In this document: positions 1-64,000 of the stretch, piece by piece
Layout of the letters: each line of letters begins with the position of its first letter
Numbering within the stretch: position 1 is the stretch's first letter
DNA from: Candidatus Woesearchaeota archaeon
GTDB taxonomy: Archaea; Nanobdellota; Nanobdellia; Woesearchaeales; JACJVW01
DNA length: 64,000 bases
NCBI GenBank assembly: GCA_020637435.1
Contig: JACJVW010000003.1
Location: 4,787-68,786 of the forward strand
Reading direction: 5' to 3'
The notes under the pieces: generated by a model
What the model was told of the DNA's origin: nothing
Database searches by the model: none
The model's input: the letters and a program-made list of their open reading frames with translations, nothing else
Position numbers and translations under genes: made by a program

Positions 1-253
1 TGGATTCACAACCCATAAAGAAGGGATTATGATGCAGCTCACCTTCCATCCGGGAAGGATAGCCCATTTGTTGACACATTGATGAACCTTCTTCTGAGAC
101 GCTTTTCACAGAGCCGTGGAGCACTCCTCTTGGTCCGGAGATGAGGGTTGCCAATTTCGCATACGAATCCACATGCACACCCATATACTCTGCTTTTGTG
201 CAAGCATTGGGGCAGTACAGCTGACCTGCCAGGAGCGCTACTACAAGATCCAT
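1..253 (-). CDS. hypothetical protein, 3' end beyond window edge
   Basis: Manual translation MDLVVALLAGQLYCPNAC... open from ATG at 253 to the window edge; divergent from xth; not in ORF track. Confidence 0.4.
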   Translation of the reverse strand, partial: MDLVVALLAGQLYCPNACTKAEYMGVHVDSYAKLATLISGPRGVLHGSVKSVSEEGSSMCQQMGYPSRMEGELHHNPFFMGCES

Positions 254-321
254 AGTGGTTGCGAAGTGTTCATGGTTTAAAATGATTACATTTTTAATGG
301 AAGGTGTCTGACTGCATAATC

Positions 322-1095
322 ATGAAGATAATCTCCTGGAATGTGAATGGAATAAGGGCCGTGCTCAATAAGGGTTTTCTAGATTTCCTGCAACAGGAGA
401 GTCCGGATATCGTCTGTATCCAGGAGACGAAAGCTCACCCGGAACAGGTGGACTTGGCCTTGGATGATTATCCTCATCATTTTTGGAATTCCGCTGTGCG
501 AAAAGGCTACTCTGGTACTGCCATATTCAGCAGGATAGAACCTTTGCAGGTGCATTATGGGTTGGGCATCGAAGAGCATGATACTGAAGGAAGAATCATC
601 ACTTTAGAATTTGATGACTTTTATCTTACGACTGTGTATACTCCCAATTCCGGAAGGGACCTTGGTCGTCTTGGATACCGTCATAAAGATTGGGATCCAG
701 CGTTCTTGTCGTATGTTAAAAAGCTTGAAAAGGAGAAACCGGTCATTTTTTGCGGTGACTTAAATGTGGCTCACAAGGAGATTGATTTGAAGAATCCGCA
801 GACGAACAAGACGACCAAGAGCAAGCCCGGCAATGCCGGATTTACCGACCAGGAGCGTGAAGGTTTTGATAATATTATGGGAGCAGGTTTTGTTGATACG
901 TTTAGGCATTTCTATCCTGAGAAGGAGCAGTACACCTGGTGGAGCTATATGTTCAGCGCAAGGGCGAAGAATGTGGGCTGGCGAATCGACTATTTCTGCG
1001 TGTCATCATCCTTGATGGATAGAGTAAAGGATGCATTTATTCTTGACCAGGTTATGGGTTCCGACCACTGCCCTGTGGGGATTGTCCTTAAGTAA
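322..1095 (+). CDS. xth: exodeoxyribonuclease III (AP endonuclease)
   Basis: [32 protein letters not shown] and SDHCP motifs; start moved to ATG 322. Confidence 0.95.
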
Positions 1096-1134
1096 CCGAA
1101 CATTATTTAATAGGTGTTTTTTTACTCTGTTCCT

Positions 1135-2340
1135 ATGGCAGATGTCTGGATTCACAAGTATGCTCCTTCTTCAAGCTCTGAGGTTGTTGGCCAGAATAAG
1201 GCTATCGAGGAGATGAAAGCATTCATACAGGATTTCTCAAAGCAAAAAAAGAAATCGATGATACTTTACGGGGATAGCGGGAGCGGAAAGACTTCGAGCG
1301 TTTATGCCGTAGCGCATGAACTGGAGCTTGAGGTCATCGAGGTAAATGCCTCTGATTTTCGTACTAAAGATCTAATCAATGAACGGCTAGGCAAGGCGCT
1401 TGGGCAGATGAGTCTTTTTGCAAAGAGCAAGGTTGTGCTTGTCGATGAAGTCGACGGCATGTCGGGCACGAAGGACCGCGGAGGTATCCCCGCTATTGTC
1501 GCTCTCATCAAGGACACCAAGTTTCCTATCTTCATCACGGCGAATGATCCTTGGGATAAGAAGTTCTCTGCGCTTCGTAAAGAGGCAGAGATGACTGAGT
1601 TTAGGACATTGTCGTATATCTCTATCACTAATCTGCTCAAGCATATCTGCAAGGAAGAGGAGGTGTCGTACGACGAGGACGACCTGAAGACGATCGCAAG
1701 AAGGTGTGGTGGGGATGCTCGTGCAGCTATCAATGATCTGCAGATGGTACTTGGTACTAAGAAGGTACTTGAGAAAAATGACCTGCTTGCACTTAGCGAA
1801 CGTGACCAGCAGGACAGTATCACTAATGCGCTGATGAAGGTGTTCAAGACTACCGATCCGGAAGTAGCGATAACCGCTTTCGACAATATTCCTGAGGATG
1901 TCAATGAGGTGTTTCTTTGGGTCGCTCATAATCTTCCGCGAGAATATAAGAAACCTGAGGATCTTGTAAGGGCTTATGACGCAATCAGCAGGGCGGATGT
2001 GTTCCAGGGTCGTATCAGGAGGCGGCAACATTGGCGTTACCTTGTGTATGTGTACGCGCTGTTGAGCGCAGGTGTTGCGACGGCGAAGGATGAGAAATAT
2101 AAGGGTTTCACTTCATATGAGCAGACTAAGCGGATACTTATGCTGTGGCAGGCAAAGATGAAGTATGAGAAACGCAATTCAATTTCCGAGAAAATAGCTG
2201 AGAAGACACATACTTCAAAGAAGCGTGTCATCCAGGATGTGTTGCCTTTCTTTAAAGAGATGTACAAGTCTATGGACAGGAGCGCTGTAGACGATGATCT
2301 TGAACTCTCCAAGGAAGAGATAGCCTGGCTTGTGAAATAA
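1135..2340 (+). CDS. rfcL: replication factor C large subunit
   Basis: W..KYAP N-terminus, Walker A GDSGSGKT, ELNASD-like EVNASD, Walker B LVDEVDG, archaeal RFC-L C-terminal helices. Confidence 0.93.
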   Translation: MADVWIHKYAPSSSSEVVGQNKAIEEMKAFIQDFSKQKKKSMILYGDSGSGKTSSVYAVAHELELEVIEVNASDFRTKDLINERLGKALGQMSLFAKSKVVLVDEVDGMSGTKDRGGIPAIVALIKDTKFPIFITANDPWDKKFSALRKEAEMTEFRTLSYISITNLLKHICKEEEVSYDEDDLKTIARRCGGDARAAINDLQMVLGTKKVLEKNDLLALSERDQQDSITNALMKVFKTTDPEVAITAFDNIPEDVNEVFLWVAHNLPREYKKPEDLVRAYDAISRADVFQGRIRRRQHWRYLVYVYALLSAGVATAKDEKYKGFTSYEQTKRILMLWQAKMKYEKRNSISEKIAEKTHTSKKRVIQDVLPFFKEMYKSMDRSAVDDDLELSKEEIAWLVK

Positions 2341-2421
2341 CCTATGTCCAGTTTTTTCTTACAGAAGTTGATCGCTGTATGATACGGAACATTTATTAGC
2401 GAATACATACTTTGAAAGGGT

Positions 2422-3228
2422 ATGGGATTGCGCGCGATATGTTTTGACCTGGACGGCGTACTCTATATGCCGCATGAATTTATCAGAACGATTCTACTTC
2501 ATTCTGTGCGAGCGATGATCACGTATGGCTTGAAGGCTGAAGTCGATGTGGCGCTTGACAAGCTTATTGAGATCCGGAATGAGGATACGGGTGCGACGGA
2601 TCATTTCAATCGCCTCTGTCTACACTTCAATAGACAGGAAGACCCCATCATCATCGCTTCCGGTGTGGAGAAGTACCATGAGAGCAAGACTGCGTACATG
2701 CAACGTCCAAAAGGACTGGACTATGTTCTCTCAAAACTTAAGGAACACTACATCTTATGTCTTGTCTCGAATGGACGACCTATAAAGCAGGCAGACAAGG
2801 CTGTGCGGCTTGGCATAGTGCACTATTTCACAAAGTTTGGCTCAGACGCAAGTATAAGGCAACGTATGGTATATATCTCGAATGATCCTTCAAAGATGAA
2901 ACCCATGCCGTATCTTTGGAATGCTTGTACACAAGATCTAGGTGTTGATTTTAGCGAGTGTGTCATGATCGGAGACAAATTATGGGAAGACATGGTCGGC
3001 GCTAAACGTCTGGGGATGAAGACTATAAAGATAAATCAAGGTAATCACGCTCTGCTTTCCATCAAAGATTCTTTTGTGAAAGCGAAGAAATCAACTGCTT
3101 TTAAGCGTCTTTATCCCAAGGGGTTAACGCTAAAGGAGTTCACTGAGCTAGCAACTCCAGATGCTCAGGCAATCGATCTTACAGAGCTGCCTGGACTTAT
3201 CCAGAATATCGCCGCAGATCTCGAATAG
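2422..3228 (+). CDS. HAD-superfamily hydrolase
   Basis: FDLDGVL motif I, VSNG motif II, KP motif III, IGDKLWEDMVGA motif IV. Confidence 0.88.
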   Translation: MGLRAICFDLDGVLYMPHEFIRTILLHSVRAMITYGLKAEVDVALDKLIEIRNEDTGATDHFNRLCLHFNRQEDPIIIASGVEKYHESKTAYMQRPKGLDYVLSKLKEHYILCLVSNGRPIKQADKAVRLGIVHYFTKFGSDASIRQRMVYISNDPSKMKPMPYLWNACTQDLGVDFSECVMIGDKLWEDMVGAKRLGMKTIKINQGNHALLSIKDSFVKAKKSTAFKRLYPKGLTLKEFTELATPDAQAIDLTELPGLIQNIAADLE

Positions 3229-3895
3229 TCCCAAAAGACTTGAGTTCTCCATCATGGGTTATGGTCACGTTGAAATTATCTATCTCTTTTAGGTAGGGAC
3301 TGAGCAAACGTTCGCGAAGAACATCGGTGCCCTGTGTCAAGACATTGCAGGAAGGATGTACCAACAGGCGTAAACCTTTCCATTTTCCATCAAGGAAGCA
3401 TTTGAATGTCTCTTCCATAGCACCTTCACGGATGGTGACCGCTGGGTGTTCGTGACCGATGATGACAGTGTCTACTTCATTTGGCATCTGTCGTATGATG
3501 TGGCCGTGCGTGACACCTATGGAGCCGAATACATACGTATCAAGCATACGCATATTGAGATCCTCTAATATCGGGCCAAGGATCATGTCATGATTGCCTT
3601 TGATGATGATGAGTTCGTGTTTGCGGGCCAGAAAACGAAGAAGTTTCTTGACTTCTTCAGATTCCTTGAAGAGGATGCCGCCGATGTGATGCTTGATGTC
3701 ACCGTTGAGTATTATCTTTTTTGGACATACCTTTAGCAACATTTGTTCTAAGCGCTTAATGGTCTTCTCGAATTGATTCTGCGGCACATGGATACCTGTC
3801 TGACGAAGCACCGCTTCGTAGCCCAGGTGAATATCACCTATGATCAGAGTATTATCTATCACCCATCCAAGGTCTTGCATGCGTATATCTGGCAT
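3197..3895 (-). CDS. archaeal calcineurin-like metallophosphoesterase
   Basis: GDIHLG, NGDIKH, KGNHD, THGH and GHEHP metal-binding motifs. Confidence 0.88.
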   Translation of the reverse strand: MPDIRMQDLGWVIDNTLIIGDIHLGYEAVLRQTGIHVPQNQFEKTIKRLEQMLLKVCPKKIILNGDIKHHIGGILFKESEEVKKLLRFLARKHELIIIKGNHDMILGPILEDLNMRMLDTYVFGSIGVTHGHIIRQMPNEVDTVIIGHEHPAVTIREGAMEETFKCFLDGKWKGLRLLVHPSCNVLTQGTDVLRERLLSPYLKEIDNFNVTITHDGELKSFGTIRDLRRYSG

Positions 3896-4039
3896 AGAGG
3901 TCCATAATCTCGTCTTTCATATAAGAATTTTGGCTACCAGAGGTAGATTTTTGGCTATTTATAAAGAAACATTTAAAAAGGTCAAAGTATTCTTCTTTAT
4001 AAATCCTTAAAAAGGGTTTATAATCTTGGGGGTATTAAC

Positions 4040-4594
4040 ATGGCAAAAACCACTGTTGTCAACATGGTAATTTCTACCGCTCTAGAAGAGCACATCAATC
4101 TGGATAAGTTAGCTTCTACGCTTCCGAACACTGAGTATAATCCTGAGCAGTTTCCAGGACTGATTATGAGAATCAAGGATCCTAAAACCTCAGCCCTTAT
4201 CTTCACCAGTGGACGAGTCGTCTGCACAGGAGCAAAGAATATGGCTGATGCTGAGCGTTCAGTACAGAACATCATCGAATCGCTCAAAAAGATAAAGGTC
4301 CATATCAAGATCAAACCTATACTACATGTACAGAATATGGTCGCGGCAGGTTCACTAGGTTATGACCTGAATCTGAACAAACTTGCTATAACACTGAACA
4401 ACGTTGAATACGAACCTGAACAGTTCCCGGGTCTTGTGTACAAGATCAAATCACCTAAGACCAGTTTCCTACTGTTCGGCAATGGTAAGATCGTTGTTAC
4501 CGGTATCAAGAATGATGCGGATTTGGTTAAGTCTGTAGAGGTTCTTGAAGAGACTCTTGGAAAAGTCATGGACACCGGCAAGAAGAAAAAATAA
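4040..4594 (+). CDS. tbp: TATA-box binding protein
   Basis: Two repeats NMV...EY.PEQFPGL...LIF.SG.VV.TG. Confidence 0.98.
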   Translation: MAKTTVVNMVISTALEEHINLDKLASTLPNTEYNPEQFPGLIMRIKDPKTSALIFTSGRVVCTGAKNMADAERSVQNIIESLKKIKVHIKIKPILHVQNMVAAGSLGYDLNLNKLAITLNNVEYEPEQFPGLVYKIKSPKTSFLLFGNGKIVVTGIKNDADLVKSVEVLEETLGKVMDTGKKKK

Positions 4595-4641
4595 TTTTTT
4601 TATTTACCCTCTTTCTGTAATCGTTAAGAAGAAGGAAAAAA

Positions 4642-4660
4642 AATGGACATTTAGTCCATT
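4642..4660 (-). terminator. hairpin plus U-tract at the end of the acidic micropeptide
   Basis: AATGGAC-ATTTA-GTCCATT inverted repeat followed on the minus strand by a T run. Confidence 0.45.
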
Positions 4661-4752
4661 AAGCCTTCATCGTCGGAATCGTCACCAAAAGAAAGTTCCG
4701 CAAAGTCTTCGCCGATTTCAGCTGAATATTCGAGTGACTCGTCGTCATACAT
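4651..4752 (-). CDS. 33-aa highly acidic small protein
   Basis: MYDDESLEYSAEIGEDFAELSFGDDSDDEGLMD*; TATA-like box at 4805-4810; below the ORF-track cutoff. Confidence 0.55.
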   Translation of the reverse strand: MYDDESLEYSAEIGEDFAELSFGDDSDDEGLMD

Positions 4753-4909
4753 TATTTACACAAAACCCCTTCTACTGTGTTTAGGGAATCCATGAAGACA
4801 CTTCTATAAAAACATTTCGCTACATTAGCAGTGTTTTTGCATAGAAAAAAAATGTAGGTGCTACTACTTTTAATACTTTGAAATAAAGAATAATAGAGGA
4901 ATAAAAAAT

Positions 4910-5491
4910 TTAATACTGCCTTCGCAGCATGCTTGCTTTCTTTGAAGGACGAACCTTTTCAGCTCCTTTGCCTTTGTTCATAAGGCCTCGGGACTTTCGA
5001 CCAGCTGTTGTCTTTCCTCTAAAAGCACGTCCTTTGTGCTTGTCTTGGGTGATCCAGCTTAGGTTCTTGTCTTTCTTAATAGCAGGATGGGCACGGTCAA
5101 CAAGGATGACTTCATACCATGCATGCTTTCCGTCTTTCGCAAGGTAGTAGCTTCCAAGTGCCTCGCAGTTAGGGAACGCTTTGCTAGCGCGCTCTTCAGC
5201 TACCTGCTGATAGTTCTTGTCAAGGACCATCTTCTGTCTGGAATGTTTCGGACGTCGTCCTCCCATCTCATCAGGTCGCATATGTCCGCCTCGCATGACA
5301 CGCTGACGTACGACGACGATTCCCTGCTTGGCTTTGTAGCCGATAGAACGTGCACGGTCAAGCCTCGTCGGTTTTGCGATCCTTGTGGTGACCGGTTCTC
5401 TTCGCCATTCAATAAGATGCTCTTTCCAGGAGTCTCCGAGATTTTTCTTCGGAGCTTTCCATAGGTCTTTTAGATATTTGTATAAGCTCAT
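4910..5491 (-). CDS. rpl15e: 50S ribosomal protein L15e (eL15)
   Basis: RPTRLDRAR-like KPTRLDRARSIGYKAKQG, YEVILVD, GRAFRGKT..GRKSRGL. Confidence 0.98.
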   Translation of the reverse strand: MSLYKYLKDLWKAPKKNLGDSWKEHLIEWRREPVTTRIAKPTRLDRARSIGYKAKQGIVVVRQRVMRGGHMRPDEMGGRRPKHSRQKMVLDKNYQQVAEERASKAFPNCEALGSYYLAKDGKHAWYEVILVDRAHPAIKKDKNLSWITQDKHKGRAFRGKTTAGRKSRGLMNKGKGAEKVRPSKKASMLRRQY

Positions 5492-5510
5492 TATATAGCC
5501 TCCATATTTT

Positions 5511-5596
5511 AGTCTGCTTTGCAGTCAATACCTATTCAGGAAAGCCATTTCCCACATCCAGGTATCAGTCTGGTGGATTTCTGAGGCATTTATAAA
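5511..5596 (-). promoter_or_regulatory. rpl15e promoter (TTTATAAA 5589-5596) and structured 5' leader
   Basis: ATACCT/AGGTAT outer stem (5528-33/5560-65) enclosing a GGAAA/TTTCC hairpin (5539-52); CTGC-AAA-GCAG hairpin; GGAGG SD. Confidence 0.5.
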
Positions 5597-5825
5597 GCTT
5601 CCTGTGAAGTTTCTATAGACTCGGGCTAGATTCCAGTCGGGATGTGCTTGTTAATCACTCCGGAGTAACTTAATTCATACCAACTCCTGCCAGTCCCAAC
5701 TTTCCCTAAAATAAAGGAGTTCGTGGTTCTCCTTCGAAAAACCGGTTCTCCCTAATCAAAACCTTTAAATAGTGGCTATAGTCCTTGAAATCGTATATGT
5801 CATGCTCATTGGGAGGCTGTGTAAT

Positions 5826-6239
5826 ATGAGAAAATTCCTATCAAAAATCAGATCGGCTATCAATCCGCCGGAAGAGACTGACCAGGAAGATGGTTATGTC
5901 GAGATTGAGGGTGAATCAGAAAGCCCTCAGAAGAAGATTGTAGTCAGACCTTTCACACTTAAAGAGTTCGAAGATATCAAAGATATTCTGGAAACCCTGC
6001 GGAAAGGGAATACCATTTGTCTGGTCAACATCAAACCGCTCAAAGACAAGGACTTGCTTGAGCTTAAACAGGCTATCAATAAACTGAAGAAGACCTGTGA
6101 CGCTCATGATGGCGAGATAGCCGGCTTTGGTGAAGAATGGATCGTTGTGACTCCATCATTCGCGACAATCTACAAGAGCAAGGCTATGCCTACTGTGGAT
6201 GACGATGATGAAGAACGCTCCAATCTACAGACCTATTGA
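5826..6239 (+). CDS. sepF: cell division protein SepF
   Basis: LRKGNTICLVNI, LKKTCDAHDGEIAG, IVVTP pattern; GGGAGG SD before ATG 5826. Confidence 0.9.
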   Translation: MRKFLSKIRSAINPPEETDQEDGYVEIEGESESPQKKIVVRPFTLKEFEDIKDILETLRKGNTICLVNIKPLKDKDLLELKQAINKLKKTCDAHDGEIAGFGEEWIVVTPSFATIYKSKAMPTVDDDDEERSNLQTY

Positions 6240-6291
6240 TTCTTTTTATTAAGATACTTTTTTAAATTGGTCGTTGTTTGATTCTTCTCAC

Positions 6292-6386
6292 GGGTCCATA
6301 GCTTAGCCTGGTATAGCATTCGGCTCTTAATTGGGCTTTTCCAAGCTGAAACCGAAAGGTCGGGGGTTCGAATCCCTCTGGACCCA
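6292..6386 (+). tRNA. tRNA-Lys(CTT) with 21-nt intron (6330-6350) at position 37/38
   Basis: GGGTCCA/TGGACCC acceptor stem, TTCGG/CCGAA anticodon stem, CTT at 6326-28, GGTTCGAAT T-loop. Confidence 0.9.
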
Positions 6387-6701
6387 TACCTCTTCTTTAA
6401 GTCTATCTGTCTGAACCCCGGGGTTCGAATTGTTGTGAACGAAGTGAACAACATAGACATGAGCTTGCTCATGGCGTTCCCTCTGGACCCATACCTCTTC
6501 TTTAAGTCTATCTTTCTGAACCTTGGGGTTCGAATTGTTGTGAACGAAGTGAACAACATAGACATGAGCTTGCTCATGGCGTTCCCTCTGGACCCATATA
6601 TCTTCTTTAAGTCTATCTGTCTGAACTTTGGGGTTCGAATTGTTGTGAACGAAGTGAACAACATAGACATGAGCTTGCTCATGGCGTTCCCTCTTGGTCC
6701 A
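6387..6701 (+). repeat. 3 x 105-bp tandem repeat, each ending in the tRNA-Lys 3' end with a hairpin cassette in the T-loop
   Basis: Units 6387-6491, 6492-6596 and 6597-6701, near-identical with a few substitutions. Confidence 0.95.
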
Positions 6702-6912
6702 TATACCCTTATTTTTCTTAATTGTGTCGATAGAAATTATGCCTTAATAAGGAGTCTTCCATATGCATGAAGACTACTACTGCGACCCCCCTGGGAGCAT
6801 ATCCCTACTTCCAGAGCAATAACTTTTTAAAGTATAAAATTCCTACTTATCGGAGAGTAGCAACACTCATTCTAAAAGAGGTGCTGAGTACAGCATAGAG
6901 AGGTACAAACAA

Positions 6913-7806
6913 ATGAAAAAAAGTTTAGTGATTATTGGATTACTATTTATGAGCCTGTTCGTATACGCGGAGGGCCAGACACATGTTTATGTAGAAGGAT
7001 ATGTTATGGATGACTTGGGTAACAAGTACGGCAATATGGATGTTCATGCATACATGGACGAGGGAGATGGAGTTTTTTCCTCTTCTGATCGATTGTATGA
7101 TACTGTAGTCTCAGAGCTTTCGAACGGTATACACAACGGCTATTACTGGTTGAATATACCTGCATCTGACTTTGAAGTCGGTGCTACTATGTTCATCGTC
7201 TATCAAAATGTAAGCCATGAAGCTATCGTTACTCTTGCTGACCTTAAAGCCATGAACTATAAGAAGGATCTTAAGATTGTTGAGAAGAACTTAGAAGTTG
7301 AGGGTGTGGAAGCAGAGACTGAAGATTCTATGGAAGAGACATCTGTGGATGAAGTGACTGAAGAGGAGACTGAGGATACTATGGAAAATACTGCTGATGT
7401 AGAAGTAGCTGAAGAAGAGACTGAGGATTCTATGGAAGAGACTTCTGAGGAAGAAGTAGCTGAAGAAGAGACTGAGGACTCTATGGAAGAGACTTCTGAT
7501 GTAGAAGTAGCTGAAGAAGAGACTGAGGACTCTATGGAAGAGACTTCTGATGTAGAAGTAGCTGAAGAAGAAACTGAGGACTCTATGGAGGACACTGTTG
7601 AAGAAGAGGCTGTACCAGAAGAAGAAACTTCTGAAGATGAGTCTGATGCGGAGAAAGACGAAGGTATGCAAGTCACTATGCCAAGCATCGGCGGCAATAT
7701 GTCACTATTCGTCGGAGCAGGTGTCGTCATCATCCTTTTGCTCATCCTGGCTTGGATCTTCAGTTCAAGGTCCAGAGGCAGGAAACCGGACTACGTTGTC
7801 CGATAA
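6913..7806 (+). CDS. secreted, C-terminally membrane-anchored protein with acidic repeat stalk
   Basis: Signal peptide, 17-aa Glu-rich repeats, C-terminal TM helix followed by basic residues. Confidence 0.8.
   Translation: MKKSLVIIGLLFMSLFVYAEGQTHVYVEGYVMDDLGNKYGNMDVHAYMDEGDGVFSSSDRLYDTVVSELSNGIHNGYYWLNIPASDFEVGATMFIVYQNVSHEAIVTLADLKAMNYKKDLKIVEKNLEVEGVEAETEDSMEETSVDEVTEEETEDTMENTADVEVAEEETEDSMEETSEEEVAEEETEDSMEETSDVEVAEEETEDSMEETSDVEVAEEETEDSMEDTVEEEAVPEEETSEDESDAEKDEGMQVTMPSIGGNMSLFVGAGVVIILLLILAWIFSSRSRGRKPDYVVR
7393..7596 (+). repeat. intragenic 4 x 51-bp tandem repeat (SDVEVAEEETEDSMEET)
   Basis: Four in-frame units plus two degenerate upstream units. Confidence 0.9.
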
Positions 7807-7839
7807 GCTTTTATTTTCTTTATTCATTCAACTTTTTCT

Positions 7840-9234
7840 ATGGATATTTTCCTGACTAATACACTTGGCAAGACCAAGCAACGATTCACACCTATCACTC
7901 CGGGAAAGGTCAGTATATACACCTGTGGTCCTACAGTGTATCATTATGCTCATATAGGAAACCTTCGTTCTTTTGTGTTTGCTGACCTGCTTAAACGCAT
8001 GTTCATCGCAAATAACTACAAGGTAGAGCATGTGATGAATATTACTGATGTAGGTCATCTGACGAGCGATGCGGATGACGGTGAGGACAAGCTTGAGAAG
8101 GGGGCTAGGCGTGAAGGAAAGACTGTCTGGGAAGTGGCTCAATATTATACCGACCATTTTATGGAAGACTTGAGCAGGCTTAACATTATGCTCCCCGACC
8201 ACATGCCGAAGGCTACCGACCACATTGCTGAGATGATAAGTATCATCAAGAACCTAGAGGAGAAAGGATATACGTATATCGCTGAAGGTAATGTCTATTT
8301 CGATACGCAGAAATATGCTGAGTATGCTGATTTTGCAGGACTGAAGCTTAATGAGGAAGATGCTCGGTCACGTGTGGATGAGGATGAACATAAGAAGAGT
8401 CCCTTCGATTTTGTCCTTTGGTTCACCCGTTACAAATACAGTTCTCATGAGATGGAATGGGACAGTCCCTGGGGCCGAGGGTTTCCGGGCTGGCATATTG
8501 AATGCAGCGCAATGTCGACAAAATATCTTGGAGATCATTTTGATATCCATACCGGAGGCATTGATCACATTCCTGTGCATCATACGAATGAGATCGCTCA
8601 GAGCACTTGTGCGTTTGGCCATAAATGGGTCAACTACTGGATGCACAACAATTTCCTTGTGCTTGGCGAAGATGAGAAGATATCAAAGTCGAAAGATAAT
8701 TTTCTTCGCTTGCAGACATTGATGGACAAAGGCATCTCTGGTCTTGATTATCGGTATTTCCTTCTTGGCGCTCACTACCGTAAACCTCAGACATTCTCAT
8801 TTGAAGGGCTTGAAGCAGCAAAGACTAGTCTTCGCAAGCTTGTGCAGAAGTACAAGGATGTTTCCGTCCGTGATGGACGTAATGAAGATGAATTCGATAT
8901 CTTCTATACGAAATTCCTGGAAGCGATGAATGATGACTTGAATACTCCTCAGGCACTGGCAGTGTTCTGGGAGACCGTGCAAGACACCAACATTGATGTT
9001 GGGACGAAGAGGTCGCTGTTTGATGCGTATGATGCTGTGCTTGGCATAGGGCTTAAGGAACAGGCAGAACGAAAAGAGGAAATCCCGGATGATGTCCTTG
9101 CGCTTAAATCTGAGCGGGACAAGGCGCGGGTTTTGAAGAACTGGGCGGAATCTGACCGACTACGAGATGAGATTGTGTCTAAAGGTTTTGAAGTGCTTGA
9201 CTCTAAGGATGGTACTGAAATTAGAAAGGCCTAA
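7840..9234 (+). CDS. cysS: cysteinyl-tRNA synthetase
   Basis: YTCGPTVY..AHIGNLR, GWHIECS, HTGGIDHIPVHH.NE, KMSKS-like KISKS. Confidence 0.98.
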   Translation: MDIFLTNTLGKTKQRFTPITPGKVSIYTCGPTVYHYAHIGNLRSFVFADLLKRMFIANNYKVEHVMNITDVGHLTSDADDGEDKLEKGARREGKTVWEVAQYYTDHFMEDLSRLNIMLPDHMPKATDHIAEMISIIKNLEEKGYTYIAEGNVYFDTQKYAEYADFAGLKLNEEDARSRVDEDEHKKSPFDFVLWFTRYKYSSHEMEWDSPWGRGFPGWHIECSAMSTKYLGDHFDIHTGGIDHIPVHHTNEIAQSTCAFGHKWVNYWMHNNFLVLGEDEKISKSKDNFLRLQTLMDKGISGLDYRYFLLGAHYRKPQTFSFEGLEAAKTSLRKLVQKYKDVSVRDGRNEDEFDIFYTKFLEAMNDDLNTPQALAVFWETVQDTNIDVGTKRSLFDAYDAVLGIGLKEQAERKEEIPDDVLALKSERDKARVLKNWAESDRLRDEIVSKGFEVLDSKDGTEIRKA

Positions 9235-9319
9235 GTAAATTTAGCTGGTAATGCTATCTTGACAGCACATGGTGCGGTATTTAACAAGTTTTAAATAACA
9301 AATTTCAGCGTCATACCCT

Positions 9320-10048
9320 ATGGCTAAGCAGAATGCACATCTTTTTCTGAATAGCGTCGCGTTTGTATTAGGTTTTTCGGTGGTGTTCTCTGCGATGGGA
9401 GTATCGCTGCAGACTACTCTTTCATCGATCAGTTTTGAACTGCAGGGATTCTTGGCTAAGCTTGGAGGAATCATCATCATCTTCTTTGGTCTTTATCTGC
9501 TGAACATTGTCAAGGTCCCTTTCCTGCAGAAGGAGATCAGGATCTCTGTGCACAAGAAATTTTCATCAGCCTATATCTCATCTTTCGTTTTTGGAGCCGC
9601 GTTCGCCATCGGCTGGTCTCCCTGTGTAGGGGCTATACTCGGAGCAATACTTGCGCTTGCCATAAGCTACCCTGCGCTAGCGTTCTTCCTTATGGTTGCT
9701 TATTCGCTTGGCTTGAGCATCCCTTTTTTGATCGTTGGTTATTTTGCGGATGAAGCGAGAGGTTGGGTGAAAAAATACACCGCTTCGCTTCGCTATGCGA
9801 GCAAGGTCTTTGGGGCTATCCTCATCGTTCTAGGAGTTCTTGTCTTCACTGGCAATCTTGGTGCGATCTCCAGTCTGGAATGCACAGATCAGGGTCTTGG
9901 GAAGATCACTCACAGCCTGCTTGGTAACCAGCCTTTACATCTGGGTATCGCGTTCCTTGCAGGACTGGTCTCGTTCCTAAGCCCTTGCGTCCTGCCGCTG
10001 ATTCCGGCTTTTCTGACCTATCTGGCCTCATTGCTAGTCAAACACTAA
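9320..10048 (+). CDS. ccdA: CcdA/DsbD-family thiol-disulfide transporter, apparently circularly permuted
   Basis: GWSPCVGAILG motif mid-protein; AFLAGLVSFLSPCVLPLIP motif at the C-terminus. Confidence 0.9.
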   Translation: MAKQNAHLFLNSVAFVLGFSVVFSAMGVSLQTTLSSISFELQGFLAKLGGIIIIFFGLYLLNIVKVPFLQKEIRISVHKKFSSAYISSFVFGAAFAIGWSPCVGAILGAILALAISYPALAFFLMVAYSLGLSIPFLIVGYFADEARGWVKKYTASLRYASKVFGAILIVLGVLVFTGNLGAISSLECTDQGLGKITHSLLGNQPLHLGIAFLAGLVSFLSPCVLPLIPAFLTYLASLLVKH

Positions 10049-10079
10049 TTTTATTAAGGTCAAAGGTCCTACAATTGCT

Positions 10080-10619
10080 ATGAAAAGAGGTCAATCCTCG
10101 ACCGAATCACTGATGGTCTATGGAATAGGGTTGCTAATGATCGTAGCGGTGATAGCTTCCCTATCATTCTTCGGGGTCATCAATCCAGAATCTTTGATTC
10201 CTGGAAGCTGCTTATTTGACAGTGAACTGGAGTGTATGGACGCGACCATCGAAGGAGGCAATAAGAGTGTGCATCTCGCTTTGGTCAACAATAAAGGAAG
10301 AGCTATCGATATTCTCAATGTGTCATTGGCGTTCGCCATTCCCGATAGCTACAGGTGCAATTCTACGCGTATGATGCTTGATGCTGACGGTACTCTCTCA
10401 ACCTACACTCTTACTGATAGCATAGCAGTCGCTGGTCAATTTACGATGAACAATAGGATTCCAGAGTCTTACGGCTTTAGGATCCAGATCGAATGCGCGG
10501 ATGCTAACTGGGTGGTGGATGAGAAAGTGCAAATCAATGTAGAAGTCACTTACCGAAACAGTTATTCTGGACTTATGCACACTGCGCAGGGAACGATCAA
10601 TGCTCGTGTCGGTCAGTGA
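10080..10619 (+). CDS. class III signal peptide (archaeal type IV pilin-like) protein
   Basis: MKRGQSSTESL followed by a hydrophobic helix. Confidence 0.8.
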   Translation: MKRGQSSTESLMVYGIGLLMIVAVIASLSFFGVINPESLIPGSCLFDSELECMDATIEGGNKSVHLALVNNKGRAIDILNVSLAFAIPDSYRCNSTRMMLDADGTLSTYTLTDSIAVAGQFTMNNRIPESYGFRIQIECADANWVVDEKVQINVEVTYRNSYSGLMHTAQGTINARVGQ

Positions 10620-11365
10620 TCAAGCATACCGCAGGCGGCTTCGATGTCAGCACCGCGACTCATCCTTACAAAGCATTTGTAGCCTGTATTCCTGATTATC
10701 TCCTTGAAATGTACTAGATGAGGGCTTTTTTTGAGTGTTCCCTTTTCGTTGTATTCAATAATGTTGAAATTGGTGCTAGGGGCCCAGTCCAATGCTGCAA
10801 GCCTTCTGGCGTCCTCATCTGTGTCATTGACACTGTCTATCAAGGTGTATTGTACCATGATTCCGTTCTTCCCCCTATGCTGATGCGAGAATCTGACGAG
10901 TTCTTGCAGTCCGGCGGCATGAGGAATAAGCTTGTCACGTAGTTCCTGCGTCGACGCATGGACAGAGACGGCGATATTGTAGGGTACATCTATCAGTCTG
11001 TTAAGGTGATAGCCTACGGTGGAGAGAGTTATATGCCTATATGCGAGATTGAATTTTGTATGAATAGCTTCGATAGCAGCACTTACAGCTTTAAAATTAA
11101 GCATCGGTTCACCCATGCCCATGCATACGAGCGCTGTGGGGTTCTGACCTATCATCTGTGCTGCATCGCTAAACTGACCGATTATCTCTTCGCTATTGAG
11201 ATTGCGTCTGAACTTTCCCGTGTGGCAAAAGGTGCAACCTACCGGGCATCCGGACTGGGATGAGACACATACTGTGTATTTCTCATTTTTTGATGGGATG
11301 ATGACAGCGGTATACCCGTCATACTCCAACTTAATAGTCCCGTCGGTTGATGTTATGCTTTGCAT
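10613..11365 (-). CDS. rlmN: radical SAM RNA methyltransferase, RlmN/Cfr family, N-terminally short
   Basis: CVSSQSGCPVGCTFC (CxxxCxxC), MGMGEP, ITLSTVG, GADIEAACG. Confidence 0.85.
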   Translation of the reverse strand: MQSITSTDGTIKLEYDGYTAVIIPSKNEKYTVCVSSQSGCPVGCTFCHTGKFRRNLNSEEIIGQFSDAAQMIGQNPTALVCMGMGEPMLNFKAVSAAIEAIHTKFNLAYRHITLSTVGYHLNRLIDVPYNIAVSVHASTQELRDKLIPHAAGLQELVRFSHQHRGKNGIMVQYTLIDSVNDTDEDARRLAALDWAPSTNFNIIEYNEKGTLKKSPHLVHFKEIIRNTGYKCFVRMSRGADIEAACGMLDH

Positions 11366-11441
11366 GCATATTTCATCAATCAGGACAGACTTATATGCGT
11401 ATCCATAATCATTAAAAGACTCTGATGAATCCTCTCATGCT

Positions 11442-12272
11442 ATGCTACAGCTTTTTAGAGTGCATCAATGGTACAAGAATCTTGTTGTAGCATTGCCATT
11501 GTTCTTTTCCGCGACTGCACTGGATTTGGGGAATATCTGGCAGACTGCAATTACATTCGCACTATTCTGCATCATCTCCTCAGTCAATTACATCCTTAAT
11601 GATGTGCATGACGCTAAGAAAGATAGATTGAATCCTGAGAAAAAGGACAGACCTATCGCTTCTGGCAGGGTCAGTGCTGGAATCGCGATTGCGATCGCTG
11701 TATCACTGTTGTGCATGGGAGTGCTGATAGGGTTTCTCCAACAGTTTGTCATCGCAGTATTGCTGCTACTCTTTTTCCTGATCACGTTCGTCTATTCGTA
11801 TTGGGCAAAAGAACAACCGTATCTGGAGTTTTTTTTTGTCAGCACGAACTATATCATCAGGGCAGTAGCCGGTGCGTACGCGATACAGGTGTATGTAAGT
11901 CCATGGCTTATTCTTGGCACGTTTTTCCTGGCTCTCTACATCATCATTGGCAAGCGATATGCGGAACTTGCTCTTCCAGATATAGAGGCATCACGACCAG
12001 TAATGGTCCACTATAAGTCTGGACATCTACGGGATTTTGTGACCATCGCTACCACATCACTCCTCATCTGCTACGCTCTTTATTCGTTCTCCTCAGCCTA
12101 TACATATCTTGTCTATACTATACCCGTATTCATCTATCTGGTATTCAAGTACAGCACGCATATCTATGCGCAGGATAGTGTCGCACGACATCCGCATAAT
12201 ATCATAAGGGATAGAAATTTTGTGACAGCACTTCTCGTCTATGCTATGCTTGCAGTAATTATCGTCTACTGA
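11442..12272 (+). CDS. UbiA-family prenyltransferase (decaprenyl-phosphate phosphoribosyltransferase-like)
   Basis: QWYKNL, YILNDVHDAKKDRLNPEKKDRPIASG; multiple TM helices. Confidence 0.9.
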   Translation: MLQLFRVHQWYKNLVVALPLFFSATALDLGNIWQTAITFALFCIISSVNYILNDVHDAKKDRLNPEKKDRPIASGRVSAGIAIAIAVSLLCMGVLIGFLQQFVIAVLLLLFFLITFVYSYWAKEQPYLEFFFVSTNYIIRAVAGAYAIQVYVSPWLILGTFFLALYIIIGKRYAELALPDIEASRPVMVHYKSGHLRDFVTIATTSLLICYALYSFSSAYTYLVYTIPVFIYLVFKYSTHIYAQDSVARHPHNIIRDRNFVTALLVYAMLAVIIVY

Positions 12273-12940
12273 GAAGAGATCTCAACTGCCCTTCCTTTCT
12301 TGATGAGCAGCTCTGCGATGTCTCCAGGGAGGTTTGCAACATCCTCTTCCTGGAAAGGACCGTAAACCTCAAGCTCTTTGCCTACAAATTTTGGCACTGC
12401 GTGGGTGAAACGGACCATCTTCTTTAGCGCATTCTCTGATGGAGATGGTTCAGGTTTGTTCTCCACCTTTTTTGGTTCCTGCTTTTCAACAATCACTTTA
12501 ACTTCTGCATCAGTCACCGATGCTTCCCTACCTTCGAGAACTGAGATGAGGATGCCTTTGCGATAGTTCTGCATTGTCCTGACAAGGGAATGGAACAGCT
12601 GCTTTTCGATGTCAAGCAGATTGGTCGTATCGATGATGTTAGAATCTGTCCTTGCCTTGTTCATAGCAAGCATCAGGATCTTCTTCTCACGTCTGTCATA
12701 GAGCTCCTGGAGAATCTTGGCGACATTGCTCAACTGGTTGCGAAGCTTGGCATGTTCGGTCGCTTTGAGCAGATCTATAGTCTGGTTGGCATCTCCTATC
12801 TCAGTCTTCTTGTCAGAGATATAGGTGAGCACATCATCGAAGAATGTTTCGGGAAGCTTTTGGATGTCATCTTTGTACTTCTCTCTACGAAGAAGCTCAA
12901 AGAGTGTCTCATAAGAAATACTTAGATCCTCGTCCCCCAT
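12266..12940 (-). CDS. GINS complex subunit (Gins51-like)
   Basis: LRREKY...IQKLPETF, RREKKIL..A, C-terminal B domain YGPF.EEDVANLP...AELLI.KG.A. Confidence 0.85.
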   Translation of the reverse strand: MGDEDLSISYETLFELLRREKYKDDIQKLPETFFDDVLTYISDKKTEIGDANQTIDLLKATEHAKLRNQLSNVAKILQELYDRREKKILMLAMNKARTDSNIIDTTNLLDIEKQLFHSLVRTMQNYRKGILISVLEGREASVTDAEVKVIVEKQEPKKVENKPEPSPSENALKKMVRFTHAVPKFVGKELEVYGPFQEEDVANLPGDIAELLIKKGRAVEISSQ

Positions 12941-13018
12941 ACCATTTCTGAAAGTCAAATAGGGTATATAAATGTTACACCCCGAAAAATAGGACTGAGA
13001 ATCAAGGTGATAAATGTA

Positions 13019-13432
13019 TCAGTCGCTTCGCTTGCGAAATCCGAACTCCTGGTCTAGCTCTATTGCGGCCTCTTCCCAGTCATCGAGCATGCGGTTGACA
13101 TCTTTTCGTAATTCCTGGACGGAACGTTGCAGACTACCGCCGCGGATGTAGAGTCTTGCTTTGTCACGGACTATGAGGCCCGCTTCGATAAATATCCTGA
13201 TGTGATGGTTGACCCGCGCTTGTTTGATGTCAAGACGCCTTGCAAGCTCTTCACAGCGTACTCCCTTCTGTTCAGCGCTAAGGTTGACCAGTTCTTTGAA
13301 GACTCTTAGCGAAGTGTCTTCTATGTCTCGACCTGTTTGAAGGCCCATGCTATGAAAGAGCCACTGCAGTTCTTTGTCCGGTCTTTCATCAAGCGGTCGG
13401 TCGATCTTCTTTATCCTGAAATATCGGATCAT
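13019..13432 (-). CDS. winged-helix (ArsR-like) transcription regulator
   Basis: EELARRLDIKQARVNHHIRIFIEAGLI HTH pattern. Confidence 0.75.
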   Translation of the reverse strand: MIRYFRIKKIDRPLDERPDKELQWLFHSMGLQTGRDIEDTSLRVFKELVNLSAEQKGVRCEELARRLDIKQARVNHHIRIFIEAGLIVRDKARLYIRGGSLQRSVQELRKDVNRMLDDWEEAAIELDQEFGFRKRSD

Positions 13433-13568
13433 GTATCAAGGAATCCCTTTTCAAATTTATAAATCTTTTGGATAAATTCTATTTTATCTCTTTATTGTCG
13501 ATAAGAAGTCGATAAAATTAGCAAAGTTTATAAGCAAATTCATGTTAACGGGCCTGTGAGGTGAGGCA

Positions 13569-15647
13569 ATGACCAAACTTACAGTCGAAGAAGCAGTCCA
13601 GATGGACGTAGGAAGGAATATCGCGCGTATACCACGAAGAGCTATGGAGTCTTTGGGAGTTGCGCAGGGTGATGCCATATTTATCAAAGGGAAGGTCAAG
13701 ATAGCAGCGCAGGTGTATCCTATCCGTAGTGAGGATGAGTCGAAGGATATCATCCGCATGGATGGCAATATGCGAATGCTTGCGCAGTCTAGCCTATCTA
13801 CTCTTGTTGAGATAGCGAAGGCTCAATATAAAGATGCTAAATCTATCACGCTAGCACCTATAGAAGGATCGACATTCTTTGCGGACCAGAACTTTTTCAA
13901 GTCCCGCTTTGAAGGCTACATCACCCAGAAGAACTCTATCATCACAGTAGATTATATGGGTAGGCAGGGCTTCTACACAGTCGTGAAGGTTTCACCTGCC
14001 GGAGTTGTGCGGCTCAGTGCAGAGACCAAGATACAGATTTCTGAAAAACCTGTCAAAGAGATAAAGACACCGAATGTCAGTTACGAAGATATAGGTGGTC
14101 TTTCACGGGAGATTGAGCTAGTTCGTGAGATGGTAGAGATCCCCATGAAGCACCCCGAGGTCTTCGACAGGCTTGGCATCAGCTCACCTAAAGGTGTACT
14201 GATGACCGGTCCTCCCGGTACCGGTAAGACATTGCTGGCAAAAGCTGTAGCGAGCGAAACAGATTCAGCTTTTTATTCCATTGCCGGTCCTGAGATCATG
14301 AGCAAGTTCTATGGGGAATCGGAGAAGCAGCTTAGAGAAATATTTGAGGAAGCGGAGAAGAATGCACCTGCGATCATCTTTATCGATGAGATAGATTCTA
14401 TCGCGCCAAAGCGTGAAGAGACCAGAGACCAGACGGAGAAAAGGATTGTCGCACAATTGCTCACTATCATGGACGGTCTAAAATCGCGAGGTCAGGTCAT
14501 TGTGATGGCAGCGACCAACCGACCGGATGATCTTGATGAGGCATTGCGGCGACCGGGAAGGTTCGACCGTGAACTGAAGATCCATCCCCCAGGACTTGAG
14601 GGTAGGAAAGAGATCCTTCATATCCATAGCAGAGGCATGCCGCTGGCTGAGGACCTGGACATGGATGATCTTGCGCACCGCACAAACGGGTTTACCGGAG
14701 CTGATATCGAAGTACTCTGCAAGGAAGCTGCCATGCGTGCGCTAAGACCTTGGATGCCGTCACTTCAGGATCAGGCAGAAAAGGTTCCTGCGAATGTGCT
14801 TGACAAGATTCAGATAAAGAAAGAACATTTCGATCATGCGCTCACTGTGGTTGAACCCTCAGCTATGCGTGAAGTCCTAATCAATACTCCTACTACTACG
14901 TGGGATGATGTAGGTGGTCTTGGAGAAGCTAAACAGCTGATGAAGGAGGCTATCGAACTACCTTTGAAGAAGCCTGAACTCTTTAAGAAAGCCGGTATCA
15001 AACCCCCGAAGGGAATTCTTTTGCACGGCCCTCCAGGAACGGGAAAGACGCTTATAGCAAAAGCCATCGCTCATGAGAGCAACGCTAATTTCATCTCTAT
15101 CAAGGGACCTGAACTCATCTCTAAATGGGTGGGAGAATCTGAAAAACGTGTTAGGGACATATTCAAGAAGGCACGTCAGGTAGCACCAGCTATTATCTTT
15201 TTTGATGAGTTTGATGCCATCTCCCAGGTGCGGGGTTCATCTACTACGGATTCGACGGAACGTATGGTCAACCAGCTGCTTACGGAACTTGATGGTGTCG
15301 AAAGTCTGGAGAAGGTCACTATTGTTGCTGCAACGAATAGGCCTGATCTTATAGATCCCTCACTGCTTCGACCAGGACGGATTGATGTTAAGATTGAGAT
15401 AGGACTCCCTGATGACGCTACCAGAAAACAGATCTTTGAAGTGCATACAAAGGGCATGCCGCTCAAGGATGTTCAACTGGACGATTACATCGCAGCAACC
15501 ACTGGGATGTCAGGAGCTGAGATAGAGAATATCTGTAGAGAAGCAGGCATGGCAGCTATCCGGAGGGTCGCTGATACCGATCAAGCCGAAGTGGTCATCA
15601 CTAAAACTGATTTCGATGATGCTCTTAAGATTGTGAAGAAGATCTGA
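13569..15647 (+). CDS. cdc48: CDC48/VAT AAA+ ATPase
   Basis: N domain plus two AAA modules: GPPGTGKT twice, FIDEID/FFDEFD, SRH ATNRPD...RPGR.D. Confidence 0.97.
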
Positions 15648-15768
15648 TGGCAGAACGATATATGATCTCTGCTGCTATCACATCCAATGGCATATAACCC
15701 GGGAAACCGTTGTTTGTACGCATCCACTTAGGGAAATAATTTTAACGTCCAAGCGATTTTACCTTTCC

Positions 15769-16614
15769 ATGCACGGCGTGTCTTACCGGTTCAATCACTT
15801 GCTGGCCAGAGCAGAGAGTTTTGTCAAAACTTCCATCTCAGTAGAAAATTCAGGTTATCTGGCAATATTTGACAGGACTCTTGATCTGATCCTGAAGAAG
15901 CTTACTGACGCTTATTTTGAGAGCTCCAATTACTTGGATTGGGTTGTGGATGAGGATCGAGAACGTATTGATCTTATCTTTACTGACGGTATGTACGCAG
16001 AGCACAAAGAAGTGGGACCTTTTTGGCATCAGATACATATACCTATCTCCTATCTTGAGGATATGGAACATCTTGACGCTGCACTGCACGCAGAGTCCAG
16101 ACATGCGATCCACCATAATCTGCACCATGACCGGGGTGTCAGTTTCAAACACTCGGCAAGTAAGGCAGGCACGATCATAAGCGAAACTGTCCATCAAGGT
16201 ACGGATTTTCCGCTTACTATCCCTGATCGGTTCGGCAATGATTTTGATTTTGTCCAGGGTGATGTCCCATACCACTGCAGCGCTTATATTCTGGGGCAGC
16301 TTTCTCCTCAACCTCTTGAAAGACAGATTCAGGTGCAATGGCTTGCACGACAGACGATACGGGAACATAAGGTTGACTCTGATCTGTATCGGCTTACCCT
16401 ATCAGAAAGGGAATTCGATCCTTTGCAGGCTGCTTTCGATTTTCATCGTGGTCGCAGGGATCCTCTACGCACATATGCGTATAAGGAGTATCCATTTGAG
16501 GGATGTAAATTTGAAGGAATGAAGAAAAATTATTATGCTTCTCAGCTTGATTACATTCTATTGCGTCTTGCTACATCATCCATTGATGCATTGCATAAAG
16601 AGATCAGAGTTTGA
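15769..16614 (+). CDS. hypothetical protein
   Basis: 281-aa ORF, no recognisable motif; start uncertain. Confidence 0.55.
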   Translation: MHGVSYRFNHLLARAESFVKTSISVENSGYLAIFDRTLDLILKKLTDAYFESSNYLDWVVDEDRERIDLIFTDGMYAEHKEVGPFWHQIHIPISYLEDMEHLDAALHAESRHAIHHNLHHDRGVSFKHSASKAGTIISETVHQGTDFPLTIPDRFGNDFDFVQGDVPYHCSAYILGQLSPQPLERQIQVQWLARQTIREHKVDSDLYRLTLSEREFDPLQAAFDFHRGRRDPLRTYAYKEYPFEGCKFEGMKKNYYASQLDYILLRLATSSIDALHKEIRV

Positions 16615-17536
16615 ACTGCTCATGCCCTTCATACACGCGCATAGCCCCATCAACATCCCAGCCGCCGTACGTGATGGCCGAAATTGCGTCACAGAGCCTG
16701 ATAGCCTCATCGAGCGGTCGCTGATGTACGTTCCTTCCCGTGGCATTGCCCTTGCCGCCTGCGTAATAGATCTGGTCATGTACGTCCTGAAGGAAATCCC
16801 TGACTCCTTTTTTTGAGCCGCCTGCGCAGACAACGCCTGTATTGCCTGCCGCTTTGATTGCTTCTTTGAACATTTCCCTTGAGTCAAAGCCGTATTTGCT
16901 TGGGTAGTTTACTTTGACGAAATCGGAACCAAGGCACAGAGCTGTTCCGCACGCGCCCGCGATGATATGCGGATCCTTCTCGAAGAGTACCGATTTGCCT
17001 CGTGGATATATCCATAGGACTGTGAGCAGTCCATGCTTGTGAGCTTCACTGATAAGCCGTCCTGCTTCTGTAAGCATATCTGCTTCGTATTCAGATCCAA
17101 GATAGAGTGTGTAGCCTACTGCAAGAACTCGAAGTCCTGATTCTTTCTTGAATCTTACAACATCATCCACGGTCCAAATCTGTCTGGAGACGGGGTCTCT
17201 TTGTTTAGTCTCGACGAGATTGGTCTTAGAGTTAAGCTTGACGAGGTAGCCTATTCCTGGGTATTGTCTTCCGTACCTTGCTATGAGGCCCATCTGTGCC
17301 GCAAAGCAGCCAACGGTGCCGTGATATGCTATCTTAAAGAGGTGTTCGGGATCACTGTCTTCGTCTGCTATTCCCTGGCCGTAGAAATCACTATTAAGGT
17401 GCTCTATCTTCTGGTCACCTGCGAATAGCACCAGTTTTCCTGTGCTTCTGGTCAGTGAGAGAAAGTTCGCGACATACTCATCATGCATGCTGGATGGTAC
17501 ATCAAGCGGAATTGAAACGTCATGTTTAGTAAGCAT
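16604..17536 (-). CDS. class I fructose-bisphosphate aldolase (DhnA family)
   Basis: FAGDQKIEH, YLVKLNSKT, VLWIYPRG, GSDFVKVNYP (Schiff-base Lys), GRNVHQR. Confidence 0.92.
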   Translation of the reverse strand: MLTKHDVSIPLDVPSSMHDEYVANFLSLTRSTGKLVLFAGDQKIEHLNSDFYGQGIADEDSDPEHLFKIAYHGTVGCFAAQMGLIARYGRQYPGIGYLVKLNSKTNLVETKQRDPVSRQIWTVDDVVRFKKESGLRVLAVGYTLYLGSEYEADMLTEAGRLISEAHKHGLLTVLWIYPRGKSVLFEKDPHIIAGACGTALCLGSDFVKVNYPSKYGFDSREMFKEAIKAAGNTGVVCAGGSKKGVRDFLQDVHDQIYYAGGKGNATGRNVHQRPLDEAIRLCDAISAITYGGWDVDGAMRVYEGHEQFKL

Positions 17537-17672
17537 ACTTGTAACCCCCTTTTTAGAGTCAAAAGGGTATATGTACCTTATAAATATTTCCTTCTTGAAA
17601 GCTTTGGTTTTACCACAATTTAGCTTTGGGATACGTCATGACGCTTCTCTCTATAATTCTTAATAAAATAAT

Positions 17673-18527
17673 CTAAGTTGGGACATTTACCATCTTCAAA
17701 CCTTCATCATGAGGTATGCTTCTCCTGTTTAGGTAGGGTGTTAACGCATCGAGTTCATAAGGCTTTATCATCTGCTGGCCATCACAGACACGTTCGCCTT
17801 TGTAGCAGTAGTCGGGGTCGGTATGCACTTCTATCATCACGCCGTCTGCTCCACGTTCTAGTCCACGGATGGCATAGTCGATGACCAGTTCTCGTTTGCC
17901 GGTCGTGTGACTTGGGTCATAGATTAGCGGATATCCAGCGTCTTTAATCTGCGCTATAGCGTCCATATCCGGTTTGAATCTTGTGGTCGTGCTCGTATCC
18001 TTCTGTTCTCCGCGCAAGCATAGCACGATATTGTTGTTGCCGAATTGCGTCAGATATCCTATGCTGTCAAGGTATTGTTGTACAGATAGTCCCAAGGGTC
18101 TCTTGAAGAGGATGGGTTTGTTCCCCGCCTGCGCTGTCTGGTAGCCTACTTCACTGAGGAAGTCTTGTTGTCCGCTGCGCGCTCCTATCTGTATCATATC
18201 TGCTGTAGCTATAACTGATTCCAAAACATCGATGCGCTTTCCATCAGGAGTTCTTCTTGTGACTCCTGTGGCTTCGGTTACAATCGGTATGCCCAGTTTT
18301 TCTCGCATAGCGGCCATACGTTCGAGTCCCATTAGTTCGTCGCCCTGGAATGTGCCTGGGCTGCTTCTTGGTTTGAATGCACCGCCTCTTGCGATGTGCG
18401 TACCGTACCGCATCGCTTCTCCTACTATCTCTGTGTAACGATCATCGACAGCGCATGGTCCTGCGATAAGCACTTTAGCGTTACCTATCTCGATGTTCTG
18501 TATGTTCACTATGTTTCTTACTACCAT
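17673..18527 (-). CDS. aroF: 3-deoxy-D-arabino-heptulosonate 7-phosphate (DAHP) synthase, class I-beta, no regulatory domain
   Basis: IAGPCAV, RGGAFKPRSSP, IQIGARS, DPSHTTG, ADGVMIEVH..P...DG.Q; start taken at ATG 18527 behind a GGAGG SD (alternative 18563). Confidence 0.9.
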   Translation of the reverse strand: MVVRNIVNIQNIEIGNAKVLIAGPCAVDDRYTEIVGEAMRYGTHIARGGAFKPRSSPGTFQGDELMGLERMAAMREKLGIPIVTEATGVTRRTPDGKRIDVLESVIATADMIQIGARSGQQDFLSEVGYQTAQAGNKPILFKRPLGLSVQQYLDSIGYLTQFGNNNIVLCLRGEQKDTSTTTRFKPDMDAIAQIKDAGYPLIYDPSHTTGKRELVIDYAIRGLERGADGVMIEVHTDPDYCYKGERVCDGQQMIKPYELDALTPYLNRRSIPHDEGLKMVNVPT

Positions 18528-18596
18528 TCTTCCTCCTGCTAGGACCGTCGGCAGTTTATACATCAAAAGAAAACGTCTGGTCCCAGGCTTGTCGCT

Positions 18597-18662
18597 CTAG
18601 TACCAGTAAAAAAAGCCAAAGCTAAATCCAAACATCTGCTGTCCGGTGTTCTGGCCTTTCAT
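18597..18662 (-). CDS. aromatic-residue-rich leader peptide MKGQNTGQQMFGFSFGFFYWY
   Basis: Manual translation; 8 of the last 11 codons are Phe, Tyr or Trp; directly upstream of DAHP synthase. Confidence 0.75.
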   Translation of the reverse strand: MKGQNTGQQMFGFSFGFFYWY

Positions 18663-18686
18663 TATGTGATTATTGGGGAGAACACC

Positions 18687-18694
18687 TATATAAA
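18687..18694 (-). promoter_or_regulatory. TATA box of the leader-DAHP synthase transcript
   Basis: TTTATATA on the minus strand about 25 nt before the leader ATG. Confidence 0.6.
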
Positions 18695-18712
18695 ATTTAT
18701 TAAAAAAAGTAG

Positions 18713-18970
18713 TCAGTCATCACCAAGTCGGTCAGCGAAGGCGATAGTCTCCATGACTCTCTTGATCTTTATCCGTACTTTTTCTCCTACTTCTGTATTC
18801 TGTACGAACACAGTGTATCCTTCGACTTTTACGATACCGTCGCCTTTCTTTCCGATATCTTCTATGGTGACATCGAATTCCTGTCCTTTTTGGATGCTTG
18901 TGACTTGGCTTCTCCTTTGAGAACCTGAATCCTGTCTTCTGTTGTCAGTTGCATATTGATCTCTTTCCAT
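18713..18970 (-). CDS. TRAM-domain RNA-binding (cold-shock-like) protein
   Basis: GQEFDVTIEDIGKKGDGIVKVEGYTVFV...VGEKVRIKI; start uncertain (18970-19012). Confidence 0.92.
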   Translation of the reverse strand: MERDQYATDNRRQDSGSQRRSQVTSIQKGQEFDVTIEDIGKKGDGIVKVEGYTVFVQNTEVGEKVRIKIKRVMETIAFADRLGDD

Positions 18971-19106
18971 CCTTCTTCTTTCCATGAGGATCACATATGC
19001 AGAATACTTCACAGGTTAATAAACAAATCGGCTGTTTACTTTGAGGATTCTTGCGTACATGGACGAAGTGGATTCATTGTTCAATATACTGGTCTTAGAC
19101 AAGACC

Positions 19107-19751
19107 TTAATTCTGCGAAGTTGGTGCGGGTAGAACGATCTCCGGATATCGTACGGCATTCTTCATGAGCATGACAAGTTCAGGAAGCACCTTGGTGGCA
19201 TACTTCTTACCCCTTATTCCAAATTCATCGAATACTTCCCTAATCATATCCGTTACTTCACTCTTTGTCGCAGGGTATCTGTCCGTACCTGCCAGAAACT
19301 GTGCCCCTGGCTTCCACGCATGGGTGAATACATACTCCTGATCGCTCATGTAGGTCGCTGATATGGTTCCATCCGGGATAAGCAGGGTTGTCGCGACCTG
19401 GGTGAGGCTGTGCGCATTGCCTTCACCATTGCGCTCAAGACGCATCGCAAAAACACCCCTTGTGCACTCTACCATAGTAGGACTTAGGACATCCAGGTCA
19501 ACTTTGCCGACGACGAGTTCAAGCCCTTTGTGCTGACAATCCATGGGATCGTACAGGGTCCGCATAGCGTCGACTCTATACCCATTGCATAGCCTGTGCG
19601 TCGATGATTCAAACAGATGCCTTTCATGGTAATGCAAAAGAAGATTGTCCACTTGTGTCTCTTCGATATTCGAGACTTCTTCAAGCTGTTTGATGAGTCG
19701 AATGTACATGCTTCGCGGGTCGTCCATAGTTTTCTGGAGTTGCCACGGCAT
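19107..19751 (-). CDS. hypothetical protein
   Basis: 214-aa ORF, no motif recognised. Confidence 0.55.
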   Translation of the reverse strand: MPWQLQKTMDDPRSMYIRLIKQLEEVSNIEETQVDNLLLHYHERHLFESSTHRLCNGYRVDAMRTLYDPMDCQHKGLELVVGKVDLDVLSPTMVECTRGVFAMRLERNGEGNAHSLTQVATTLLIPDGTISATYMSDQEYVFTHAWKPGAQFLAGTDRYPATKSEVTDMIREVFDEFGIRGKKYATKVLPELVMLMKNAVRYPEIVLPAPTSQN

Positions 19752-19759
19752 TTATATGT

Positions 19760-21388
19760 TTATGTTAGCAGAAGGTTGAGGTGCATAGCTTTGTTGTCGA
19801 TAAATTCAGGCAGATCTCTACGGTATTTCCATGCCATAAGTCTGAACAACGGTGTCGCAAGGGTCACAAAGAAGAGCTTGTCGATTAAACGATATGCAGA
19901 TTGTTTTCTCAGTATTAACATAAGGATCATTTTCTTTAACCAGGTGGATTTCTGATTCATGTCAATCGTGAATGTGTAGAATCCCGAAAAGCGTTCCTGG
20001 TAGGTTGCAATATTCTCGATGAGCGACTTTTCTGAAGTCTGTCGAGCCAGTACTTTTCGAAGTTCATAGAATAGCTTTAGGGTCTCTGTAAGAAAATCGA
20101 TCTGCTCTATGCCTGCTTGTGCACCAAGTGTGCGCAAAGTCAAAAATTCACCTTCATCTATCTGTGGACTGCTCTTGAACGCAACCTGGTAGTATGCTTT
20201 GATGAACGGACTAATGGTCACATTGTCCCAGAACATCCAAACTACCGGGGGGACTCGTGATCTTCTGAAGTAGAAGGGTTTTCCTCCGCTGTAGATAAGA
20301 CGATGATACAGGCTATTGTATTCACGCAGGAAAGCCACCATATCTTTTCCCATGGTTTGCCTGATTATCTGTTCAGGTAACGCATGATCTTTGAATATTC
20401 TTAGTGCTGCGATGGTGTTGAGTTCATTCCAGGGTGAACTGTTTTTGAGGAATGTAATGTCGTTGTACTTTGACCAACCCCCTGTCTGACACCAGACGGA
20501 AAGGCCGACCAGGTTGTGCATATTTTCCAATTTTTCTTTGTATTTGAAGTAATCCCATCCCACAAAGTAAGGATTAGTTCCAAATCCGTCACGTTCTCTT
20601 CTGGTCTGCAACTCGATCATCATCCGGAGCTCTGGATTGTGGAAGAAGAGCGGGTTGAGTTCAAGGTTTGAGAAAAAATCAGTATCGCCATATTTCATCG
20701 AAACGATAAGATGGTCACTTCTGATACCTTGAAACACTTTATCGAATGTTCTCTTATTCCAGATCAGGTCACCTATCTCGTAGGCCCCGACTGTCCATGT
20801 CCTGAAGATCAGTTCCTTTTCGGCTTCTTCTACGACGAGTAGCAATTCTTTAAGCAGGACGTTCGCTTCTTTGGCTGTGCGTAGGGTAAGCGTGCTGTGG
20901 AAATCCCCTTTTACATCGATTCCGTCTGATTCTCCTATCCGAAGATTGATGCCGTCTATCGGGTATTCATTGCAGACTTTTTTCACTGCTATCTTGAGGA
21001 GACTATGAAGCTCCTTTGACTCTCCGCCGGTATGTTGTTCGATACTCGGATTATTGAACATGACATCGCTATTGATGAAGACATACATGCCGGCATCTTT
21101 AGCCATCCTTATGAGTCGTGAGTAGTACTCTTTGTACACCTCTATCTTTGACTTGGTCTGTTCATCATAGAAAGGAAATGTTACCATGTGCGCAAGATCA
21201 TCAAGAGTTAGTGTGTTGTAGCCGATATCCCTGATCCTACTTAGATAAGTGGTGAACTGTCTGACTACCTTATTCATATTCCTTTCTATGTCCCGTTCTA
21301 GTTCGAAGAACGGAATCTTGGACCAGTTTACGGTGCCTTTCGGTTCAAGGAAGAAAGGACCAATACAATCTATGGCGTAATACTCCAT
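19760..21388 (-). CDS. conserved hypothetical protein, possible glycoside-hydrolase-like TIM barrel
   Basis: 542 aa; LRIGESDG.D, IFRTWTVGA, MKY..TDFF and WCQTGGW patterns; function not established. Confidence 0.6.
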   Translation of the reverse strand: MEYYAIDCIGPFFLEPKGTVNWSKIPFFELERDIERNMNKVVRQFTTYLSRIRDIGYNTLTLDDLAHMVTFPFYDEQTKSKIEVYKEYYSRLIRMAKDAGMYVFINSDVMFNNPSIEQHTGGESKELHSLLKIAVKKVCNEYPIDGINLRIGESDGIDVKGDFHSTLTLRTAKEANVLLKELLLVVEEAEKELIFRTWTVGAYEIGDLIWNKRTFDKVFQGIRSDHLIVSMKYGDTDFFSNLELNPLFFHNPELRMMIELQTRRERDGFGTNPYFVGWDYFKYKEKLENMHNLVGLSVWCQTGGWSKYNDITFLKNSSPWNELNTIAALRIFKDHALPEQIIRQTMGKDMVAFLREYNSLYHRLIYSGGKPFYFRRSRVPPVVWMFWDNVTISPFIKAYYQVAFKSSPQIDEGEFLTLRTLGAQAGIEQIDFLTETLKLFYELRKVLARQTSEKSLIENIATYQERFSGFYTFTIDMNQKSTWLKKMILMLILRKQSAYRLIDKLFFVTLATPLFRLMAWKYRRDLPEFIDNKAMHLNLLLT

Positions 21389-21610
21389 ATCAGTGGAAAT
21401 GATGTTTCTTAATTTATAAACCTTGAGAACGTGTACCTACTATCTACTTTTGCCTTGATGGTGCTTAAAAAACTTTATGCAATTAATCTCGATAACTGAT
21501 TAATAAAAGAAAGTTCTCTATAGTGGCATGAAATATGATATGAACTACAACAGGAAACTGGTCGGTGATTTGTATGAACTTCGTATTGAGCATGGTCGTG
21601 ATGACGATGT

Positions 21611-22069
21611 TCAGTACAGGACGTGATTGATTGCCCAATTTTTTTTATGCACTTTTTTTAGATGTTCTTCAATCTTTGCTTGGTCTTCCTGTTCCATCTT
21701 GATGGTGAATCTATCGTATGAAATCATCACGGATGCAGTATACGCGGTGATACTTCCGTCGTCGCTGCCAGGTATGCTCATTAATGCCTGAAATGACCCT
21801 TCTCTTATGAAGAGTGTGTTGTACATCATCTTCGCTAGATGCTCACTTGCTGCCTCGGTATCGATTGTCACTGTGGCTTTGTAATCATTGTGCAAAAGGT
21901 TAGTTAGATAACCAGTAGGCTTTGACCATCTTATGAGCTCTGGCTTTATCCAGGTCCACCTTCCTTCAAAATTATCTTTGAAGTGGTCAGCGATGTCCAC
22001 CAAATCGCTTCCTAAGGGTACCATGATTCGTTCTTTTGGTTGCTTGACGACAATGTCTATTGTAGGCAT
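21611..22069 (-). CDS. hypothetical protein
   Basis: 152-aa ORF. Confidence 0.55.
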   Translation of the reverse strand: MPTIDIVVKQPKERIMVPLGSDLVDIADHFKDNFEGRWTWIKPELIRWSKPTGYLTNLLHNDYKATVTIDTEAASEHLAKMMYNTLFIREGSFQALMSIPGSDDGSITAYTASVMISYDRFTIKMEQEDQAKIEEHLKKVHKKNWAINHVLY

Positions 22070-22126
22070 GAAGCATGGAGAATCAAACAGCAGTTAAAAA
22101 GTTTAATAAATGGTCCATAGTTACAG

Positions 22127-22304
22127 CTGCATACGTGCCAGCGTCGCATAATCTGGAGAAGATGAGCAATAGCTCACCTTCGGAGAATATTGCGGTGGTC
22201 TCGAAAGATGAAAACTATGGTTTCGTCACGAAACAACCACTGTCCTTGTGACTTCCCGGTTCAAAAACCTACATAGGCTGAAAGTCCGGGCGCTGGCGTA
22301 GCAG
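22127..22304 (+). ncRNA. candidate structured non-coding RNA of unknown family
   Basis: 14-bp closing helix (22127-43 with 22291-304), several internal stems, TATA-like TTTAATAA at 22102-09, terminator downstream. Confidence 0.55.
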
Positions 22305-22308
22305 TGGG

Positions 22309-22334
22309 CCGGCATCTTTGGTGCCGGTTTTTTT
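22309..22334 (+). terminator. intrinsic-type terminator
   Basis: CCGGCA-TCTTTGG-TGCCGG followed by T7. Confidence 0.7.
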
Positions 22335-22731
22335 ATTTATAGAGTTCTGAGAAGCTTTCTTCATCCCCATAGTCAAGAAAATCTTTGTGATGTTTAGGGG
22401 GGATGTGGCCATTCTCTTTCTTGTGCTTGATAGCGCACCAGTGTTTCTCCGTTCTGCCGGCGATCTCAGAGACGTAGTGGAGCAGGCCATTGACATAACC
22501 GCAATAAGCGCAGTTAGTCTTCTGCAGAAGCGAAAGATAACCTAGCTTGTGCCTGTCTATCTTGATGTACTTGTGTCTCTCAACTCTGGGGAGGCCATAC
22601 AACCGAAAACCCAATTGGTGGTATATCTCTACGAAAATGTCGAGCATTATGAACACAAAGAGCATGGCGTAAAGCATCATGAAGCCTAACGCGTTCTTGA
22701 CCGGATGATGCTGTCTTCGTTTATATTCCAT
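22333..22731 (-). CDS. conserved hypothetical membrane protein
   Basis: TM helix then NCAYCGYVNGL...RTEKHWCAIKH. Confidence 0.7.
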   Translation of the reverse strand: MEYKRRQHHPVKNALGFMMLYAMLFVFIMLDIFVEIYHQLGFRLYGLPRVERHKYIKIDRHKLGYLSLLQKTNCAYCGYVNGLLHYVSEIAGRTEKHWCAIKHKKENGHIPPKHHKDFLDYGDEESFSELYK

Positions 22732-22787
22732 CGAGAATCAGTATATGCTATTTGTATTTATAAAAACTTGTATTAAAAAAATAAGAA

Positions 22788-23270
22788 TTATTTTTTCTTT
22801 TTTGCTGAAGGTTTCTTCTTAGTTGCTTTCTCTTCAGCAAGAATTTTCTTCTCTGCCTTCTCGTACTCAATACCGCCAAGACTGTCTTCGATGTAGACGT
22901 CGAATCTGTCGATACTGACATAGATAAGTGCAAGAACCAGACCTGAGCCCCAGATCATGACCAGAAGGAAATCCATGTTGAAGAATCCTATGAGGATCAG
23001 CATGACCAGAGATGCCACGATCAGGATGAATCCAAACATAATCTGCGTGCTCGCATTGAGTCTTGTGTCCGGATGTGTCAGTCTTGGGTAGTTGTAGACG
23101 AGGAAGGATGTGTTGATGAAAATACCTATAGAGAAGGCAATCACACCTCGTATCTCCGCTTCTTGAGGACCGCCAACAAGACCTTCCATCATTGCATAAA
23201 CTGCGTATGCGATGATGAAGCTCAGTAGCAGAACAACAGCAGAACCCGTATAATGATGTTTATCTCTCAT
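22788..23270 (-). CDS. hypothetical membrane protein (4 TM)
   Basis: Four hydrophobic helices and a Lys-rich tail; GAGGT SD before ATG 23270. Confidence 0.7.
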   Translation of the reverse strand: MRDKHHYTGSAVVLLLSFIIAYAVYAMMEGLVGGPQEAEIRGVIAFSIGIFINTSFLVYNYPRLTHPDTRLNASTQIMFGFILIVASLVMLILIGFFNMDFLLVMIWGSGLVLALIYVSIDRFDVYIEDSLGGIEYEKAEKKILAEEKATKKKPSAKKKK

Positions 23271-23397
23271 GAGTATAACCTCTTTTTTTATATACACTTT
23301 CCGGGATGCGTATTATATAAAGGTTTCTATCTTTTTGATCTTGAAGCCAATAAGTAAAAAAGAATCATTTGTTCACATCTGCATGGGTGTCTGAGGT

Positions 23398-24771
23398 TCA
23401 TCCTCTTATGATGGCAAGGATCTCGTCACGTTTCTGCTCCATGACTTGCCGGGTGCGCGCTTCAAGATTGAGCCGCAGCAGCGGTTCTGTGTTGGATGGT
23501 CTGACGTTGAACCAGAAATCTTCGAACTCAATGGTGACGCCATCAAGCCATGAGACCGATTTGGCGCTTCCTCCATAGATCTCTTCGAGCTTTTTCATCA
23601 TGCCTTCCTTGTCCTCTACTTCAGAGTTTATCTCGCCAGAGTGCGCATATCTTCTAAGGGGTCGTACCAGTTCGGCACTGGACTTGCCAGATTCACACAG
23701 CTCTTTCATGATGATGAGCGCGACTATCTGCGGCATCTCAAAGAAACCATATTTTGTCTTGACGAAGAAATGTCCTGATGATTCACCTGCAAAAGGAGCG
23801 CCTACATCAATTCCGTGCTTTTTGATAAGGCTGTGGCCCACTTTGGTGACCTCGGGCTTACCGCCTGCTTCTTCTATCATGTCGCGGGTGATCATGCCTG
23901 GTCGTATATCATAGCAGATAGTCGTGCCCGGGTTGTGCTTAAGCACTTCCTGCGCTACCATTCCTCTGATGATCGCAGGGTCGATGAGTTCACCTTCATT
24001 GTCTATGAAGAATATCCTATCACCATCTCCATCTGTGGCGATGCCAAGATCTGCATGCACTTCCCGTACTTTCGCTTTTAGATCAACGATATTCTGTTCC
24101 TGATATGGGTCTGCCTGGTGTGCCGGGAATGTTCCGTCAAGATCGAAGTTCATCTCAATGAGCTCACACCTGAGTTTCCCGAAAAGCGCTTGCAAATCGG
24201 GAGATCCCATAGCATTCGCTGCATCGCATACTACTTTGAGACCTTCTATGACTGAGAAATCATAATACTCAAGACTATAGTCGGTCACATCATTGAGGCT
24301 TTCTTCCTGGATGGATACTTTGCCCTGTCCTTTGCTTTCCTCATAGTCGTCCGTTACGACTATGTCTCTTATCCTGGCAAGTCCTGTGTCAAGACCCATC
24401 GGGTAGGCTTTGGCGCGGACAACCTTTAGTCCGTTGTATTCTTTTGGATTGTGGGAAGCGCTTACTTGAATGCCTCCATCATACCCGTACTTGGAAACTG
24501 CAAAGTAGAATGTGGGGGTCGATACCAACCCTAGGTCGACGACGTTCGCTCCGGTTGAAGTGATGCCATCTATGAGGCTTCGCGCAAGTTCGGGTGAACT
24601 GAGGCGCATGTCCTGGCCGACAGCGATGGTCAGATGTTCCTTGTCCGAATTTTCTTCTCTTATGAGTTTGACATAGGCCTTGCCTATGTTGTAGACGAGG
24701 TCTTTGTTTAGCTGCTCGGGAAATCTGCCGCGAATGTCATATGCTTTGAAGATAGATGTGTCGAATTCCAT
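23398..24771 (-). CDS. phosphomannomutase/phosphoglucomutase
   Basis: FKAYDIRG, SASHNP catalytic Ser, DGDGDR metal loop, GESSGH, VRPSNTEP. Confidence 0.96.
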   Translation of the reverse strand: MEFDTSIFKAYDIRGRFPEQLNKDLVYNIGKAYVKLIREENSDKEHLTIAVGQDMRLSSPELARSLIDGITSTGANVVDLGLVSTPTFYFAVSKYGYDGGIQVSASHNPKEYNGLKVVRAKAYPMGLDTGLARIRDIVVTDDYEESKGQGKVSIQEESLNDVTDYSLEYYDFSVIEGLKVVCDAANAMGSPDLQALFGKLRCELIEMNFDLDGTFPAHQADPYQEQNIVDLKAKVREVHADLGIATDGDGDRIFFIDNEGELIDPAIIRGMVAQEVLKHNPGTTICYDIRPGMITRDMIEEAGGKPEVTKVGHSLIKKHGIDVGAPFAGESSGHFFVKTKYGFFEMPQIVALIIMKELCESGKSSAELVRPLRRYAHSGEINSEVEDKEGMMKKLEEIYGGSAKSVSWLDGVTIEFEDFWFNVRPSNTEPLLRLNLEARTRQVMEQKRDEILAIIRG

Positions 24772-24936
24772 AGTGAGCAAAACCTCGGACAACCGATTTT
24801 TATACTTTGTGCAAAGGGGTATTTGGGACTTTGCAAGGAGTCCAAATAGTCTGAAGTCAGCATCCAGAACGGCTTTAGTGCACAAAATTTATATACTAGT
24901 ATTCATTATATAACTAGATAGCCCGGGTGGAACCAG

Positions 24937-25515
24937 GTGATGATAGTGAGAAACACGTTCCGCGAAATGGATGATATGTTCTATATGAAGAATCCATGGG
25001 ATACTTTGGCATACCTTGACCCTGCCATGACTCTTGATGATTTGGATCACGGAGCTCGACTGCAGGATACACAGGCTTTTTCTAGGCGTTTCGGACATAC
25101 GAGTATGAGAACGTATTATGCAGCCTTGAATGCGTTCACGCCTCATTTCCAGGTGCTTGGTAATGTCATCAAACAACATGATGCTCTTATGGAACGGCAA
25201 TATGGAATCAAGTATGTGCCCTTCGATACTCCTCTATTTGTGAAGGATGAGGAGATTTTGGGCGCTTATAGCACGGATGATACTCGTACTATCAGTTCTA
25301 TGCTCTCTCTTCCGGATACTCAGGGAAGGATCGAATCCAGGCATGACTGGGATCTTGGTGAGGTGCTTGAAGAGGTCGCAAATACAGTAGGGGATTTCTT
25401 CGGTGTTAGGACATTTGAGAAGGTTCCTGAATTCGCTTATCGTATCCCTTACGGGGGAAGGGGCGGTATCGCTGTTCCGTACACTGACAATCATGGCTTT
25501 ATTGTCAGGCAATGA
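24937..25515 (+). CDS. hypothetical protein
   Basis: 192-aa ORF. Confidence 0.55.
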   Translation: MMIVRNTFREMDDMFYMKNPWDTLAYLDPAMTLDDLDHGARLQDTQAFSRRFGHTSMRTYYAALNAFTPHFQVLGNVIKQHDALMERQYGIKYVPFDTPLFVKDEEILGAYSTDDTRTISSMLSLPDTQGRIESRHDWDLGEVLEEVANTVGDFFGVRTFEKVPEFAYRIPYGGRGGIAVPYTDNHGFIVRQ

Positions 25516-25625
25516 ATTATCCTTTGTTCTTTGTTTTTCAAGCCCCTTTTTTTGGAAAACTTTATAAAAGATAAATCTCAGAGTATCAGATATATATGGT
25601 CATTTATCATAAAAGAGGTGTACTT

Positions 25626-26318
25626 ATGAGCAAAAAAGCTTCTTTACAGTTATCTATAAACGCAATTGTCGTCTTGATTCTCGCTATCACTCTGCTTGGA
25701 CTGGGACTAGGATTTGTGAAGACATTGTTTGGCAGCACTACAGAAAATTTCGAGAATATGAACCAGGAACTCAAGACAGATATGATAGAGCAGCTTGAGC
25801 AGTCGGGTTCGCTTATGACACTGAAGCAGACAAAGTTCGAAGTTGAGAGTGGCAAGCCGGTCAATTTCTACTATGGTCTTAGGAACACTGAGAGTGTTGG
25901 TCAGTGTTTCTATGTGCAATTCTACTGCAATCAGGCGCTCAGTGTAGGCGTACCTGGAGATTGCCTTGGACAAGACATCACCAACGCTGATTACTGGTTC
26001 TGGTTCAAGACTGTACCGTTCATCCATATCCCTGCACAGACCAGTATGCCTCTATACGCTACTCTTCAGGCTTCTGGTGCTACTGATACGTACGATGGAC
26101 GACTTATCATATGGAAAGCTCCTGAGAGCGCTCCGGGTGAATGTGCATCAGGTGGATTTACTTCAGGATTCGATTTCCAGGGTTCCGAAGCTTCGAGTAT
26201 TTACCCTGGCGGTAGTGACCCAAGCGCAGAGATCAATACCGTATCTGCATATGCGGATATCGACGGAAATCCACTGACCTTCCATGCTCAGCAGGCATTC
26301 TATGTATCGGTGAAATAG
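25626..26318 (+). CDS. pilin-like protein with class III signal peptide (paralog 1)
   Basis: MSKKASLQLSINAIVVLILAI; GAGGTG SD. Confidence 0.8.
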   Translation: MSKKASLQLSINAIVVLILAITLLGLGLGFVKTLFGSTTENFENMNQELKTDMIEQLEQSGSLMTLKQTKFEVESGKPVNFYYGLRNTESVGQCFYVQFYCNQALSVGVPGDCLGQDITNADYWFWFKTVPFIHIPAQTSMPLYATLQASGATDTYDGRLIIWKAPESAPGECASGGFTSGFDFQGSEASSIYPGGSDPSAEINTVSAYADIDGNPLTFHAQQAFYVSVK

Positions 26319-26328
26319 AGGTGTTCAA

Positions 26329-26922
26329 ATGAAGAAAGGATCCTTACAATTATCCATCAACGCGATTGTCGTGTTGATCCTTGCAATTACTATACTTGGG
26401 CTTGGGCTTGGATTCATCAAGTCCCAATTCGATACGGCCACACAAAATTTTGGAGTTGCTGATCAGGAACTTGCGAAACAGATCACTGATGAGCTTGAGA
26501 GTTCAGGAAAGCTTCTCACTCTTAAGAAGCAGGAGTTCGAAGTGAAGTCCGGTGATCCTGAAGAGTTTTTCTTCGGCATCAGGAATACCGATACCGCAAA
26601 CCAATGGAAGTATTATATACAATTCCAGTGCATCTCCACTGCAAGCAACCCTACAGGATGCGACAACTGGGATGCAGATGGCGATAATCAGTGGGACTGG
26701 TTCAAGACTTTCACGGTGACTGATATCGACGCAGCATCCAGCAAGGCAATATTCGCCAATCTACTTGCTCAGTCCGCAACCGAGACCTATAACGGTAAAC
26801 TTACGGTCTACAGATGCACTACAGCAGGCGGATGTCCTGCGGACCTTACTGATGCTATTGCTCAGCTTGGAACCGATAGTATTGTGCATGACACCAAGGT
26901 CTTCACTATCAGGGTAATCTAA
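26329..26922 (+). CDS. pilin-like protein with class III signal peptide (paralog 2)
   Basis: MKKGSLQLSINAIVVLILAI; shares SG.L.TL...EV.SG.P..F..G.RNT and W.WFKT with paralog 1. Confidence 0.8.
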   Translation: MKKGSLQLSINAIVVLILAITILGLGLGFIKSQFDTATQNFGVADQELAKQITDELESSGKLLTLKKQEFEVKSGDPEEFFFGIRNTDTANQWKYYIQFQCISTASNPTGCDNWDADGDNQWDWFKTFTVTDIDAASSKAIFANLLAQSATETYNGKLTVYRCTTAGGCPADLTDAIAQLGTDSIVHDTKVFTIRVI

Positions 26923-26930
26923 GGGGTGAA

Positions 26931-27149
26931 ATGATGAAAAAACGACTCACGCAATCAGAAGAATTCGAGATCATGAAGATGGTCATGGACAAGTTCCTAT
27001 GGCTAGGAACTGTCATCATGGGTTATGGCCTCTTCAAGATGTTCACTGAGTCAGACATCGCTAATGGCATCTATTTCCTTGTCACTGGAGTTATCGTGCT
27101 GGTCCTGTTTGTGATCATCATGGTCAAGGAATACGAGATGGTCAAGTAG
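26931..27149 (+). CDS. small two-TM membrane protein
   Basis: 72 aa, two hydrophobic helices, GGGGTGA SD. Confidence 0.7.
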   Translation: MMKKRLTQSEEFEIMKMVMDKFLWLGTVIMGYGLFKMFTESDIANGIYFLVTGVIVLVLFVIIMVKEYEMVK

Positions 27150-27159
27150 GTCATGTCGC

Positions 27160-27747
27160 ATGAACAAAAAGGCTATCGAACTTTCAGTTAATTTTCTTGT
27201 TATTCTCATTCTCTCTATCGTCATTTTTAGTTCAGCATTAATTCTGACAAAGAAGGTATTTGACTCTACCACTACTAAGCAAAAAGAGCTTGATGATAAG
27301 ACCATCAAGCAGATTGAAGTGTTGCTTAACGATGGTTCAAGAGTAGGAATTCCCATCCTTAAGAAATCCGGTAGTCCTGGTGACCAGCTTATCTACGGAC
27401 TTGGCATCTACAATGTGCTTAGAGCTCAGAAGACGTTCCATGTGGAGATTACGTTCAAGACAGCTTACGCTCCGGACGATACTGAAATAGTCGGTGCTGA
27501 TAATGCGCATATTGAGTCTGACTGGTATTTCTCCTCTGTTAAGGAATATACAATTAAGAACAATGAATATGTGTCCATACCTATTCTGTTTGAGATTGGC
27601 TCTGAGATGGCACCCGGGGTACCTACGCAGAAAGGTATCTATATCTTTGATGTGAAGGTTACGGTCGATGACAATGATGACCATGTGAATACAGGTGATA
27701 AGCTATATGACGGCAATCTTCACAAAATTTATGTTGTTGTAGAGTAG
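27160..27747 (+). CDS. pilin-like protein with class III signal peptide (divergent paralog 3)
   Basis: MNKKAIELSVNFLVILILSI. Confidence 0.78.
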   Translation: MNKKAIELSVNFLVILILSIVIFSSALILTKKVFDSTTTKQKELDDKTIKQIEVLLNDGSRVGIPILKKSGSPGDQLIYGLGIYNVLRAQKTFHVEITFKTAYAPDDTEIVGADNAHIESDWYFSSVKEYTIKNNEYVSIPILFEIGSEMAPGVPTQKGIYIFDVKVTVDDNDDHVNTGDKLYDGNLHKIYVVVE

Positions 27748-27813
27748 TTTTGTGTTGTTCATTTCTATGTTCTAATCGAATGATTAATAAACGAAACCAC
27801 TTATAAAGTATGT

Positions 27814-28419
27814 ATGCAACGCAGAGGTGGATTTCAGCTCTCACTTAACGCCATCGTACTTTTAGTGCTTGGAATTGCAGTGGTTAGTTTTGCCATTGTA
27901 ATCGTACCTAAACAATTTGATGTGGCTAAGCAAGAATTCGCTTATGCCTCCGAAGAGATCAATACGCAGATTACTGAATATTTGACTAGGTCCGGTGAAT
28001 TGCTTACTGTATCCCAGGTCGAGATGCGGGTCAGTGCGGGTGATCCTATGGAGTTGTATTTTGGGATCCAGAATACTGATAATGTGGTGCGAAGGTACTA
28101 TATCGAATTTCGCTGCGTGAATTCTATCCAGAACCCTAGCGGATGTGCAGCATCTATTGTCGATACAGATAGCTCGTGGAATTGGTTCTCGACGTGGAGT
28201 CATGTGGATCTGGATCCGCTGAGCAGCAGAGCATTCATCACGTATCTACTAGCCTCGCAAGGCGGAGACTCCTATAATGGGCGGCTGGTAATCTGGAAAT
28301 GCATAGATCCTGCAAATACTTGTCCGGATAATATTGCTGATTTCTCAGCGCTTCCTGGTGATACCACCGACAATATGGAGAGCTATGCAGAAAAGAAAAT
28401 AGTTGTCGCGGTCAATTAA
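27814..28419 (+). CDS. pilin-like protein with class III signal peptide (paralog 4)
   Basis: MQRRGGFQLSLNAIVLLVLGI; same core motifs as paralogs 1 and 2. Confidence 0.78.
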   Translation: MQRRGGFQLSLNAIVLLVLGIAVVSFAIVIVPKQFDVAKQEFAYASEEINTQITEYLTRSGELLTVSQVEMRVSAGDPMELYFGIQNTDNVVRRYYIEFRCVNSIQNPSGCAASIVDTDSSWNWFSTWSHVDLDPLSSRAFITYLLASQGGDSYNGRLVIWKCIDPANTCPDNIADFSALPGDTTDNMESYAEKKIVVAVN

Positions 28420-29086
28420 GACCGCTGATGAGGTCCAGGAGGGCCTGCTTAGGATTGTCTGCTTTTGTGATGCCTGAAGCCAGGAGTACACCGTCAGCGC
28501 CGAGATGCACCGCGATACGGACATCGTCTCCCGTCTTTACACCTGCACCTACCAGCACTTTGATACTTGGGCAGATGGACTTTATGCTCTGCACGGTCTG
28601 TGAGATGAGTTCTGGCCTTGCTGTCGAGACGGAGATGTCTCCTCCTATAAGTTCCGGAGGCTCAACAGCGATGAAGTCAGGTTCAAACACCGCGACTGCC
28701 TTAGCCTGTTTTTCATCGTTGGAGCAGACGATGGTGATAAGTCCAACCTCTTTGCATCTTTCTATAGAACGCTGAAGAACATCAAGGCGTAGGCGGTGCT
28801 CACTATGATTAAGCAGTGTTCCGATGGCACCATTCTCTTTGACATCTTCGGGGAGGATGCTACCCGTATGTGCGCCTTGTGTTTCCGCATCGATATGTTC
28901 AGCAAGCACCGGAATCGATGTATTGGTATCGATGCGATAAATGTCGGGAGCGGGTACGCAGAGCGCTACTGCACGTCCGGTCTCTTGCGCGGCTTCTTCG
29001 CAAGCCTTGGCCAGTTGAAGAGCTCTCTCTCCGATGGATGATTCATAAGTCTTGAAGTTTATAGCGATAAGTGGTGTCTCTATCAT
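28412..29086 (-). CDS. tpiA: triosephosphate isomerase (archaeal type)
   Basis: INFKTY, NHSEHR, AVEPPELIG, GAGVKTG, LLASG. Confidence 0.97.
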   Translation of the reverse strand: MIETPLIAINFKTYESSIGERALQLAKACEEAAQETGRAVALCVPAPDIYRIDTNTSIPVLAEHIDAETQGAHTGSILPEDVKENGAIGTLLNHSEHRLRLDVLQRSIERCKEVGLITIVCSNDEKQAKAVAVFEPDFIAVEPPELIGGDISVSTARPELISQTVQSIKSICPSIKVLVGAGVKTGDDVRIAVHLGADGVLLASGITKADNPKQALLDLISGLN

Positions 29087-29339
29087 GACTTCTTTTCTGG
29101 TGTTTGAGCTTTTTATGTTTTTCGAGAAGTAAGGATAAAATTCTAAAATTTGCTGGTAGGGGCGCTAAAAACTCTAGATTTAAATATGATGGGCTTGAAA
29201 CGTACTGGTAAGTGCGATACAAAAGGTTATCATTGATGAGTAGCCAATGTTTGTATTTACTGAACAATAGAAAAGGTTATAAAGTTGATATCTCTATAGA
29301 GTAGCATCATACTTATTGATTCTATAAGCGAGAGTGTGT

Positions 29340-30278
29340 ATGAAAGTGGAATGGTATACAGAATACGGTTTTAAAGATAATCCTTTGGAAATCAACCCGC
29401 TAGAGGCCTCCGAGGATCCGGTAGGTTTCGATCAGGAGATCGAGGACCTGCTCTACTATGTTGAATCTGGAAACGTCATCCTTATCGAAGGTCCAAAGAG
29501 TTCGGGCAAGACCCTGCTTCTTGGTCAGGTCATCGAGAAGTTCGGTGGTAAGGGGCGCATCGTCTACATCGACGGTAACAATCTGAACAGGAAATATCAG
29601 ATCGACGAACTGTTGACTGATGCTCAGGGATTCTTCCGAAGGATGTTTAAGAAACGTCCGAAGGGAATGATACTGCTCCTGGACAATTCTGTCGATCTGC
29701 CTCTAAAGACGTATGAGATGCTCCAGTACTATTTTGATCAAGATTATCTGCATTCAGTTGTCTTTACGGCTGCCGATGGGAAGAAGCTTGCCATGCCAAA
29801 GAGCATGCGCGACAGGATCGGTAGCAGGACTATCAAGACCAAGACACTAAGCAGAGATGCTGCTGTCGATATGGTTCTTGACCGGCTTAATCAGGATATC
29901 ATCTCAAAGGATATGCTTGAGAAGCTTCACATCATGTCTGACAATGATATGAAGCGGTTCCTTGTCAACTGCAATAAGGTCTTCGACTATATGGTCGATG
30001 AAGAGAAAGACGATATCGATCTTAAGACTATGACCAAGGTTGTCAATGAGGACAGCGAGTATGACGAACTCTTAAAGGATGAAGTCTCGGAAGACGCATT
30101 CGTCGACGAAGAGACCGGAGAGAAACTTGTCAAGGTCGGTGAGCACTACAGATCTCCTGATGATCTCTACTGCCCTGAATGCGGCGCTCTTATCGATGAA
30201 GATGATGATGAATGCCCAAGCTGCGGCGTCATCTTCGAAGAGGCTGACGACGACGAAGAGGAGAAGAAGAGGAAGTAA
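29340..30278 (+). CDS. ExeA/GspA-like P-loop ATPase with C-terminal zinc ribbon
   Basis: YGFKDNP N-terminus, Walker A GPKSSGKT, Walker B LLLDN, CPECG...CPSCG. Confidence 0.7.
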   Translation: MKVEWYTEYGFKDNPLEINPLEASEDPVGFDQEIEDLLYYVESGNVILIEGPKSSGKTLLLGQVIEKFGGKGRIVYIDGNNLNRKYQIDELLTDAQGFFRRMFKKRPKGMILLLDNSVDLPLKTYEMLQYYFDQDYLHSVVFTAADGKKLAMPKSMRDRIGSRTIKTKTLSRDAAVDMVLDRLNQDIISKDMLEKLHIMSDNDMKRFLVNCNKVFDYMVDEEKDDIDLKTMTKVVNEDSEYDELLKDEVSEDAFVDEETGEKLVKVGEHYRSPDDLYCPECGALIDEDDDECPSCGVIFEEADDDEEEKKRK

Positions 30279-30279
30279 A

Positions 30280-30969
30280 ATGGCTTGGTATGAAGAATAC
30301 GATTTTGTCTCAAATCCTTTCACGATAAAACCCCAAGAAGAGCTTGAAGATTTTTTCGGACAGAAGGATATCATTGATAAGATTGAGGACTGTTATGAAG
30401 AAGGCGCTATGATAGTAGTGCGTGGCGCATATGGTACCGGAAAGACTACGGTGATGAAGGGAGTTATCGATCTTTTCAAAGGTGAGCGAAAAGTCGCTTA
30501 CTATAATTGTTACACCAGTGAGAAGAAGATAGATTTTGAGGATATCCTTGTCAGAGGTGGCAATTTCCTCTCTTCCATGTTTCGGATGAAGACGAAGGAT
30601 ATGATCCTTATCCTAGATGAAGCGCACAACATGATGCACAAGGATTTTGAGAATGTTGTCGACTTTTTTGAGGATGGCTATTTCAGGATGGTCATACTGG
30701 TGACTAGCGAGGACGATTTTAAGTTCCCTGCTGAGATCAATGACATCGTCGGCGATCAGGTCTACAAGCTTGAGATGATCGATGAGAAAAATGCTGTCGA
30801 ACTGGTTAAATCCAGACTCGAGGGTGTTAACCTCATGGGCGATGATGTAATCAAGAAGATCCTCAAGGCATCAAAGACTCCCCGGGAGTTCATGATGCGC
30901 TGCGATGACGCTTGCAGGAAGGCTGTTGAGCGTGGTAGTGAAAAGGTCGAAGATAAGGATCTCAAATAA
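30280..30969 (+). CDS. ExeA/GspA-like P-loop ATPase (paralog)
   Basis: YDFVSNPF N-terminus, GAYGTGKT, ILILDEAH; start moved to ATG 30280. Confidence 0.75.
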   Translation: MAWYEEYDFVSNPFTIKPQEELEDFFGQKDIIDKIEDCYEEGAMIVVRGAYGTGKTTVMKGVIDLFKGERKVAYYNCYTSEKKIDFEDILVRGGNFLSSMFRMKTKDMILILDEAHNMMHKDFENVVDFFEDGYFRMVILVTSEDDFKFPAEINDIVGDQVYKLEMIDEKNAVELVKSRLEGVNLMGDDVIKKILKASKTPREFMMRCDDACRKAVERGSEKVEDKDLK

Positions 30970-30980
30970 GTTTTTAATTT

Positions 30981-31565
30981 TTGTCTCATTCTTATTCTAC
31001 TATGAAAGGATTGCTTTCGCTTGTGCTACTATCGGGTGCAGCACTTGGCTGTGATGAGCATGTGTACGAAAATATGCTAAGTGCTGTACAAGCCGATGTA
31101 CCAGGTTATGAAGAGCGGGCCACTGCATATGCGAAACGCTGTGGATACGATTGTGGTCTTGTAGAGCGCGCTAGGCTTAGCGGCCCAAAGCTCAGATATG
31201 AGCGGTATATCAAGTCTATCAACGACGGTGTACTTGTCTTCTTTGAGCCGGCAGCCCGTCTTGCCGAAGAGCATGGGTTTTCCATCTCCATACTGGAAAG
31301 AGCTGTCTTACAAGGGGCTTTGAGAAATTATACTGCGTATCTGGATGATATCGCACAGGGTCGTATTTATATGGAATCTTTTGCAAGGAAACTTGCCAAG
31401 GATTATGGTTTTTCTGATGTTGAGGTGGCTGACGCTGTCACTATGGGGGTTCCAAAGAGGTGTGCAGAACTCAGGTCACTTATAGGCAAAGGCGCGACGC
31501 TGTATGGCTCAGAACTTGAGGAACTTACTCTGGAGTTTGGGGAGCTTTGTTCGGGGCGTAAGTAA
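30981..31565 (+). CDS. hypothetical secreted or lipoprotein-like protein
   Basis: Hydrophobic N-terminus ending in LGC; weak helical repeats (LA..YGFS). Confidence 0.55.
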   Translation: MSHSYSTMKGLLSLVLLSGAALGCDEHVYENMLSAVQADVPGYEERATAYAKRCGYDCGLVERARLSGPKLRYERYIKSINDGVLVFFEPAARLAEEHGFSISILERAVLQGALRNYTAYLDDIAQGRIYMESFARKLAKDYGFSDVEVADAVTMGVPKRCAELRSLIGKGATLYGSELEELTLEFGELCSGRK

Positions 31566-31899
31566 TACCTTTCATCCTTAGGTAGGCAATGAAATCCTCG
31601 GCGTTCTTAAAAAGCAGTTTATACGGCGACCCTTCCCCATTTACTTCACAACCTTCTTCATCGTAGTCGCGGCATATATTGGGGCGGTGCTCGTAGATAG
31701 AGCACATCTTTCCAACCAGTTTTTTGCATGGTGTCATGACTTCCATGTACCAGTCTTCGTCCTCAGCATCTATGTATATCTGAATATTCTCATGAAGAAG
31801 GTACCATACAAAAGAATCGTAGTCTTCGTTATCCTCTGGTGTGTCCAGAGGCACGGTGATGTAATGGCAGCATTTGCCGCAATCTGTGCATTTGATCAT
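31525..31899 (-). CDS. YkgJ-family Cys-cluster (Fe-S/Zn) protein
   Basis: CTDCGKCC, PCKKL...CSIYEHRPNICRDY. Confidence 0.88.
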   Translation of the reverse strand: MIKCTDCGKCCHYITVPLDTPEDNEDYDSFVWYLLHENIQIYIDAEDEDWYMEVMTPCKKLVGKMCSIYEHRPNICRDYDEEGCEVNGEGSPYKLLFKNAEDFIAYLRMKGITYAPNKAPQTPE

Positions 31900-31987
31900 T
31901 TTTTCTAGAGGATTTGACAGATTCCTTTTTAAGAATCTTTCTACTCAAGAAACCTTTAAAAACATACTCTTGTTGCAGTCTTTCCAT

Positions 31988-32117
31988 GCGAGGGTGGCAG
32001 AGCCTGGTCAAATGCGCAGGACTTAAGCGACCTATGATGGAGACAACCAAGCGCGTGCTTGGGTCTAAGTTATCCTGTCCCTTAGTGGGTTCGAGGGTTC
32101 GAATCCCTTCCCTCGCA
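31988..32117 (+). tRNA. tRNA-Leu(TAA) with 44-nt intron (32028-32071)
   Basis: GCGAGGG/CCCTCGC acceptor, CAGGA/TCCTG anticodon stem, long variable arm, perfect BHB (CTTA/TAAG central helix, GACC/GGTC). Confidence 0.95.
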
Positions 32118-32140
32118 TTATTTCTCATTATCCTTCAGTC

Positions 32141-32220
32141 GAACCCTAGGGTTCAAAGTGTTGTGAGCTGATGCGGACAACATAGACATGGATTTTTCCA
32201 TGTCGTACCCTACCCTCGCA
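32141..32220 (+). repeat. tRNA-Leu 3'-end copy with T-loop hairpin cassette
   Basis: GAACCCTAGGGTTC...TGTTG/CAACA-TAGA-CATG/CATG-TCGT-ACCCTACCCTCGCA. Confidence 0.85.
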
Positions 32221-32264
32221 TATTCCCTTCTTTGCGTTGTGCTCTTGGTTCTAAGGAATCCCTG

Positions 32265-33011
32265 TCAACTCTTCTTTTTGAACTTAAGAATAATGAAGGT
32301 TGGCAATGTTGCACACAAATGGAACCTTTCAGGATCAATCTTTTTTGATGAAGGTCTTGGTTTGCAATCAATATAATTAAGGAGTTCAAAACCATTCTTG
32401 ATTCCACCATTAATGAAGGCTTCAAACGGATAGTTGTACAATTTTATTTTCCCGAGACTTCCAAGGTTGTTGAATATTGGTTTTGTGCCAAAATAGTCTC
32501 CCCAGATCCTTCTTTCTCCATTTTTTCCTTTTGTTATGCCTATTCTGTGTTCATCATTTTGGCACATTAAGTTAAAAATGGGGTGCCCTGTTGAAAAGCA
32601 GAATGTGCCTCCTTTTTTTAGAACACGTTCAGTTTCTCTGAAGAGTCTGTTTAGGTTTTTTACATAGTGAATTGCTAAGCTAGAATAAACAAGATCAAAA
32701 GTGGAATCTTTGTATGGCAATGGTTTACTCATATCGGCGACATTGAACACTGAGTTTGCTATCTTTTGCTGTTGTGCAAGTTTGACCATCTGTTCACTTA
32801 TGTCGATTCCAATGAGTTTTTTGAACCCTTTTTTTGAGAGTTTTTTTGCTTGGTCTCCAAATCCACAACCAAGGTCAAGAAGGGTCAAGTCTTTTACGTT
32901 ACCTATGGCTTTTATGAGGTTAGGAACTTCGATGTCTCTGTTATAATCGAAACGAGTTTTGTCCTTCCTGCGTTCCATGAAGTGTTCTGCCAATGTATCG
33001 AAATCACTCAT
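32265..33011 (-). CDS. class I SAM-dependent methyltransferase
   Basis: LLDLGCGFG motif I, IGIDIS, FDLVYSSLAIHY, LKKGG. Confidence 0.92.
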   Translation of the reverse strand: MSDFDTLAEHFMERRKDKTRFDYNRDIEVPNLIKAIGNVKDLTLLDLGCGFGDQAKKLSKKGFKKLIGIDISEQMVKLAQQQKIANSVFNVADMSKPLPYKDSTFDLVYSSLAIHYVKNLNRLFRETERVLKKGGTFCFSTGHPIFNLMCQNDEHRIGITKGKNGERRIWGDYFGTKPIFNNLGSLGKIKLYNYPFEAFINGGIKNGFELLNYIDCKPRPSSKKIDPERFHLCATLPTFIILKFKKKS

Positions 33012-33172
33012 CTCAGCATTCTCTATGTTTCTACTTAATAAACTCTATTCCTGTAATCTGCAACAGATTGTCGCACCAGCTTCACTCTCGTTTCCGTGAG
33101 CCGTTAGTTCTGCTTTCTGATTCAGGTAAAAAGAAATCCGAAATATACCATACAAAACAAATGGATAAAAAA

Positions 33173-33364
33173 TTAGAAATTTTTTTTTGCGCCAGCTGCG
33201 ATCGCTTTATCTGCGTTCTCTTTTGACATCATGGCGCACATGGTAGTTGGACAATCAGGGCATTTACCCTTGGCCATGTAGCCTCCTTTTGCGGTCTGAT
33301 TGATCACAGGATCTACCATCTTCTGATTTTTTTTCTTACATTTCACACAATATGCTTCTACCAT
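33173..33364 (-). CDS. small zinc-ribbon protein (DUF5679-like)
   Basis: AYCVKCK...M..P.....GG....GKCPDC.T.M. Confidence 0.8.
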   Translation of the reverse strand: MVEAYCVKCKKKNQKMVDPVINQTAKGGYMAKGKCPDCPTTMCAMMSKENADKAIAAGAKKNF

Positions 33365-33517
33365 AGTATTGACCTCGTTTTTGCTATTTTAAGCCTACGT
33401 AATTATCATGGAGGCCGAATCATTCTTTAATCCTTTGGTTTTTGATATATATTCACCTTAAGATGGGACATTTCTTCCCATTATGTTTTTTATACTCTAC
33501 CATTTTCCGTGTTGCAC

Positions 33518-34108
33518 ATGAAACTCTACTTAACCTCGGTTGCGGCGAATATGCTTGATGAGATCGATTTTTCGAAGCACAGAAAAGTTGCGTTCATACC
33601 TAATGCTGGTGACTTATATGAAAACCCTTCATTTGTCGCCGCTGATAGAGCAGCACTTGTTGAGAAAGGCCTTGAGGTTGAGGACCTTGACCTTAAGGAG
33701 TATCATTCTGGTGGCATCAGGGAGAAACTTAAGGAGTATGAAGTTATCTTTGTGGCTGGCGGCAATACGTTCTACCTTATGCAGCAGGTGCTTAAGAGTG
33801 GATTTGGTCGGGCTTTGCAGCAGATGATTTATGAGGACAAGCTGTATATTGGTTCAAGCGCTGGCTCAGTTATCGCCTGTCCTGACATCGATTTCGTGAA
33901 GAAGCTGGATGACCCTTCAGCAGCTGAATTGCCTAATCATCAAGGATTACACCTGATCAATTTCTACGTTTTGCCTCATTTTGAGGTGAATGAGACGAAT
34001 GTGGCAATACTTGGACTGCTCCGGGGAGAGGAGGTCATCACTTTGCCCGATAACCAGATGGTCGTCTATTGTGACGGAAACAAGAAGATAGTGACTGCCA
34101 AGCACTGA
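33518..34108 (+). CDS. peptidase E (S51) family
   Basis: VAFIPNA, FVAGGNTFYL, YIGSSAGS nucleophile, VLPHF. Confidence 0.92.
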   Translation: MKLYLTSVAANMLDEIDFSKHRKVAFIPNAGDLYENPSFVAADRAALVEKGLEVEDLDLKEYHSGGIREKLKEYEVIFVAGGNTFYLMQQVLKSGFGRALQQMIYEDKLYIGSSAGSVIACPDIDFVKKLDDPSAAELPNHQGLHLINFYVLPHFEVNETNVAILGLLRGEEVITLPDNQMVVYCDGNKKIVTAKH

Positions 34109-34120
34109 TGTTTTTCAGTC

Positions 34121-34708
34121 TTATATGAATTTTACGCCAAGGTGCGTGAGCAGCAGTTCATACAGGATTAGAACAAAGACTATTGTTGAGATAAGGATGA
34201 TGATATCGCGCTTTCTTTTATGGCTGTTGTGCCGGACGCTTGATTTGAAGTTGAGCAAGTCGTAAACTTCATCACCTATGTAAAGTGTGAAGAATGTGCC
34301 TACTCCGGAGAGGACTATAATAAGATAGTAAGGTATCGGAGTAATAAGGATGTCCTTAAATATGGTCAGTAAAAATGTCTTCTCATATGCTTCCGGATTG
34401 AAGAGCAAATTTGTGATATTGAGAAGTATGGCAAATGCCCACACAAAAATCTCTGAGTGTATCATTTTGAAACCCAAAAAATACCTTAACGGTAGGTCAA
34501 GGACAATCCCTCCATCCGGTATAGGTGTGGCTAATACGAAGAAAGACCAGGTGAGCAGCATGATCACAAATCCGTCTTTTAGGCCAAAATGCCATGATGC
34601 GAAAGCGAAATATGCTACCAGGATCAGAACGACTGTGAGAAATTTGTTCTTAAAGACTTTACGGATCTCATGTGAGAAGTGTTCTTCCAAGTGCCTAATA
34701 TTCAGCAT
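34121..34708 (-). CDS. hypothetical membrane protein
   Basis: Several TM helices; WSFFVLATPIPDGG. Confidence 0.7.
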   Translation of the reverse strand: MLNIRHLEEHFSHEIRKVFKNKFLTVVLILVAYFAFASWHFGLKDGFVIMLLTWSFFVLATPIPDGGIVLDLPLRYFLGFKMIHSEIFVWAFAILLNITNLLFNPEAYEKTFLLTIFKDILITPIPYYLIIVLSGVGTFFTLYIGDEVYDLLNFKSSVRHNSHKRKRDIIILISTIVFVLILYELLLTHLGVKFI

Positions 34709-34805
34709 GGTTCTACCTTCACGAATAGGGTTTAAATAGATTGTGGAGGTGGTGTCATATAGCTGAACATTTGGCTACGTCTGTTGGTCTTGATATGGCA
34801 CTGAT

Positions 34806-35297
34806 CTAATTGTTCGTTGCATTTGTTGTTTGAAGAGTGAACAGGATCCTGTAGGCTGTCCGCCTTTTTTTATCGGTAAGTTTGATGCATTTGCCTTCAC
34901 TCACCCAGTTTTCAAGCATCTTCTTTATTTTCCTAAAGTTATGACGTTCACCATATAACTCCAGCAGCATCACTGAGAGCTCTTTTGGGAAGTACCAGCA
35001 TTGACCTATATAGTCAATCGATCTTATCTCTTTTACCATATGCTCATCAAGCATGGTATTGAAGTTAGCTGCTATGATGCTCTCAATCATATGCAGTAAG
35101 TCAAAGTTGGAAAGATTACTTAGTCTTGAGAGTTCCTTGCCAAGGATTCGGCCCTGTTCATCAATCACGCAAAGTCCATAGTGCACCAGGCTTCTGATGA
35201 CGCGTATGCAGTTCTTGTGGACATTTGTATCGTCTTTGTACTTTTTGAGATGGTGATTCTTGTACATTATCTGCCATAACCTGTCTTCAATCTGCAT
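34806..35297 (-). CDS. hypothetical protein
   Basis: 163-aa ORF. Confidence 0.55.
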   Translation of the reverse strand: MQIEDRLWQIMYKNHHLKKYKDDTNVHKNCIRVIRSLVHYGLCVIDEQGRILGKELSRLSNLSNFDLLHMIESIIAANFNTMLDEHMVKEIRSIDYIGQCWYFPKELSVMLLELYGERHNFRKIKKMLENWVSEGKCIKLTDKKRRTAYRILFTLQTTNATNN

Positions 35298-35415
35298 AAG
35301 GGGTCTGTATCAGATTCGATTAATAGCCCTTTGCATTTCCTAGTTTATTTTTCGTAATATTTATAAATATCCTACTCTATCCTACCTTTATGTATCGCGT
35401 GTGATGGTGTAGACT

Positions 35416-36267
35416 ATGCATCGTAAAACTTACAATGATGTGGATATTGACAGACAGAACGGAACAGTGACGAAACATTATATCCAAGGAGATGATGTGC
35501 AACGATTACGGCGTATGCATACGGAGCGGGATGCATTACTGGAACTTCATAAATACCCGCACAGCTGCGTGTTACCTGAGGTTCTTGATGACAAAGATGA
35601 TGGACCTTCATTAACCATCTCGTATCTGAATGGTGCTCATGATATCACTGAATTGCTTGAAGATAATTCTATGCAGCATCTTGTTGGTCCAATAATGGAA
35701 GCTAAGACTTATCTGGAGACAGTACATCACCGTACAAATTCCAAATATGCAGTTCCGGAAAGCCTTGTGGAGAAACTTGAAACATATTCAGACGTCTACG
35801 CAGATTACATTCCGGATGATGTGCTGCGCTATCTTGGTTATATGCAAGTGCCACGCATGCCTGTCTCAAATGTCCACGATGATTTTAAGTTGGCAAATAT
35901 CATGCCTATCGATGGCGGAGGGGTAGGTCTAGTTGATTGGGAGCACTATTCACAAGGCGCTTCAGATTATGATAGAGCCACACTTTTTGTTAACGCAGCT
36001 ATACTGTTGGATTCAAAAGGCAGATTGCCTGAGATGCGAGACCTTGCACCTGTCATAGGAGAACCTTCATCAGAGCTGTATTTCAATATGATGGTACGAA
36101 CCCTCGTAGAATTCAGTCCCGCGGTCAAGCGCGGGGAGTACGGACCTTCACGGCCTATCGTCATATTTATGCAGCGATTGCTTCAATATGAGCTTAGAGC
36201 TGTTTCGCGTCCCATTAGTGTTGAAAGATTTACGGAGCAGATGGTCTACGATGCATACATTCTTTGA
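35416..36267 (+). CDS. APH/choline-kinase-like phosphotransferase
   Basis: HDDFKLANIM catalytic loop, LVDWE. Confidence 0.8.
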   Translation: MHRKTYNDVDIDRQNGTVTKHYIQGDDVQRLRRMHTERDALLELHKYPHSCVLPEVLDDKDDGPSLTISYLNGAHDITELLEDNSMQHLVGPIMEAKTYLETVHHRTNSKYAVPESLVEKLETYSDVYADYIPDDVLRYLGYMQVPRMPVSNVHDDFKLANIMPIDGGGVGLVDWEHYSQGASDYDRATLFVNAAILLDSKGRLPEMRDLAPVIGEPSSELYFNMMVRTLVEFSPAVKRGEYGPSRPIVIFMQRLLQYELRAVSRPISVERFTEQMVYDAYIL

Positions 36268-37066
36268 AGTCATCAAGGAGATCGGAATCGCCTCCTGGTC
36301 AATCATCCAGGAGCAGCAGGATGTTACGCTTAGTCGCAAGAATATTCATGGTGATGTGCAGACGAGGTTTGATGTGCTTATCGATGACTTGATAGTGGAG
36401 AGATTCAGAAAGGCAAGGATAGCACGAACATTGCTAAGTGAAGAACGGGAAGAACCTGTCCTGATGGAAGGCGATCCTGATCTAAGTATCCATGTCGACC
36501 CGGTCGATGGTTCGAAACATTCTCTAGTCAACGGGGCTTTCGGCAGTCTGTTTGCCCTATATAAGGATCGTCATGTCATAGCTGCAGCTTATTTACACTA
36601 TGGCCCCCGTGTTGTCCTTGTCGCTGCTGAAAGCCAAGTTGACGAATACCTCCTGTCTGGGCAGAGCTTTCTAAAGTCAGAGGAGGGTATCCAAGTTCCA
36701 GCTGCAAAGCAATTAGTGCTTGGCGGCCTTTATAACGGATATCCTCCAAAGCTTCTTGAATATGTGACGCAGATGCTTGCTGACGGTTACTATTTTACGT
36801 ATTCTCATCCTTTGATCTGCAATCTGCACAATATTCTCAAGAAAGGTGGGGTATATGCGTATCCCAAGACAAGGTTGTATCCGGACGGAAAGATACGTCT
36901 CTACACGGAAGCCAAGACTGTCGCATTCATCATCGAGAAAGCGGGAGGAAGAGCGACAGATGGAGTGCAGCGGATTCTTGACAAGGAAGGCGGATACAAA
37001 GATAAGACTGCACTTTTCTTCGGAGATCCAGCACTAGTCCAAGAAATCCTTGGCGGTCTTGAATGA
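36251..37066 (+). CDS. fbp: fructose-1,6-bisphosphatase class I
   Basis: GDVQT.FD, LLSEE, DPVDGS, YGP, ILKKGGVYAYP, GKIRLYTEA, IEKAGG; start moved to ATG 36251. Confidence 0.9.
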   Translation: MHTFFEVIKEIGIASWSIIQEQQDVTLSRKNIHGDVQTRFDVLIDDLIVERFRKARIARTLLSEEREEPVLMEGDPDLSIHVDPVDGSKHSLVNGAFGSLFALYKDRHVIAAAYLHYGPRVVLVAAESQVDEYLLSGQSFLKSEEGIQVPAAKQLVLGGLYNGYPPKLLEYVTQMLADGYYFTYSHPLICNLHNILKKGGVYAYPKTRLYPDGKIRLYTEAKTVAFIIEKAGGRATDGVQRILDKEGGYKDKTALFFGDPALVQEILGGLE

Positions 37067-37798
37067 TCTCCAGTTGCTCTCATCGATAAATCCATGCTTC
37101 CTTTTAATGTCATCAAGTTGAAGCTCAAGTTTTCCAGAGTCATCCAGGTTTTTTACACACTCTGGTTCGATCATCCCAAGCCCTGTGAAGATAAGGTGGG
37201 TTGAAGCGTCTTTGTCCTTCTCTTTGAACTTCAGGATTTGGGTGCCCTGCATGACTGCTGAACCATATTTAGAGGGATTTTTCATGCTGCGAAGCACCAT
37301 GACCAGGTCGGAGGCATCTTTGCGCATAAATGTTTCAAGAGATGCAAGCCTGGTGCTTGGCAGGATATTCCCATACATGAATATGAATGGTCGCTGTAGT
37401 TTTCTGGCACAATCCTTTAGAGCACCGCCATTGCCTGTCTTACTAGCGGTGTAGATTAAATTTACATCTGGATGATGTTTGGAGATATAGTTCATGATAT
37501 TACTGGAATCAGTATGCACATGGATGTCATGTATCCCATTGTCATGAAGATAAGCTATCTGAGCATCAATCAATGGAGCACCTTTGTATGTATGAAGGCA
37601 TAATTCTTTTCCATCGATGGTATCCTGGCCAACGGTAAGTATCAGCGCAGGAGTCTTATGCATCTCTTTTTCAAGGATGCTTTCAATGATTTTGCTCCTG
37701 TTTATCTTTTTAGCTTTCGCAAGCGCATCGATATCGGCAAGGATACTTTGCTCAACCGTGATACTTATCTTATCCTTCATCAGAAGCTCTAATATCAA
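37034..37798 (-). CDS. ribbon-helix-helix domain fused to a degenerate NDP-sugar nucleotidyltransferase domain
   Basis: N-terminal KISITV...INRSKIIE; PSKYG, FKEK; GG.GTR signature absent. Confidence 0.7.
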   Translation of the reverse strand: MILELLMKDKISITVEQSILADIDALAKAKKINRSKIIESILEKEMHKTPALILTVGQDTIDGKELCLHTYKGAPLIDAQIAYLHDNGIHDIHVHTDSSNIMNYISKHHPDVNLIYTASKTGNGGALKDCARKLQRPFIFMYGNILPSTRLASLETFMRKDASDLVMVLRSMKNPSKYGSAVMQGTQILKFKEKDKDASTHLIFTGLGMIEPECVKNLDDSGKLELQLDDIKRKHGFIDESNWRSFKTAKDFLD

Positions 37799-37825
37799 TC
37801 AAGGTTTATAAAATATGGTGTATGC

Positions 37826-38548
37826 TTATTTGAGAAACCTTCTAAGAAGAGGATAGTAGATATCCTGTTCCACAGCGATAGGTAGCAGATCCTGTGTCGC
37901 CTGGTCGGTGAACTTGATCATCTCTGCATTGCGGATTAAAGCGATCGGGGTACATTCGTCGCCTTCGCCCATGACTAGAACAGCTGCTGCCGCAAGTCCA
38001 TCGACGAGATTGCTTTGGGACATTTGCATCTTCCTTTCGAAAAGGTCTGTTGTCTGTCTATAGTCTTTTTGCGGATACATGCCAAAGAAGCCTACGCTTA
38101 TACCGACCACACCACTTCTAAGAGGTGGTGTGACGCTGTCTGTAAGTATGACGGCTATCTCGCTGACTTTGTGCTTGTTTCGAAGGTAGGTCCATATCTC
38201 ATGTGCAGCTTCGCTGGGTTGTTCTGGCCAGAGGATGTAATGATTGTCCGCATTGCTTTCATCGATGCCTGCGGATGGGATGAGCGTGTTCTCTTTTACG
38301 GTCAATACAACGTATTCTCCGGGGCATTCTTCTCTAGGAATGAACAAGTCTGCTTCTTTTTGGATGAGTTCATCTTTGCTGCTTATCTTTGATTTAGGTA
38401 TGCATCTTCCCTGGTGTATGGCAACTACCTTGGAGGAGATGAGGATGATGTCTTTTTCCGTGATATCCGTGAGGAATCTATCGAGCACACTGAACAGGTC
38501 GTCTTTTGGAGGATGGAATATACTGGTTTTGATTGGTATAATCTCCAT
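37826..38548 (-). CDS. CofE-like gamma-glutamyl ligase family protein
   Basis: ISSKVV, SAGIDESN, VILTDS, DLF.R, VMGEGDECTP. Confidence 0.88.
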   Translation of the reverse strand: MEIIPIKTSIFHPPKDDLFSVLDRFLTDITEKDIILISSKVVAIHQGRCIPKSKISSKDELIQKEADLFIPREECPGEYVVLTVKENTLIPSAGIDESNADNHYILWPEQPSEAAHEIWTYLRNKHKVSEIAVILTDSVTPPLRSGVVGISVGFFGMYPQKDYRQTTDLFERKMQMSQSNLVDGLAAAAVLVMGEGDECTPIALIRNAEMIKFTDQATQDLLPIAVEQDIYYPLLRRFLK

Positions 38549-38625
38549 GAGACATGCTTATTTATCATTCTTTATAAGTCTTGATGCCGAATCATTTTTA
38601 TATGGCATAGCGGACCGCATATACA

Positions 38626-40533
38626 ATGGACAAGTATGAGTATGTGTCGAAGTTTAAGACGCTGATTACGCGTGAACGTAACGCAGAGATTGAGTTTCAT
38701 ACTGAGGAGATTAAGTCTCTTAAGCCGTTTGCCCGTGAGAAAAAGGGGCGGGCTTTGCTAGATATGGTGAAGCAATCTTTTAAACGGGAAGGGGAGTCGG
38801 TGTTCCGCTTTGTGAAGATGAATGGCGAAAAGCTTCCTCACAATGAATTTGCGATAGGTACAAACGTGCTTATCAGTTCTGGAAGACCGCTTGAGCATCA
38901 CCTTAAAGGTGTGGTTATGCAAAAAAGCGGAATGCACCTGGATGTGTACGTGCAGACGCAGTCAAATATGCTGCAACGGGACCGTCTGCGTATCGATGTC
39001 TATGTGAATGATACGACGTATCAGGCGCAGCTACAGATTCTTGATAATTTTAAGGAATGGGCGCTTGATAAACGAACTATCCGTGAGGTTCTGCTTCATG
39101 AGATGCGTCCCCGGCTTGGCAAGGGTGGTGATGTAGAGTACTTTGATGAACTCTTAAACGAGTCACAAAAACTGGCTGTCTCGTATGCCTTGCAGGAAGA
39201 TGATTTCTATCTTATCCAAGGTCCTCCCGGAACAGGAAAGACGAAGACTAGCATCGAGATCGTCAGGCAGCTGATTAAGCAAGGTAAGTCGGTTCTTGTC
39301 AGCGCTGATTCGAATGTAGCTACGGACAATATCATGCTTGGTCTGGTGCAACATACATCTGTGATACGGATTGGTGAGAGTCCAAAAATCAGCGAAGAGA
39401 TTGAGGAGCATACCCTTCAAAATATGGTCAAACAAAGTGCGGGTTATCGAGTTATCTCTGAGGGTGAAGCTTTGGTCAAGAAGTACAGAGAAGAGCAGCG
39501 CAAGCATACCATGCCTACGAAGAAGAATAGTGCAGGTGTGTCACATTTCCAGATCGTAAAGATGGCAGAGCGTGAGCAGTCCGGCTTTGGTATGTCGGTC
39601 GATACGCTGAAATCCATGGCTAAGTGGATTAAGTTTCAAGAGAAGATTAAATTCATTCATAAGAAACTAGATGGCGTTCGCAGAAAGGTTATGAAAGGGT
39701 GTATTGATAGCGCTTCGGTTATCTGTACGACGAACACGACTGCCGGGAGTCATCATCTTGATGGCATCACTTTTGATGCAGTCCTTATCGATGAAGCTGG
39801 GCAAAGCACTGAACCCAGCTGCCTAATACCAATCTCTAAAGCGAAGAAGGTTATCCTGGTGGGTGATCATAAGCAATTGCCACCTACTATCCTTAGCAGG
39901 AACGCACAGGAACTGAGCGTTTCACTCTTCGAACGGATGTTCGGGCATTGCAGATACACACTTCTTGATACACAATACCGTATGCATCCGCTCATCAATC
40001 AGTTTCCTAGCGATGAATTCTATGAGGGTAAGCTCAAAACGTACAGTAAGAATGTGAGTCATGTTATAAAGGATCCAGTTTTTGAAAAGAATGTAGTATT
40101 TATTGATGTTAAGGGTGTTGAGAAGAAGTTTAAAGGTGCGACAAGCTACTATAACGTACCTGAAGTTGATCGGATTATGGACCTTGTTGAAAAGTATGCT
40201 AAGCATGGGGTTAAGGCAGAAGATATTGGTGTTATCAGTCCTTACAATGAGCAGGTGCGAAAACTGCAGGAGCGCATGCCTTTTGTTGAGGTGCATAGTA
40301 TTGACGGATTTCAGGGGCGGGAGAAGAAGGTGATTATCATATCTCTGGTTCGTTGCAATGGCCGTGGAGAGATAGGTTTTCTTAAGGACCTTCGAAGACT
40401 TAATGTGGCACTTACGCGAGCTATTTGTGAGCTGGTGGTGATCGGTGATGAGAAGACTATCTGCTCCAATGCTACGTATCGGCGATTTGTTGATTTTGTA
40501 AAGAAGGACGGAACGTATATTTCTAAATCTTAA
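38626..40533 (+). CDS. SF1B helicase, Upf1/IGHMBP2 family
   Basis: [46 protein letters not shown]. Confidence 0.95.
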   Translation: MDKYEYVSKFKTLITRERNAEIEFHTEEIKSLKPFAREKKGRALLDMVKQSFKREGESVFRFVKMNGEKLPHNEFAIGTNVLISSGRPLEHHLKGVVMQKSGMHLDVYVQTQSNMLQRDRLRIDVYVNDTTYQAQLQILDNFKEWALDKRTIREVLLHEMRPRLGKGGDVEYFDELLNESQKLAVSYALQEDDFYLIQGPPGTGKTKTSIEIVRQLIKQGKSVLVSADSNVATDNIMLGLVQHTSVIRIGESPKISEEIEEHTLQNMVKQSAGYRVISEGEALVKKYREEQRKHTMPTKKNSAGVSHFQIVKMAEREQSGFGMSVDTLKSMAKWIKFQEKIKFIHKKLDGVRRKVMKGCIDSASVICTTNTTAGSHHLDGITFDAVLIDEAGQSTEPSCLIPISKAKKVILVGDHKQLPPTILSRNAQELSVSLFERMFGHCRYTLLDTQYRMHPLINQFPSDEFYEGKLKTYSKNVSHVIKDPVFEKNVVFIDVKGVEKKFKGATSYYNVPEVDRIMDLVEKYAKHGVKAEDIGVISPYNEQVRKLQERMPFVEVHSIDGFQGREKKVIIISLVRCNGRGEIGFLKDLRRLNVALTRAICELVVIGDEKTICSNATYRRFVDFVKKDGTYISKS

Positions 40534-43500
40534 TGTAGATGAGGTAGTCGGGTGCATCTTCTACCGTGCCATCATCAGGGACTATTATCTGATAGTCGTG
40601 CTGTTCATAGTTGTAACCGTAAGTGCTGTTGTACACGTAGCCTGTGTAGAGGATCTGGTCATTGTTGACATCATATAGAATGACTTGCTTAAAAACAGAA
40701 GATTGATTGGTGCCGTTGACATTGAGATGGGTGGTATTGCATGTGTTTGGAAGTATCGCATCAGGACTTAATGTAATTAACGGGTGGTCAGGCGTCCCGA
40801 AGGTGTTGTGCAGGTTGTCGGATGCCGTGGAAAGTCCCAGCAGTACTTCTTCGTCATCCTGGTGCGTATCATTTGCACAGGTTACATTGGCGAATGAGAT
40901 GGTGGAACGTGCTGCGATGATATAGCTTGGTCGGATATCACCCCAATCGAAAGCAACGTTGCTTGCATCATCGCGCAACCGGACTGATGCATTAGCTCTA
41001 CCATAGAAGAAATGCCAGTTTGTACTCCGTACGCTTTGAGAAAGGTTGAGTATGGTGACATAGCCTCCCTGTCCACCAACAGCAGCACCTGCTATCAATA
41101 CATCGTCTACTGCAGATAGAGTCGAATAGCCAGTACGATTACAGGTTACATTGAACCAATGGAAAGCATACGTGCTGAAATTATGCTCAAAAGTGAACTG
41201 TGTGCCTGTATTAGTCATATTCTGGACTGTAGGGTCATCGCTGAAGAAGATCTGACAGGAAGCGTCATTGATATGGTTGCCTGAAGTATGGTTTGTGTAG
41301 TTCGCGTAAAATGTCACGCTCGTGTTTATCTCGCTGTAATTGGTCTCAACTGAATCATAGATAACAAGGTTTGAGTTGGCGCCGATGCTGTAAGTCGTGA
41401 AATGACTGACTGTGAAAGAGATTACACCTCCTGCATTGCTTACTATGGTGCAATCAGCACATACTTGTCCATCCTGTAGTATCAGTGGGTTTTCAATGTT
41501 TATGTTTTTCAAAGTGAGTGTCGCTGACCTGTTTAAGGCAGGAAGATTGGTGGTGTCAATCGTTATGGTGTTTTGGCTTATGGTGACAAATTCAGGAATA
41601 TCACCACCCTGTGAGAGGTCTATTGATTCAGAGAAGTTGATGCTGCCGTATGAGATCTTTTCCAGCACCATGTTGGTTATGTTGCTCAGATTCTGACCTC
41701 CAAGAGAGGTAGTTGCGCCGTCGAACCCGGTCAGATGGGAGACGAACACATAGGCTCCGTTTCCAGTATCGTCACCACCGTCATCAGAGAAGCATTGTAT
41801 ATTCCATGCAAGAGTACCTCCATCATCTGCTGACCAGGAGATGGTATCAGATATATTGCGTGTTACGCTGGTGTCATTGGCTACCTGAATACCATCTATG
41901 AGCAGGGTGCAGTATGTTATCGTATCAGTCGCGTCTACGATGTATGAGAAATTGATGAGGCTGCCAGTAATGTAACTTTGATTAAATGGTGAGTTTAGGG
42001 TGATGTTGACTATTGGTGGTGTAAGGTCTTCAACTATAGTTATCTTGAAATGTTCTGTGAGGTTTCGCTCAGTACCATCTTCGTATATGGTGAAAAAATC
42101 CCATTCACCAATTTGTGTTGCATTGACTGTCCAAGTCGTTGTGCAGTTCTCCCCATCATTAAGGTTGTTTAGGCAGCCGTCAGTATTTGGATTGGTTGTG
42201 GTTGTGTAGAAGGGGTCAGCACCATTCCATGAGCTAATGTAAGGTACGACTCCTTTGGGTAAAGTTGTGCTTAGGTCAATGCGCGGATAATACTCATCTG
42301 TTTGAGTATCATATAGTTTTTTACCCGCGTTTTGCAGCTTCGTTTTGATATCGAGAGGTGATATCTCGTGTCCGTAGCTGGTTCGATAGTATTGTTTCAT
42401 GAGTGCTGCCGCTCCGGCAACTTGCGGTGTAGCCTGAGATGTACCATGTTTTGCAGTTGTTCCTCCCGTATGGGAAAATGCAATGATTTCTGCACCCGGT
42501 GCAAGGAGGTCCATGATACTTTCTCTGTTTGTGAAGCAGGTGAGTTTGTCTGCAGCTGTTGAGGTATCTGAGCAGGAGGAGTACGACCATCCGTGTCCGT
42601 AATTGTAGTCAAATACGGCACCAACAGAGACAGCATTAGCTACGCATGCCGGTGAACTGATTCCTGTGTAATCAGCATCATTTCCTGTGGCAGCGACTAC
42701 GAAGATATCCTGGCTTACAGCAGTGTTGATTACTGTTGCTTCAGAGGGATATGAACCGTCACAAGCTGATGCAAATCTTGACCCACCTCCCAGGCTTAGA
42801 GATATCACTGAAATGTTGTAGGTAGCCGCATTGTCAACGCACCAGTCAATTCCTGCAATTACATCAGAATTGTATCCTGAGCCAGCTGAGTCAAGCACCT
42901 TAATTGCCACAATATTTGCTTCAGGCGCTACGCCAATGTACTGATTGTAATTTCCTGCAGCGATGCTCGCGCAATGCGTGCCATGACCATTATCATCATC
43001 AGCAGCAGTGTCTTCAGGGGTATTGTCTGGGCAGCAATTATCTGTGCAGTAACAATACTCGGCTACTATTCGGTCTTGAAAACCTGCATGGTCAGTGTCT
43101 ATACCCGTATCAACAACACATATAGTCTCCCCTTTTCCTGTAATATTGGTTGAATTTACATAGAGATTCCAGGCTTGTTCTGCCTGAATAAGTGGGGAAC
43201 TTTGTGTCAAACTTATATGTACGGGCTTTATTGTTGTAATGGTTTTAATGTCAGGGTCTTCAAGAAGCATATCAAGCCCTTTTTGCGTAATGCTTCCTGC
43301 CAGAGACGGGATTGTTTCATACCTGGTTACTTGTTCTATATTCTTAGGTCCAACGCTCATACCAAATACCTGAAACAAGGGGCGGTTTAGGCTATTGACT
43401 ATTCTGTCCTGTTTTCGGTCAATAGCTACTTTTTTTGATTGCATGGAAATGGCTTGAGCTGTCACTAGGTCTGTCTCGAAAGTAATGATGACTTGAACTC

Positions 43501-43750
43501 TACTTTGATTGTTGAGGGTTTTCTGTACATGCTCTTCGATGTATCTGTCTGAGATGGGGTCAAGGATTGCTGTGATATTACCGCAAATCCCTTCACAGGT
43601 TACTCCTGTGCTGATATTGAAGAAGGTGTCTCTCTGAACGGTAGAATTAGTTGTCACTATGTAGGGTACGATGGCCGCAGATGCTATCTCGATGCAAAGA
43701 AAAGAAATAATCACTAGTAATGTGGTTCTTACGGACACCCTAGAGCACAA
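40523..43750 (-). CDS. large secreted subtilisin-like S8 protease with Ig-like and surface-repeat C-terminal domains
   Basis: Signal peptide, propeptide, VVDTG, HGTHCA, GTSQATP catalytic triad. Confidence 0.93.
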   Translation of the reverse strand: MCSRVSVRTTLLVIISFLCIEIASAAIVPYIVTTNSTVQRDTFFNISTGVTCEGICGNITAILDPISDRYIEEHVQKTLNNQSRVQVIITFETDLVTAQAISMQSKKVAIDRKQDRIVNSLNRPLFQVFGMSVGPKNIEQVTRYETIPSLAGSITQKGLDMLLEDPDIKTITTIKPVHISLTQSSPLIQAEQAWNLYVNSTNITGKGETICVVDTGIDTDHAGFQDRIVAEYCYCTDNCCPDNTPEDTAADDDNGHGTHCASIAAGNYNQYIGVAPEANIVAIKVLDSAGSGYNSDVIAGIDWCVDNAATYNISVISLSLGGGSRFASACDGSYPSEATVINTAVSQDIFVVAATGNDADYTGISSPACVANAVSVGAVFDYNYGHGWSYSSCSDTSTAADKLTCFTNRESIMDLLAPGAEIIAFSHTGGTTAKHGTSQATPQVAGAAALMKQYYRTSYGHEISPLDIKTKLQNAGKKLYDTQTDEYYPRIDLSTTLPKGVVPYISSWNGADPFYTTTTNPNTDGCLNNLNDGENCTTTWTVNATQIGEWDFFTIYEDGTERNLTEHFKITIVEDLTPPIVNITLNSPFNQSYITGSLINFSYIVDATDTITYCTLLIDGIQVANDTSVTRNISDTISWSADDGGTLAWNIQCFSDDGGDDTGNGAYVFVSHLTGFDGATTSLGGQNLSNITNMVLEKISYGSINFSESIDLSQGGDIPEFVTISQNTITIDTTNLPALNRSATLTLKNINIENPLILQDGQVCADCTIVSNAGGVISFTVSHFTTYSIGANSNLVIYDSVETNYSEINTSVTFYANYTNHTSGNHINDASCQIFFSDDPTVQNMTNTGTQFTFEHNFSTYAFHWFNVTCNRTGYSTLSAVDDVLIAGAAVGGQGGYVTILNLSQSVRSTNWHFFYGRANASVRLRDDASNVAFDWGDIRPSYIIAARSTISFANVTCANDTHQDDEEVLLGLSTASDNLHNTFGTPDHPLITLSPDAILPNTCNTTHLNVNGTNQSSVFKQVILYDVNNDQILYTGYVYNSTYGYNYEQHDYQIIVPDDGTVEDAPDYLIYIKI

Positions 43751-43845
43751 TTCAGGTTCTTTGATTTATAAAGTTTGGCGTCAGACATCACTTTGTTTAG
43801 AAGGGCCTTGGTCTTTTTAGTATTTTAGAGTAGAAACAAAGCTTT

Positions 43846-45078
43846 TTGATAGAAGGAATTCCTGATTATCATGTGGAGCCATTTATCATCACTCTCCTGT
43901 ACCTAACGATCCTCTTAGCGCTAGGTGTCATCATATTGACGATGTCACGGGCGCTGCGGATTCCTGGCATCTTCCTTCTGGTTATCGCGGGTTATATGCT
44001 TAAGCTAAACGGCTACAATTTCTTCGATGATACTGCTATGCTGGTGTTCGCATCTTTGTCTTTGATACTTATCATGCTTGAGACCACGATGGATATCGAT
44101 ATGGCCCACATAATGAACAATTTTTTGGCTATGCTCAAATTCACTATAGGATATTTTTTCCTCAACGGCTATATCCTGACATTGGTTGTGTATCTCATCT
44201 TCGATGTCGGTTCAACTTTTGAAAGTTTCATCCTGTGCTTCCTGCTCTCAATCATCATGTATGGTGTCGACGCATCGGTCGCTCTTGAGTTTATTAAGAA
44301 CTCAAAGAAGAATCGTGTGACAGAGATGCTTAAGATTGAAGGTATCCTTTCCGGTCCTCTAGTGGTCGTTTTTGCATTTTTTGTCATCGGTCTAATCGAC
44401 TCTGGACAGTTCATGAACGACAGCGTCATCGATCCGTTGCTCATCATAGGCAAACAAATACTTATCGCGGTGTTGGTTGGTATGGGTCTCTCATTCCTCC
44501 TGTACAGATTTATGCTCTATTTCACTATCGAGAAAGAGATGAAGTGGCTATTGATCGTGTCTGTGGGTATTCTTGTCTTTGTTATGGGTGAATATTTCGG
44601 CTCAAACGGCAGTCTTGCTGTCGCGCTCTTCGGAATCCTTTACAGAGGTCTGTCCAAGTCAAGTTTCGGCAAGGAGTATACGAAGCTCATCGCGCATATC
44701 TTTTTCATCATCGTCTTCATACTGCTGGGTATGCAGTTTGATGTTCCTGATATCTTTATGGTGCTCAAAGGTCTGCTACTCTTCGGGGTCTATCTGCTGC
44801 TCAGATTCCTCTGTCTGTATCTGTTCATCAAACAATTGGACCTAAGGGAGATAGCGTTTATGACACTCAATGTAGCAAAGGGTATAGAGATAGCTCTTGT
44901 GCTTGTCATCATGAAGCTGTATTTCAGCGATGTTGATGGTATACATTTCATCCTGACGATGGGTTTTCTTTTCTTCCTATTCAGCTATATCAGCTCCACT
45001 ATCGTCATCCACTATCAGGACTTTTTTCTCGCTCCTCATAAAGCTAATAAATCGAAGAAGAAGCCGGTATCTGCATGA
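43846..45078 (+). CDS. cation/proton antiporter (CPA family)
   Basis: About 12 TM helices, GVDAS, IEGILS, GSNGSLAV. Confidence 0.82.
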   Translation: MIEGIPDYHVEPFIITLLYLTILLALGVIILTMSRALRIPGIFLLVIAGYMLKLNGYNFFDDTAMLVFASLSLILIMLETTMDIDMAHIMNNFLAMLKFTIGYFFLNGYILTLVVYLIFDVGSTFESFILCFLLSIIMYGVDASVALEFIKNSKKNRVTEMLKIEGILSGPLVVVFAFFVIGLIDSGQFMNDSVIDPLLIIGKQILIAVLVGMGLSFLLYRFMLYFTIEKEMKWLLIVSVGILVFVMGEYFGSNGSLAVALFGILYRGLSKSSFGKEYTKLIAHIFFIIVFILLGMQFDVPDIFMVLKGLLLFGVYLLLRFLCLYLFIKQLDLREIAFMTLNVAKGIEIALVLVIMKLYFSDVDGIHFILTMGFLFFLFSYISSTIVIHYQDFFLAPHKANKSKKKPVSA

Positions 45079-45311
45079 GACGCAAAAAACCTCATACCGG
45101 CACCGCTGTGAATCGCAGGGATGCATTCTACAAGTATTTTCCCGTTGATGATGTTAAGAGCATAGCTGTTCCTGCAAGGAGATGCAAGCGCAGCGGAAGG
45201 ATCACGACCAGCTACTGCGTCGTGTGCCATCAGCCATTGATTGAGAAGTATCTTATGGATGGTGTCTGTGAAGTCTGCAAGGGAAAAAGGTCAAAGGATT
45301 ATATAGGTTAA
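45075..45311 (+). CDS. small Cys-rich zinc-finger protein
   Basis: CVVC and CEVC pairs; ATGA overlap with the antiporter stop. Confidence 0.6.
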   Translation: MRRKKPHTGTAVNRRDAFYKYFPVDDVKSIAVPARRCKRSGRITTSYCVVCHQPLIEKYLMDGVCEVCKGKRSKDYIG

Positions 45312-46696
45312 CGAAGCTGTGGAATCTCCATATAGTCTCTCCACAAGCCTACGACTGCATTTATGATGGCCCAGGCGGAGTTGGGTATGTCTGAGGTTAC
45401 TTCCTTCTTTTGCATGGTATATGCGTGGTTGTGCGCCATCTGGGGGTGGATCTCAGCATTGATATCCATGTCGACAGACCTTATCTGCAATTCGATGGCT
45501 TGATACTTCTGCACCTGGTCACCTATCCTGTCTCCTATCATGAATGGTACGTGCAATGACTGATATCCTGTGCCTTTTGGATTTTTAATATAGTCTTTGG
45601 CGAGCGCAGGGTCGATACGCATCAGACCATCGCTCTGCTCGACGATCACTTTGAATGCTTCATAGAAATCATATACCTGATCCTTGTCACGTACTATGAC
45701 TCTGATACCAAACATATCCTGAAAAGATTTTGGCCTGTCACCCTGTTCTCCAAGGGTCTTTCGGTCATATAAGGTACGAAGCAGTTTCATGGCCATACTA
45801 TTCCAGCTTTTTACCCGGGTCTGTACTTCAGCATAGGGCAGATGAATCCTCTTCGACTGGTCGATAGCTTCCACTAGATACTCCACATAGTCTTCTAGTT
45901 CAGGTTTCTTGCTCACATAGTCGTCGAGCACCAGGTGTCTTCTTTTAATATCTCTGAGTATCTGGTAGCAGGCTTCGTAATTGATGTCACCGTTACTCTT
46001 AAGGGTGTCCGGCATATGTGAAAGGAAATTCTGGGCAAAGTAATTGGATGATATCCTTTGGCCTACATGTCCACCGTAGGTGGCTTTATACACTCTTTGT
46101 AGCAGAGGAGCAACCGCTTTTTTCATGTCTCCCGCTTTGGGTGCGCTTTCGTAAAAGGTAATCTCGCCGCTTTTTTTTGTCCTGTGCGTAGGGAGGTGGA
46201 GTCTTGGATGCGTACCGGTGGTGTCCCAGTTGAGGTCTTTACCGTAAATCACGTTCCTGAATCGGAAATCTTCTTCTAGAATATCTGCATCCTGAGTCTG
46301 GAAAATAGTCGCTATCTTCGTTCTATCTTCAAGAGAATACATGGTGATCTGATTCAAAGTGGTCGGTACGCTTGGTGTTGGAGGGATGATGGAGGCCTCT
46401 TCAAGCGTTTCCCTTATCTTGTCGGGAAGCACTTTCCTCAGCTTCACTTCACCCTCTCTTCGGGATTCGCTGACAATGGACCAGAGCCTTTGGATCTCAT
46501 CATCATGTACAATTCGGTTGAGTGTACTAAGAAGCGTACCTTCGCTCATGCTTACCAGTTTTTCCAAAGGATACGCGGTGAATACCCGAGCAAATTGATA
46601 GCTAACGTCTTGCGGGTCAAGGAATGCGGGCTCCACAGCATGACTGAATCTACTGTAGAGCTGCTCATTCACTTCATGACGCATCGTGTTTGGCAT
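45308..46696 (-). CDS. RelA/SpoT-domain nucleotide pyrophosphokinase with long unknown N-terminus
   Basis: RVKS..S...K, QDMFGIRV, DYIKNPKGTGYQSLH, ELQIRS, AE...AH..Y. Confidence 0.85.
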   Translation of the reverse strand: MPNTMRHEVNEQLYSRFSHAVEPAFLDPQDVSYQFARVFTAYPLEKLVSMSEGTLLSTLNRIVHDDEIQRLWSIVSESRREGEVKLRKVLPDKIRETLEEASIIPPTPSVPTTLNQITMYSLEDRTKIATIFQTQDADILEEDFRFRNVIYGKDLNWDTTGTHPRLHLPTHRTKKSGEITFYESAPKAGDMKKAVAPLLQRVYKATYGGHVGQRISSNYFAQNFLSHMPDTLKSNGDINYEACYQILRDIKRRHLVLDDYVSKKPELEDYVEYLVEAIDQSKRIHLPYAEVQTRVKSWNSMAMKLLRTLYDRKTLGEQGDRPKSFQDMFGIRVIVRDKDQVYDFYEAFKVIVEQSDGLMRIDPALAKDYIKNPKGTGYQSLHVPFMIGDRIGDQVQKYQAIELQIRSVDMDINAEIHPQMAHNHAYTMQKKEVTSDIPNSAWAIINAVVGLWRDYMEIPQLR

Positions 46697-47108
46697 AGGG
46701 GAGCGCTACTTAAATTTTATTTATAAATCTTACTTTTCTTTGTCTCTTTTTAGTAGTAATCGTTGTCATCTTGCTTGGGATACCAGACATTTTATCGAAC
46801 CAATGAGAATTGTGAAGATGCAAATAGAATGTAATACTGGCTTATGATGAAAACAATTCTGTGGCTCGTATTGCCTATGTGATCGTAAATCTCTAAACGT
46901 TTTATTTCGTCCATGAAAACTATTATATACTTGCTTCACTTATGGTCAAGGTATGAACACAAAAGTTGATTGTATTCATTGTTAATTCAACCAGTTATAT
47001 TTCTGCAATCATTCTTCTGAATCATGGGTAGCTCGGCTACTCTGTAAACTCTATCTGGATTCTTGGAATTTCTTGAAATCGATTGTTGAATAAATGGAGG
47101 AATGAAAA

Positions 47109-47768
47109 ATGTATAGAGAATCAATCTATGAATTTATCAAAGGAGAAGCGACATTATTGCTTCCTAAACAGGGCGGATTATTTGATTACATGTGGGATCT
47201 TTTACCTGAAATTGGTCTAGAGGAAGTAGTGATGGATTTGGATCTGCTTAAGCGCAAGGCACTGGACAAGTTAACAATAGGAGATCTTACTGTACAACTT
47301 GTCAGAGGTGAAGATATATCACAACGAGTAATGGATTCCCTTGGACTGGGAAGAAATACATATGGGCTTACTGGCGATGACCTTTATGATGAGTGGAGGC
47401 TAACTCAACCAGAGAATCCCCTTGAAGTGAAGAACACCTATGATTGGGTTGACAAGAGAGCTATTTATGGAAGGCCTGCACTTTGTGTTGTTAACAGGTC
47501 TGGTGAGCTAGGAAAGATAAGATCCGGATCAATCATCGCTCTAAACAGGAAATATGTCAATACATCAAAGCTTGCCCTTGAAGATTCCTTAAAAGATATG
47601 TCTTTTTTGTACAGAGTTTATAGTGGAGATACGGAGAAGGTCGTTGAAGCAGGCAACGCAAGCGCAGCAGTCGATATAGTGTATAGTGGTTCTACATTGG
47701 AATCGACTGGTCTTAAGATTGCTGCATGTATCAGGACTAGTGACCTATCGCTAATAGGAAGCAAGTAA
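47109..47768 (+). CDS. hisG: ATP phosphoribosyltransferase, short-form-like
   Basis: LPKQG.L, GLTGDDL, KY.N, G.TE, VDIV.SGSTL...GL; GGAGG SD. Confidence 0.8.
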   Translation: MYRESIYEFIKGEATLLLPKQGGLFDYMWDLLPEIGLEEVVMDLDLLKRKALDKLTIGDLTVQLVRGEDISQRVMDSLGLGRNTYGLTGDDLYDEWRLTQPENPLEVKNTYDWVDKRAIYGRPALCVVNRSGELGKIRSGSIIALNRKYVNTSKLALEDSLKDMSFLYRVYSGDTEKVVEAGNASAAVDIVYSGSTLESTGLKIAACIRTSDLSLIGSK

Positions 47769-47973
47769 TTTTTTTTATTATTATTGACAACCAATGCATA
47801 TCTGCAAAGAAATCTGTTTCTTCTTTTTTTTCTTTGGCAAATGCTCCTTTTCTATTTATGAGTTGACTAATGCTCAATGCTTCTAGGGACTCTTCACAAA
47901 CTTTTTAGAAATAGAAAACTCTTTTTCGTACATTTGCTAAGAAAAAAGAGAAGAAGAAAAAAAGTCCAGAAAA

Positions 47974-48474
47974 CTATTTCGAACCGTAATAGAAATAGTT
48001 CTCCAGGACCACGTTGTCTGGAGAAAAGTTCCCCTGCCTGGGATGGCTTTCCTTTTGTGTCTGAGGTTTCCCGCCTGAATTCTCGGTAGACACTTGGTTT
48101 GATGCATGTTGTTGAACTTGTTCCACAGGTCGTTCTACAGGTTGAGCTTTAATGGCTTTGATCTGCTGCATCTCATTGTAGAGTTTTTTCATCTCTTCTG
48201 CGATGAGCTTGTTGTTCTTCATTATAGCATCCGAAACAATCTGCCTTATCTCCTGTTCTGTCACAGACTTAGTCTGTGGTTCCACCTTCGGAAGTTCCTG
48301 TACAACAGTCTCCTGTCGTTTGTAGCTCTCAGGCACAGAGTTCTCGTAGATACTTGTCGCCTGACTTACCGCGTCGTCGAATGACTGAACGTGTCCGTTC
48401 TTTGTCAATTCTGCAATCATCTGGTTCGCTTTTCTGAGTTCTTCTATGTTCATCATTCTGTACCGCACCTTCAT
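47974..48474 (-). CDS. hypothetical protein coupled to ftsZ
   Basis: ATGA overlap with the ftsZ stop; C-terminal ENYFYYG. Confidence 0.7.
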   Translation of the reverse strand: MKVRYRMMNIEELRKANQMIAELTKNGHVQSFDDAVSQATSIYENSVPESYKRQETVVQELPKVEPQTKSVTEQEIRQIVSDAIMKNNKLIAEEMKKLYNEMQQIKAIKAQPVERPVEQVQQHASNQVSTENSGGKPQTQKESHPRQGNFSPDNVVLENYFYYGSK

Positions 48475-49529
48475 ACAAAATTAATGTCCAACTCACTGGA
48501 GAGTGAGTTTTTCCGCTGCTGTACCTGTTTTGCGTCTTCTTTTCCGACGATCCAGGGTGAATTGACTCCGGTCATGATGGTCATGACACAGATCTTTCCT
48601 TTCATGTTCTCTGATACACGAGCGCCCCAGATGACATTGGCGTCTTCGCTGAGATTCTTGGTGACTTCGTCACCTACTGCTTCGACTTCTTCAAGAGTCA
48701 TGTCAGGTCCGCCCTCAATGTGGATGAGCGCTCCGTCTGCTCCTTTGTAGTCTATGTCAAGCAGTGGGTTGGAAAGCGCACCGCCTACAGCTTCAGCAGC
48801 CCTGTTGTTGGTATCTGAATACCCTACCCCGATTGCGGCAACGCCGCCGTTTTTCATGATCGCTTTTACATCAGCGAAATCAAGATTGACAAGTGATGGA
48901 ACGGAGATGGTCTCAACGATTCCACGAATCATGGTTGCGACAAGCTCGTTAGCAACAGCGAATGCTTGCTGTACTGGAAGGTTTCCAGCTATTTTGACCA
49001 GTCTGTTGTTGTCTACAACGATGACGGTATCCGCGATAGCGCGTAGTTTCTGCAGACCTACTTCGGCTTTGTCGATCCTTGCACGTTCTATGCTAAATGG
49101 CATGGTCACTGTTCCTATGACGATGGATCCCATCTCGGAAGCAATCTTGCCTACCATAGGAGCAGAGCCTGTTCCTGTGCCGCCGCCCATACCAGCGCAG
49201 ACAAAGACCATATCGGTATTTTTGAGGCTTTCTTTGACCTCATTCATGTTCTCCTGGACTGCAGCAGCCCCTTTTTCAGGGAAGCCACCACATCCAAGAC
49301 CTTTTGTCACACTAGCGCCGATGAGAAATTTCTCATCAGCTTCAGTGATGTTCAGATGTTGCTGATCGGTATTGCATGCGATAATCTTAGCGCCTTTGAT
49401 GCCTTTTCGGTACAGCCAACTTACCATATTGTTGCCTGCGCCACCGCATCCTATAACTTTGATATTTGCTTGTCCTACCTCGACTTCGGGCATTGCGCCC
49501 ACCAAATTCTCCGGGTTAAATATGTCCAT
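48471..49529 (-). CDS. ftsZ: cell division protein FtsZ
   Basis: GCGGAGNN, GMGGGTGTG, NLDFAD. Confidence 0.98.
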   Translation of the reverse strand: MDIFNPENLVGAMPEVEVGQANIKVIGCGGAGNNMVSWLYRKGIKGAKIIACNTDQQHLNITEADEKFLIGASVTKGLGCGGFPEKGAAAVQENMNEVKESLKNTDMVFVCAGMGGGTGTGSAPMVGKIASEMGSIVIGTVTMPFSIERARIDKAEVGLQKLRAIADTVIVVDNNRLVKIAGNLPVQQAFAVANELVATMIRGIVETISVPSLVNLDFADVKAIMKNGGVAAIGVGYSDTNNRAAEAVGGALSNPLLDIDYKGADGALIHIEGGPDMTLEEVEAVGDEVTKNLSEDANVIWGARVSENMKGKICVMTIMTGVNSPWIVGKEDAKQVQQRKNSLSSELDINFV

Positions 49530-49693
49530 GACGGTCCACCTCAGTGTTGCTTTCTAGTAAGAATATTATATATGACAACCAGTATATAAATGTTACTAAT
49601 TTGTATACTGAGTTAAGTTTTTGTATACTATTTCGTTGCTCCTGAATGGTGACTACTCTTCTTTAAATAACAATTTTGCAGGAAAAGCCCCAT

Positions 49694-50164
49694 ATGGCTA
49701 GTGATGATTCTCTGCAGATTGTTATTTTCAGGCTTCATGAGGAGTATTACGGAGTCAATATCCGGGATGTTATTGAGATCCACAAGGAAGCACCCATGAC
49801 GAATGTACCTAATTCAAAACCGTTTATCGACGGAGTCATCAATCTGCGAGGTAAAATAGTAGTCATCGTGGATCTGAATACGATGCTCAATATGGAACGT
49901 ACTGAACAGACGAGAAAGTCAAGGATTATCGTTATGGAGTCAGAGGGGGACCCGGTAGGCATGAAGGTGGATGAAGTCATAGAGACTGTTGTGATAGCCA
50001 AGGATGATATCCAGGCACCACCTTCTGTGATACGTGAGCGCATCAATGATGATTATATACAGGGAATAATCACGATCAAAGATCGGTTGGTGGTACTTTT
50101 GGATAATGTAAGCCTGTTCCAAGCGGATATAACTGAAGAGGTGGATGCAAGTGGAGGACAGTAA
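49694..50164 (+). CDS. cheW: chemotaxis coupling protein CheW
   Basis: IFRL..E.YG, VP......GVINLRG.IV.IVDL, G..VD.V. Confidence 0.93.
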   Translation: MASDDSLQIVIFRLHEEYYGVNIRDVIEIHKEAPMTNVPNSKPFIDGVINLRGKIVVIVDLNTMLNMERTEQTRKSRIIVMESEGDPVGMKVDEVIETVVIAKDDIQAPPSVIRERINDDYIQGIITIKDRLVVLLDNVSLFQADITEEVDASGGQ

Positions 50165-50666
50165 ACGGATAGTGCTTTTTACACTCGGCTCTGAACTCTT
50201 TGGTTGTGATATTTCGCATGTGCTTGAGATTATGAAGGTCAGGCCTTATACAGCGATACCTGGCGCATCAGAGTATGTAGAGGGTGTCATCAATATTCGT
50301 GGGCAGATAGTGGCTGTAGTCAATCTAGCCAAGAAACTTGGTTTCCCCCAGACTGATGACCTTAACAGAGCAAGAGTTATCGTCTGTGATGTAGGAAAAG
50401 ACTCTATCGGATTTCAGGTGGATGCAGTCAAAGAGGTCATGACGCTTGAGACGGGTGAGATCAAGTCACCGCCTGGAGTCATCCAGAAAAAAATAAGGTC
50501 TGAGTACCTGGAAGGTATCTATATCGACGGGGATAATCTGATAATCCTTGTGGACCTTCTTGCGCTTGTTACGGCTGAGGAACTAAATACTCTTGGCGGA
50601 ACCATGGCGCCTACGTCACCTAAGGAGATCTATGACGAGATCAATAAAGTGATGAAAGATCAGTAA
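50145..50666 (+). CDS. cheW: chemotaxis coupling protein CheW (second copy)
   Basis: FTLGSELFG, IP..S.YVEGVINIRGQI..V.NL, GFQVD.V. Confidence 0.93.
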   Translation: MQVEDSKRIVLFTLGSELFGCDISHVLEIMKVRPYTAIPGASEYVEGVINIRGQIVAVVNLAKKLGFPQTDDLNRARVIVCDVGKDSIGFQVDAVKEVMTLETGEIKSPPGVIQKKIRSEYLEGIYIDGDNLIILVDLLALVTAEELNTLGGTMAPTSPKEIYDEINKVMKDQ

Positions 50667-50743
50667 GCTCTGGTTCAAGTTCTTATTGAAGTGGCAACGC
50701 ATGTTTTGTAGACTGAGTGTCTGTTCACTTGATAAATGCACGA

Positions 50744-51180
50744 AGCCTGGTACACAGACCGAACAAGTTCGTTCTTGCCTTGCTCACTCTCTTCGCAAGG
50801 GATCGTTCGGTTGGCATTGCAATTTCTCCACTATTCTATGTTAAAACTTATAAAGAGATGAACAAGAACTTAGCTATTATGGGCTTGTAGCTCAGCCTGG
50901 TATACAGACCGAACAAGTTCGTTCTTACCTTGCTCATTCCATTCGCAAGGGATCGCTCGGTTGGCATTGCAATTTCTCCACTATTCTATGTTAAAACTTA
51001 TAAAGAGATGAACAAGAACTTAGCTATTATGGGCTTGTAGCTCAGCCTGGTATACAGACCGAACAAGTTCGTTCTTACCTTGCTCACTCTCTTCGCAAGG
51101 GATCGTTCGGTTGGCATTGCAATTTCTCCACTATTCTATGTTAAAACTTATAAAGAGATGAACAAGAACTTAGCTATTAT
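50744..51180 (+). repeat. about 3 x 150-bp tandem repeat of promoter plus tRNA-Ala 5' half with a D-loop hairpin insert
   Basis: GGGCTTGTAG recurs at 50881, 51031 and 51181; the first unit is truncated at 50744. Confidence 0.95.
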
Positions 51181-51276
51181 GGGCTTGTAGCTCAGCCTGG
51201 TAGATCGCTCGGTTGGCACAATCATCATCTGATTCCAAAGATCGAGAGGCCGCGGGTTCAAATCCCGCCAAGTCCA
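51181..51276 (+). tRNA. tRNA-Ala(GGC) with 22-nt intron (51219-51240)
   Basis: G3:U70 pair, GGC at 51215-17, perfect BHB (TTGG/CCAA, AATC/GATT); C11/T24 mismatch in the D-stem. Confidence 0.92.
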
Positions 51277-51285
51277 TATTTTTTC

Positions 51286-51450
51286 TTACTTTAATTTGCT
51301 TATGATGCCTTTGACGAATTCTTCGTATCTTACTTCGGCTGCAAGCATGGCAACATCCGGACTAGGAATGCCTTCTACATGGTCGATATGTTTGAGATGC
51401 TCAGTTAACAGTTTTCTGATGAGTTCCTTTTCGTTTGCTGTTAGCGTCAT
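51286..51450 (-). CDS. 54-aa hypothetical protein
   Basis: MTLTANEKELIRKLL...; GGTGA SD; manual translation. Confidence 0.6.
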   Translation of the reverse strand: MTLTANEKELIRKLLTEHLKHIDHVEGIPSPDVAMLAAEVRYEEFVKGIISKLK

Positions 51451-51485
51451 ATGTATCACCCATAGTGCATAAAGATTTGATAGTA

Positions 51486-52223
51486 TTATAATCTTGTGGG
51501 TGTGAGTATGTAGCCTTTGTCAAGGTCGCCGAAGATAGTGCATTTTTTTGGGTTTTTCCAGTAGAAGAAGACGATGTAGGCGCACAACAAAGCATCGATT
51601 TGGTCTTCATAGTCTTTTAATGCCCTGCCCCTCATCCCTATAACTTTTTGCTTGAGAAAATCACACGGAAGCAGTTTGTAGAAGGCATTTTGATATTCTT
51701 TAAAGGCCTGCCACCTGCTTTCATAGGTTCGGCCGGGTTTGTTCTTATAGGGGATTATCTTATCCCTTCTAAAGAGTGTAATGGTGGCGGGATGAGGGAA
51801 TACTTCGTAGAATCTTTTACCTGACTCTTTTGGTTTATTCAGGAAGCTTTGGGTGAACTTCCTCTGTTCCAGGGCAATGCTGATGTCTTCACCTCTAATT
51901 GACCCAGTCCAGCTTGAGAGGCGCTTTCTGTTGGCAGGGTGTGCGCCCGCATGGTGTTTTCTGAATTCTTTGTTGAGGAGCTGTTCTCCCGGGCGGGAAC
52001 CATCTTCGTTGGGTACGATGAGAGGCGCATCGATACCAATAATCGTAGGACTCTTTTGTATGATGCTAAATATGGTCTTAAGGATATTTGCATCGGAATC
52101 ATGGATAGAGATATGGACTATCTGCAAATGCTCATTAATAATTGCGACACCAGATGGGTTCCTGTTGGACCAGGCAAGATCAAGACCTACGAAAAACATA
52201 TACTTAATCCGAATAGCCTTCAT
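51486..52223 (-). CDS. DUF429-family predicted RNase H-like nuclease
   Basis: VGLDLAWS...SGVA, IGIDAPL, EVFPHP, DQIDALLCA. Confidence 0.88.
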   Translation of the reverse strand: MKAIRIKYMFFVGLDLAWSNRNPSGVAIINEHLQIVHISIHDSDANILKTIFSIIQKSPTIIGIDAPLIVPNEDGSRPGEQLLNKEFRKHHAGAHPANRKRLSSWTGSIRGEDISIALEQRKFTQSFLNKPKESGKRFYEVFPHPATITLFRRDKIIPYKNKPGRTYESRWQAFKEYQNAFYKLLPCDFLKQKVIGMRGRALKDYEDQIDALLCAYIVFFYWKNPKKCTIFGDLDKGYILTPTRL

Positions 52224-52309
52224 ATTTATGAATTGTGTGCTGTTGTTTTAAGCCTTAAAACCGAAGTACTATGACAGATTTAATAGTATGATCACAATCT
52301 AAAGGTCAC

Positions 52310-52762
52310 ATGTATGATATTACAGATATACCGGACCTTGGATCTCTTTCGATAGCGTATAAGGGTGCCCCAAATTCTTATCTATTGGCTTATGGCACCG
52401 CCGTATTGATACGTGAAAGTGGATATTCATTAGATGATGCAGCTAAGCTTGTCAGTACATTTCGTGATATGGAGTATGAGCCAAGACAGGTGGCAAGGGG
52501 AGTTGAGATCCTTCTAGGCGAGGATAGGGGTCGAAGCATCGGTGATATCATCGACGTTACGGAGCGTGTAAAGAAATACACTACCTGGTCTTGCAGCCCC
52601 TCGAATATCGCATATGCTGTTGTTGATGCCCTAAAGACGGGAGAGTCTACAGAGCGAATATTACGTGCTATCGACTGCAGAGGGCAGCATACCTCGCGGA
52701 TGCAAAACCTATTCGGTCGTGGCGCAAATGGGGTTGTAAAATACCTCGGTGATTGCCTCTGA
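52310..52762 (+). CDS. hypothetical protein
   Basis: 150-aa ORF. Confidence 0.55.
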   Translation: MYDITDIPDLGSLSIAYKGAPNSYLLAYGTAVLIRESGYSLDDAAKLVSTFRDMEYEPRQVARGVEILLGEDRGRSIGDIIDVTERVKKYTTWSCSPSNIAYAVVDALKTGESTERILRAIDCRGQHTSRMQNLFGRGANGVVKYLGDCL

Positions 52763-52811
52763 TTGAAAAATCTTTTAAATGCATGATTTCTCGCTTTAGA
52801 TTATTGACTTT

Positions 52812-52924
52812 GGGGCTGTAGTGTAGCTTGGACGTAGTAATGCTGCGTATCGCAGCATTGCTAGGGAGCAATATCACTGGCGGTTCGGGGCCGCCCAACC
52901 GGAGTTCGAATCTTCGCAGTCCCA
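52812..52924 (+). tRNA. tRNA-Pro(CGG) with 40-nt D-loop intron (52832-52871)
   Basis: GGGGCTG/CAGTCCC acceptor, GGCGG/CCGCC anticodon stem, CGG at 52886-88; GCTT/GAGC central helix with 3-nt bulges. Confidence 0.88.
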
Positions 52925-53090
52925 TACAAAACCATTTAATTTAAAAATTAGAAAAAGCAAAGGGTCGTAGTAAGTAGCACCACAGCATCTAGATAACGAT
53001 GCTTAGTTTGTTTGCACAAACTGTAAGCTCAGTAGACAAGCTAGTGGGTTTCTTCGCTAGCGCTCATCAAGCCCAGGAAAATCAGATATT

Positions 53091-53243
53091 GGGGCCGTAG
53101 TGTAGCCTGGAGTTGATCACAGCTGTGGTCATCGGGTACCTATCACTGGAGCTCGGGGTTCGTAGCGCAAATGCGCTGTGCTTCCAAGAAAGCACATAAC
53201 GTACGGACAGCTTCTAACCGGAGTTCGAATCTCCGCGGTCCCA
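53091..53243 (+). tRNA. tRNA-Pro(GGG) with D-loop intron (53111-53139) and 50-nt anticodon-loop insertion (53159-53208)
   Basis: GGGGCCG/CGGTCCC acceptor, GGAGC/GCTTC anticodon stem, GGG at 53155-57; position 33 is C. Confidence 0.75.
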
Positions 53244-53482
53244 TATTTCTTCCTCTGGAATCAGCAATAGAACTCCAGAGTTCGAATTGTTGAGGTTTCC
53301 TCAACATAGACACGGTTTTTCCGTGGCGTACTCCCGCGGTCCCATATTTTTTCCTCTGGAATCAGCAATAGAACTCCAGAGTTCGAATTGTTGAGGTTTC
53401 CTCAACATACCTTGTGTTAACAAGGTTCGAGACTTCAGTTGAAGAAGACATGGTTTCTCCGTGGCGTACTCCCGCGGTCCCA
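53244..53482 (+). repeat. two tRNA-Pro 3'-end copies with T-loop hairpin cassettes (101 and 138 bp)
   Basis: Units 53244-53344 and 53345-53482; the second carries extra hairpins. Confidence 0.92.
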
Positions 53483-53534
53483 TATTCTTTTCTATTATAT
53501 AAGTGCAAAAGAACTGAACAAAAAGTAAATGAAA

Positions 53535-54131
53535 TTATTTTCTTAAATCCTTATCAAATGAAAGAATCAGATCACCGACATGATAAGCTTCTATGGCGCT
53601 ACGGCTACTATCTTGTTTAACACCACCTAGGTGATACTCTTTTTCTCCGTCTAAAGGATATTTTTCCACCAAGTCTGTTCGACCATCCAATTTACCAAAT
53701 GGATGACCATCATGTACAAACCATTCGATGCCATCTCTCTTTGCTTTAACAGTATGTTGGTCCTTTGTAGAAGAACTATTGAGAATCTTAATTTCAATTG
53801 GCTTTCGCGGATTGATCTCCAAATCGTAAGCAAGTAGCTCTTGTGCAATAGCATAAGCCTCTTTAGTTGCGGGGTTGCTGTCTTCTTTAACACCCCCACG
53901 ATAGGGGAACCATGTATTCTCATCTGGATGTCTATCGACTCTGTCGACTTTTCCATCGTAAGGACCGAAAGGATAGCCATCGTGTGCTCTCCAGTCTTCA
54001 CCATCTCGGGTCGCGATAACATAATGCATTGCATCGTTATTTGTGCTGCCGCTTATCTTGATCTCTGGTGCTTCAGAAGCATTGACTGAAGCTGCTAGGA
54101 TAATTCCTGTGAGTGTTATCATCGGTTTCAT
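53535..54131 (-). CDS. secreted protein with two tandem copies of an unknown domain of about 85 aa
   Basis: Signal peptide; EIKI...A.RDG.W..HDG.PFG..DG..D.V...P......GGVK.DS...EAY occurs twice. Confidence 0.75.
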   Translation of the reverse strand: MKPMITLTGIILAASVNASEAPEIKISGSTNNDAMHYVIATRDGEDWRAHDGYPFGPYDGKVDRVDRHPDENTWFPYRGGVKEDSNPATKEAYAIAQELLAYDLEINPRKPIEIKILNSSSTKDQHTVKAKRDGIEWFVHDGHPFGKLDGRTDLVEKYPLDGEKEYHLGGVKQDSSRSAIEAYHVGDLILSFDKDLRK

Positions 54132-54196
54132 TGTCTGTGTCTAGAATACTAAGCAGATTATAAACTTAACTATAGTCATTACTTGGAAGGGACTAT

Positions 54197-54853
54197 TTAC
54201 CTTGATCTATTTACTCCGACACGATTACAGTGCTCAAACAGTGCGCATTTACTGCAATGCGGGCTTGTTGGTGTGCAGATGCTCTGGCCCCAGGTGACGA
54301 AGACGCGGTTGATTTCTTTCCACCATCTAATGGGGGCTTTTTTTCTAAGCGCCATCTCGGTGTCAAAAGGTGTTTTAGTTCGGACATAGCCAAGTCTGTT
54401 GGTTATTTTGTGCACATGAGTGTCAACACAGATGGCTGGTTTTTCAAATGCAACGGCTACGACGAGATTTGCTGTCTTGCGGCCAACACCGGGTAGCTCG
54501 ACAAGCTCTTCGACAGTGTCAGGGATAATGCCTCCGAATTTCTCATCGAGAACGTCTGGAAGCTGCTTGAGGAATTTTGCTTTGTTCTTGTAGAAGCCGA
54601 CAGGGAAGATTAGTTTTTCGATTTCTGGAATTGAGTATTTTCGAAAGTCTGCAGGTGATTTGACGGTCTTGAAGAGGCGCTCTGAGACTGAACCAGTGGT
54701 CTCGTCTTTCGTTCGTGCGCTGAGTATGGTTGCGATGAGCACTTTGAATGGGTCGTTTGTCTGGATTTTAATGAGGTCTACAACCGGAACATGTAGTTTA
54801 TCGCATTCCATGATGAGAATTTGCATGACTTGGTCTATGTCTACCTTCTTCAT
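54197..54853 (-). CDS. nth: endonuclease III
   Basis: LSARTKD, HhH LPGVGRKTAN, VDTHV, C-X6-C-X2-C-X5-C Fe-S motif. Confidence 0.97.
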   Translation of the reverse strand: MKKVDIDQVMQILIMECDKLHVPVVDLIKIQTNDPFKVLIATILSARTKDETTGSVSERLFKTVKSPADFRKYSIPEIEKLIFPVGFYKNKAKFLKQLPDVLDEKFGGIIPDTVEELVELPGVGRKTANLVVAVAFEKPAICVDTHVHKITNRLGYVRTKTPFDTEMALRKKAPIRWWKEINRVFVTWGQSICTPTSPHCSKCALFEHCNRVGVNRSR

Positions 54854-54878
54854 AGAATATCAACAAAGGGTTCCGCAT

Positions 54879-55003
54879 ATTAACCTTTCTGTCAAGAATG
54901 ATGTTCTGACAGAATCTAAATTATTTATATGCTTTTAATTAGAATTTTATTGTTGCAAGATTCTGTCAGAATTCTTTTCCGTACATTCTTGACAAAGGTT
55001 AAT
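54879..55003. repeat. nested inverted repeats containing TTCTG-N-CAGAA palindromes
   Basis: Perfect 14-bp IR at 54904-17/54958-71; outer IR of about 20 bp at 54879-900/54984-55003 with a 2-nt bulge. Confidence 0.8.
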
Positions 55004-55014
55004 AAGCAAAATAT

Positions 55015-55272
55015 TTAGTTGATGGCTACACCAGTGCCGATAGCCTGACCTGGCATTCCTTTTTCGAAAAGCACTCGAATTGCACCTTTCTTGCCGTGAG
55101 CAGAGCGGACTTCACCTTTGATGTCTCGCTTAGCGGGGCTGGTCCAGGTAACTGTCTTTCCGACAAGCTTCTCAGCTTTCTCGCGGGAATCGACGGTCTC
55201 TGGAAGAACAATCATCTGATTATTCGTCTGCGTGGTCACGCCTCGTTTATAGTTGATAATGACTCCTTTCAT
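55015..55272 (-). CDS. rpl35ae: 50S ribosomal protein L35Ae (eL33)
   Basis: GVIINYKRG, LVGK.V.W, G.V...HG..G.IRV.FEKGMPGQAIG. Confidence 0.96.
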   Translation of the reverse strand: MKGVIINYKRGVTTQTNNQMIVLPETVDSREKAEKLVGKTVTWTSPAKRDIKGEVRSAHGKKGAIRVLFEKGMPGQAIGTGVAIN

Positions 55273-55443
55273 AGGACTCCAGAAACTCTAGCCCCTTTAA
55301 AAAGGTTGTTATTTAATGCACGAGACGCGATGTCTGCAGGAAATCTCATTTACCCTCAATATGGTTTCAGATCTTCTTGGTGGGATCTTATCCTTCTTTT
55401 TAAAAACGGATGATTTATTAAGGAGTGGAACCAGTATTGCACT

Positions 55444-56001
55444 ATGGCGGAAGCCGCGATGCCAGAAAAGGGGGACTATGAGATTTACGACCGGAAAAAT
55501 CCAGGTGTGCTACTCCATGGTTTCTTCGCGTTGCTGCTGACTATCATCTATCTAGTTATATACTATCAGATATTCATCCTGGAGCTTGATGTTGGTTCTC
55601 ATGAGTCGTTGTCTTTCATCCTGAGCATCGCCAGTATATTTATGGTGATTTCGTTATATCTTTATTACACGTTCTTTAGTCATGTTTTACAGTATTTTTC
55701 TCATCGACCAAGATTGCTGTTCAATAAATCTGGTATCTATCTTCGTATGCACGGGGTCAAATCCTGGTTCATCGCCTGGAGCAGGATAGCGTCGATAGGT
55801 ATCGAGTCCAAATATATAGGTCTGGATTCAGCGGTGGGTACGATGCCAGCTTTGACCATTAGGTATAGTCAGAACGAAGTGCCTCCTAAATCCCTTCAAA
55901 GTGGTATCGGCAGTGAAGGTGAAGTGTATTTCTGGCTTAAGGATATACGGACAATCCCTGAGCAGATTGACGTTATACGGGGCCGTTTTCTTGAAAACTA
56001 A
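55444..56001 (+). CDS. two-TM membrane protein with PH-like cytoplasmic domain
   Basis: Two TM helices then L.F...GI...I.W..I..IG pattern. Confidence 0.65.
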   Translation: MAEAAMPEKGDYEIYDRKNPGVLLHGFFALLLTIIYLVIYYQIFILELDVGSHESLSFILSIASIFMVISLYLYYTFFSHVLQYFSHRPRLLFNKSGIYLRMHGVKSWFIAWSRIASIGIESKYIGLDSAVGTMPALTIRYSQNEVPPKSLQSGIGSEGEVYFWLKDIRTIPEQIDVIRGRFLEN

Positions 56002-56040
56002 TATATAGTAGTGATGCTGTATATACATCGGTGAATAGAG

Positions 56041-56598
56041 GTGCTTGAGGACTGGCCAAAATTTACGAATGACACCTACGTGGTCAGATTACCCCGTAAG
56101 GGGGGCAGGTTGGTATTAGTGACTCTAGTGAATCTTGTTCTGATCGGGGTCGCTTCTACGCTCATTACTGGTGGTATCAAGGGCTGGAATATCAATCCTA
56201 TGGTGCTATATGGCATCACTTCGATGATCGTCGCACTTGAGCTCATGGCATTATTCTTTTTCATAAAGACTTTGCAGGATTATCTTATTCCTCATACTAT
56301 GATCTGCGCCGCTAAAGAGGCCTTGTTCCTAGGTATAGACGGTTCGAAAGCCTATCGCATAAGCTATGATACTATAGGTGGTGTCGGTGCTGAGACAAAA
56401 AATCTTACTCAGAAGAAAGGAACAGTTGAAGAACAGGCAGTTGTCATTCGATTCCAGACAGAAGATATGCCTGCCATCGTAAGAAACGCTTATAGTGATA
56501 CGGAAGGTGAGATATATTTCTTCCAGCACATGCTCGATAGGCCTGTCGACGAGGTTGCGAACAAACTCACCAGCAAGATCAGTAGTTATTCGTTCTGA
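56041..56598 (+). CDS. two-TM membrane protein, paralog of upstream gene
   Basis: Same layout; shared EGE(I/V)YF motif near the C-terminus. Confidence 0.65.
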   Translation: MLEDWPKFTNDTYVVRLPRKGGRLVLVTLVNLVLIGVASTLITGGIKGWNINPMVLYGITSMIVALELMALFFFIKTLQDYLIPHTMICAAKEALFLGIDGSKAYRISYDTIGGVGAETKNLTQKKGTVEEQAVVIRFQTEDMPAIVRNAYSDTEGEIYFFQHMLDRPVDEVANKLTSKISSYSF

Positions 56599-57563
56599 TG
56601 AAAATGATATATGTTGTCATGCTTTTGTTCCTGTTTATAGCAGGGTGTGAAAATGAAGTTCTTTTAGAGGATGCAGATGGATGGGTTCATTATCCTGAAC
56701 CAATATTCTCCGGGCAGCATCCTTTGATTGGAGATCCATCAGTTATTCCTTATCAGGATGGTTTTTTGATGTCTTATACCTGTTTTGATGTATATGGTAA
56801 GCCGCAAGGTGGTGAGATATGCCTGGCGATCTCTAAGAATGGCACAAAATGGGATATTGTGGAGAACGGTGAGAAGGTAAAGGGTCGGATTACGTTTGAT
56901 AGTGAATGGGCAGATGCCCATGAGACTTCATTCTTGCTTGAGACCAAAGATACTTACTATGTCTATGCAATTGGCTATTTGGATGAAGGTGGGTTCTTTA
57001 ATTCGAAGAGTAAGATGGGTCTTTGGGTTTCTGAAGATGGGATGTCTTATACACCTTATAGCAAGAAGCCTATATTGGAACCTTCACCTGAGGGCTATGA
57101 TTCTGATGGTCTTACAAGTCCTTCGATACTTGAGCTGGATGATGGCTATGTTATGCTGTATGCAGGTTTTTGCCTAGCAACGTGTCAGCGTACTCCGGGT
57201 GTGTATTTGCTTACTGCAAGTTCGAGTGATGGTATTGAATGGGAAAAGGCTCCTGAGCCATTGCTGCACAATGTCTCCTGGTCACCAGTTGGGCTTGGGG
57301 AGCCTGAACTGACCTATTCTGATGGCACGTATACTATTTATTTCACTTCTACTGAAAATCCGCATGCAATTGGTATCGCAACCAGCAATTCCTTGAGCGG
57401 CCCCTGGAATATCTCTGAAGCTCCAATACTGGTCAGTACTGGTTCTGCCTGGGATAAAGAGGGTGTTATTGCACCTTCAGTCTTAAATAAGGATGGTAAG
57501 ACTCATGTCTGGTTTCATGGGATGGGGAAGAAATCTATAGAGATCGGATATGCACACAATTGA
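56598..57563 (+). CDS. lipoprotein-like five-bladed beta-propeller glycoside hydrolase family protein
   Basis: IAGC lipobox-like signal; GDPSV, SPSI, EPEL and APSV blade motifs; repeated S.DG..W. Confidence 0.75.
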   Translation: MKMIYVVMLLFLFIAGCENEVLLEDADGWVHYPEPIFSGQHPLIGDPSVIPYQDGFLMSYTCFDVYGKPQGGEICLAISKNGTKWDIVENGEKVKGRITFDSEWADAHETSFLLETKDTYYVYAIGYLDEGGFFNSKSKMGLWVSEDGMSYTPYSKKPILEPSPEGYDSDGLTSPSILELDDGYVMLYAGFCLATCQRTPGVYLLTASSSDGIEWEKAPEPLLHNVSWSPVGLGEPELTYSDGTYTIYFTSTENPHAIGIATSNSLSGPWNISEAPILVSTGSAWDKEGVIAPSVLNKDGKTHVWFHGMGKKSIEIGYAHN

Positions 57564-57570
57564 TTGTTGA

Positions 57571-58746
57571 TCATTTAGAAGGGTAAAGCCTTGATATTTT
57601 TTCTTTGCGCATGAAGGGTTCAAGTTCTTTACGGACCTCTAAGGGCCATTCTTTGTTTTCCAGTATTTTAGCGAGCGCCCAGGTATCGACGGATTTAACC
57701 TCGTCTATCCTGCCTATGCGTTGTAGTGTGTTGACCAGTCCCGGGTACTCAGGGTCATTCTTGTTGGGCAACTTGACGACCTCTTTGGACCATATTCTTA
57801 TCCTGGTATCTTTGCTATAGACTGTCAGCATATTCTGCTTCTCTGCTTGTATGAGTATAGCTTCTTTTATCTTATTGAGCTCGACTTCAACCTTATTCTT
57901 CTCTTCTGATGTTCGCATATAGCTGTCGACCAGACTTGCCATCTCATCGGACAGGTATTTATTGTCGAGCAGACGATTGATCTCCCAGAGGTGCTTGAAA
58001 TGAGGACATATGGGCTGAAATTCGCACCACCCGCACAGTGCAGTCTTGTTATCCGGGAATTCTGTCGCAGCTTCAATCTTCTTGACGTTCGCTTTCGTCT
58101 CGTCCAGCGTCTTTAGGAGATCCTCTTCTGTCTTCTCTATGATAACGTCCTTATCGAACGCAAGCATGTGCCATACCAGTCTTACTCTTTTACAATCCTG
58201 ATACTTTTTCTTGATAGCAATTGCGTATAATGCCAGCTGTCTGTCATTGTCCGCATCTTCAGCGGTCTTAAGAGAATTTGATGTCTTGTAGTCATGGATG
58301 GTGTACAGACCATCTCCTTCGTACGAGAGGCGGTCGATGTAGCCTTGCAGCTGATGCTGGTCATCGAGGTCAAAAAGGATATATTCTTCCACTCCTATGG
58401 TCTTATCCTGGTCAAAGGGAGCGAACCTATCATAATATTCAGAGATGAAACGTACGCCCATGGCGCGGTAATCATCTACTGTGTAGTCTTCACGGACGAC
58501 TAGGATGCCTTCCTGCCATTCTTTATCCCACTGGTTCTGATAGAATTCGATGAGATCCTGCAACTGATTCTTGCGTTCAAACTGCAGATCTTTGTAAAGT
58601 TTCTCAAGCGCTTCGTGCACGCGTGAACCCATGAAGGCTTCGATAGTGCCCTTGATCTGTGTCTTGGCCTTCTCGATGTAGTTGAAGCGGTATTTTAGGG
58701 GGCATGAGTTGTATGTTTCTATCTTAGAATGTGAGTACAGGGTCAT
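57571..58746 (-). CDS. PD-(D/E)XK RecB-family nuclease with probable Fe-S cluster
   Basis: YSHS.I...CP.KY, G.IDRL, HDYKT, QL..Y, CGWCEFQPICP. Confidence 0.9.
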   Translation of the reverse strand: MTLYSHSKIETYNSCPLKYRFNYIEKAKTQIKGTIEAFMGSRVHEALEKLYKDLQFERKNQLQDLIEFYQNQWDKEWQEGILVVREDYTVDDYRAMGVRFISEYYDRFAPFDQDKTIGVEEYILFDLDDQHQLQGYIDRLSYEGDGLYTIHDYKTSNSLKTAEDADNDRQLALYAIAIKKKYQDCKRVRLVWHMLAFDKDVIIEKTEEDLLKTLDETKANVKKIEAATEFPDNKTALCGWCEFQPICPHFKHLWEINRLLDNKYLSDEMASLVDSYMRTSEEKNKVEVELNKIKEAILIQAEKQNMLTVYSKDTRIRIWSKEVVKLPNKNDPEYPGLVNTLQRIGRIDEVKSVDTWALAKILENKEWPLEVRKELEPFMRKEKISRLYPSK

Positions 58747-58922
58747 AACAAGCCTCGTTTCTCATACTCTTCTTTCTTAACACCGCGCTTGATGTCAGCG
58801 TATTTATCATCAGGAGAATATTTTGGAGGTCGCTTCTGTTCGGTAACCGCATCGCATACAGGACATTTCTCCTGCATCGTGTATTTGTCGCAAGCTTTGC
58901 AGAAACGGATGGTTCGTGCCAT
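58743..58922 (-). CDS. nop10: H/ACA RNP protein Nop10
   Basis: CKACDKYTM...CPVC....PPKYSPDDKY; manual translation (59 aa); canonical position after aIF2-alpha. Confidence 0.93.
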   Translation of the reverse strand: MARTIRFCKACDKYTMQEKCPVCDAVTEQKRPPKYSPDDKYADIKRGVKKEEYEKRGLL

Positions 58923-58925
58923 CTT

Positions 58926-59696
58926 CTAATCACGATTGAAGCTGATCACGCCATCAGCTTTGGCAAGGACTTTCTCTACTTTAGAGACAGCTTCTTTAAG
59001 AATCAATTCGGCGTCTTTGTAGTTGTCGGATTCTACACGGAACTGATATTTGCCTCCGCCAAGGTATTTGCAGTCTAAACCTTCAGTACCTTTGATGGTG
59101 GAGAAAGCTTTCTTAATTATCTCCACTCCTTCTTTTTCATAGAGGGTTGCGGACAAGGTACCTTCGATGTCGACGATAGGAGGTTTGATCCTCTGGCGAA
59201 CAATCTCTTCAAGCTGTTCAGCAAGGTGTTTATCAAGCTTGAATTTCTTGAAATCTGCCTTATCGTCCACTACTTCTTCGAAGAATTCGTAGAGTGAACC
59301 ATGCTCTTCCATGGCGATAGGATTAATCTTGTCGAAGAGCTCTTCAGTCTTTATCTTGTTGTCTTTAGCGACGAACTCAAGGATCTTCTCAGCTTTCTGT
59401 TCCTGCTTGACTTCGTTTATCTTACCTCTGCGCTGGTTCTCATTGACCCTGCGCAGCGAAAGATCGATATGACCTCGTTCCTTGTTGATCCTTAGAACTT
59501 TACAGACGATGACCTTGTCTTCTTTTACAAAGTCCCGTATGTTCCTGATCCTTCCGGGTGAGATCTCAGAAATATGTATCATGCCATTCTTATTGTACTC
59601 GTCAAGTTTGACGAACACAGAATGGAATTGCACGTTCGTTACCGTACAAAGAACAATTTCGTTCTCTTCCGGAAATCCCGTGTACTTGAGCAGCAT
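58926..59696 (-). CDS. eif2a: translation initiation factor aIF2 alpha subunit
   Basis: S1 domain FPEE.E.V..TV, IHISEI, GHIDLSLRRV; YLGGGKY. Confidence 0.97.
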   Translation of the reverse strand: MLLKYTGFPEENEIVLCTVTNVQFHSVFVKLDEYNKNGMIHISEISPGRIRNIRDFVKEDKVIVCKVLRINKERGHIDLSLRRVNENQRRGKINEVKQEQKAEKILEFVAKDNKIKTEELFDKINPIAMEEHGSLYEFFEEVVDDKADFKKFKLDKHLAEQLEEIVRQRIKPPIVDIEGTLSATLYEKEGVEIIKKAFSTIKGTEGLDCKYLGGGKYQFRVESDNYKDAELILKEAVSKVEKVLAKADGVISFNRD

Positions 59697-59873
59697 TTAC
59701 TCAAGTACCTCAAGAACTCGTGCTTTTACCTTTGCTTTGCCGCCAGCTGGTTCTGCAAGGACTTTGCCGCAAACAAGGCATTTGACCTGTGAAGAGGCTT
59801 TTCCGAACATAATCTGCTCGTTTCGGCATTTAGGACACCGGATCTTGATGAATTTGCTTGTTGGTTCTGCCAT
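59697..59873 (-). CDS. rps27e: 30S ribosomal protein S27e
   Basis: SKFIKIRCPKC.NEQI.F......C..C...L..P.GGKA. Confidence 0.97.
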   Translation of the reverse strand: MAEPTSKFIKIRCPKCRNEQIMFGKASSQVKCLVCGKVLAEPAGGKAKVKARVLEVLE

Positions 59874-59973
59874 CGTAAAAATCTCCATATAATATACTCT
59901 GTGAATAATAGGCGGTTTATAAAGGTTTGCAAGCCTGTAAACGCTGAATAGAACAGAAATTGGGAAGAAAAAA

Positions 59974-60825
59974 TTAATCCTTTAGATACAGGATTTTTGA
60001 AGGTCCACCAAAGTCAGGTTTAGTCCTGTCATAAGCGTACGTAGAGATAAGCAGACCACCATCGATAGGTGCGATACCTGTTCCATTGATGCCTGGAATC
60101 TTCATCTGTAGGGCTTTCTTATCTTCAAGCGCTGCTTCAATGCCATTATCTAGGGATAATGCATAGATACCTGCTGTAACGTTGGATCTTTGATCAGGCA
60201 TAATGAGTAGTTCCCCTTCATGCTCAGCAAGACCGTACATGAATGTTGCAACTTCTGCATCTTTGCTGTTCTTCTGGATAGCTTTGAAACCTGCCAGAGG
60301 GACTTTTCCTATAGCGATCATCTCACCACTTGGGGCGATGTCGTATACTCCTAACTGGGTATTTTCATAGTTTTCGATTGTTACGATCTCACCACTTTTT
60401 AGTCTGGTGAAGTACTCGATCATATCACTGGTGTCTCCAAATACTTGTGGTTCAGGAACTGCATGACCGTTAAGGATTGCTTCAAGATCAACAATGCTAA
60501 GCTCTTTAGCACCATTCTGGAGATATAGCATCTTAGATGTGTCAGTTGGATCAATCTGAGCTACCTGGGCTCTAGGACTTAACTGGGCATCAGGTGTTCC
60601 GCTCCAGAGCTTTACAGTCTTACCATCTCCAGTTTGATCAACATACAGGTGGTTACCTAGAAATCTTTCTACTTCTAGACTTGGTGCTCTGTTCTGCATC
60701 TCAACAGAGTTAATAGTAAATCCTGGATCGAAATATTGTGCTGTAACAACTTTTCCATTAGTGGATGTGATGCCTGCGATAGGAGTAGCGCAAACGTAGA
60801 GTTCAATGAGTTTTGCGGATTTCAT
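59974..60825 (-). CDS. hypothetical protein, possibly beta-propeller
   Basis: 283-aa beta-rich ORF. Confidence 0.55.
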   Translation of the reverse strand: MKSAKLIELYVCATPIAGITSTNGKVVTAQYFDPGFTINSVEMQNRAPSLEVERFLGNHLYVDQTGDGKTVKLWSGTPDAQLSPRAQVAQIDPTDTSKMLYLQNGAKELSIVDLEAILNGHAVPEPQVFGDTSDMIEYFTRLKSGEIVTIENYENTQLGVYDIAPSGEMIAIGKVPLAGFKAIQKNSKDAEVATFMYGLAEHEGELLIMPDQRSNVTAGIYALSLDNGIEAALEDKKALQMKIPGINGTGIAPIDGGLLISTYAYDRTKPDFGGPSKILYLKD

Positions 60826-60874
60826 ACTTTAAAAAGAATTTAAATTTATTTATAAAAGTAGTGCCAATTATGGG

Positions 60875-61531
60875 CTATTTATAGAATTCAACTTCGCCTT
60901 CGAAGTATACGCCCTTTTTTAGCTCCACAGGGCGCCAATCGTCTTTGACGAGGACTGCGCCCAGCCAGTCAGCTAACTCTTCAGGGTTGCCTATTGTCGC
61001 GCTCAGGCCGAGAATCTGAATGTCTTTGATGAGGCGCCTGAGCATGATGATGATGATCTCGAGTGTCGGCCCTCTACCCTGGTCGTTAAGGAGATGGATT
61101 TCGTCGATGACGACGAGCGAAACCTGCTGAAGCCATTCACATTTATGCCGCATGAGGCTGTCGAGCTTTTCGGCGGTGCAGACGATGAGGTCGTACTCAG
61201 CAAGATAGTTATCTGTCTTGTCAAGGTCGCCAGAAGAAAGCGCAGTACGGAAGAGTGAGTCGTATTTCTTCTTGAATTCATGGAATTTCTCGCTTGCGAG
61301 CGCTTTTAGTGGAACTATGTAGATGGCTTTGCCTTTTTTTTCAAGGAAGTGATTGAGGAATGCCATCTCCGCGATGACTGTTTTTCCTGAAGCAGTAGGA
61401 GTACAGATGAGCATGCTCTTGAAATCCAGCAGACCGTCTTCGACTGCTTTTTCCTGGCCAGGGCGGAGTTTCTCTATGCCGTGAGAGGTAAGAAGCTCAT
61501 TTATCTTTGGAGGGAGTCGGTCAGGGAGCAT
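60875..61531 (-). CDS. Ski2/Hel308-like helicase, first RecA domain only
   Basis: LRPGQ Q-motif, TPTASGKT, VPLKALA, TAEK, IDEIH, LSAT; stop shortly after WRPV. Confidence 0.85.
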   Translation of the reverse strand: MLPDRLPPKINELLTSHGIEKLRPGQEKAVEDGLLDFKSMLICTPTASGKTVIAEMAFLNHFLEKKGKAIYIVPLKALASEKFHEFKKKYDSLFRTALSSGDLDKTDNYLAEYDLIVCTAEKLDSLMRHKCEWLQQVSLVVIDEIHLLNDQGRGPTLEIIIIMLRRLIKDIQILGLSATIGNPEELADWLGAVLVKDDWRPVELKKGVYFEGEVEFYK

Positions 61532-61630
61532 TGGGTTATGGGGTTGGAGGTGTCATATAAAGGTTTGGTGCTCTTAAAGTCATTTTGACTGTACTATGGA
61601 GATCTTAGAGCATTTTGCTAGGGTAGTCAG

Positions 61631-61855
61631 TCTCTTCGCTATAGGGTTTTTGCAACTATGTTCTAATAAGTAATAATACTTGTACTCAGAGAAAAATCTT
61701 TTACCGTACATGAGAAAGATGTTTTTTCACAAACACCCTCTTTCTCATGCTTCTTTTTCTCTTCGCTATAGGTTTTTTGCAACTATGTTCTAATAAGTGA
61801 TGATATTTGCACTCAGAGAAAAATCTTTTATCGTACATGAGAAAGAGGGTGTTTG
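61631..61855. repeat. two direct repeats of about 89 bp (period 127) with a perfect 20-bp inverted repeat
   Basis: Copies start at 61631 and 61758; 61730-49 is the reverse complement of 61836-55. Confidence 0.9.
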
Positions 61856-61891
61856 AAAATAAAAGGTAATAAAAAAATAAAAGCTAGGCTT

Positions 61892-64000
61892 TTACTCTTC
61901 GTCGCCCATCATCTCTTCTTCTTCCATGTGGGTTACTTGAGAGACTTTGGTGTCGCTGAAGGTTGTACTGGTTCCTGCAACTTCAACTTCCATTCCGCTT
62001 AGCGGGAAGGAGGTGTAGTCTGCAAGGACACGAGCTGCTCTTCGAGTATCAAGTGCAGTTGCACCTGCTACAAGCATAGCTACCTTGTTGCCATTTTCGT
62101 ATAGCTTGATGATAGCTTTGCCTTCTTCGAAGCCTTTAGTACATGGGGATGGATTTCCCATGAGCTGTGCAGCTACTGCGTTTGCGCAAGGACCACCCAC
62201 AACAATCATGTTCTGACCTGCAACATTGCTAACTTCACTAGCTAGCTTTGCAGTTCCAACAGTGATTGGGGTCACTTCGGTAGAAGTGATAGATCCGCCT
62301 GCGCTTCCTTCAAGGACGCTGGTAGACGTTACGCCAGAGCTTACATAGACATCGAAGGTAACTTCGTTTTCTGGGTACATGATGGAGATTTTACCCTGCT
62401 CATCTGTATCATAGATGATGTGGGTACCATATCCAGTCCAGCTCTCTTCGTAATTGTCTTTGCTGTCCCATGACTCAGTGTCAAGTACCTGGTTGCCAGA
62501 GATATCAATTGCCGCAAGAGATGCTACCTTAAGCTCTTCAGTTTCAGAACCATGCTGGTTAACTGTAACTACGAAGCCGTCAGTGTAGTCTGCATGGGAA
62601 AAGTCGTCTCTCTCTTCTTCGTACACATAGACACGACCAGTTCCTGCTGCTCCTTCAGTTGCGTTGATAATAACTTTAGCACCGCCTTTGGTGTAAAGGA
62701 CAGCAGTCTCATCAGATCCGTCCTGGTCGCTTCCGAAGTCAGTGAAGTCGACAGTTTCAGCACCACAGTCTGCGCTGAAGGAATAGGTCTTACCATCTAG
62801 GATAAGGTCATAAGTACCTACGCCGTTGCAGCTGCCTGCGGAAATCTTGGAGATCTCACCGGTTGCTACGTTCTTGAACCATACTTCGTCATCGGAGTCC
62901 TGGAACTTGTTCACCTGCATGACCTTACTATACTCGTCTTCAGACAGGATGAAATAGTTGTCTTTGACAAGTGAGGTAGCTGGGTCAAGTACAAGGATCT
63001 TATCGTTCGTACCGTCTTCACCGAGAGCAACATCGCCGCCATCGATGTGGAATACATCGAAGCTGAACTCGTCGTCAGTCTTGGTGGTCAGCTTTAGTCT
63101 CATGTTGTCGCCGCTTGGAGAAAGTTCGATTAGCTCAGTTGGACCTACGTTTATTCCAGCGAACTCATAGTCGATGTTCTGTAGGAATAGGTTGCCCTTC
63201 TCATCGTTATCAAGCTGCTCAGAGAGCTTTCCGCCTTCAGGTACGAAGTATTCTTCAGTGCCTACCCATCTGACCTGGATGTCATTGATAAGAATCTTAT
63301 CAGATGTGTTGGAACCCTTGAAGTTGATCTCTGCATCAACGGTGTCTTCTCCTACATCGAAGGTAGCCCAGTTGTCAGTTGTCCAGTCGCTCTCTTCAAG
63401 AGTAATCTTGGAAGCGCCTAGATAGAACTCAACGATGTCTCCTCCGCCCACTTCAGTACCTTCGTTCTCAAGGATGGTCTTGATACCGATGTCGGTGCCG
63501 TCAGCAAGGGTGTAGGTGTCGTCTTCTTCCAGCTTGTCAGTGACTTCTCCATTAACTTTTAGGATAACAGTGTCGTCGCTGCCGATAGCGATAACTTCAA
63601 CTTCGTAGTCGATACCGTTCAGGGTGTAGGTCTTAGAGGTGTACTCCTCTAGGGTGTCCTGGATAGCGCCGGTGAGGAGTTCCATACTGAGGTCTCCATC
63701 GGTAAGCTCTGTGTTCAGGATAGTGTACTCCTGTCCAAGAAGAGTGATCTTCTTGTTTTCGATATCGTCCAGTTCGTTGCTCTTGTCTGCGTCGATGTCA
63801 GACTCAAGTGCTGGCTGGAAGGTTGCTTTGTAGACATATATTGTGTCTGCGTCTGGAAAGTTCAGATACATAGCAGGGTCATCGCTCTGGTCATCATCGA
63901 TGCCGAACATAGTGGTAGCACCGGTTGATATGTCGATGAACTGATTGTATTTGAAGCTGCCCTTCTGGTTAGAGATTGAACCGCTGGAAAGTGATTCTAG
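61892..64000 (-). CDS. S-layer protein, 5' end beyond window
   Basis: Acidic beta-rich body; C-terminal NMIVVGGPCAN..AA...LVAG....DTRRAA.VL domain; frame open to the window edge. Confidence 0.9.
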   Translation of the reverse strand, partial: LESLSSGSISNQKGSFKYNQFIDISTGATTMFGIDDDQSDDPAMYLNFPDADTIYVYKATFQPALESDIDADKSNELDDIENKKITLLGQEYTILNTELTDGDLSMELLTGAIQDTLEEYTSKTYTLNGIDYEVEVIAIGSDDTVILKVNGEVTDKLEEDDTYTLADGTDIGIKTILENEGTEVGGGDIVEFYLGASKITLEESDWTTDNWATFDVGEDTVDAEINFKGSNTSDKILINDIQVRWVGTEEYFVPEGGKLSEQLDNDEKGNLFLQNIDYEFAGINVGPTELIELSPSGDNMRLKLTTKTDDEFSFDVFHIDGGDVALGEDGTNDKILVLDPATSLVKDNYFILSEDEYSKVMQVNKFQDSDDEVWFKNVATGEISKISAGSCNGVGTYDLILDGKTYSFSADCGAETVDFTDFGSDQDGSDETAVLYTKGGAKVIINATEGAAGTGRVYVYEEERDDFSHADYTDGFVVTVNQHGSETEELKVASLAAIDISGNQVLDTESWDSKDNYEESWTGYGTHIIYDTDEQGKISIMYPENEVTFDVYVSSGVTSTSVLEGSAGGSITSTEVTPITVGTAKLASEVSNVAGQNMIVVGGPCANAVAAQLMGNPSPCTKGFEEGKAIIKLYENGNKVAMLVAGATALDTRRAARVLADYTSFPLSGMEVEVAGTSTTFSDTKVSQVTHMEEEEMMGDEE

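What the first reader, a model, noticed from the sequence alone, without database searches (positions are those of the whole stretch)
53244..53482. Two tRNA-Pro 3'-end copies showing modular growth of the cassette
Seen: unit 1 has the basic two-hairpin cassette. Unit 2 is the same but gains about 37 nt after CAACA-TA (CCTTG-TGTTAA-CAAGG, TTCGA, CTTCA-GT-TGAAG). The CCTTG/CAAGG module also occurs in the Ala repeats 2.5 kb away. Inference: hairpin modules are exchanged or added as units.
Basis: partly seen in the sequence, partly recalled or inferred. Interest (0 to 1): 0.75.

Follow-up and report, generated by a model that had tools for sequence, protein, structure and literature searches.

The report
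Hairpin mini-cassettes behind tRNA genes
Behind a proline tRNA gene of a tiny DPANN archaeon lie two gene-free, hairpin-rich DNA cassettes, each ending in a copy of the tRNA's last 14 bases; about half of this genome's tRNA genes carry similar cassettes, which look like miniature insertion units aimed at the tRNA T-loop and seem not to have been described before.

Summary
Window 53244-53344 (101 nt) and 53345-53482 (138 nt) are two tandem units directly after an intron-rich tRNA-Pro(GGG) gene (53091-53243). Each unit ends in a copy of the tRNA's T-stem 3' strand, acceptor 3' strand and discriminator. Unit 2 differs by one clean 37-nt two-hairpin block (53410-53446).

The CCTTG/CAAGG link to the Ala repeats rests on a 5-bp stem that is common in this genome. 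The real homologue of the block sits in a cassette behind a tRNA-Arg(CCU) gene on another contig, about 86% identical, so the long form is old and not a fresh gain.

The Pro units belong to a genome-wide system. Ten of 22 recognisable tRNA genes have downstream 3'-end copies (0.3 expected by chance), all starting at T-loop position 60/61. Two more have mirror-image 5' arrays. Seven loci share the module TAGA-CAYG..CRTG-KCGT, which has compensatory stem changes and occurs nowhere else. There is no bulge-helix-bulge motif, no ORF and no Rfam hit.

A genuine 25.7-kb integrase element in the same genome recombines at the same tRNA sublocation. Best reading (about 45%): gene-less, fold-defined insertion cassettes of the att-site type that pile up into arrays. 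The mechanism remains unproven.

The parts
52812..52924 (+). tRNA-Pro(CGG) gene with a roughly 40-nt D-loop intron. ARAGORN and Rfam both miss it.
   Evidence: Read by hand. Acceptor and T-arm pairing were found by the script. No hit.
53091..53243 (+). tRNA-Pro(GGG) gene with a D-loop intron and an anticodon-loop intron. This is the gene whose 3' end is copied in the two units.
   Evidence: The orthologue in the sister genus has the same anticodon-loop layout.
53244..53344 (+). Cassette unit 1 (101 nt, short form): T-rich trailer and spacer, hairpin 1, T-loop copy, hairpin 2, TAGA, hairpin 3, GCGTA, tRNA 3'-end copy.
53270..53287 (+). Unit 1 hairpin 1: palindrome GAACTC-CA-GAGTTC, whose right arm plus GAAT copies the tRNA's T-stem 5' strand and T-loop (AGAGTTCGAAT).
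   Evidence: Helix 1 is 100% paired across 10 units.
53288..53306 (+). Unit 1 hairpin 2, TGTTGAGG-TTT-CCTCAACA. The base TGTTG/CAACA is invariant in the family.
53307..53330 (+). Unit 1 module TAGA-CACGG-TTTTT-CCGTG-GCGT-A (hairpin 3 with its conserved flanks).
   Evidence: the module occurs only in tRNA-flank units; three stem pairs show compensatory changes.
53331..53344 (+). Unit 1 copy of the tRNA 3' end, CTCCCGCGGTCCCA (T-stem 3' strand with one extra C, acceptor 3' strand, discriminator A).
53345..53482 (+). Cassette unit 2 (138 nt, long form). It has the same parts as unit 1 plus the 37-nt block. Hairpin 3 is 53449-53463 and the tRNA 3'-end copy is 53469-53482.
53410..53446 (+). The 37-nt block: hairpin CCTTG-TGTTAA-CAAGG, then TTCGAGA, then hairpin CTTCA-GT-TGAAG, then AA. 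It is inserted within the TAGA linker.
   Evidence: A homologous block lies at C1:403115-403216.
6387..6701 (+). Three 105-nt cassettes of the same family behind tRNA-Lys(CUU) (6292-6386). The last 3'-end copy is decayed.
32118..32220 (+). One cassette of the same family behind tRNA-Leu(UAA) (31988-32117).
50744..51180 (+). Mirror-image 5' array before tRNA-Ala(GGC) (51181-51276): about three 150-nt units. Each unit holds a promoter, tRNA positions 1-21, a 48-nt two-hairpin insert in the D-loop, and tRNA positions 22-37.

Best explanation
The two units are members of a lineage-specific family of miniature, gene-free, hairpin-defined cassettes that sit at the ends of tRNA genes in this Woesearchaeota-like archaeon.

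Proposed mechanism: each cassette entered, or was copied in, by recombination at the junction between the T-loop and the T-stem 3' strand (position 60/61) of a tRNA gene. As with integrative elements, the incoming DNA supplies a working T-stem 3' strand, acceptor 3' strand and trailer. The older 3' end is pushed downstream. That displaced end is the 'tRNA 3'-end copy' that closes every unit.

Arrays then grow or shrink in two ways: repeated insertion into the regenerated site, or unequal crossing-over between the 14-60-nt direct repeats. Neighbouring units are partly homogenised by gene conversion.

The conserved hairpins (TGTTG..CAACA and TAGA-CAYG..CRTG-KCGT) are probably recognition elements read in folded, single-stranded form by a factor acting in trans. 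The 37-nt block is an optional sub-module of the Pro/Arg branch of the family.

Shown here: the anatomy, the fixed 60/61 boundary, the family relationship across loci, the stem covariation, the absence of ORFs and of splice motifs, the presence of an integrase element using the same tRNA sublocation, and the unit-number differences between sister species.

Inferred, not shown: that insertion is enzymatic and site-specific, which enzyme does it, and that the hairpins act as single-stranded DNA and not as RNA.
For: (1) Ten of 22 tRNA genes carry downstream copies of their own 3' end, against 0.3 expected. In all ten the identity to the tRNA starts at position 59-61, whereas it extends a variable 0-44 nt into the trailer. 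A fixed left edge with a variable right edge is what a site-specific crossover followed by selection for a working tRNA predicts.

(2) The same genome holds a 25.7-kb element (C1:66516-92230). It is bounded by a 20-nt repeat of tRNA-Thr(UGU) that also starts in the T-loop (AAT|CCCTCC...). A tyrosine integrase gene (C1:90897-92165) lies next to that tRNA.

(3) Cassettes at different tRNAs are homologous from spacer to hairpin 3. The module TAGA-CAYG..CRTG-KCGT occurs 13 times and only in tRNA-flank units. It is absent from 300 other genomes of the order apart from one likely chance hit. Local duplication alone cannot explain this.

(4) Hairpin 3 has three base pairs with compensatory double changes and loops of 4-7 nt. 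All changes in hairpin 1 keep pairing, partly through G-U/G-T wobble on the tRNA-sense strand. Overall 96.7% of cells are paired, against 27-48% when partners are slid by 1-3 columns.

(5) The Pro and Arg(CCU) cassettes share derived features: the block, the form of hairpin 2 and an extra C in the T-stem copy. Each nevertheless ends in its own tRNA's acceptor strand. The last 9-10 nt are therefore local and the rest travels.

(6) In the sister genus, the orthologous spacer between tRNA-Ala and tRNA-Pro holds 0, 1 and at least 2 units in three species (1, 193 and 375 nt).

(7) The last copies of arrays are the most decayed (Lys, Ser and Ile-like loci), as expected for displaced, unselected 3' ends.
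Against: No recombinase gene lies within or next to any cassette.

The genuine 25.7-kb element has none of the cassette hairpins at its ends, so its integrase is not shown to act on cassettes.

Units of 64-150 bp are very small for double-stranded circular intermediates.

In the TGTTG family the T-arm copy is split by the hairpins. It is also preceded by a palindrome complementary to the T-stem 5' strand. The simple att-site model does not predict this feature.

The mirror-image 5' arrays (Ala and Thr-UGU) require a second target site or a different process.

No excised form, empty-site strain or extrachromosomal copy was found. Viral, genome and metagenome scans gave nothing relevant.

The wobble-tolerant stems on the sense strand fit an RNA role equally well.
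Confidence: 0.45

Rival explanations
1. The units are structured RNA parts of the tRNA transcription unit. On this reading they are transcribed by read-through. The conserved hairpins bind a processing, termination or chaperone factor. The single-stranded tRNA 3'-end copy acts as a spare or competing partner for the tRNA's 5' acceptor strand, serving for example as a processing signal, a decoy or quality control.
For: All stem changes that are not fully compensatory give G-U pairs on the tRNA-sense strand: four cells, and none of the opposite A-C type. Loop lengths vary while the stems are kept. The trailers of the Pro and Lys tRNAs have only short T runs, and a T5-T6 run comes only after later units, so read-through is plausible. 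A second module (stem-CTTGAGC-loop-GCGAAA-stem) with covarying outer stems is shared between this genome and the sister genus.
Against: No Rfam family matches. The Ser and Arg loci have T7 runs directly after the tRNA, which should stop transcription before the units. Both strands fold equally well. Unit number varies from 0 to at least 2 at one orthologous locus, and last units decay, which is unlike a required RNA part. The sequence family is confined to one genus.
Confidence: 0.2
2. The units are decayed relics of full-size integrated viruses or plasmids. These elements integrated into the tRNA genes and lost everything but a few dozen bases next to attR. Local tandem duplication followed.
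For: The direct-repeat geometry is the same as for the 25.7-kb element in this genome. It is also the same as for published tRNA-fragment scars, such as the 44-bp repeats of PYG1 in Pyrococcus yayanosii (PMC9897764) and the tRNA-Thr fragment in Caldiarchaeum (PMC3293823).
Against: Random deletion would not leave units of uniform architecture and size (64-150 nt) that are homologous end to end at seven different tRNAs. It would also leave some trace of coding sequence, and there is none. Hairpin covariation indicates that selection is acting on the units.
Confidence: 0.15
3. The units are plain local tandem duplications of the tRNA 3' end plus flank. They would arise by replication slippage or template switching at the palindromic T-arm, with no mobile element and no function.
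For: The T-arm DNA (GGGGTTCGAA-CCCC) is a near-perfect palindrome. Hairpin 1 looks like a 'perfected' quasi-palindrome of it. Units within one array are 92-100% identical.
Against: It does not explain the homologous hairpin modules at unlinked tRNA loci. It does not explain the identical 60/61 boundary at all ten loci. It does not explain why the Pro-type cassette sits behind a tRNA-Arg gene on another contig with that tRNA's own acceptor end.
Confidence: 0.1
4. The units are alternative or spare 3' exons: tRNA 3' pieces with a T-loop intron, or split-tRNA halves, that are spliced to the tRNA body by the archaeal splicing endonuclease.
For: The hairpins sit exactly where genuine T-loop introns sit in two working tRNAs of this genome (window 22137-22298 and C1:138000-138300). 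The Ala 5' units end exactly at position 37, the canonical splice site.
Against: A bulge-helix-bulge search recovers the canonical Ala and Leu introns but finds nothing spanning the cassette in the Pro or Lys units. It gives only weak, non-conserved candidates in the two Leu units. Genuine T-loop introns end in TGAA-AG|T, whereas cassettes end in KCGT. The T-stem copies of the Pro, Arg and Ser units carry an extra base. No complementary partner for the Ala 5' units exists in the assembly.
Confidence: 0.04
5. The array is an assembly artefact: a chimera or a mis-resolved repeat.
For: The genome is a metagenome-assembled genome (75% complete, 5 contigs). Tandem repeats are hard to assemble.
Against: Two independent public runs give contigs 100% identical to both flanks, including tRNA to unit left part, and unit left part to 37-nt block to last copy to downstream gene. 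They break only inside the shared 76-nt repeat. The units differ by substitutions. The same architecture recurs at 12 loci and in the sister genus.
Confidence: 0.02

Closest known systems
tRNA-gene fragments (attL/attR direct repeats) left by tyrosine-integrase integrative elements in archaea. Examples: PYG1 in Pyrococcus yayanosii (PMC9897764); the tRNA-Thr fragment model in Caldiarchaeum subterraneum (PMC3293823); SSV- and pNOB8-type integration (own knowledge).
   Same: A direct repeat of the tRNA 3' part begins in the T-loop region. The working gene is proximal and the displaced, decaying copy is distal. A genuine example with an integrase exists in this very genome at the same sublocation.
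   Different: The bounded segment is only 64-150 nt and holds no gene. It has a conserved multi-hairpin architecture shared between different tRNAs. It forms tandem arrays, affects about half of all tRNA genes, and has mirror-image versions at tRNA 5' ends.
CIMEs (cis-mobilisable elements: att sites without recombination genes, which build arrays by accretion with streptococcal ICEs) and MITE-like non-autonomous elements (own knowledge).
   Same: The units are gene-less and bounded by att-type repeats. They could be moved in trans and could accumulate in tandem at one tRNA site.
   Different: CIMEs are kilobases long and bacterial. No partner autonomous element carrying the same ends was found here.
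Integron attC sites and CALIN arrays, including archaeal integrons (Ghaly et al. 2022, own knowledge).
   Same: Both are arrays of short sites defined by a fold and not by a sequence. Both show stem covariation, and recognition as single-stranded hairpins is plausible.
   Different: There is no R/L box pattern (RYYYAAC...GTTRRRY in that order) and there are no cassette ORFs. The units are tied to tRNA ends and carry tRNA copies. No IntI-type integrase was identified.
Non-canonical (T-loop, D-loop) bulge-helix-bulge introns of archaeal tRNAs and their proposed transposition (Thermoproteales; PMC4090602, PMC4033280).
   Same: The hairpins occupy the position in the T-loop (about 59-61) where genuine introns of this genome sit. 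Both have a two-hairpin modular style. Related sequences occur in different tRNAs.
   Different: The cassettes have no BHB motif. They sit only in displaced, non-functional 3' copies, never in the working gene.
IS200/IS605-derived palindrome elements (PATEs) and REP/BIME repeats (own knowledge).
   Same: Both are short, gene-free, hairpin-bearing, strand-specific repeats in intergenic DNA. Both have conserved short motifs at hairpin feet.
   Different: No Y1 transposase was detected in the assembly. The hairpins are shorter. The units are tied to tRNA ends and end in a copy of the target.

Membership tests
att-site repeats of tRNA-integrating elements (tyrosine integrase) | A direct repeat identical to the 3' part of a tRNA gene flanks the inserted DNA. 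| tested here: met
   A 14-nt copy (with one extra C) lies at 53331-53344 and again at 53469-53482. The same holds at nine other tRNAs. The chance expectation is 0.3 loci.
att-site repeats of tRNA-integrating elements (tyrosine integrase) | The repeat boundary falls at a fixed tRNA sublocation (anticodon loop, T-loop or 3' end). | tested here: met
   All ten 3' copies start at position 59-61. The 25.7-kb element's repeat starts at AAT|CCCTCC.
att-site repeats of tRNA-integrating elements (tyrosine integrase) | The inserted segment encodes, or once encoded, an integrase and cargo genes. | tested here: not met
   The units are 101 and 138 nt (64-150 nt across the genome) and have no ORF. The three tyrosine recombinase genes of the assembly lie elsewhere.
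att-site repeats of tRNA-integrating elements (tyrosine integrase) | Presence/absence polymorphism (empty and filled sites) in related genomes. | tested here: inconclusive
   In the sister genus the Ala-Pro spacer holds 0, 1 and at least 2 units. However, the filled site also has 63 extra nt. No strain of this species with an empty Pro site was available.
Archaeal BHB tRNA intron | A bulge-helix-bulge (3-4-3) motif, or a relaxed form of it, lies at both exon-intron junctions. | tested here: not met
   My search finds the canonical Ala and Leu introns but nothing spanning the cassette in the Pro or Lys units. Cassettes end in KCGT, whereas genuine T-loop introns end in TGAA-AG|T.
Archaeal BHB tRNA intron | It lies inside a gene that yields a complete tRNA after removal. 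| tested here: not met
   The units lack acceptor 5' strand, D arm and anticodon arm. The T-stem copy has an extra base.
Split / trans-spliced tRNA halves | A partner half exists elsewhere, with a leader or trailer complementary to this half. | tested here: not met
   There is no complement of the Ala-unit trailer and no second Ala 3' half in the assembly. The assembly is only 75% complete.
IS200/IS605-type PATE / REP elements | A cognate Y1 (HUH) transposase or RAYT is present in the genome. | tested here: not met
   PF01797 gave no hit in the assembly. The genome is 75% complete, so absence is not proven.
Integron attC / CALIN | R''-L''...L'-R' boxes (RYYYAAC ... GTTRRRY) and an IntI integrase. 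| tested here: not met
   By inspection, hairpin 2 reads TGTTG...CAACA, which is the opposite order, and its bases do not fit RYYYAAC/GTTRRRY. No IntI-specific test was run.
Any described RNA family (Rfam 15) | A covariance-model match. | tested here: not met
   Only tRNA hits appear at gathering threshold. In 50600-53600 nothing relevant appears even at E <= 5.

The most novel reading that the evidence does not exclude
DPANN archaea would harbour an undescribed class of miniature, gene-less insertion cassettes that are defined by fold and not by sequence. On this reading the cassettes target the T-loop/T-stem junction of tRNA genes, with a mirror site in the D-loop or 5' end. They are recognised as single-stranded hairpins by a recombinase acting in trans, much as attC sites are. 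Each brings a replacement tRNA end and they build up into arrays. Insertions that happen to form a bulge-helix-bulge would survive inside working genes. If so, these cassettes would be the long-sought source of non-canonical tRNA introns and of fragmented tRNA genes in archaea.
Probability: 0.25. Interest if true: 0.85.

Novelty: new variant of a known kind. Interest (0 to 1): 0.62.

Why it matters
How archaeal tRNA genes acquire introns at odd positions, and how they become split or permuted, is an old open question. The favoured idea is that mobile elements integrating into tRNA genes are responsible, but it rests on very few observed intermediates.

This genome offers many intermediates at once. 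It has genuine T-loop and D-loop introns. It has an active-looking integrase element at a T-loop site. And about half of its tRNA genes carry small hairpin cassettes at exactly the same site, with displaced tRNA ends.

If the cassettes are mobile, they form a compact and tractable system for testing intron gain and tRNA-gene fragmentation. They would also be a new kind of non-autonomous element in very small genomes.

There is a practical point too. Standard tRNA finders miss a large share of this genome's tRNA genes, and the displaced fragments can be mis-called.

Tried and rejected
(1) Intron reading. A strict and a slightly relaxed bulge-helix-bulge scan found the canonical Ala and Leu introns but no conserved motif around the cassette.

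(2) Split-tRNA reading. No partner half or complementary leader exists for the Ala 5' units.

(3) Known RNA families. Rfam gave nothing at gathering threshold or at E <= 5.

(4) Searches for the cassette elsewhere.
- The full pattern was absent from 60 relatives, from IMG/VR viral contigs and from GTDB genome contigs.
- Four metagenome hits were chance matches inside a high-GC coding sequence that I read as a catalase gene, not confirmed with a tool.
- The hairpin-3 module alone was absent from 300 genomes of the order, apart from one likely chance hit.

(5) IS200/IS605 link. No Y1 transposase was found.

(6) CCTTG/CAAGG as a shared module with the Ala repeats. Not significant.

(7) The 37-nt block as an internal duplicate of 'hairpin 1-TTCGAAT-hairpin 2'. 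The layout is the same (hairpin, TTCGAxx, hairpin, xA), but only TTCGA is shared, so this is not demonstrable.

(8) A target-site-duplication (transposase or casposase-like) reading. The duplicated length varies from about 9 to about 60 nt between loci, unlike a fixed staggered cut.

(10) Literature searches. These found papers on tRNA fragments from integrated elements, but none describing gene-free hairpin cassette arrays at tRNA ends.
Full report
**What is at the coordinates**

The window comes from contig C3 of a 1.13-Mb, 5-contig, about 75% complete archaeal genome with 44-46% GC. Earlier notes of this scan place it in Woesearchaeota (DPANN); I did not check this myself.

Two proline tRNA genes lie just upstream of the finding. 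They are tRNA-Pro(CGG) at 52812-52924 and tRNA-Pro(GGG) at 53091-53243. Both carry D-loop introns, and the second also has an anticodon-loop intron. ARAGORN and Rfam miss both.

Two tandem units start directly after base 53243, at 53244-53344 (101 nt) and 53345-53482 (138 nt). Each unit reads, in order:
- a T-rich trailer and spacer;
- hairpin 1, the palindrome GAACTC-CA-GAGTTC. Its right arm plus GAAT copies the tRNA's T-stem 5' strand and T-loop. In Pro a longer stem, CTCTGGA..TCCAGAG, is also possible;
- hairpin 2, TGTTGAGG-TTT-CCTCAACA;
- the linker TAGA;
- hairpin 3, CAYGG-loop-CCGTG;
- GCGT-A;
- CTCCCGCGGTCCCA. This is the tRNA's T-stem 3' strand (with one extra C), acceptor 3' strand and discriminator.

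The left 76 nt of the two units are 99% identical and the right 48 nt are 92% identical. The only length difference is a 37-nt block at 53410-53446, inserted within TAGA. The block folds into two small hairpins around TTCGAGA. Both units fold far better than shuffled controls (z about -3.2).

**Is it an assembly artefact?**

Contigs from two independent public runs are 100% identical to the window. One set runs from the upstream genes through tRNA-Pro into the left part of unit 1. The other runs from the left part of unit 2 through the 37-nt block, the last 3'-end copy and the downstream gene. They stop at 53279 and 53380, the same point inside the shared 76-nt repeat. That is what a real repeat with two different continuations produces.

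**The module-sharing claim**

The CCTTG..CAAGG hairpin of the block and the CCTTGC..GCAAGG hairpin of the Ala repeats share only the stem. The loops and flanks differ, and BLAST sees no similarity. Hairpins with this 5-bp stem occur 86 times in the genome, against a mean of 45 for all 5-mers (87th percentile). This link is not significant.

The block does have a true homologue. It lies in the single cassette behind a tRNA at C1:403245-403360, which I read as Arg(CCU). It sits at the same place (CAACATA|block|GACA). That cassette is 85% identical to Pro unit 2 over 106 nt, and 22 of the first 24 block bases match.

The Pro and Arg cassettes also share the form of hairpin 2 and the extra C in the T-stem copy, yet each ends in its own tRNA's acceptor strand. 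The long form is therefore old. The short junction CAACATAGACA is the norm at the four other loci of the family. One precise gain or loss of the block occurred, but the direction is open. The uneven identity of the two halves of the Pro units suggests gene conversion or a crossover at the block's position.

**The wider system**

The Pro units are one instance of something that affects about half the tRNA genes of this genome.

I located 22 tRNA genes with a T-arm/acceptor search combined with ARAGORN and Rfam. Ten of them have one to four copies of their own last 13-18 nt within 50-300 nt downstream:
- Trp;
- a Leu-like gene at C1:619758 (three units);
- Arg(CCU);
- an Ile-like gene at C1:316835 (two units);
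- Thr(GGU);
- Met;
- Ser at C2:64821 (four units);
- Lys (three units, window 6387-6701);
- Leu(UAA) (one unit, window 32118-32220);
- Pro(GGG).

Two more, Ala(GGC) at window 50744-51180 and Thr(UGU), have mirror-image arrays of 5' stubs upstream. Shuffled probes predict 0.3 such loci, reverse-complement probes gave none, and wrong-side probes hit only the paralogous Pro pair.

In every 3' case the identity to the tRNA begins at T-loop/T-stem position 59-61. It runs on for a variable 0-44 nt into the trailer. The last copy of an array is the most decayed.

**Cassette families**

Five loci (Lys, Leu-UAA, the Leu-like gene, Pro and Arg) share the full grammar. This is a palindrome containing the cognate T-stem 5' strand, then TTCRAAN, TGTTG..CAACA, TAGA, CAYG..CRTG, KCGT, W and the cognate 3' end. 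The Ser and Thr(GGU) units share only the TAGA-CAYG..CRTG part.

That module occurs 13 times in the genome, always in such units. It is absent from 300 other genomes of the order apart from one likely chance hit. The full pattern is absent from viral, genome and metagenome collections apart from four chance matches.

On an alignment of ten units, the three hairpins pair in 96.7% of cells, against 27-48% when partners are slid. Three pairs of hairpin 3 and one pair of hairpin 1 show compensatory double changes. The remaining changes give G-U/G-T wobble on the tRNA-sense strand. Hairpin loops vary from 4 to 7 nt. This speaks for a folded single strand and against a rigid double-stranded protein site.

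A second module (outer stem, CTTGAGC, short loop, GCGAAA, outer stem) has covarying outer stems. It occurs in the Met and Ile-like units here and in units behind tRNA-Ala in the sister genus; units behind tRNA-Thr there carry a related CTTGACC..GGGAAAC form. In that genus the spacer between the orthologous tRNA-Ala and tRNA-Pro genes is 1 nt, 193 nt (one unit) and 375 nt (at least two units) in three species. Seven of 42 tRNA loci sampled from four relatives have 3'-end copies.

**What it is not**

- It is not a tRNA gene. The units lack the 5' acceptor strand, the D arm and the anticodon arm.
- It is not a standard intron. A bulge-helix-bulge scan recovers the canonical Ala and Leu introns but finds nothing conserved around the cassette. 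This genome does have genuine T-loop introns in working tRNAs (window 22137-22298 and C1:138000-138300). They sit at the same loop position but end in TGAA-AG|T, which pairs with TTCA of the loop. Cassettes end in KCGT.
- It is not a split-tRNA half. No partner was found.
- It matches no Rfam family.
- No Y1 transposase is present in the assembly.

**What it most likely is**

The same genome contains a classical integrated element. A 25.7-kb segment (C1:66516-92230) is bounded by a 20-nt repeat of the tRNA-Thr(UGU) 3' end that begins in the T-loop. A 423-residue tyrosine integrase gene lies next to that tRNA. Site-specific recombination at this tRNA sublocation therefore does happen in this organism.

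The cassettes have the same repeat geometry, but they are gene-free, uniform, hairpin-defined, related across different tRNAs and arrayed. My best reading, at about 45%, has four parts:
- They are miniature non-autonomous insertion units of the att-site type.
- Each supplies a replacement tRNA 3' end and displaces the old one.
- They are moved or copied by a factor acting in trans that reads the hairpins in single-stranded form.
- They are amplified by repeated insertion or unequal crossing-over.

The anatomy, boundary, homology, covariation and unit-number differences between species are shown. The enzymatic step and the nature of the folded strand (DNA or RNA) are inferred.

Several features remain unexplained by the simple model:
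- the palindrome that pairs the T-stem 5' copy with an upstream complement;
- the splitting of the T-arm copy by the hairpins;
- the mirror-image 5' arrays;
- the very small unit size.

The main rival, at about 20%, is an RNA-level role as structured trailers of the tRNA transcript. Decayed relics of large elements (15%), plain slippage (10%), spare exons (4%) and artefact (2%) follow.

**Relation to earlier notes of this scan**

A first-stage note on this genome described the same hairpin grammar behind the Lys, Leu and Pro tRNAs. I re-derived it independently.

Follow-up notes on other DPANN genomes and a Thermoplasmata genome describe similar features:
- gene-free hairpin cassettes closed by tRNA 3' stubs;
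- 14-nt 5' stubs with promoter cassettes;
- a hairpin-plus-GCGAAA module.

I treat these as leads. In this genome I did see the 14-nt Thr(UGU) stub and the GCGAAA-type module.

**Novelty and interest**

The published literature I could search describes tRNA fragments left by kilobase-scale integrated elements (PMC9897764, PMC3293823) and non-canonical tRNA introns (PMC4090602, PMC4033280). It does not describe arrays of gene-free hairpin cassettes at tRNA ends.

I rate this a new variant of a known kind. It is of real interest because it puts many candidate intermediates of tRNA-gene disruption side by side in one small genome. The specific 'modular growth' claim, however, is only partly borne out.

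Noticed in passing
window 22137-22298 (C3:26923-27084): A Ser-like tRNA gene carries several introns, including a genuine 19-nt T-loop intron (TTCAAA|AACCTACATAGGCTGAAAG|TCCGGG). The end of the intron, TGAA, pairs with TTCA of the loop. ARAGORN and Rfam miss the gene.
   Followed up: partly
genome contig C1:138000-138300 (minus strand), outside the window: A tRNA gene has a roughly 140-nt T-loop intron that itself contains a T-arm-like piece (GGGATGCAAATCC), so tRNA fragments are nested inside a tRNA intron.
   Followed up: partly
genome contig C1:66516-92230, outside the window: A 25.7-kb integrated element is bounded by the 20-nt repeat AATCCCTCCAGAGGCTTATT of tRNA-Thr(UGU). A 423-residue tyrosine integrase gene (C1:90897-92165) lies next to that tRNA. 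The same tRNA also has two 64-nt upstream units, each with a 14-nt 5' stub.
   Followed up: partly
genome contigs C1:14154, 40200, 140873, 188884, 539611; C2:3906, 60591; C5:51585 (outside the window): A second tandem-repeat family has units of 76-135 nt in 2-4 copies. Each unit is built as GAAATGTAC, a long inverted repeat with a variable centre, then GCATTTC. One array starts right after a tRNA gene but carries no tRNA copy.
   Followed up: no
window 50744-51276: Each 150-nt Ala unit carries its own promoter-like TTATAAAG box and tRNA positions 1-37. That is exactly the 5' exon up to the canonical splice site. It is interrupted in the D-loop by a 48-nt two-hairpin insert that the working gene lacks.
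   Followed up: partly
genome contig C2:64545-64832 (minus strand), outside the window: In the four-unit Ser array, the first unit has a 10-nt segment (CAGTGCACGG) that is the reverse complement, with one mismatch, of the matching segment (CCGGGCACTG) in units 2-4. This is a small inversion next to the TAGA module.
   Followed up: no
window 51486-52223 (minus strand): A DUF429-family gene (predicted RNase H-like fold) and a 150-residue ORF with no family hit lie between the tRNA-Ala and tRNA-Pro loci. In the sister genus these two tRNA genes are adjacent or separated only by cassette units.
   Followed up: no
whole genome: Only about 24 tRNA genes can be recognised in a 75% complete genome, and Rfam finds 19. 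Many carry two or three introns at D-loop, anticodon-loop and T-loop positions, so several tRNA genes are probably still hidden.
   Followed up: partly
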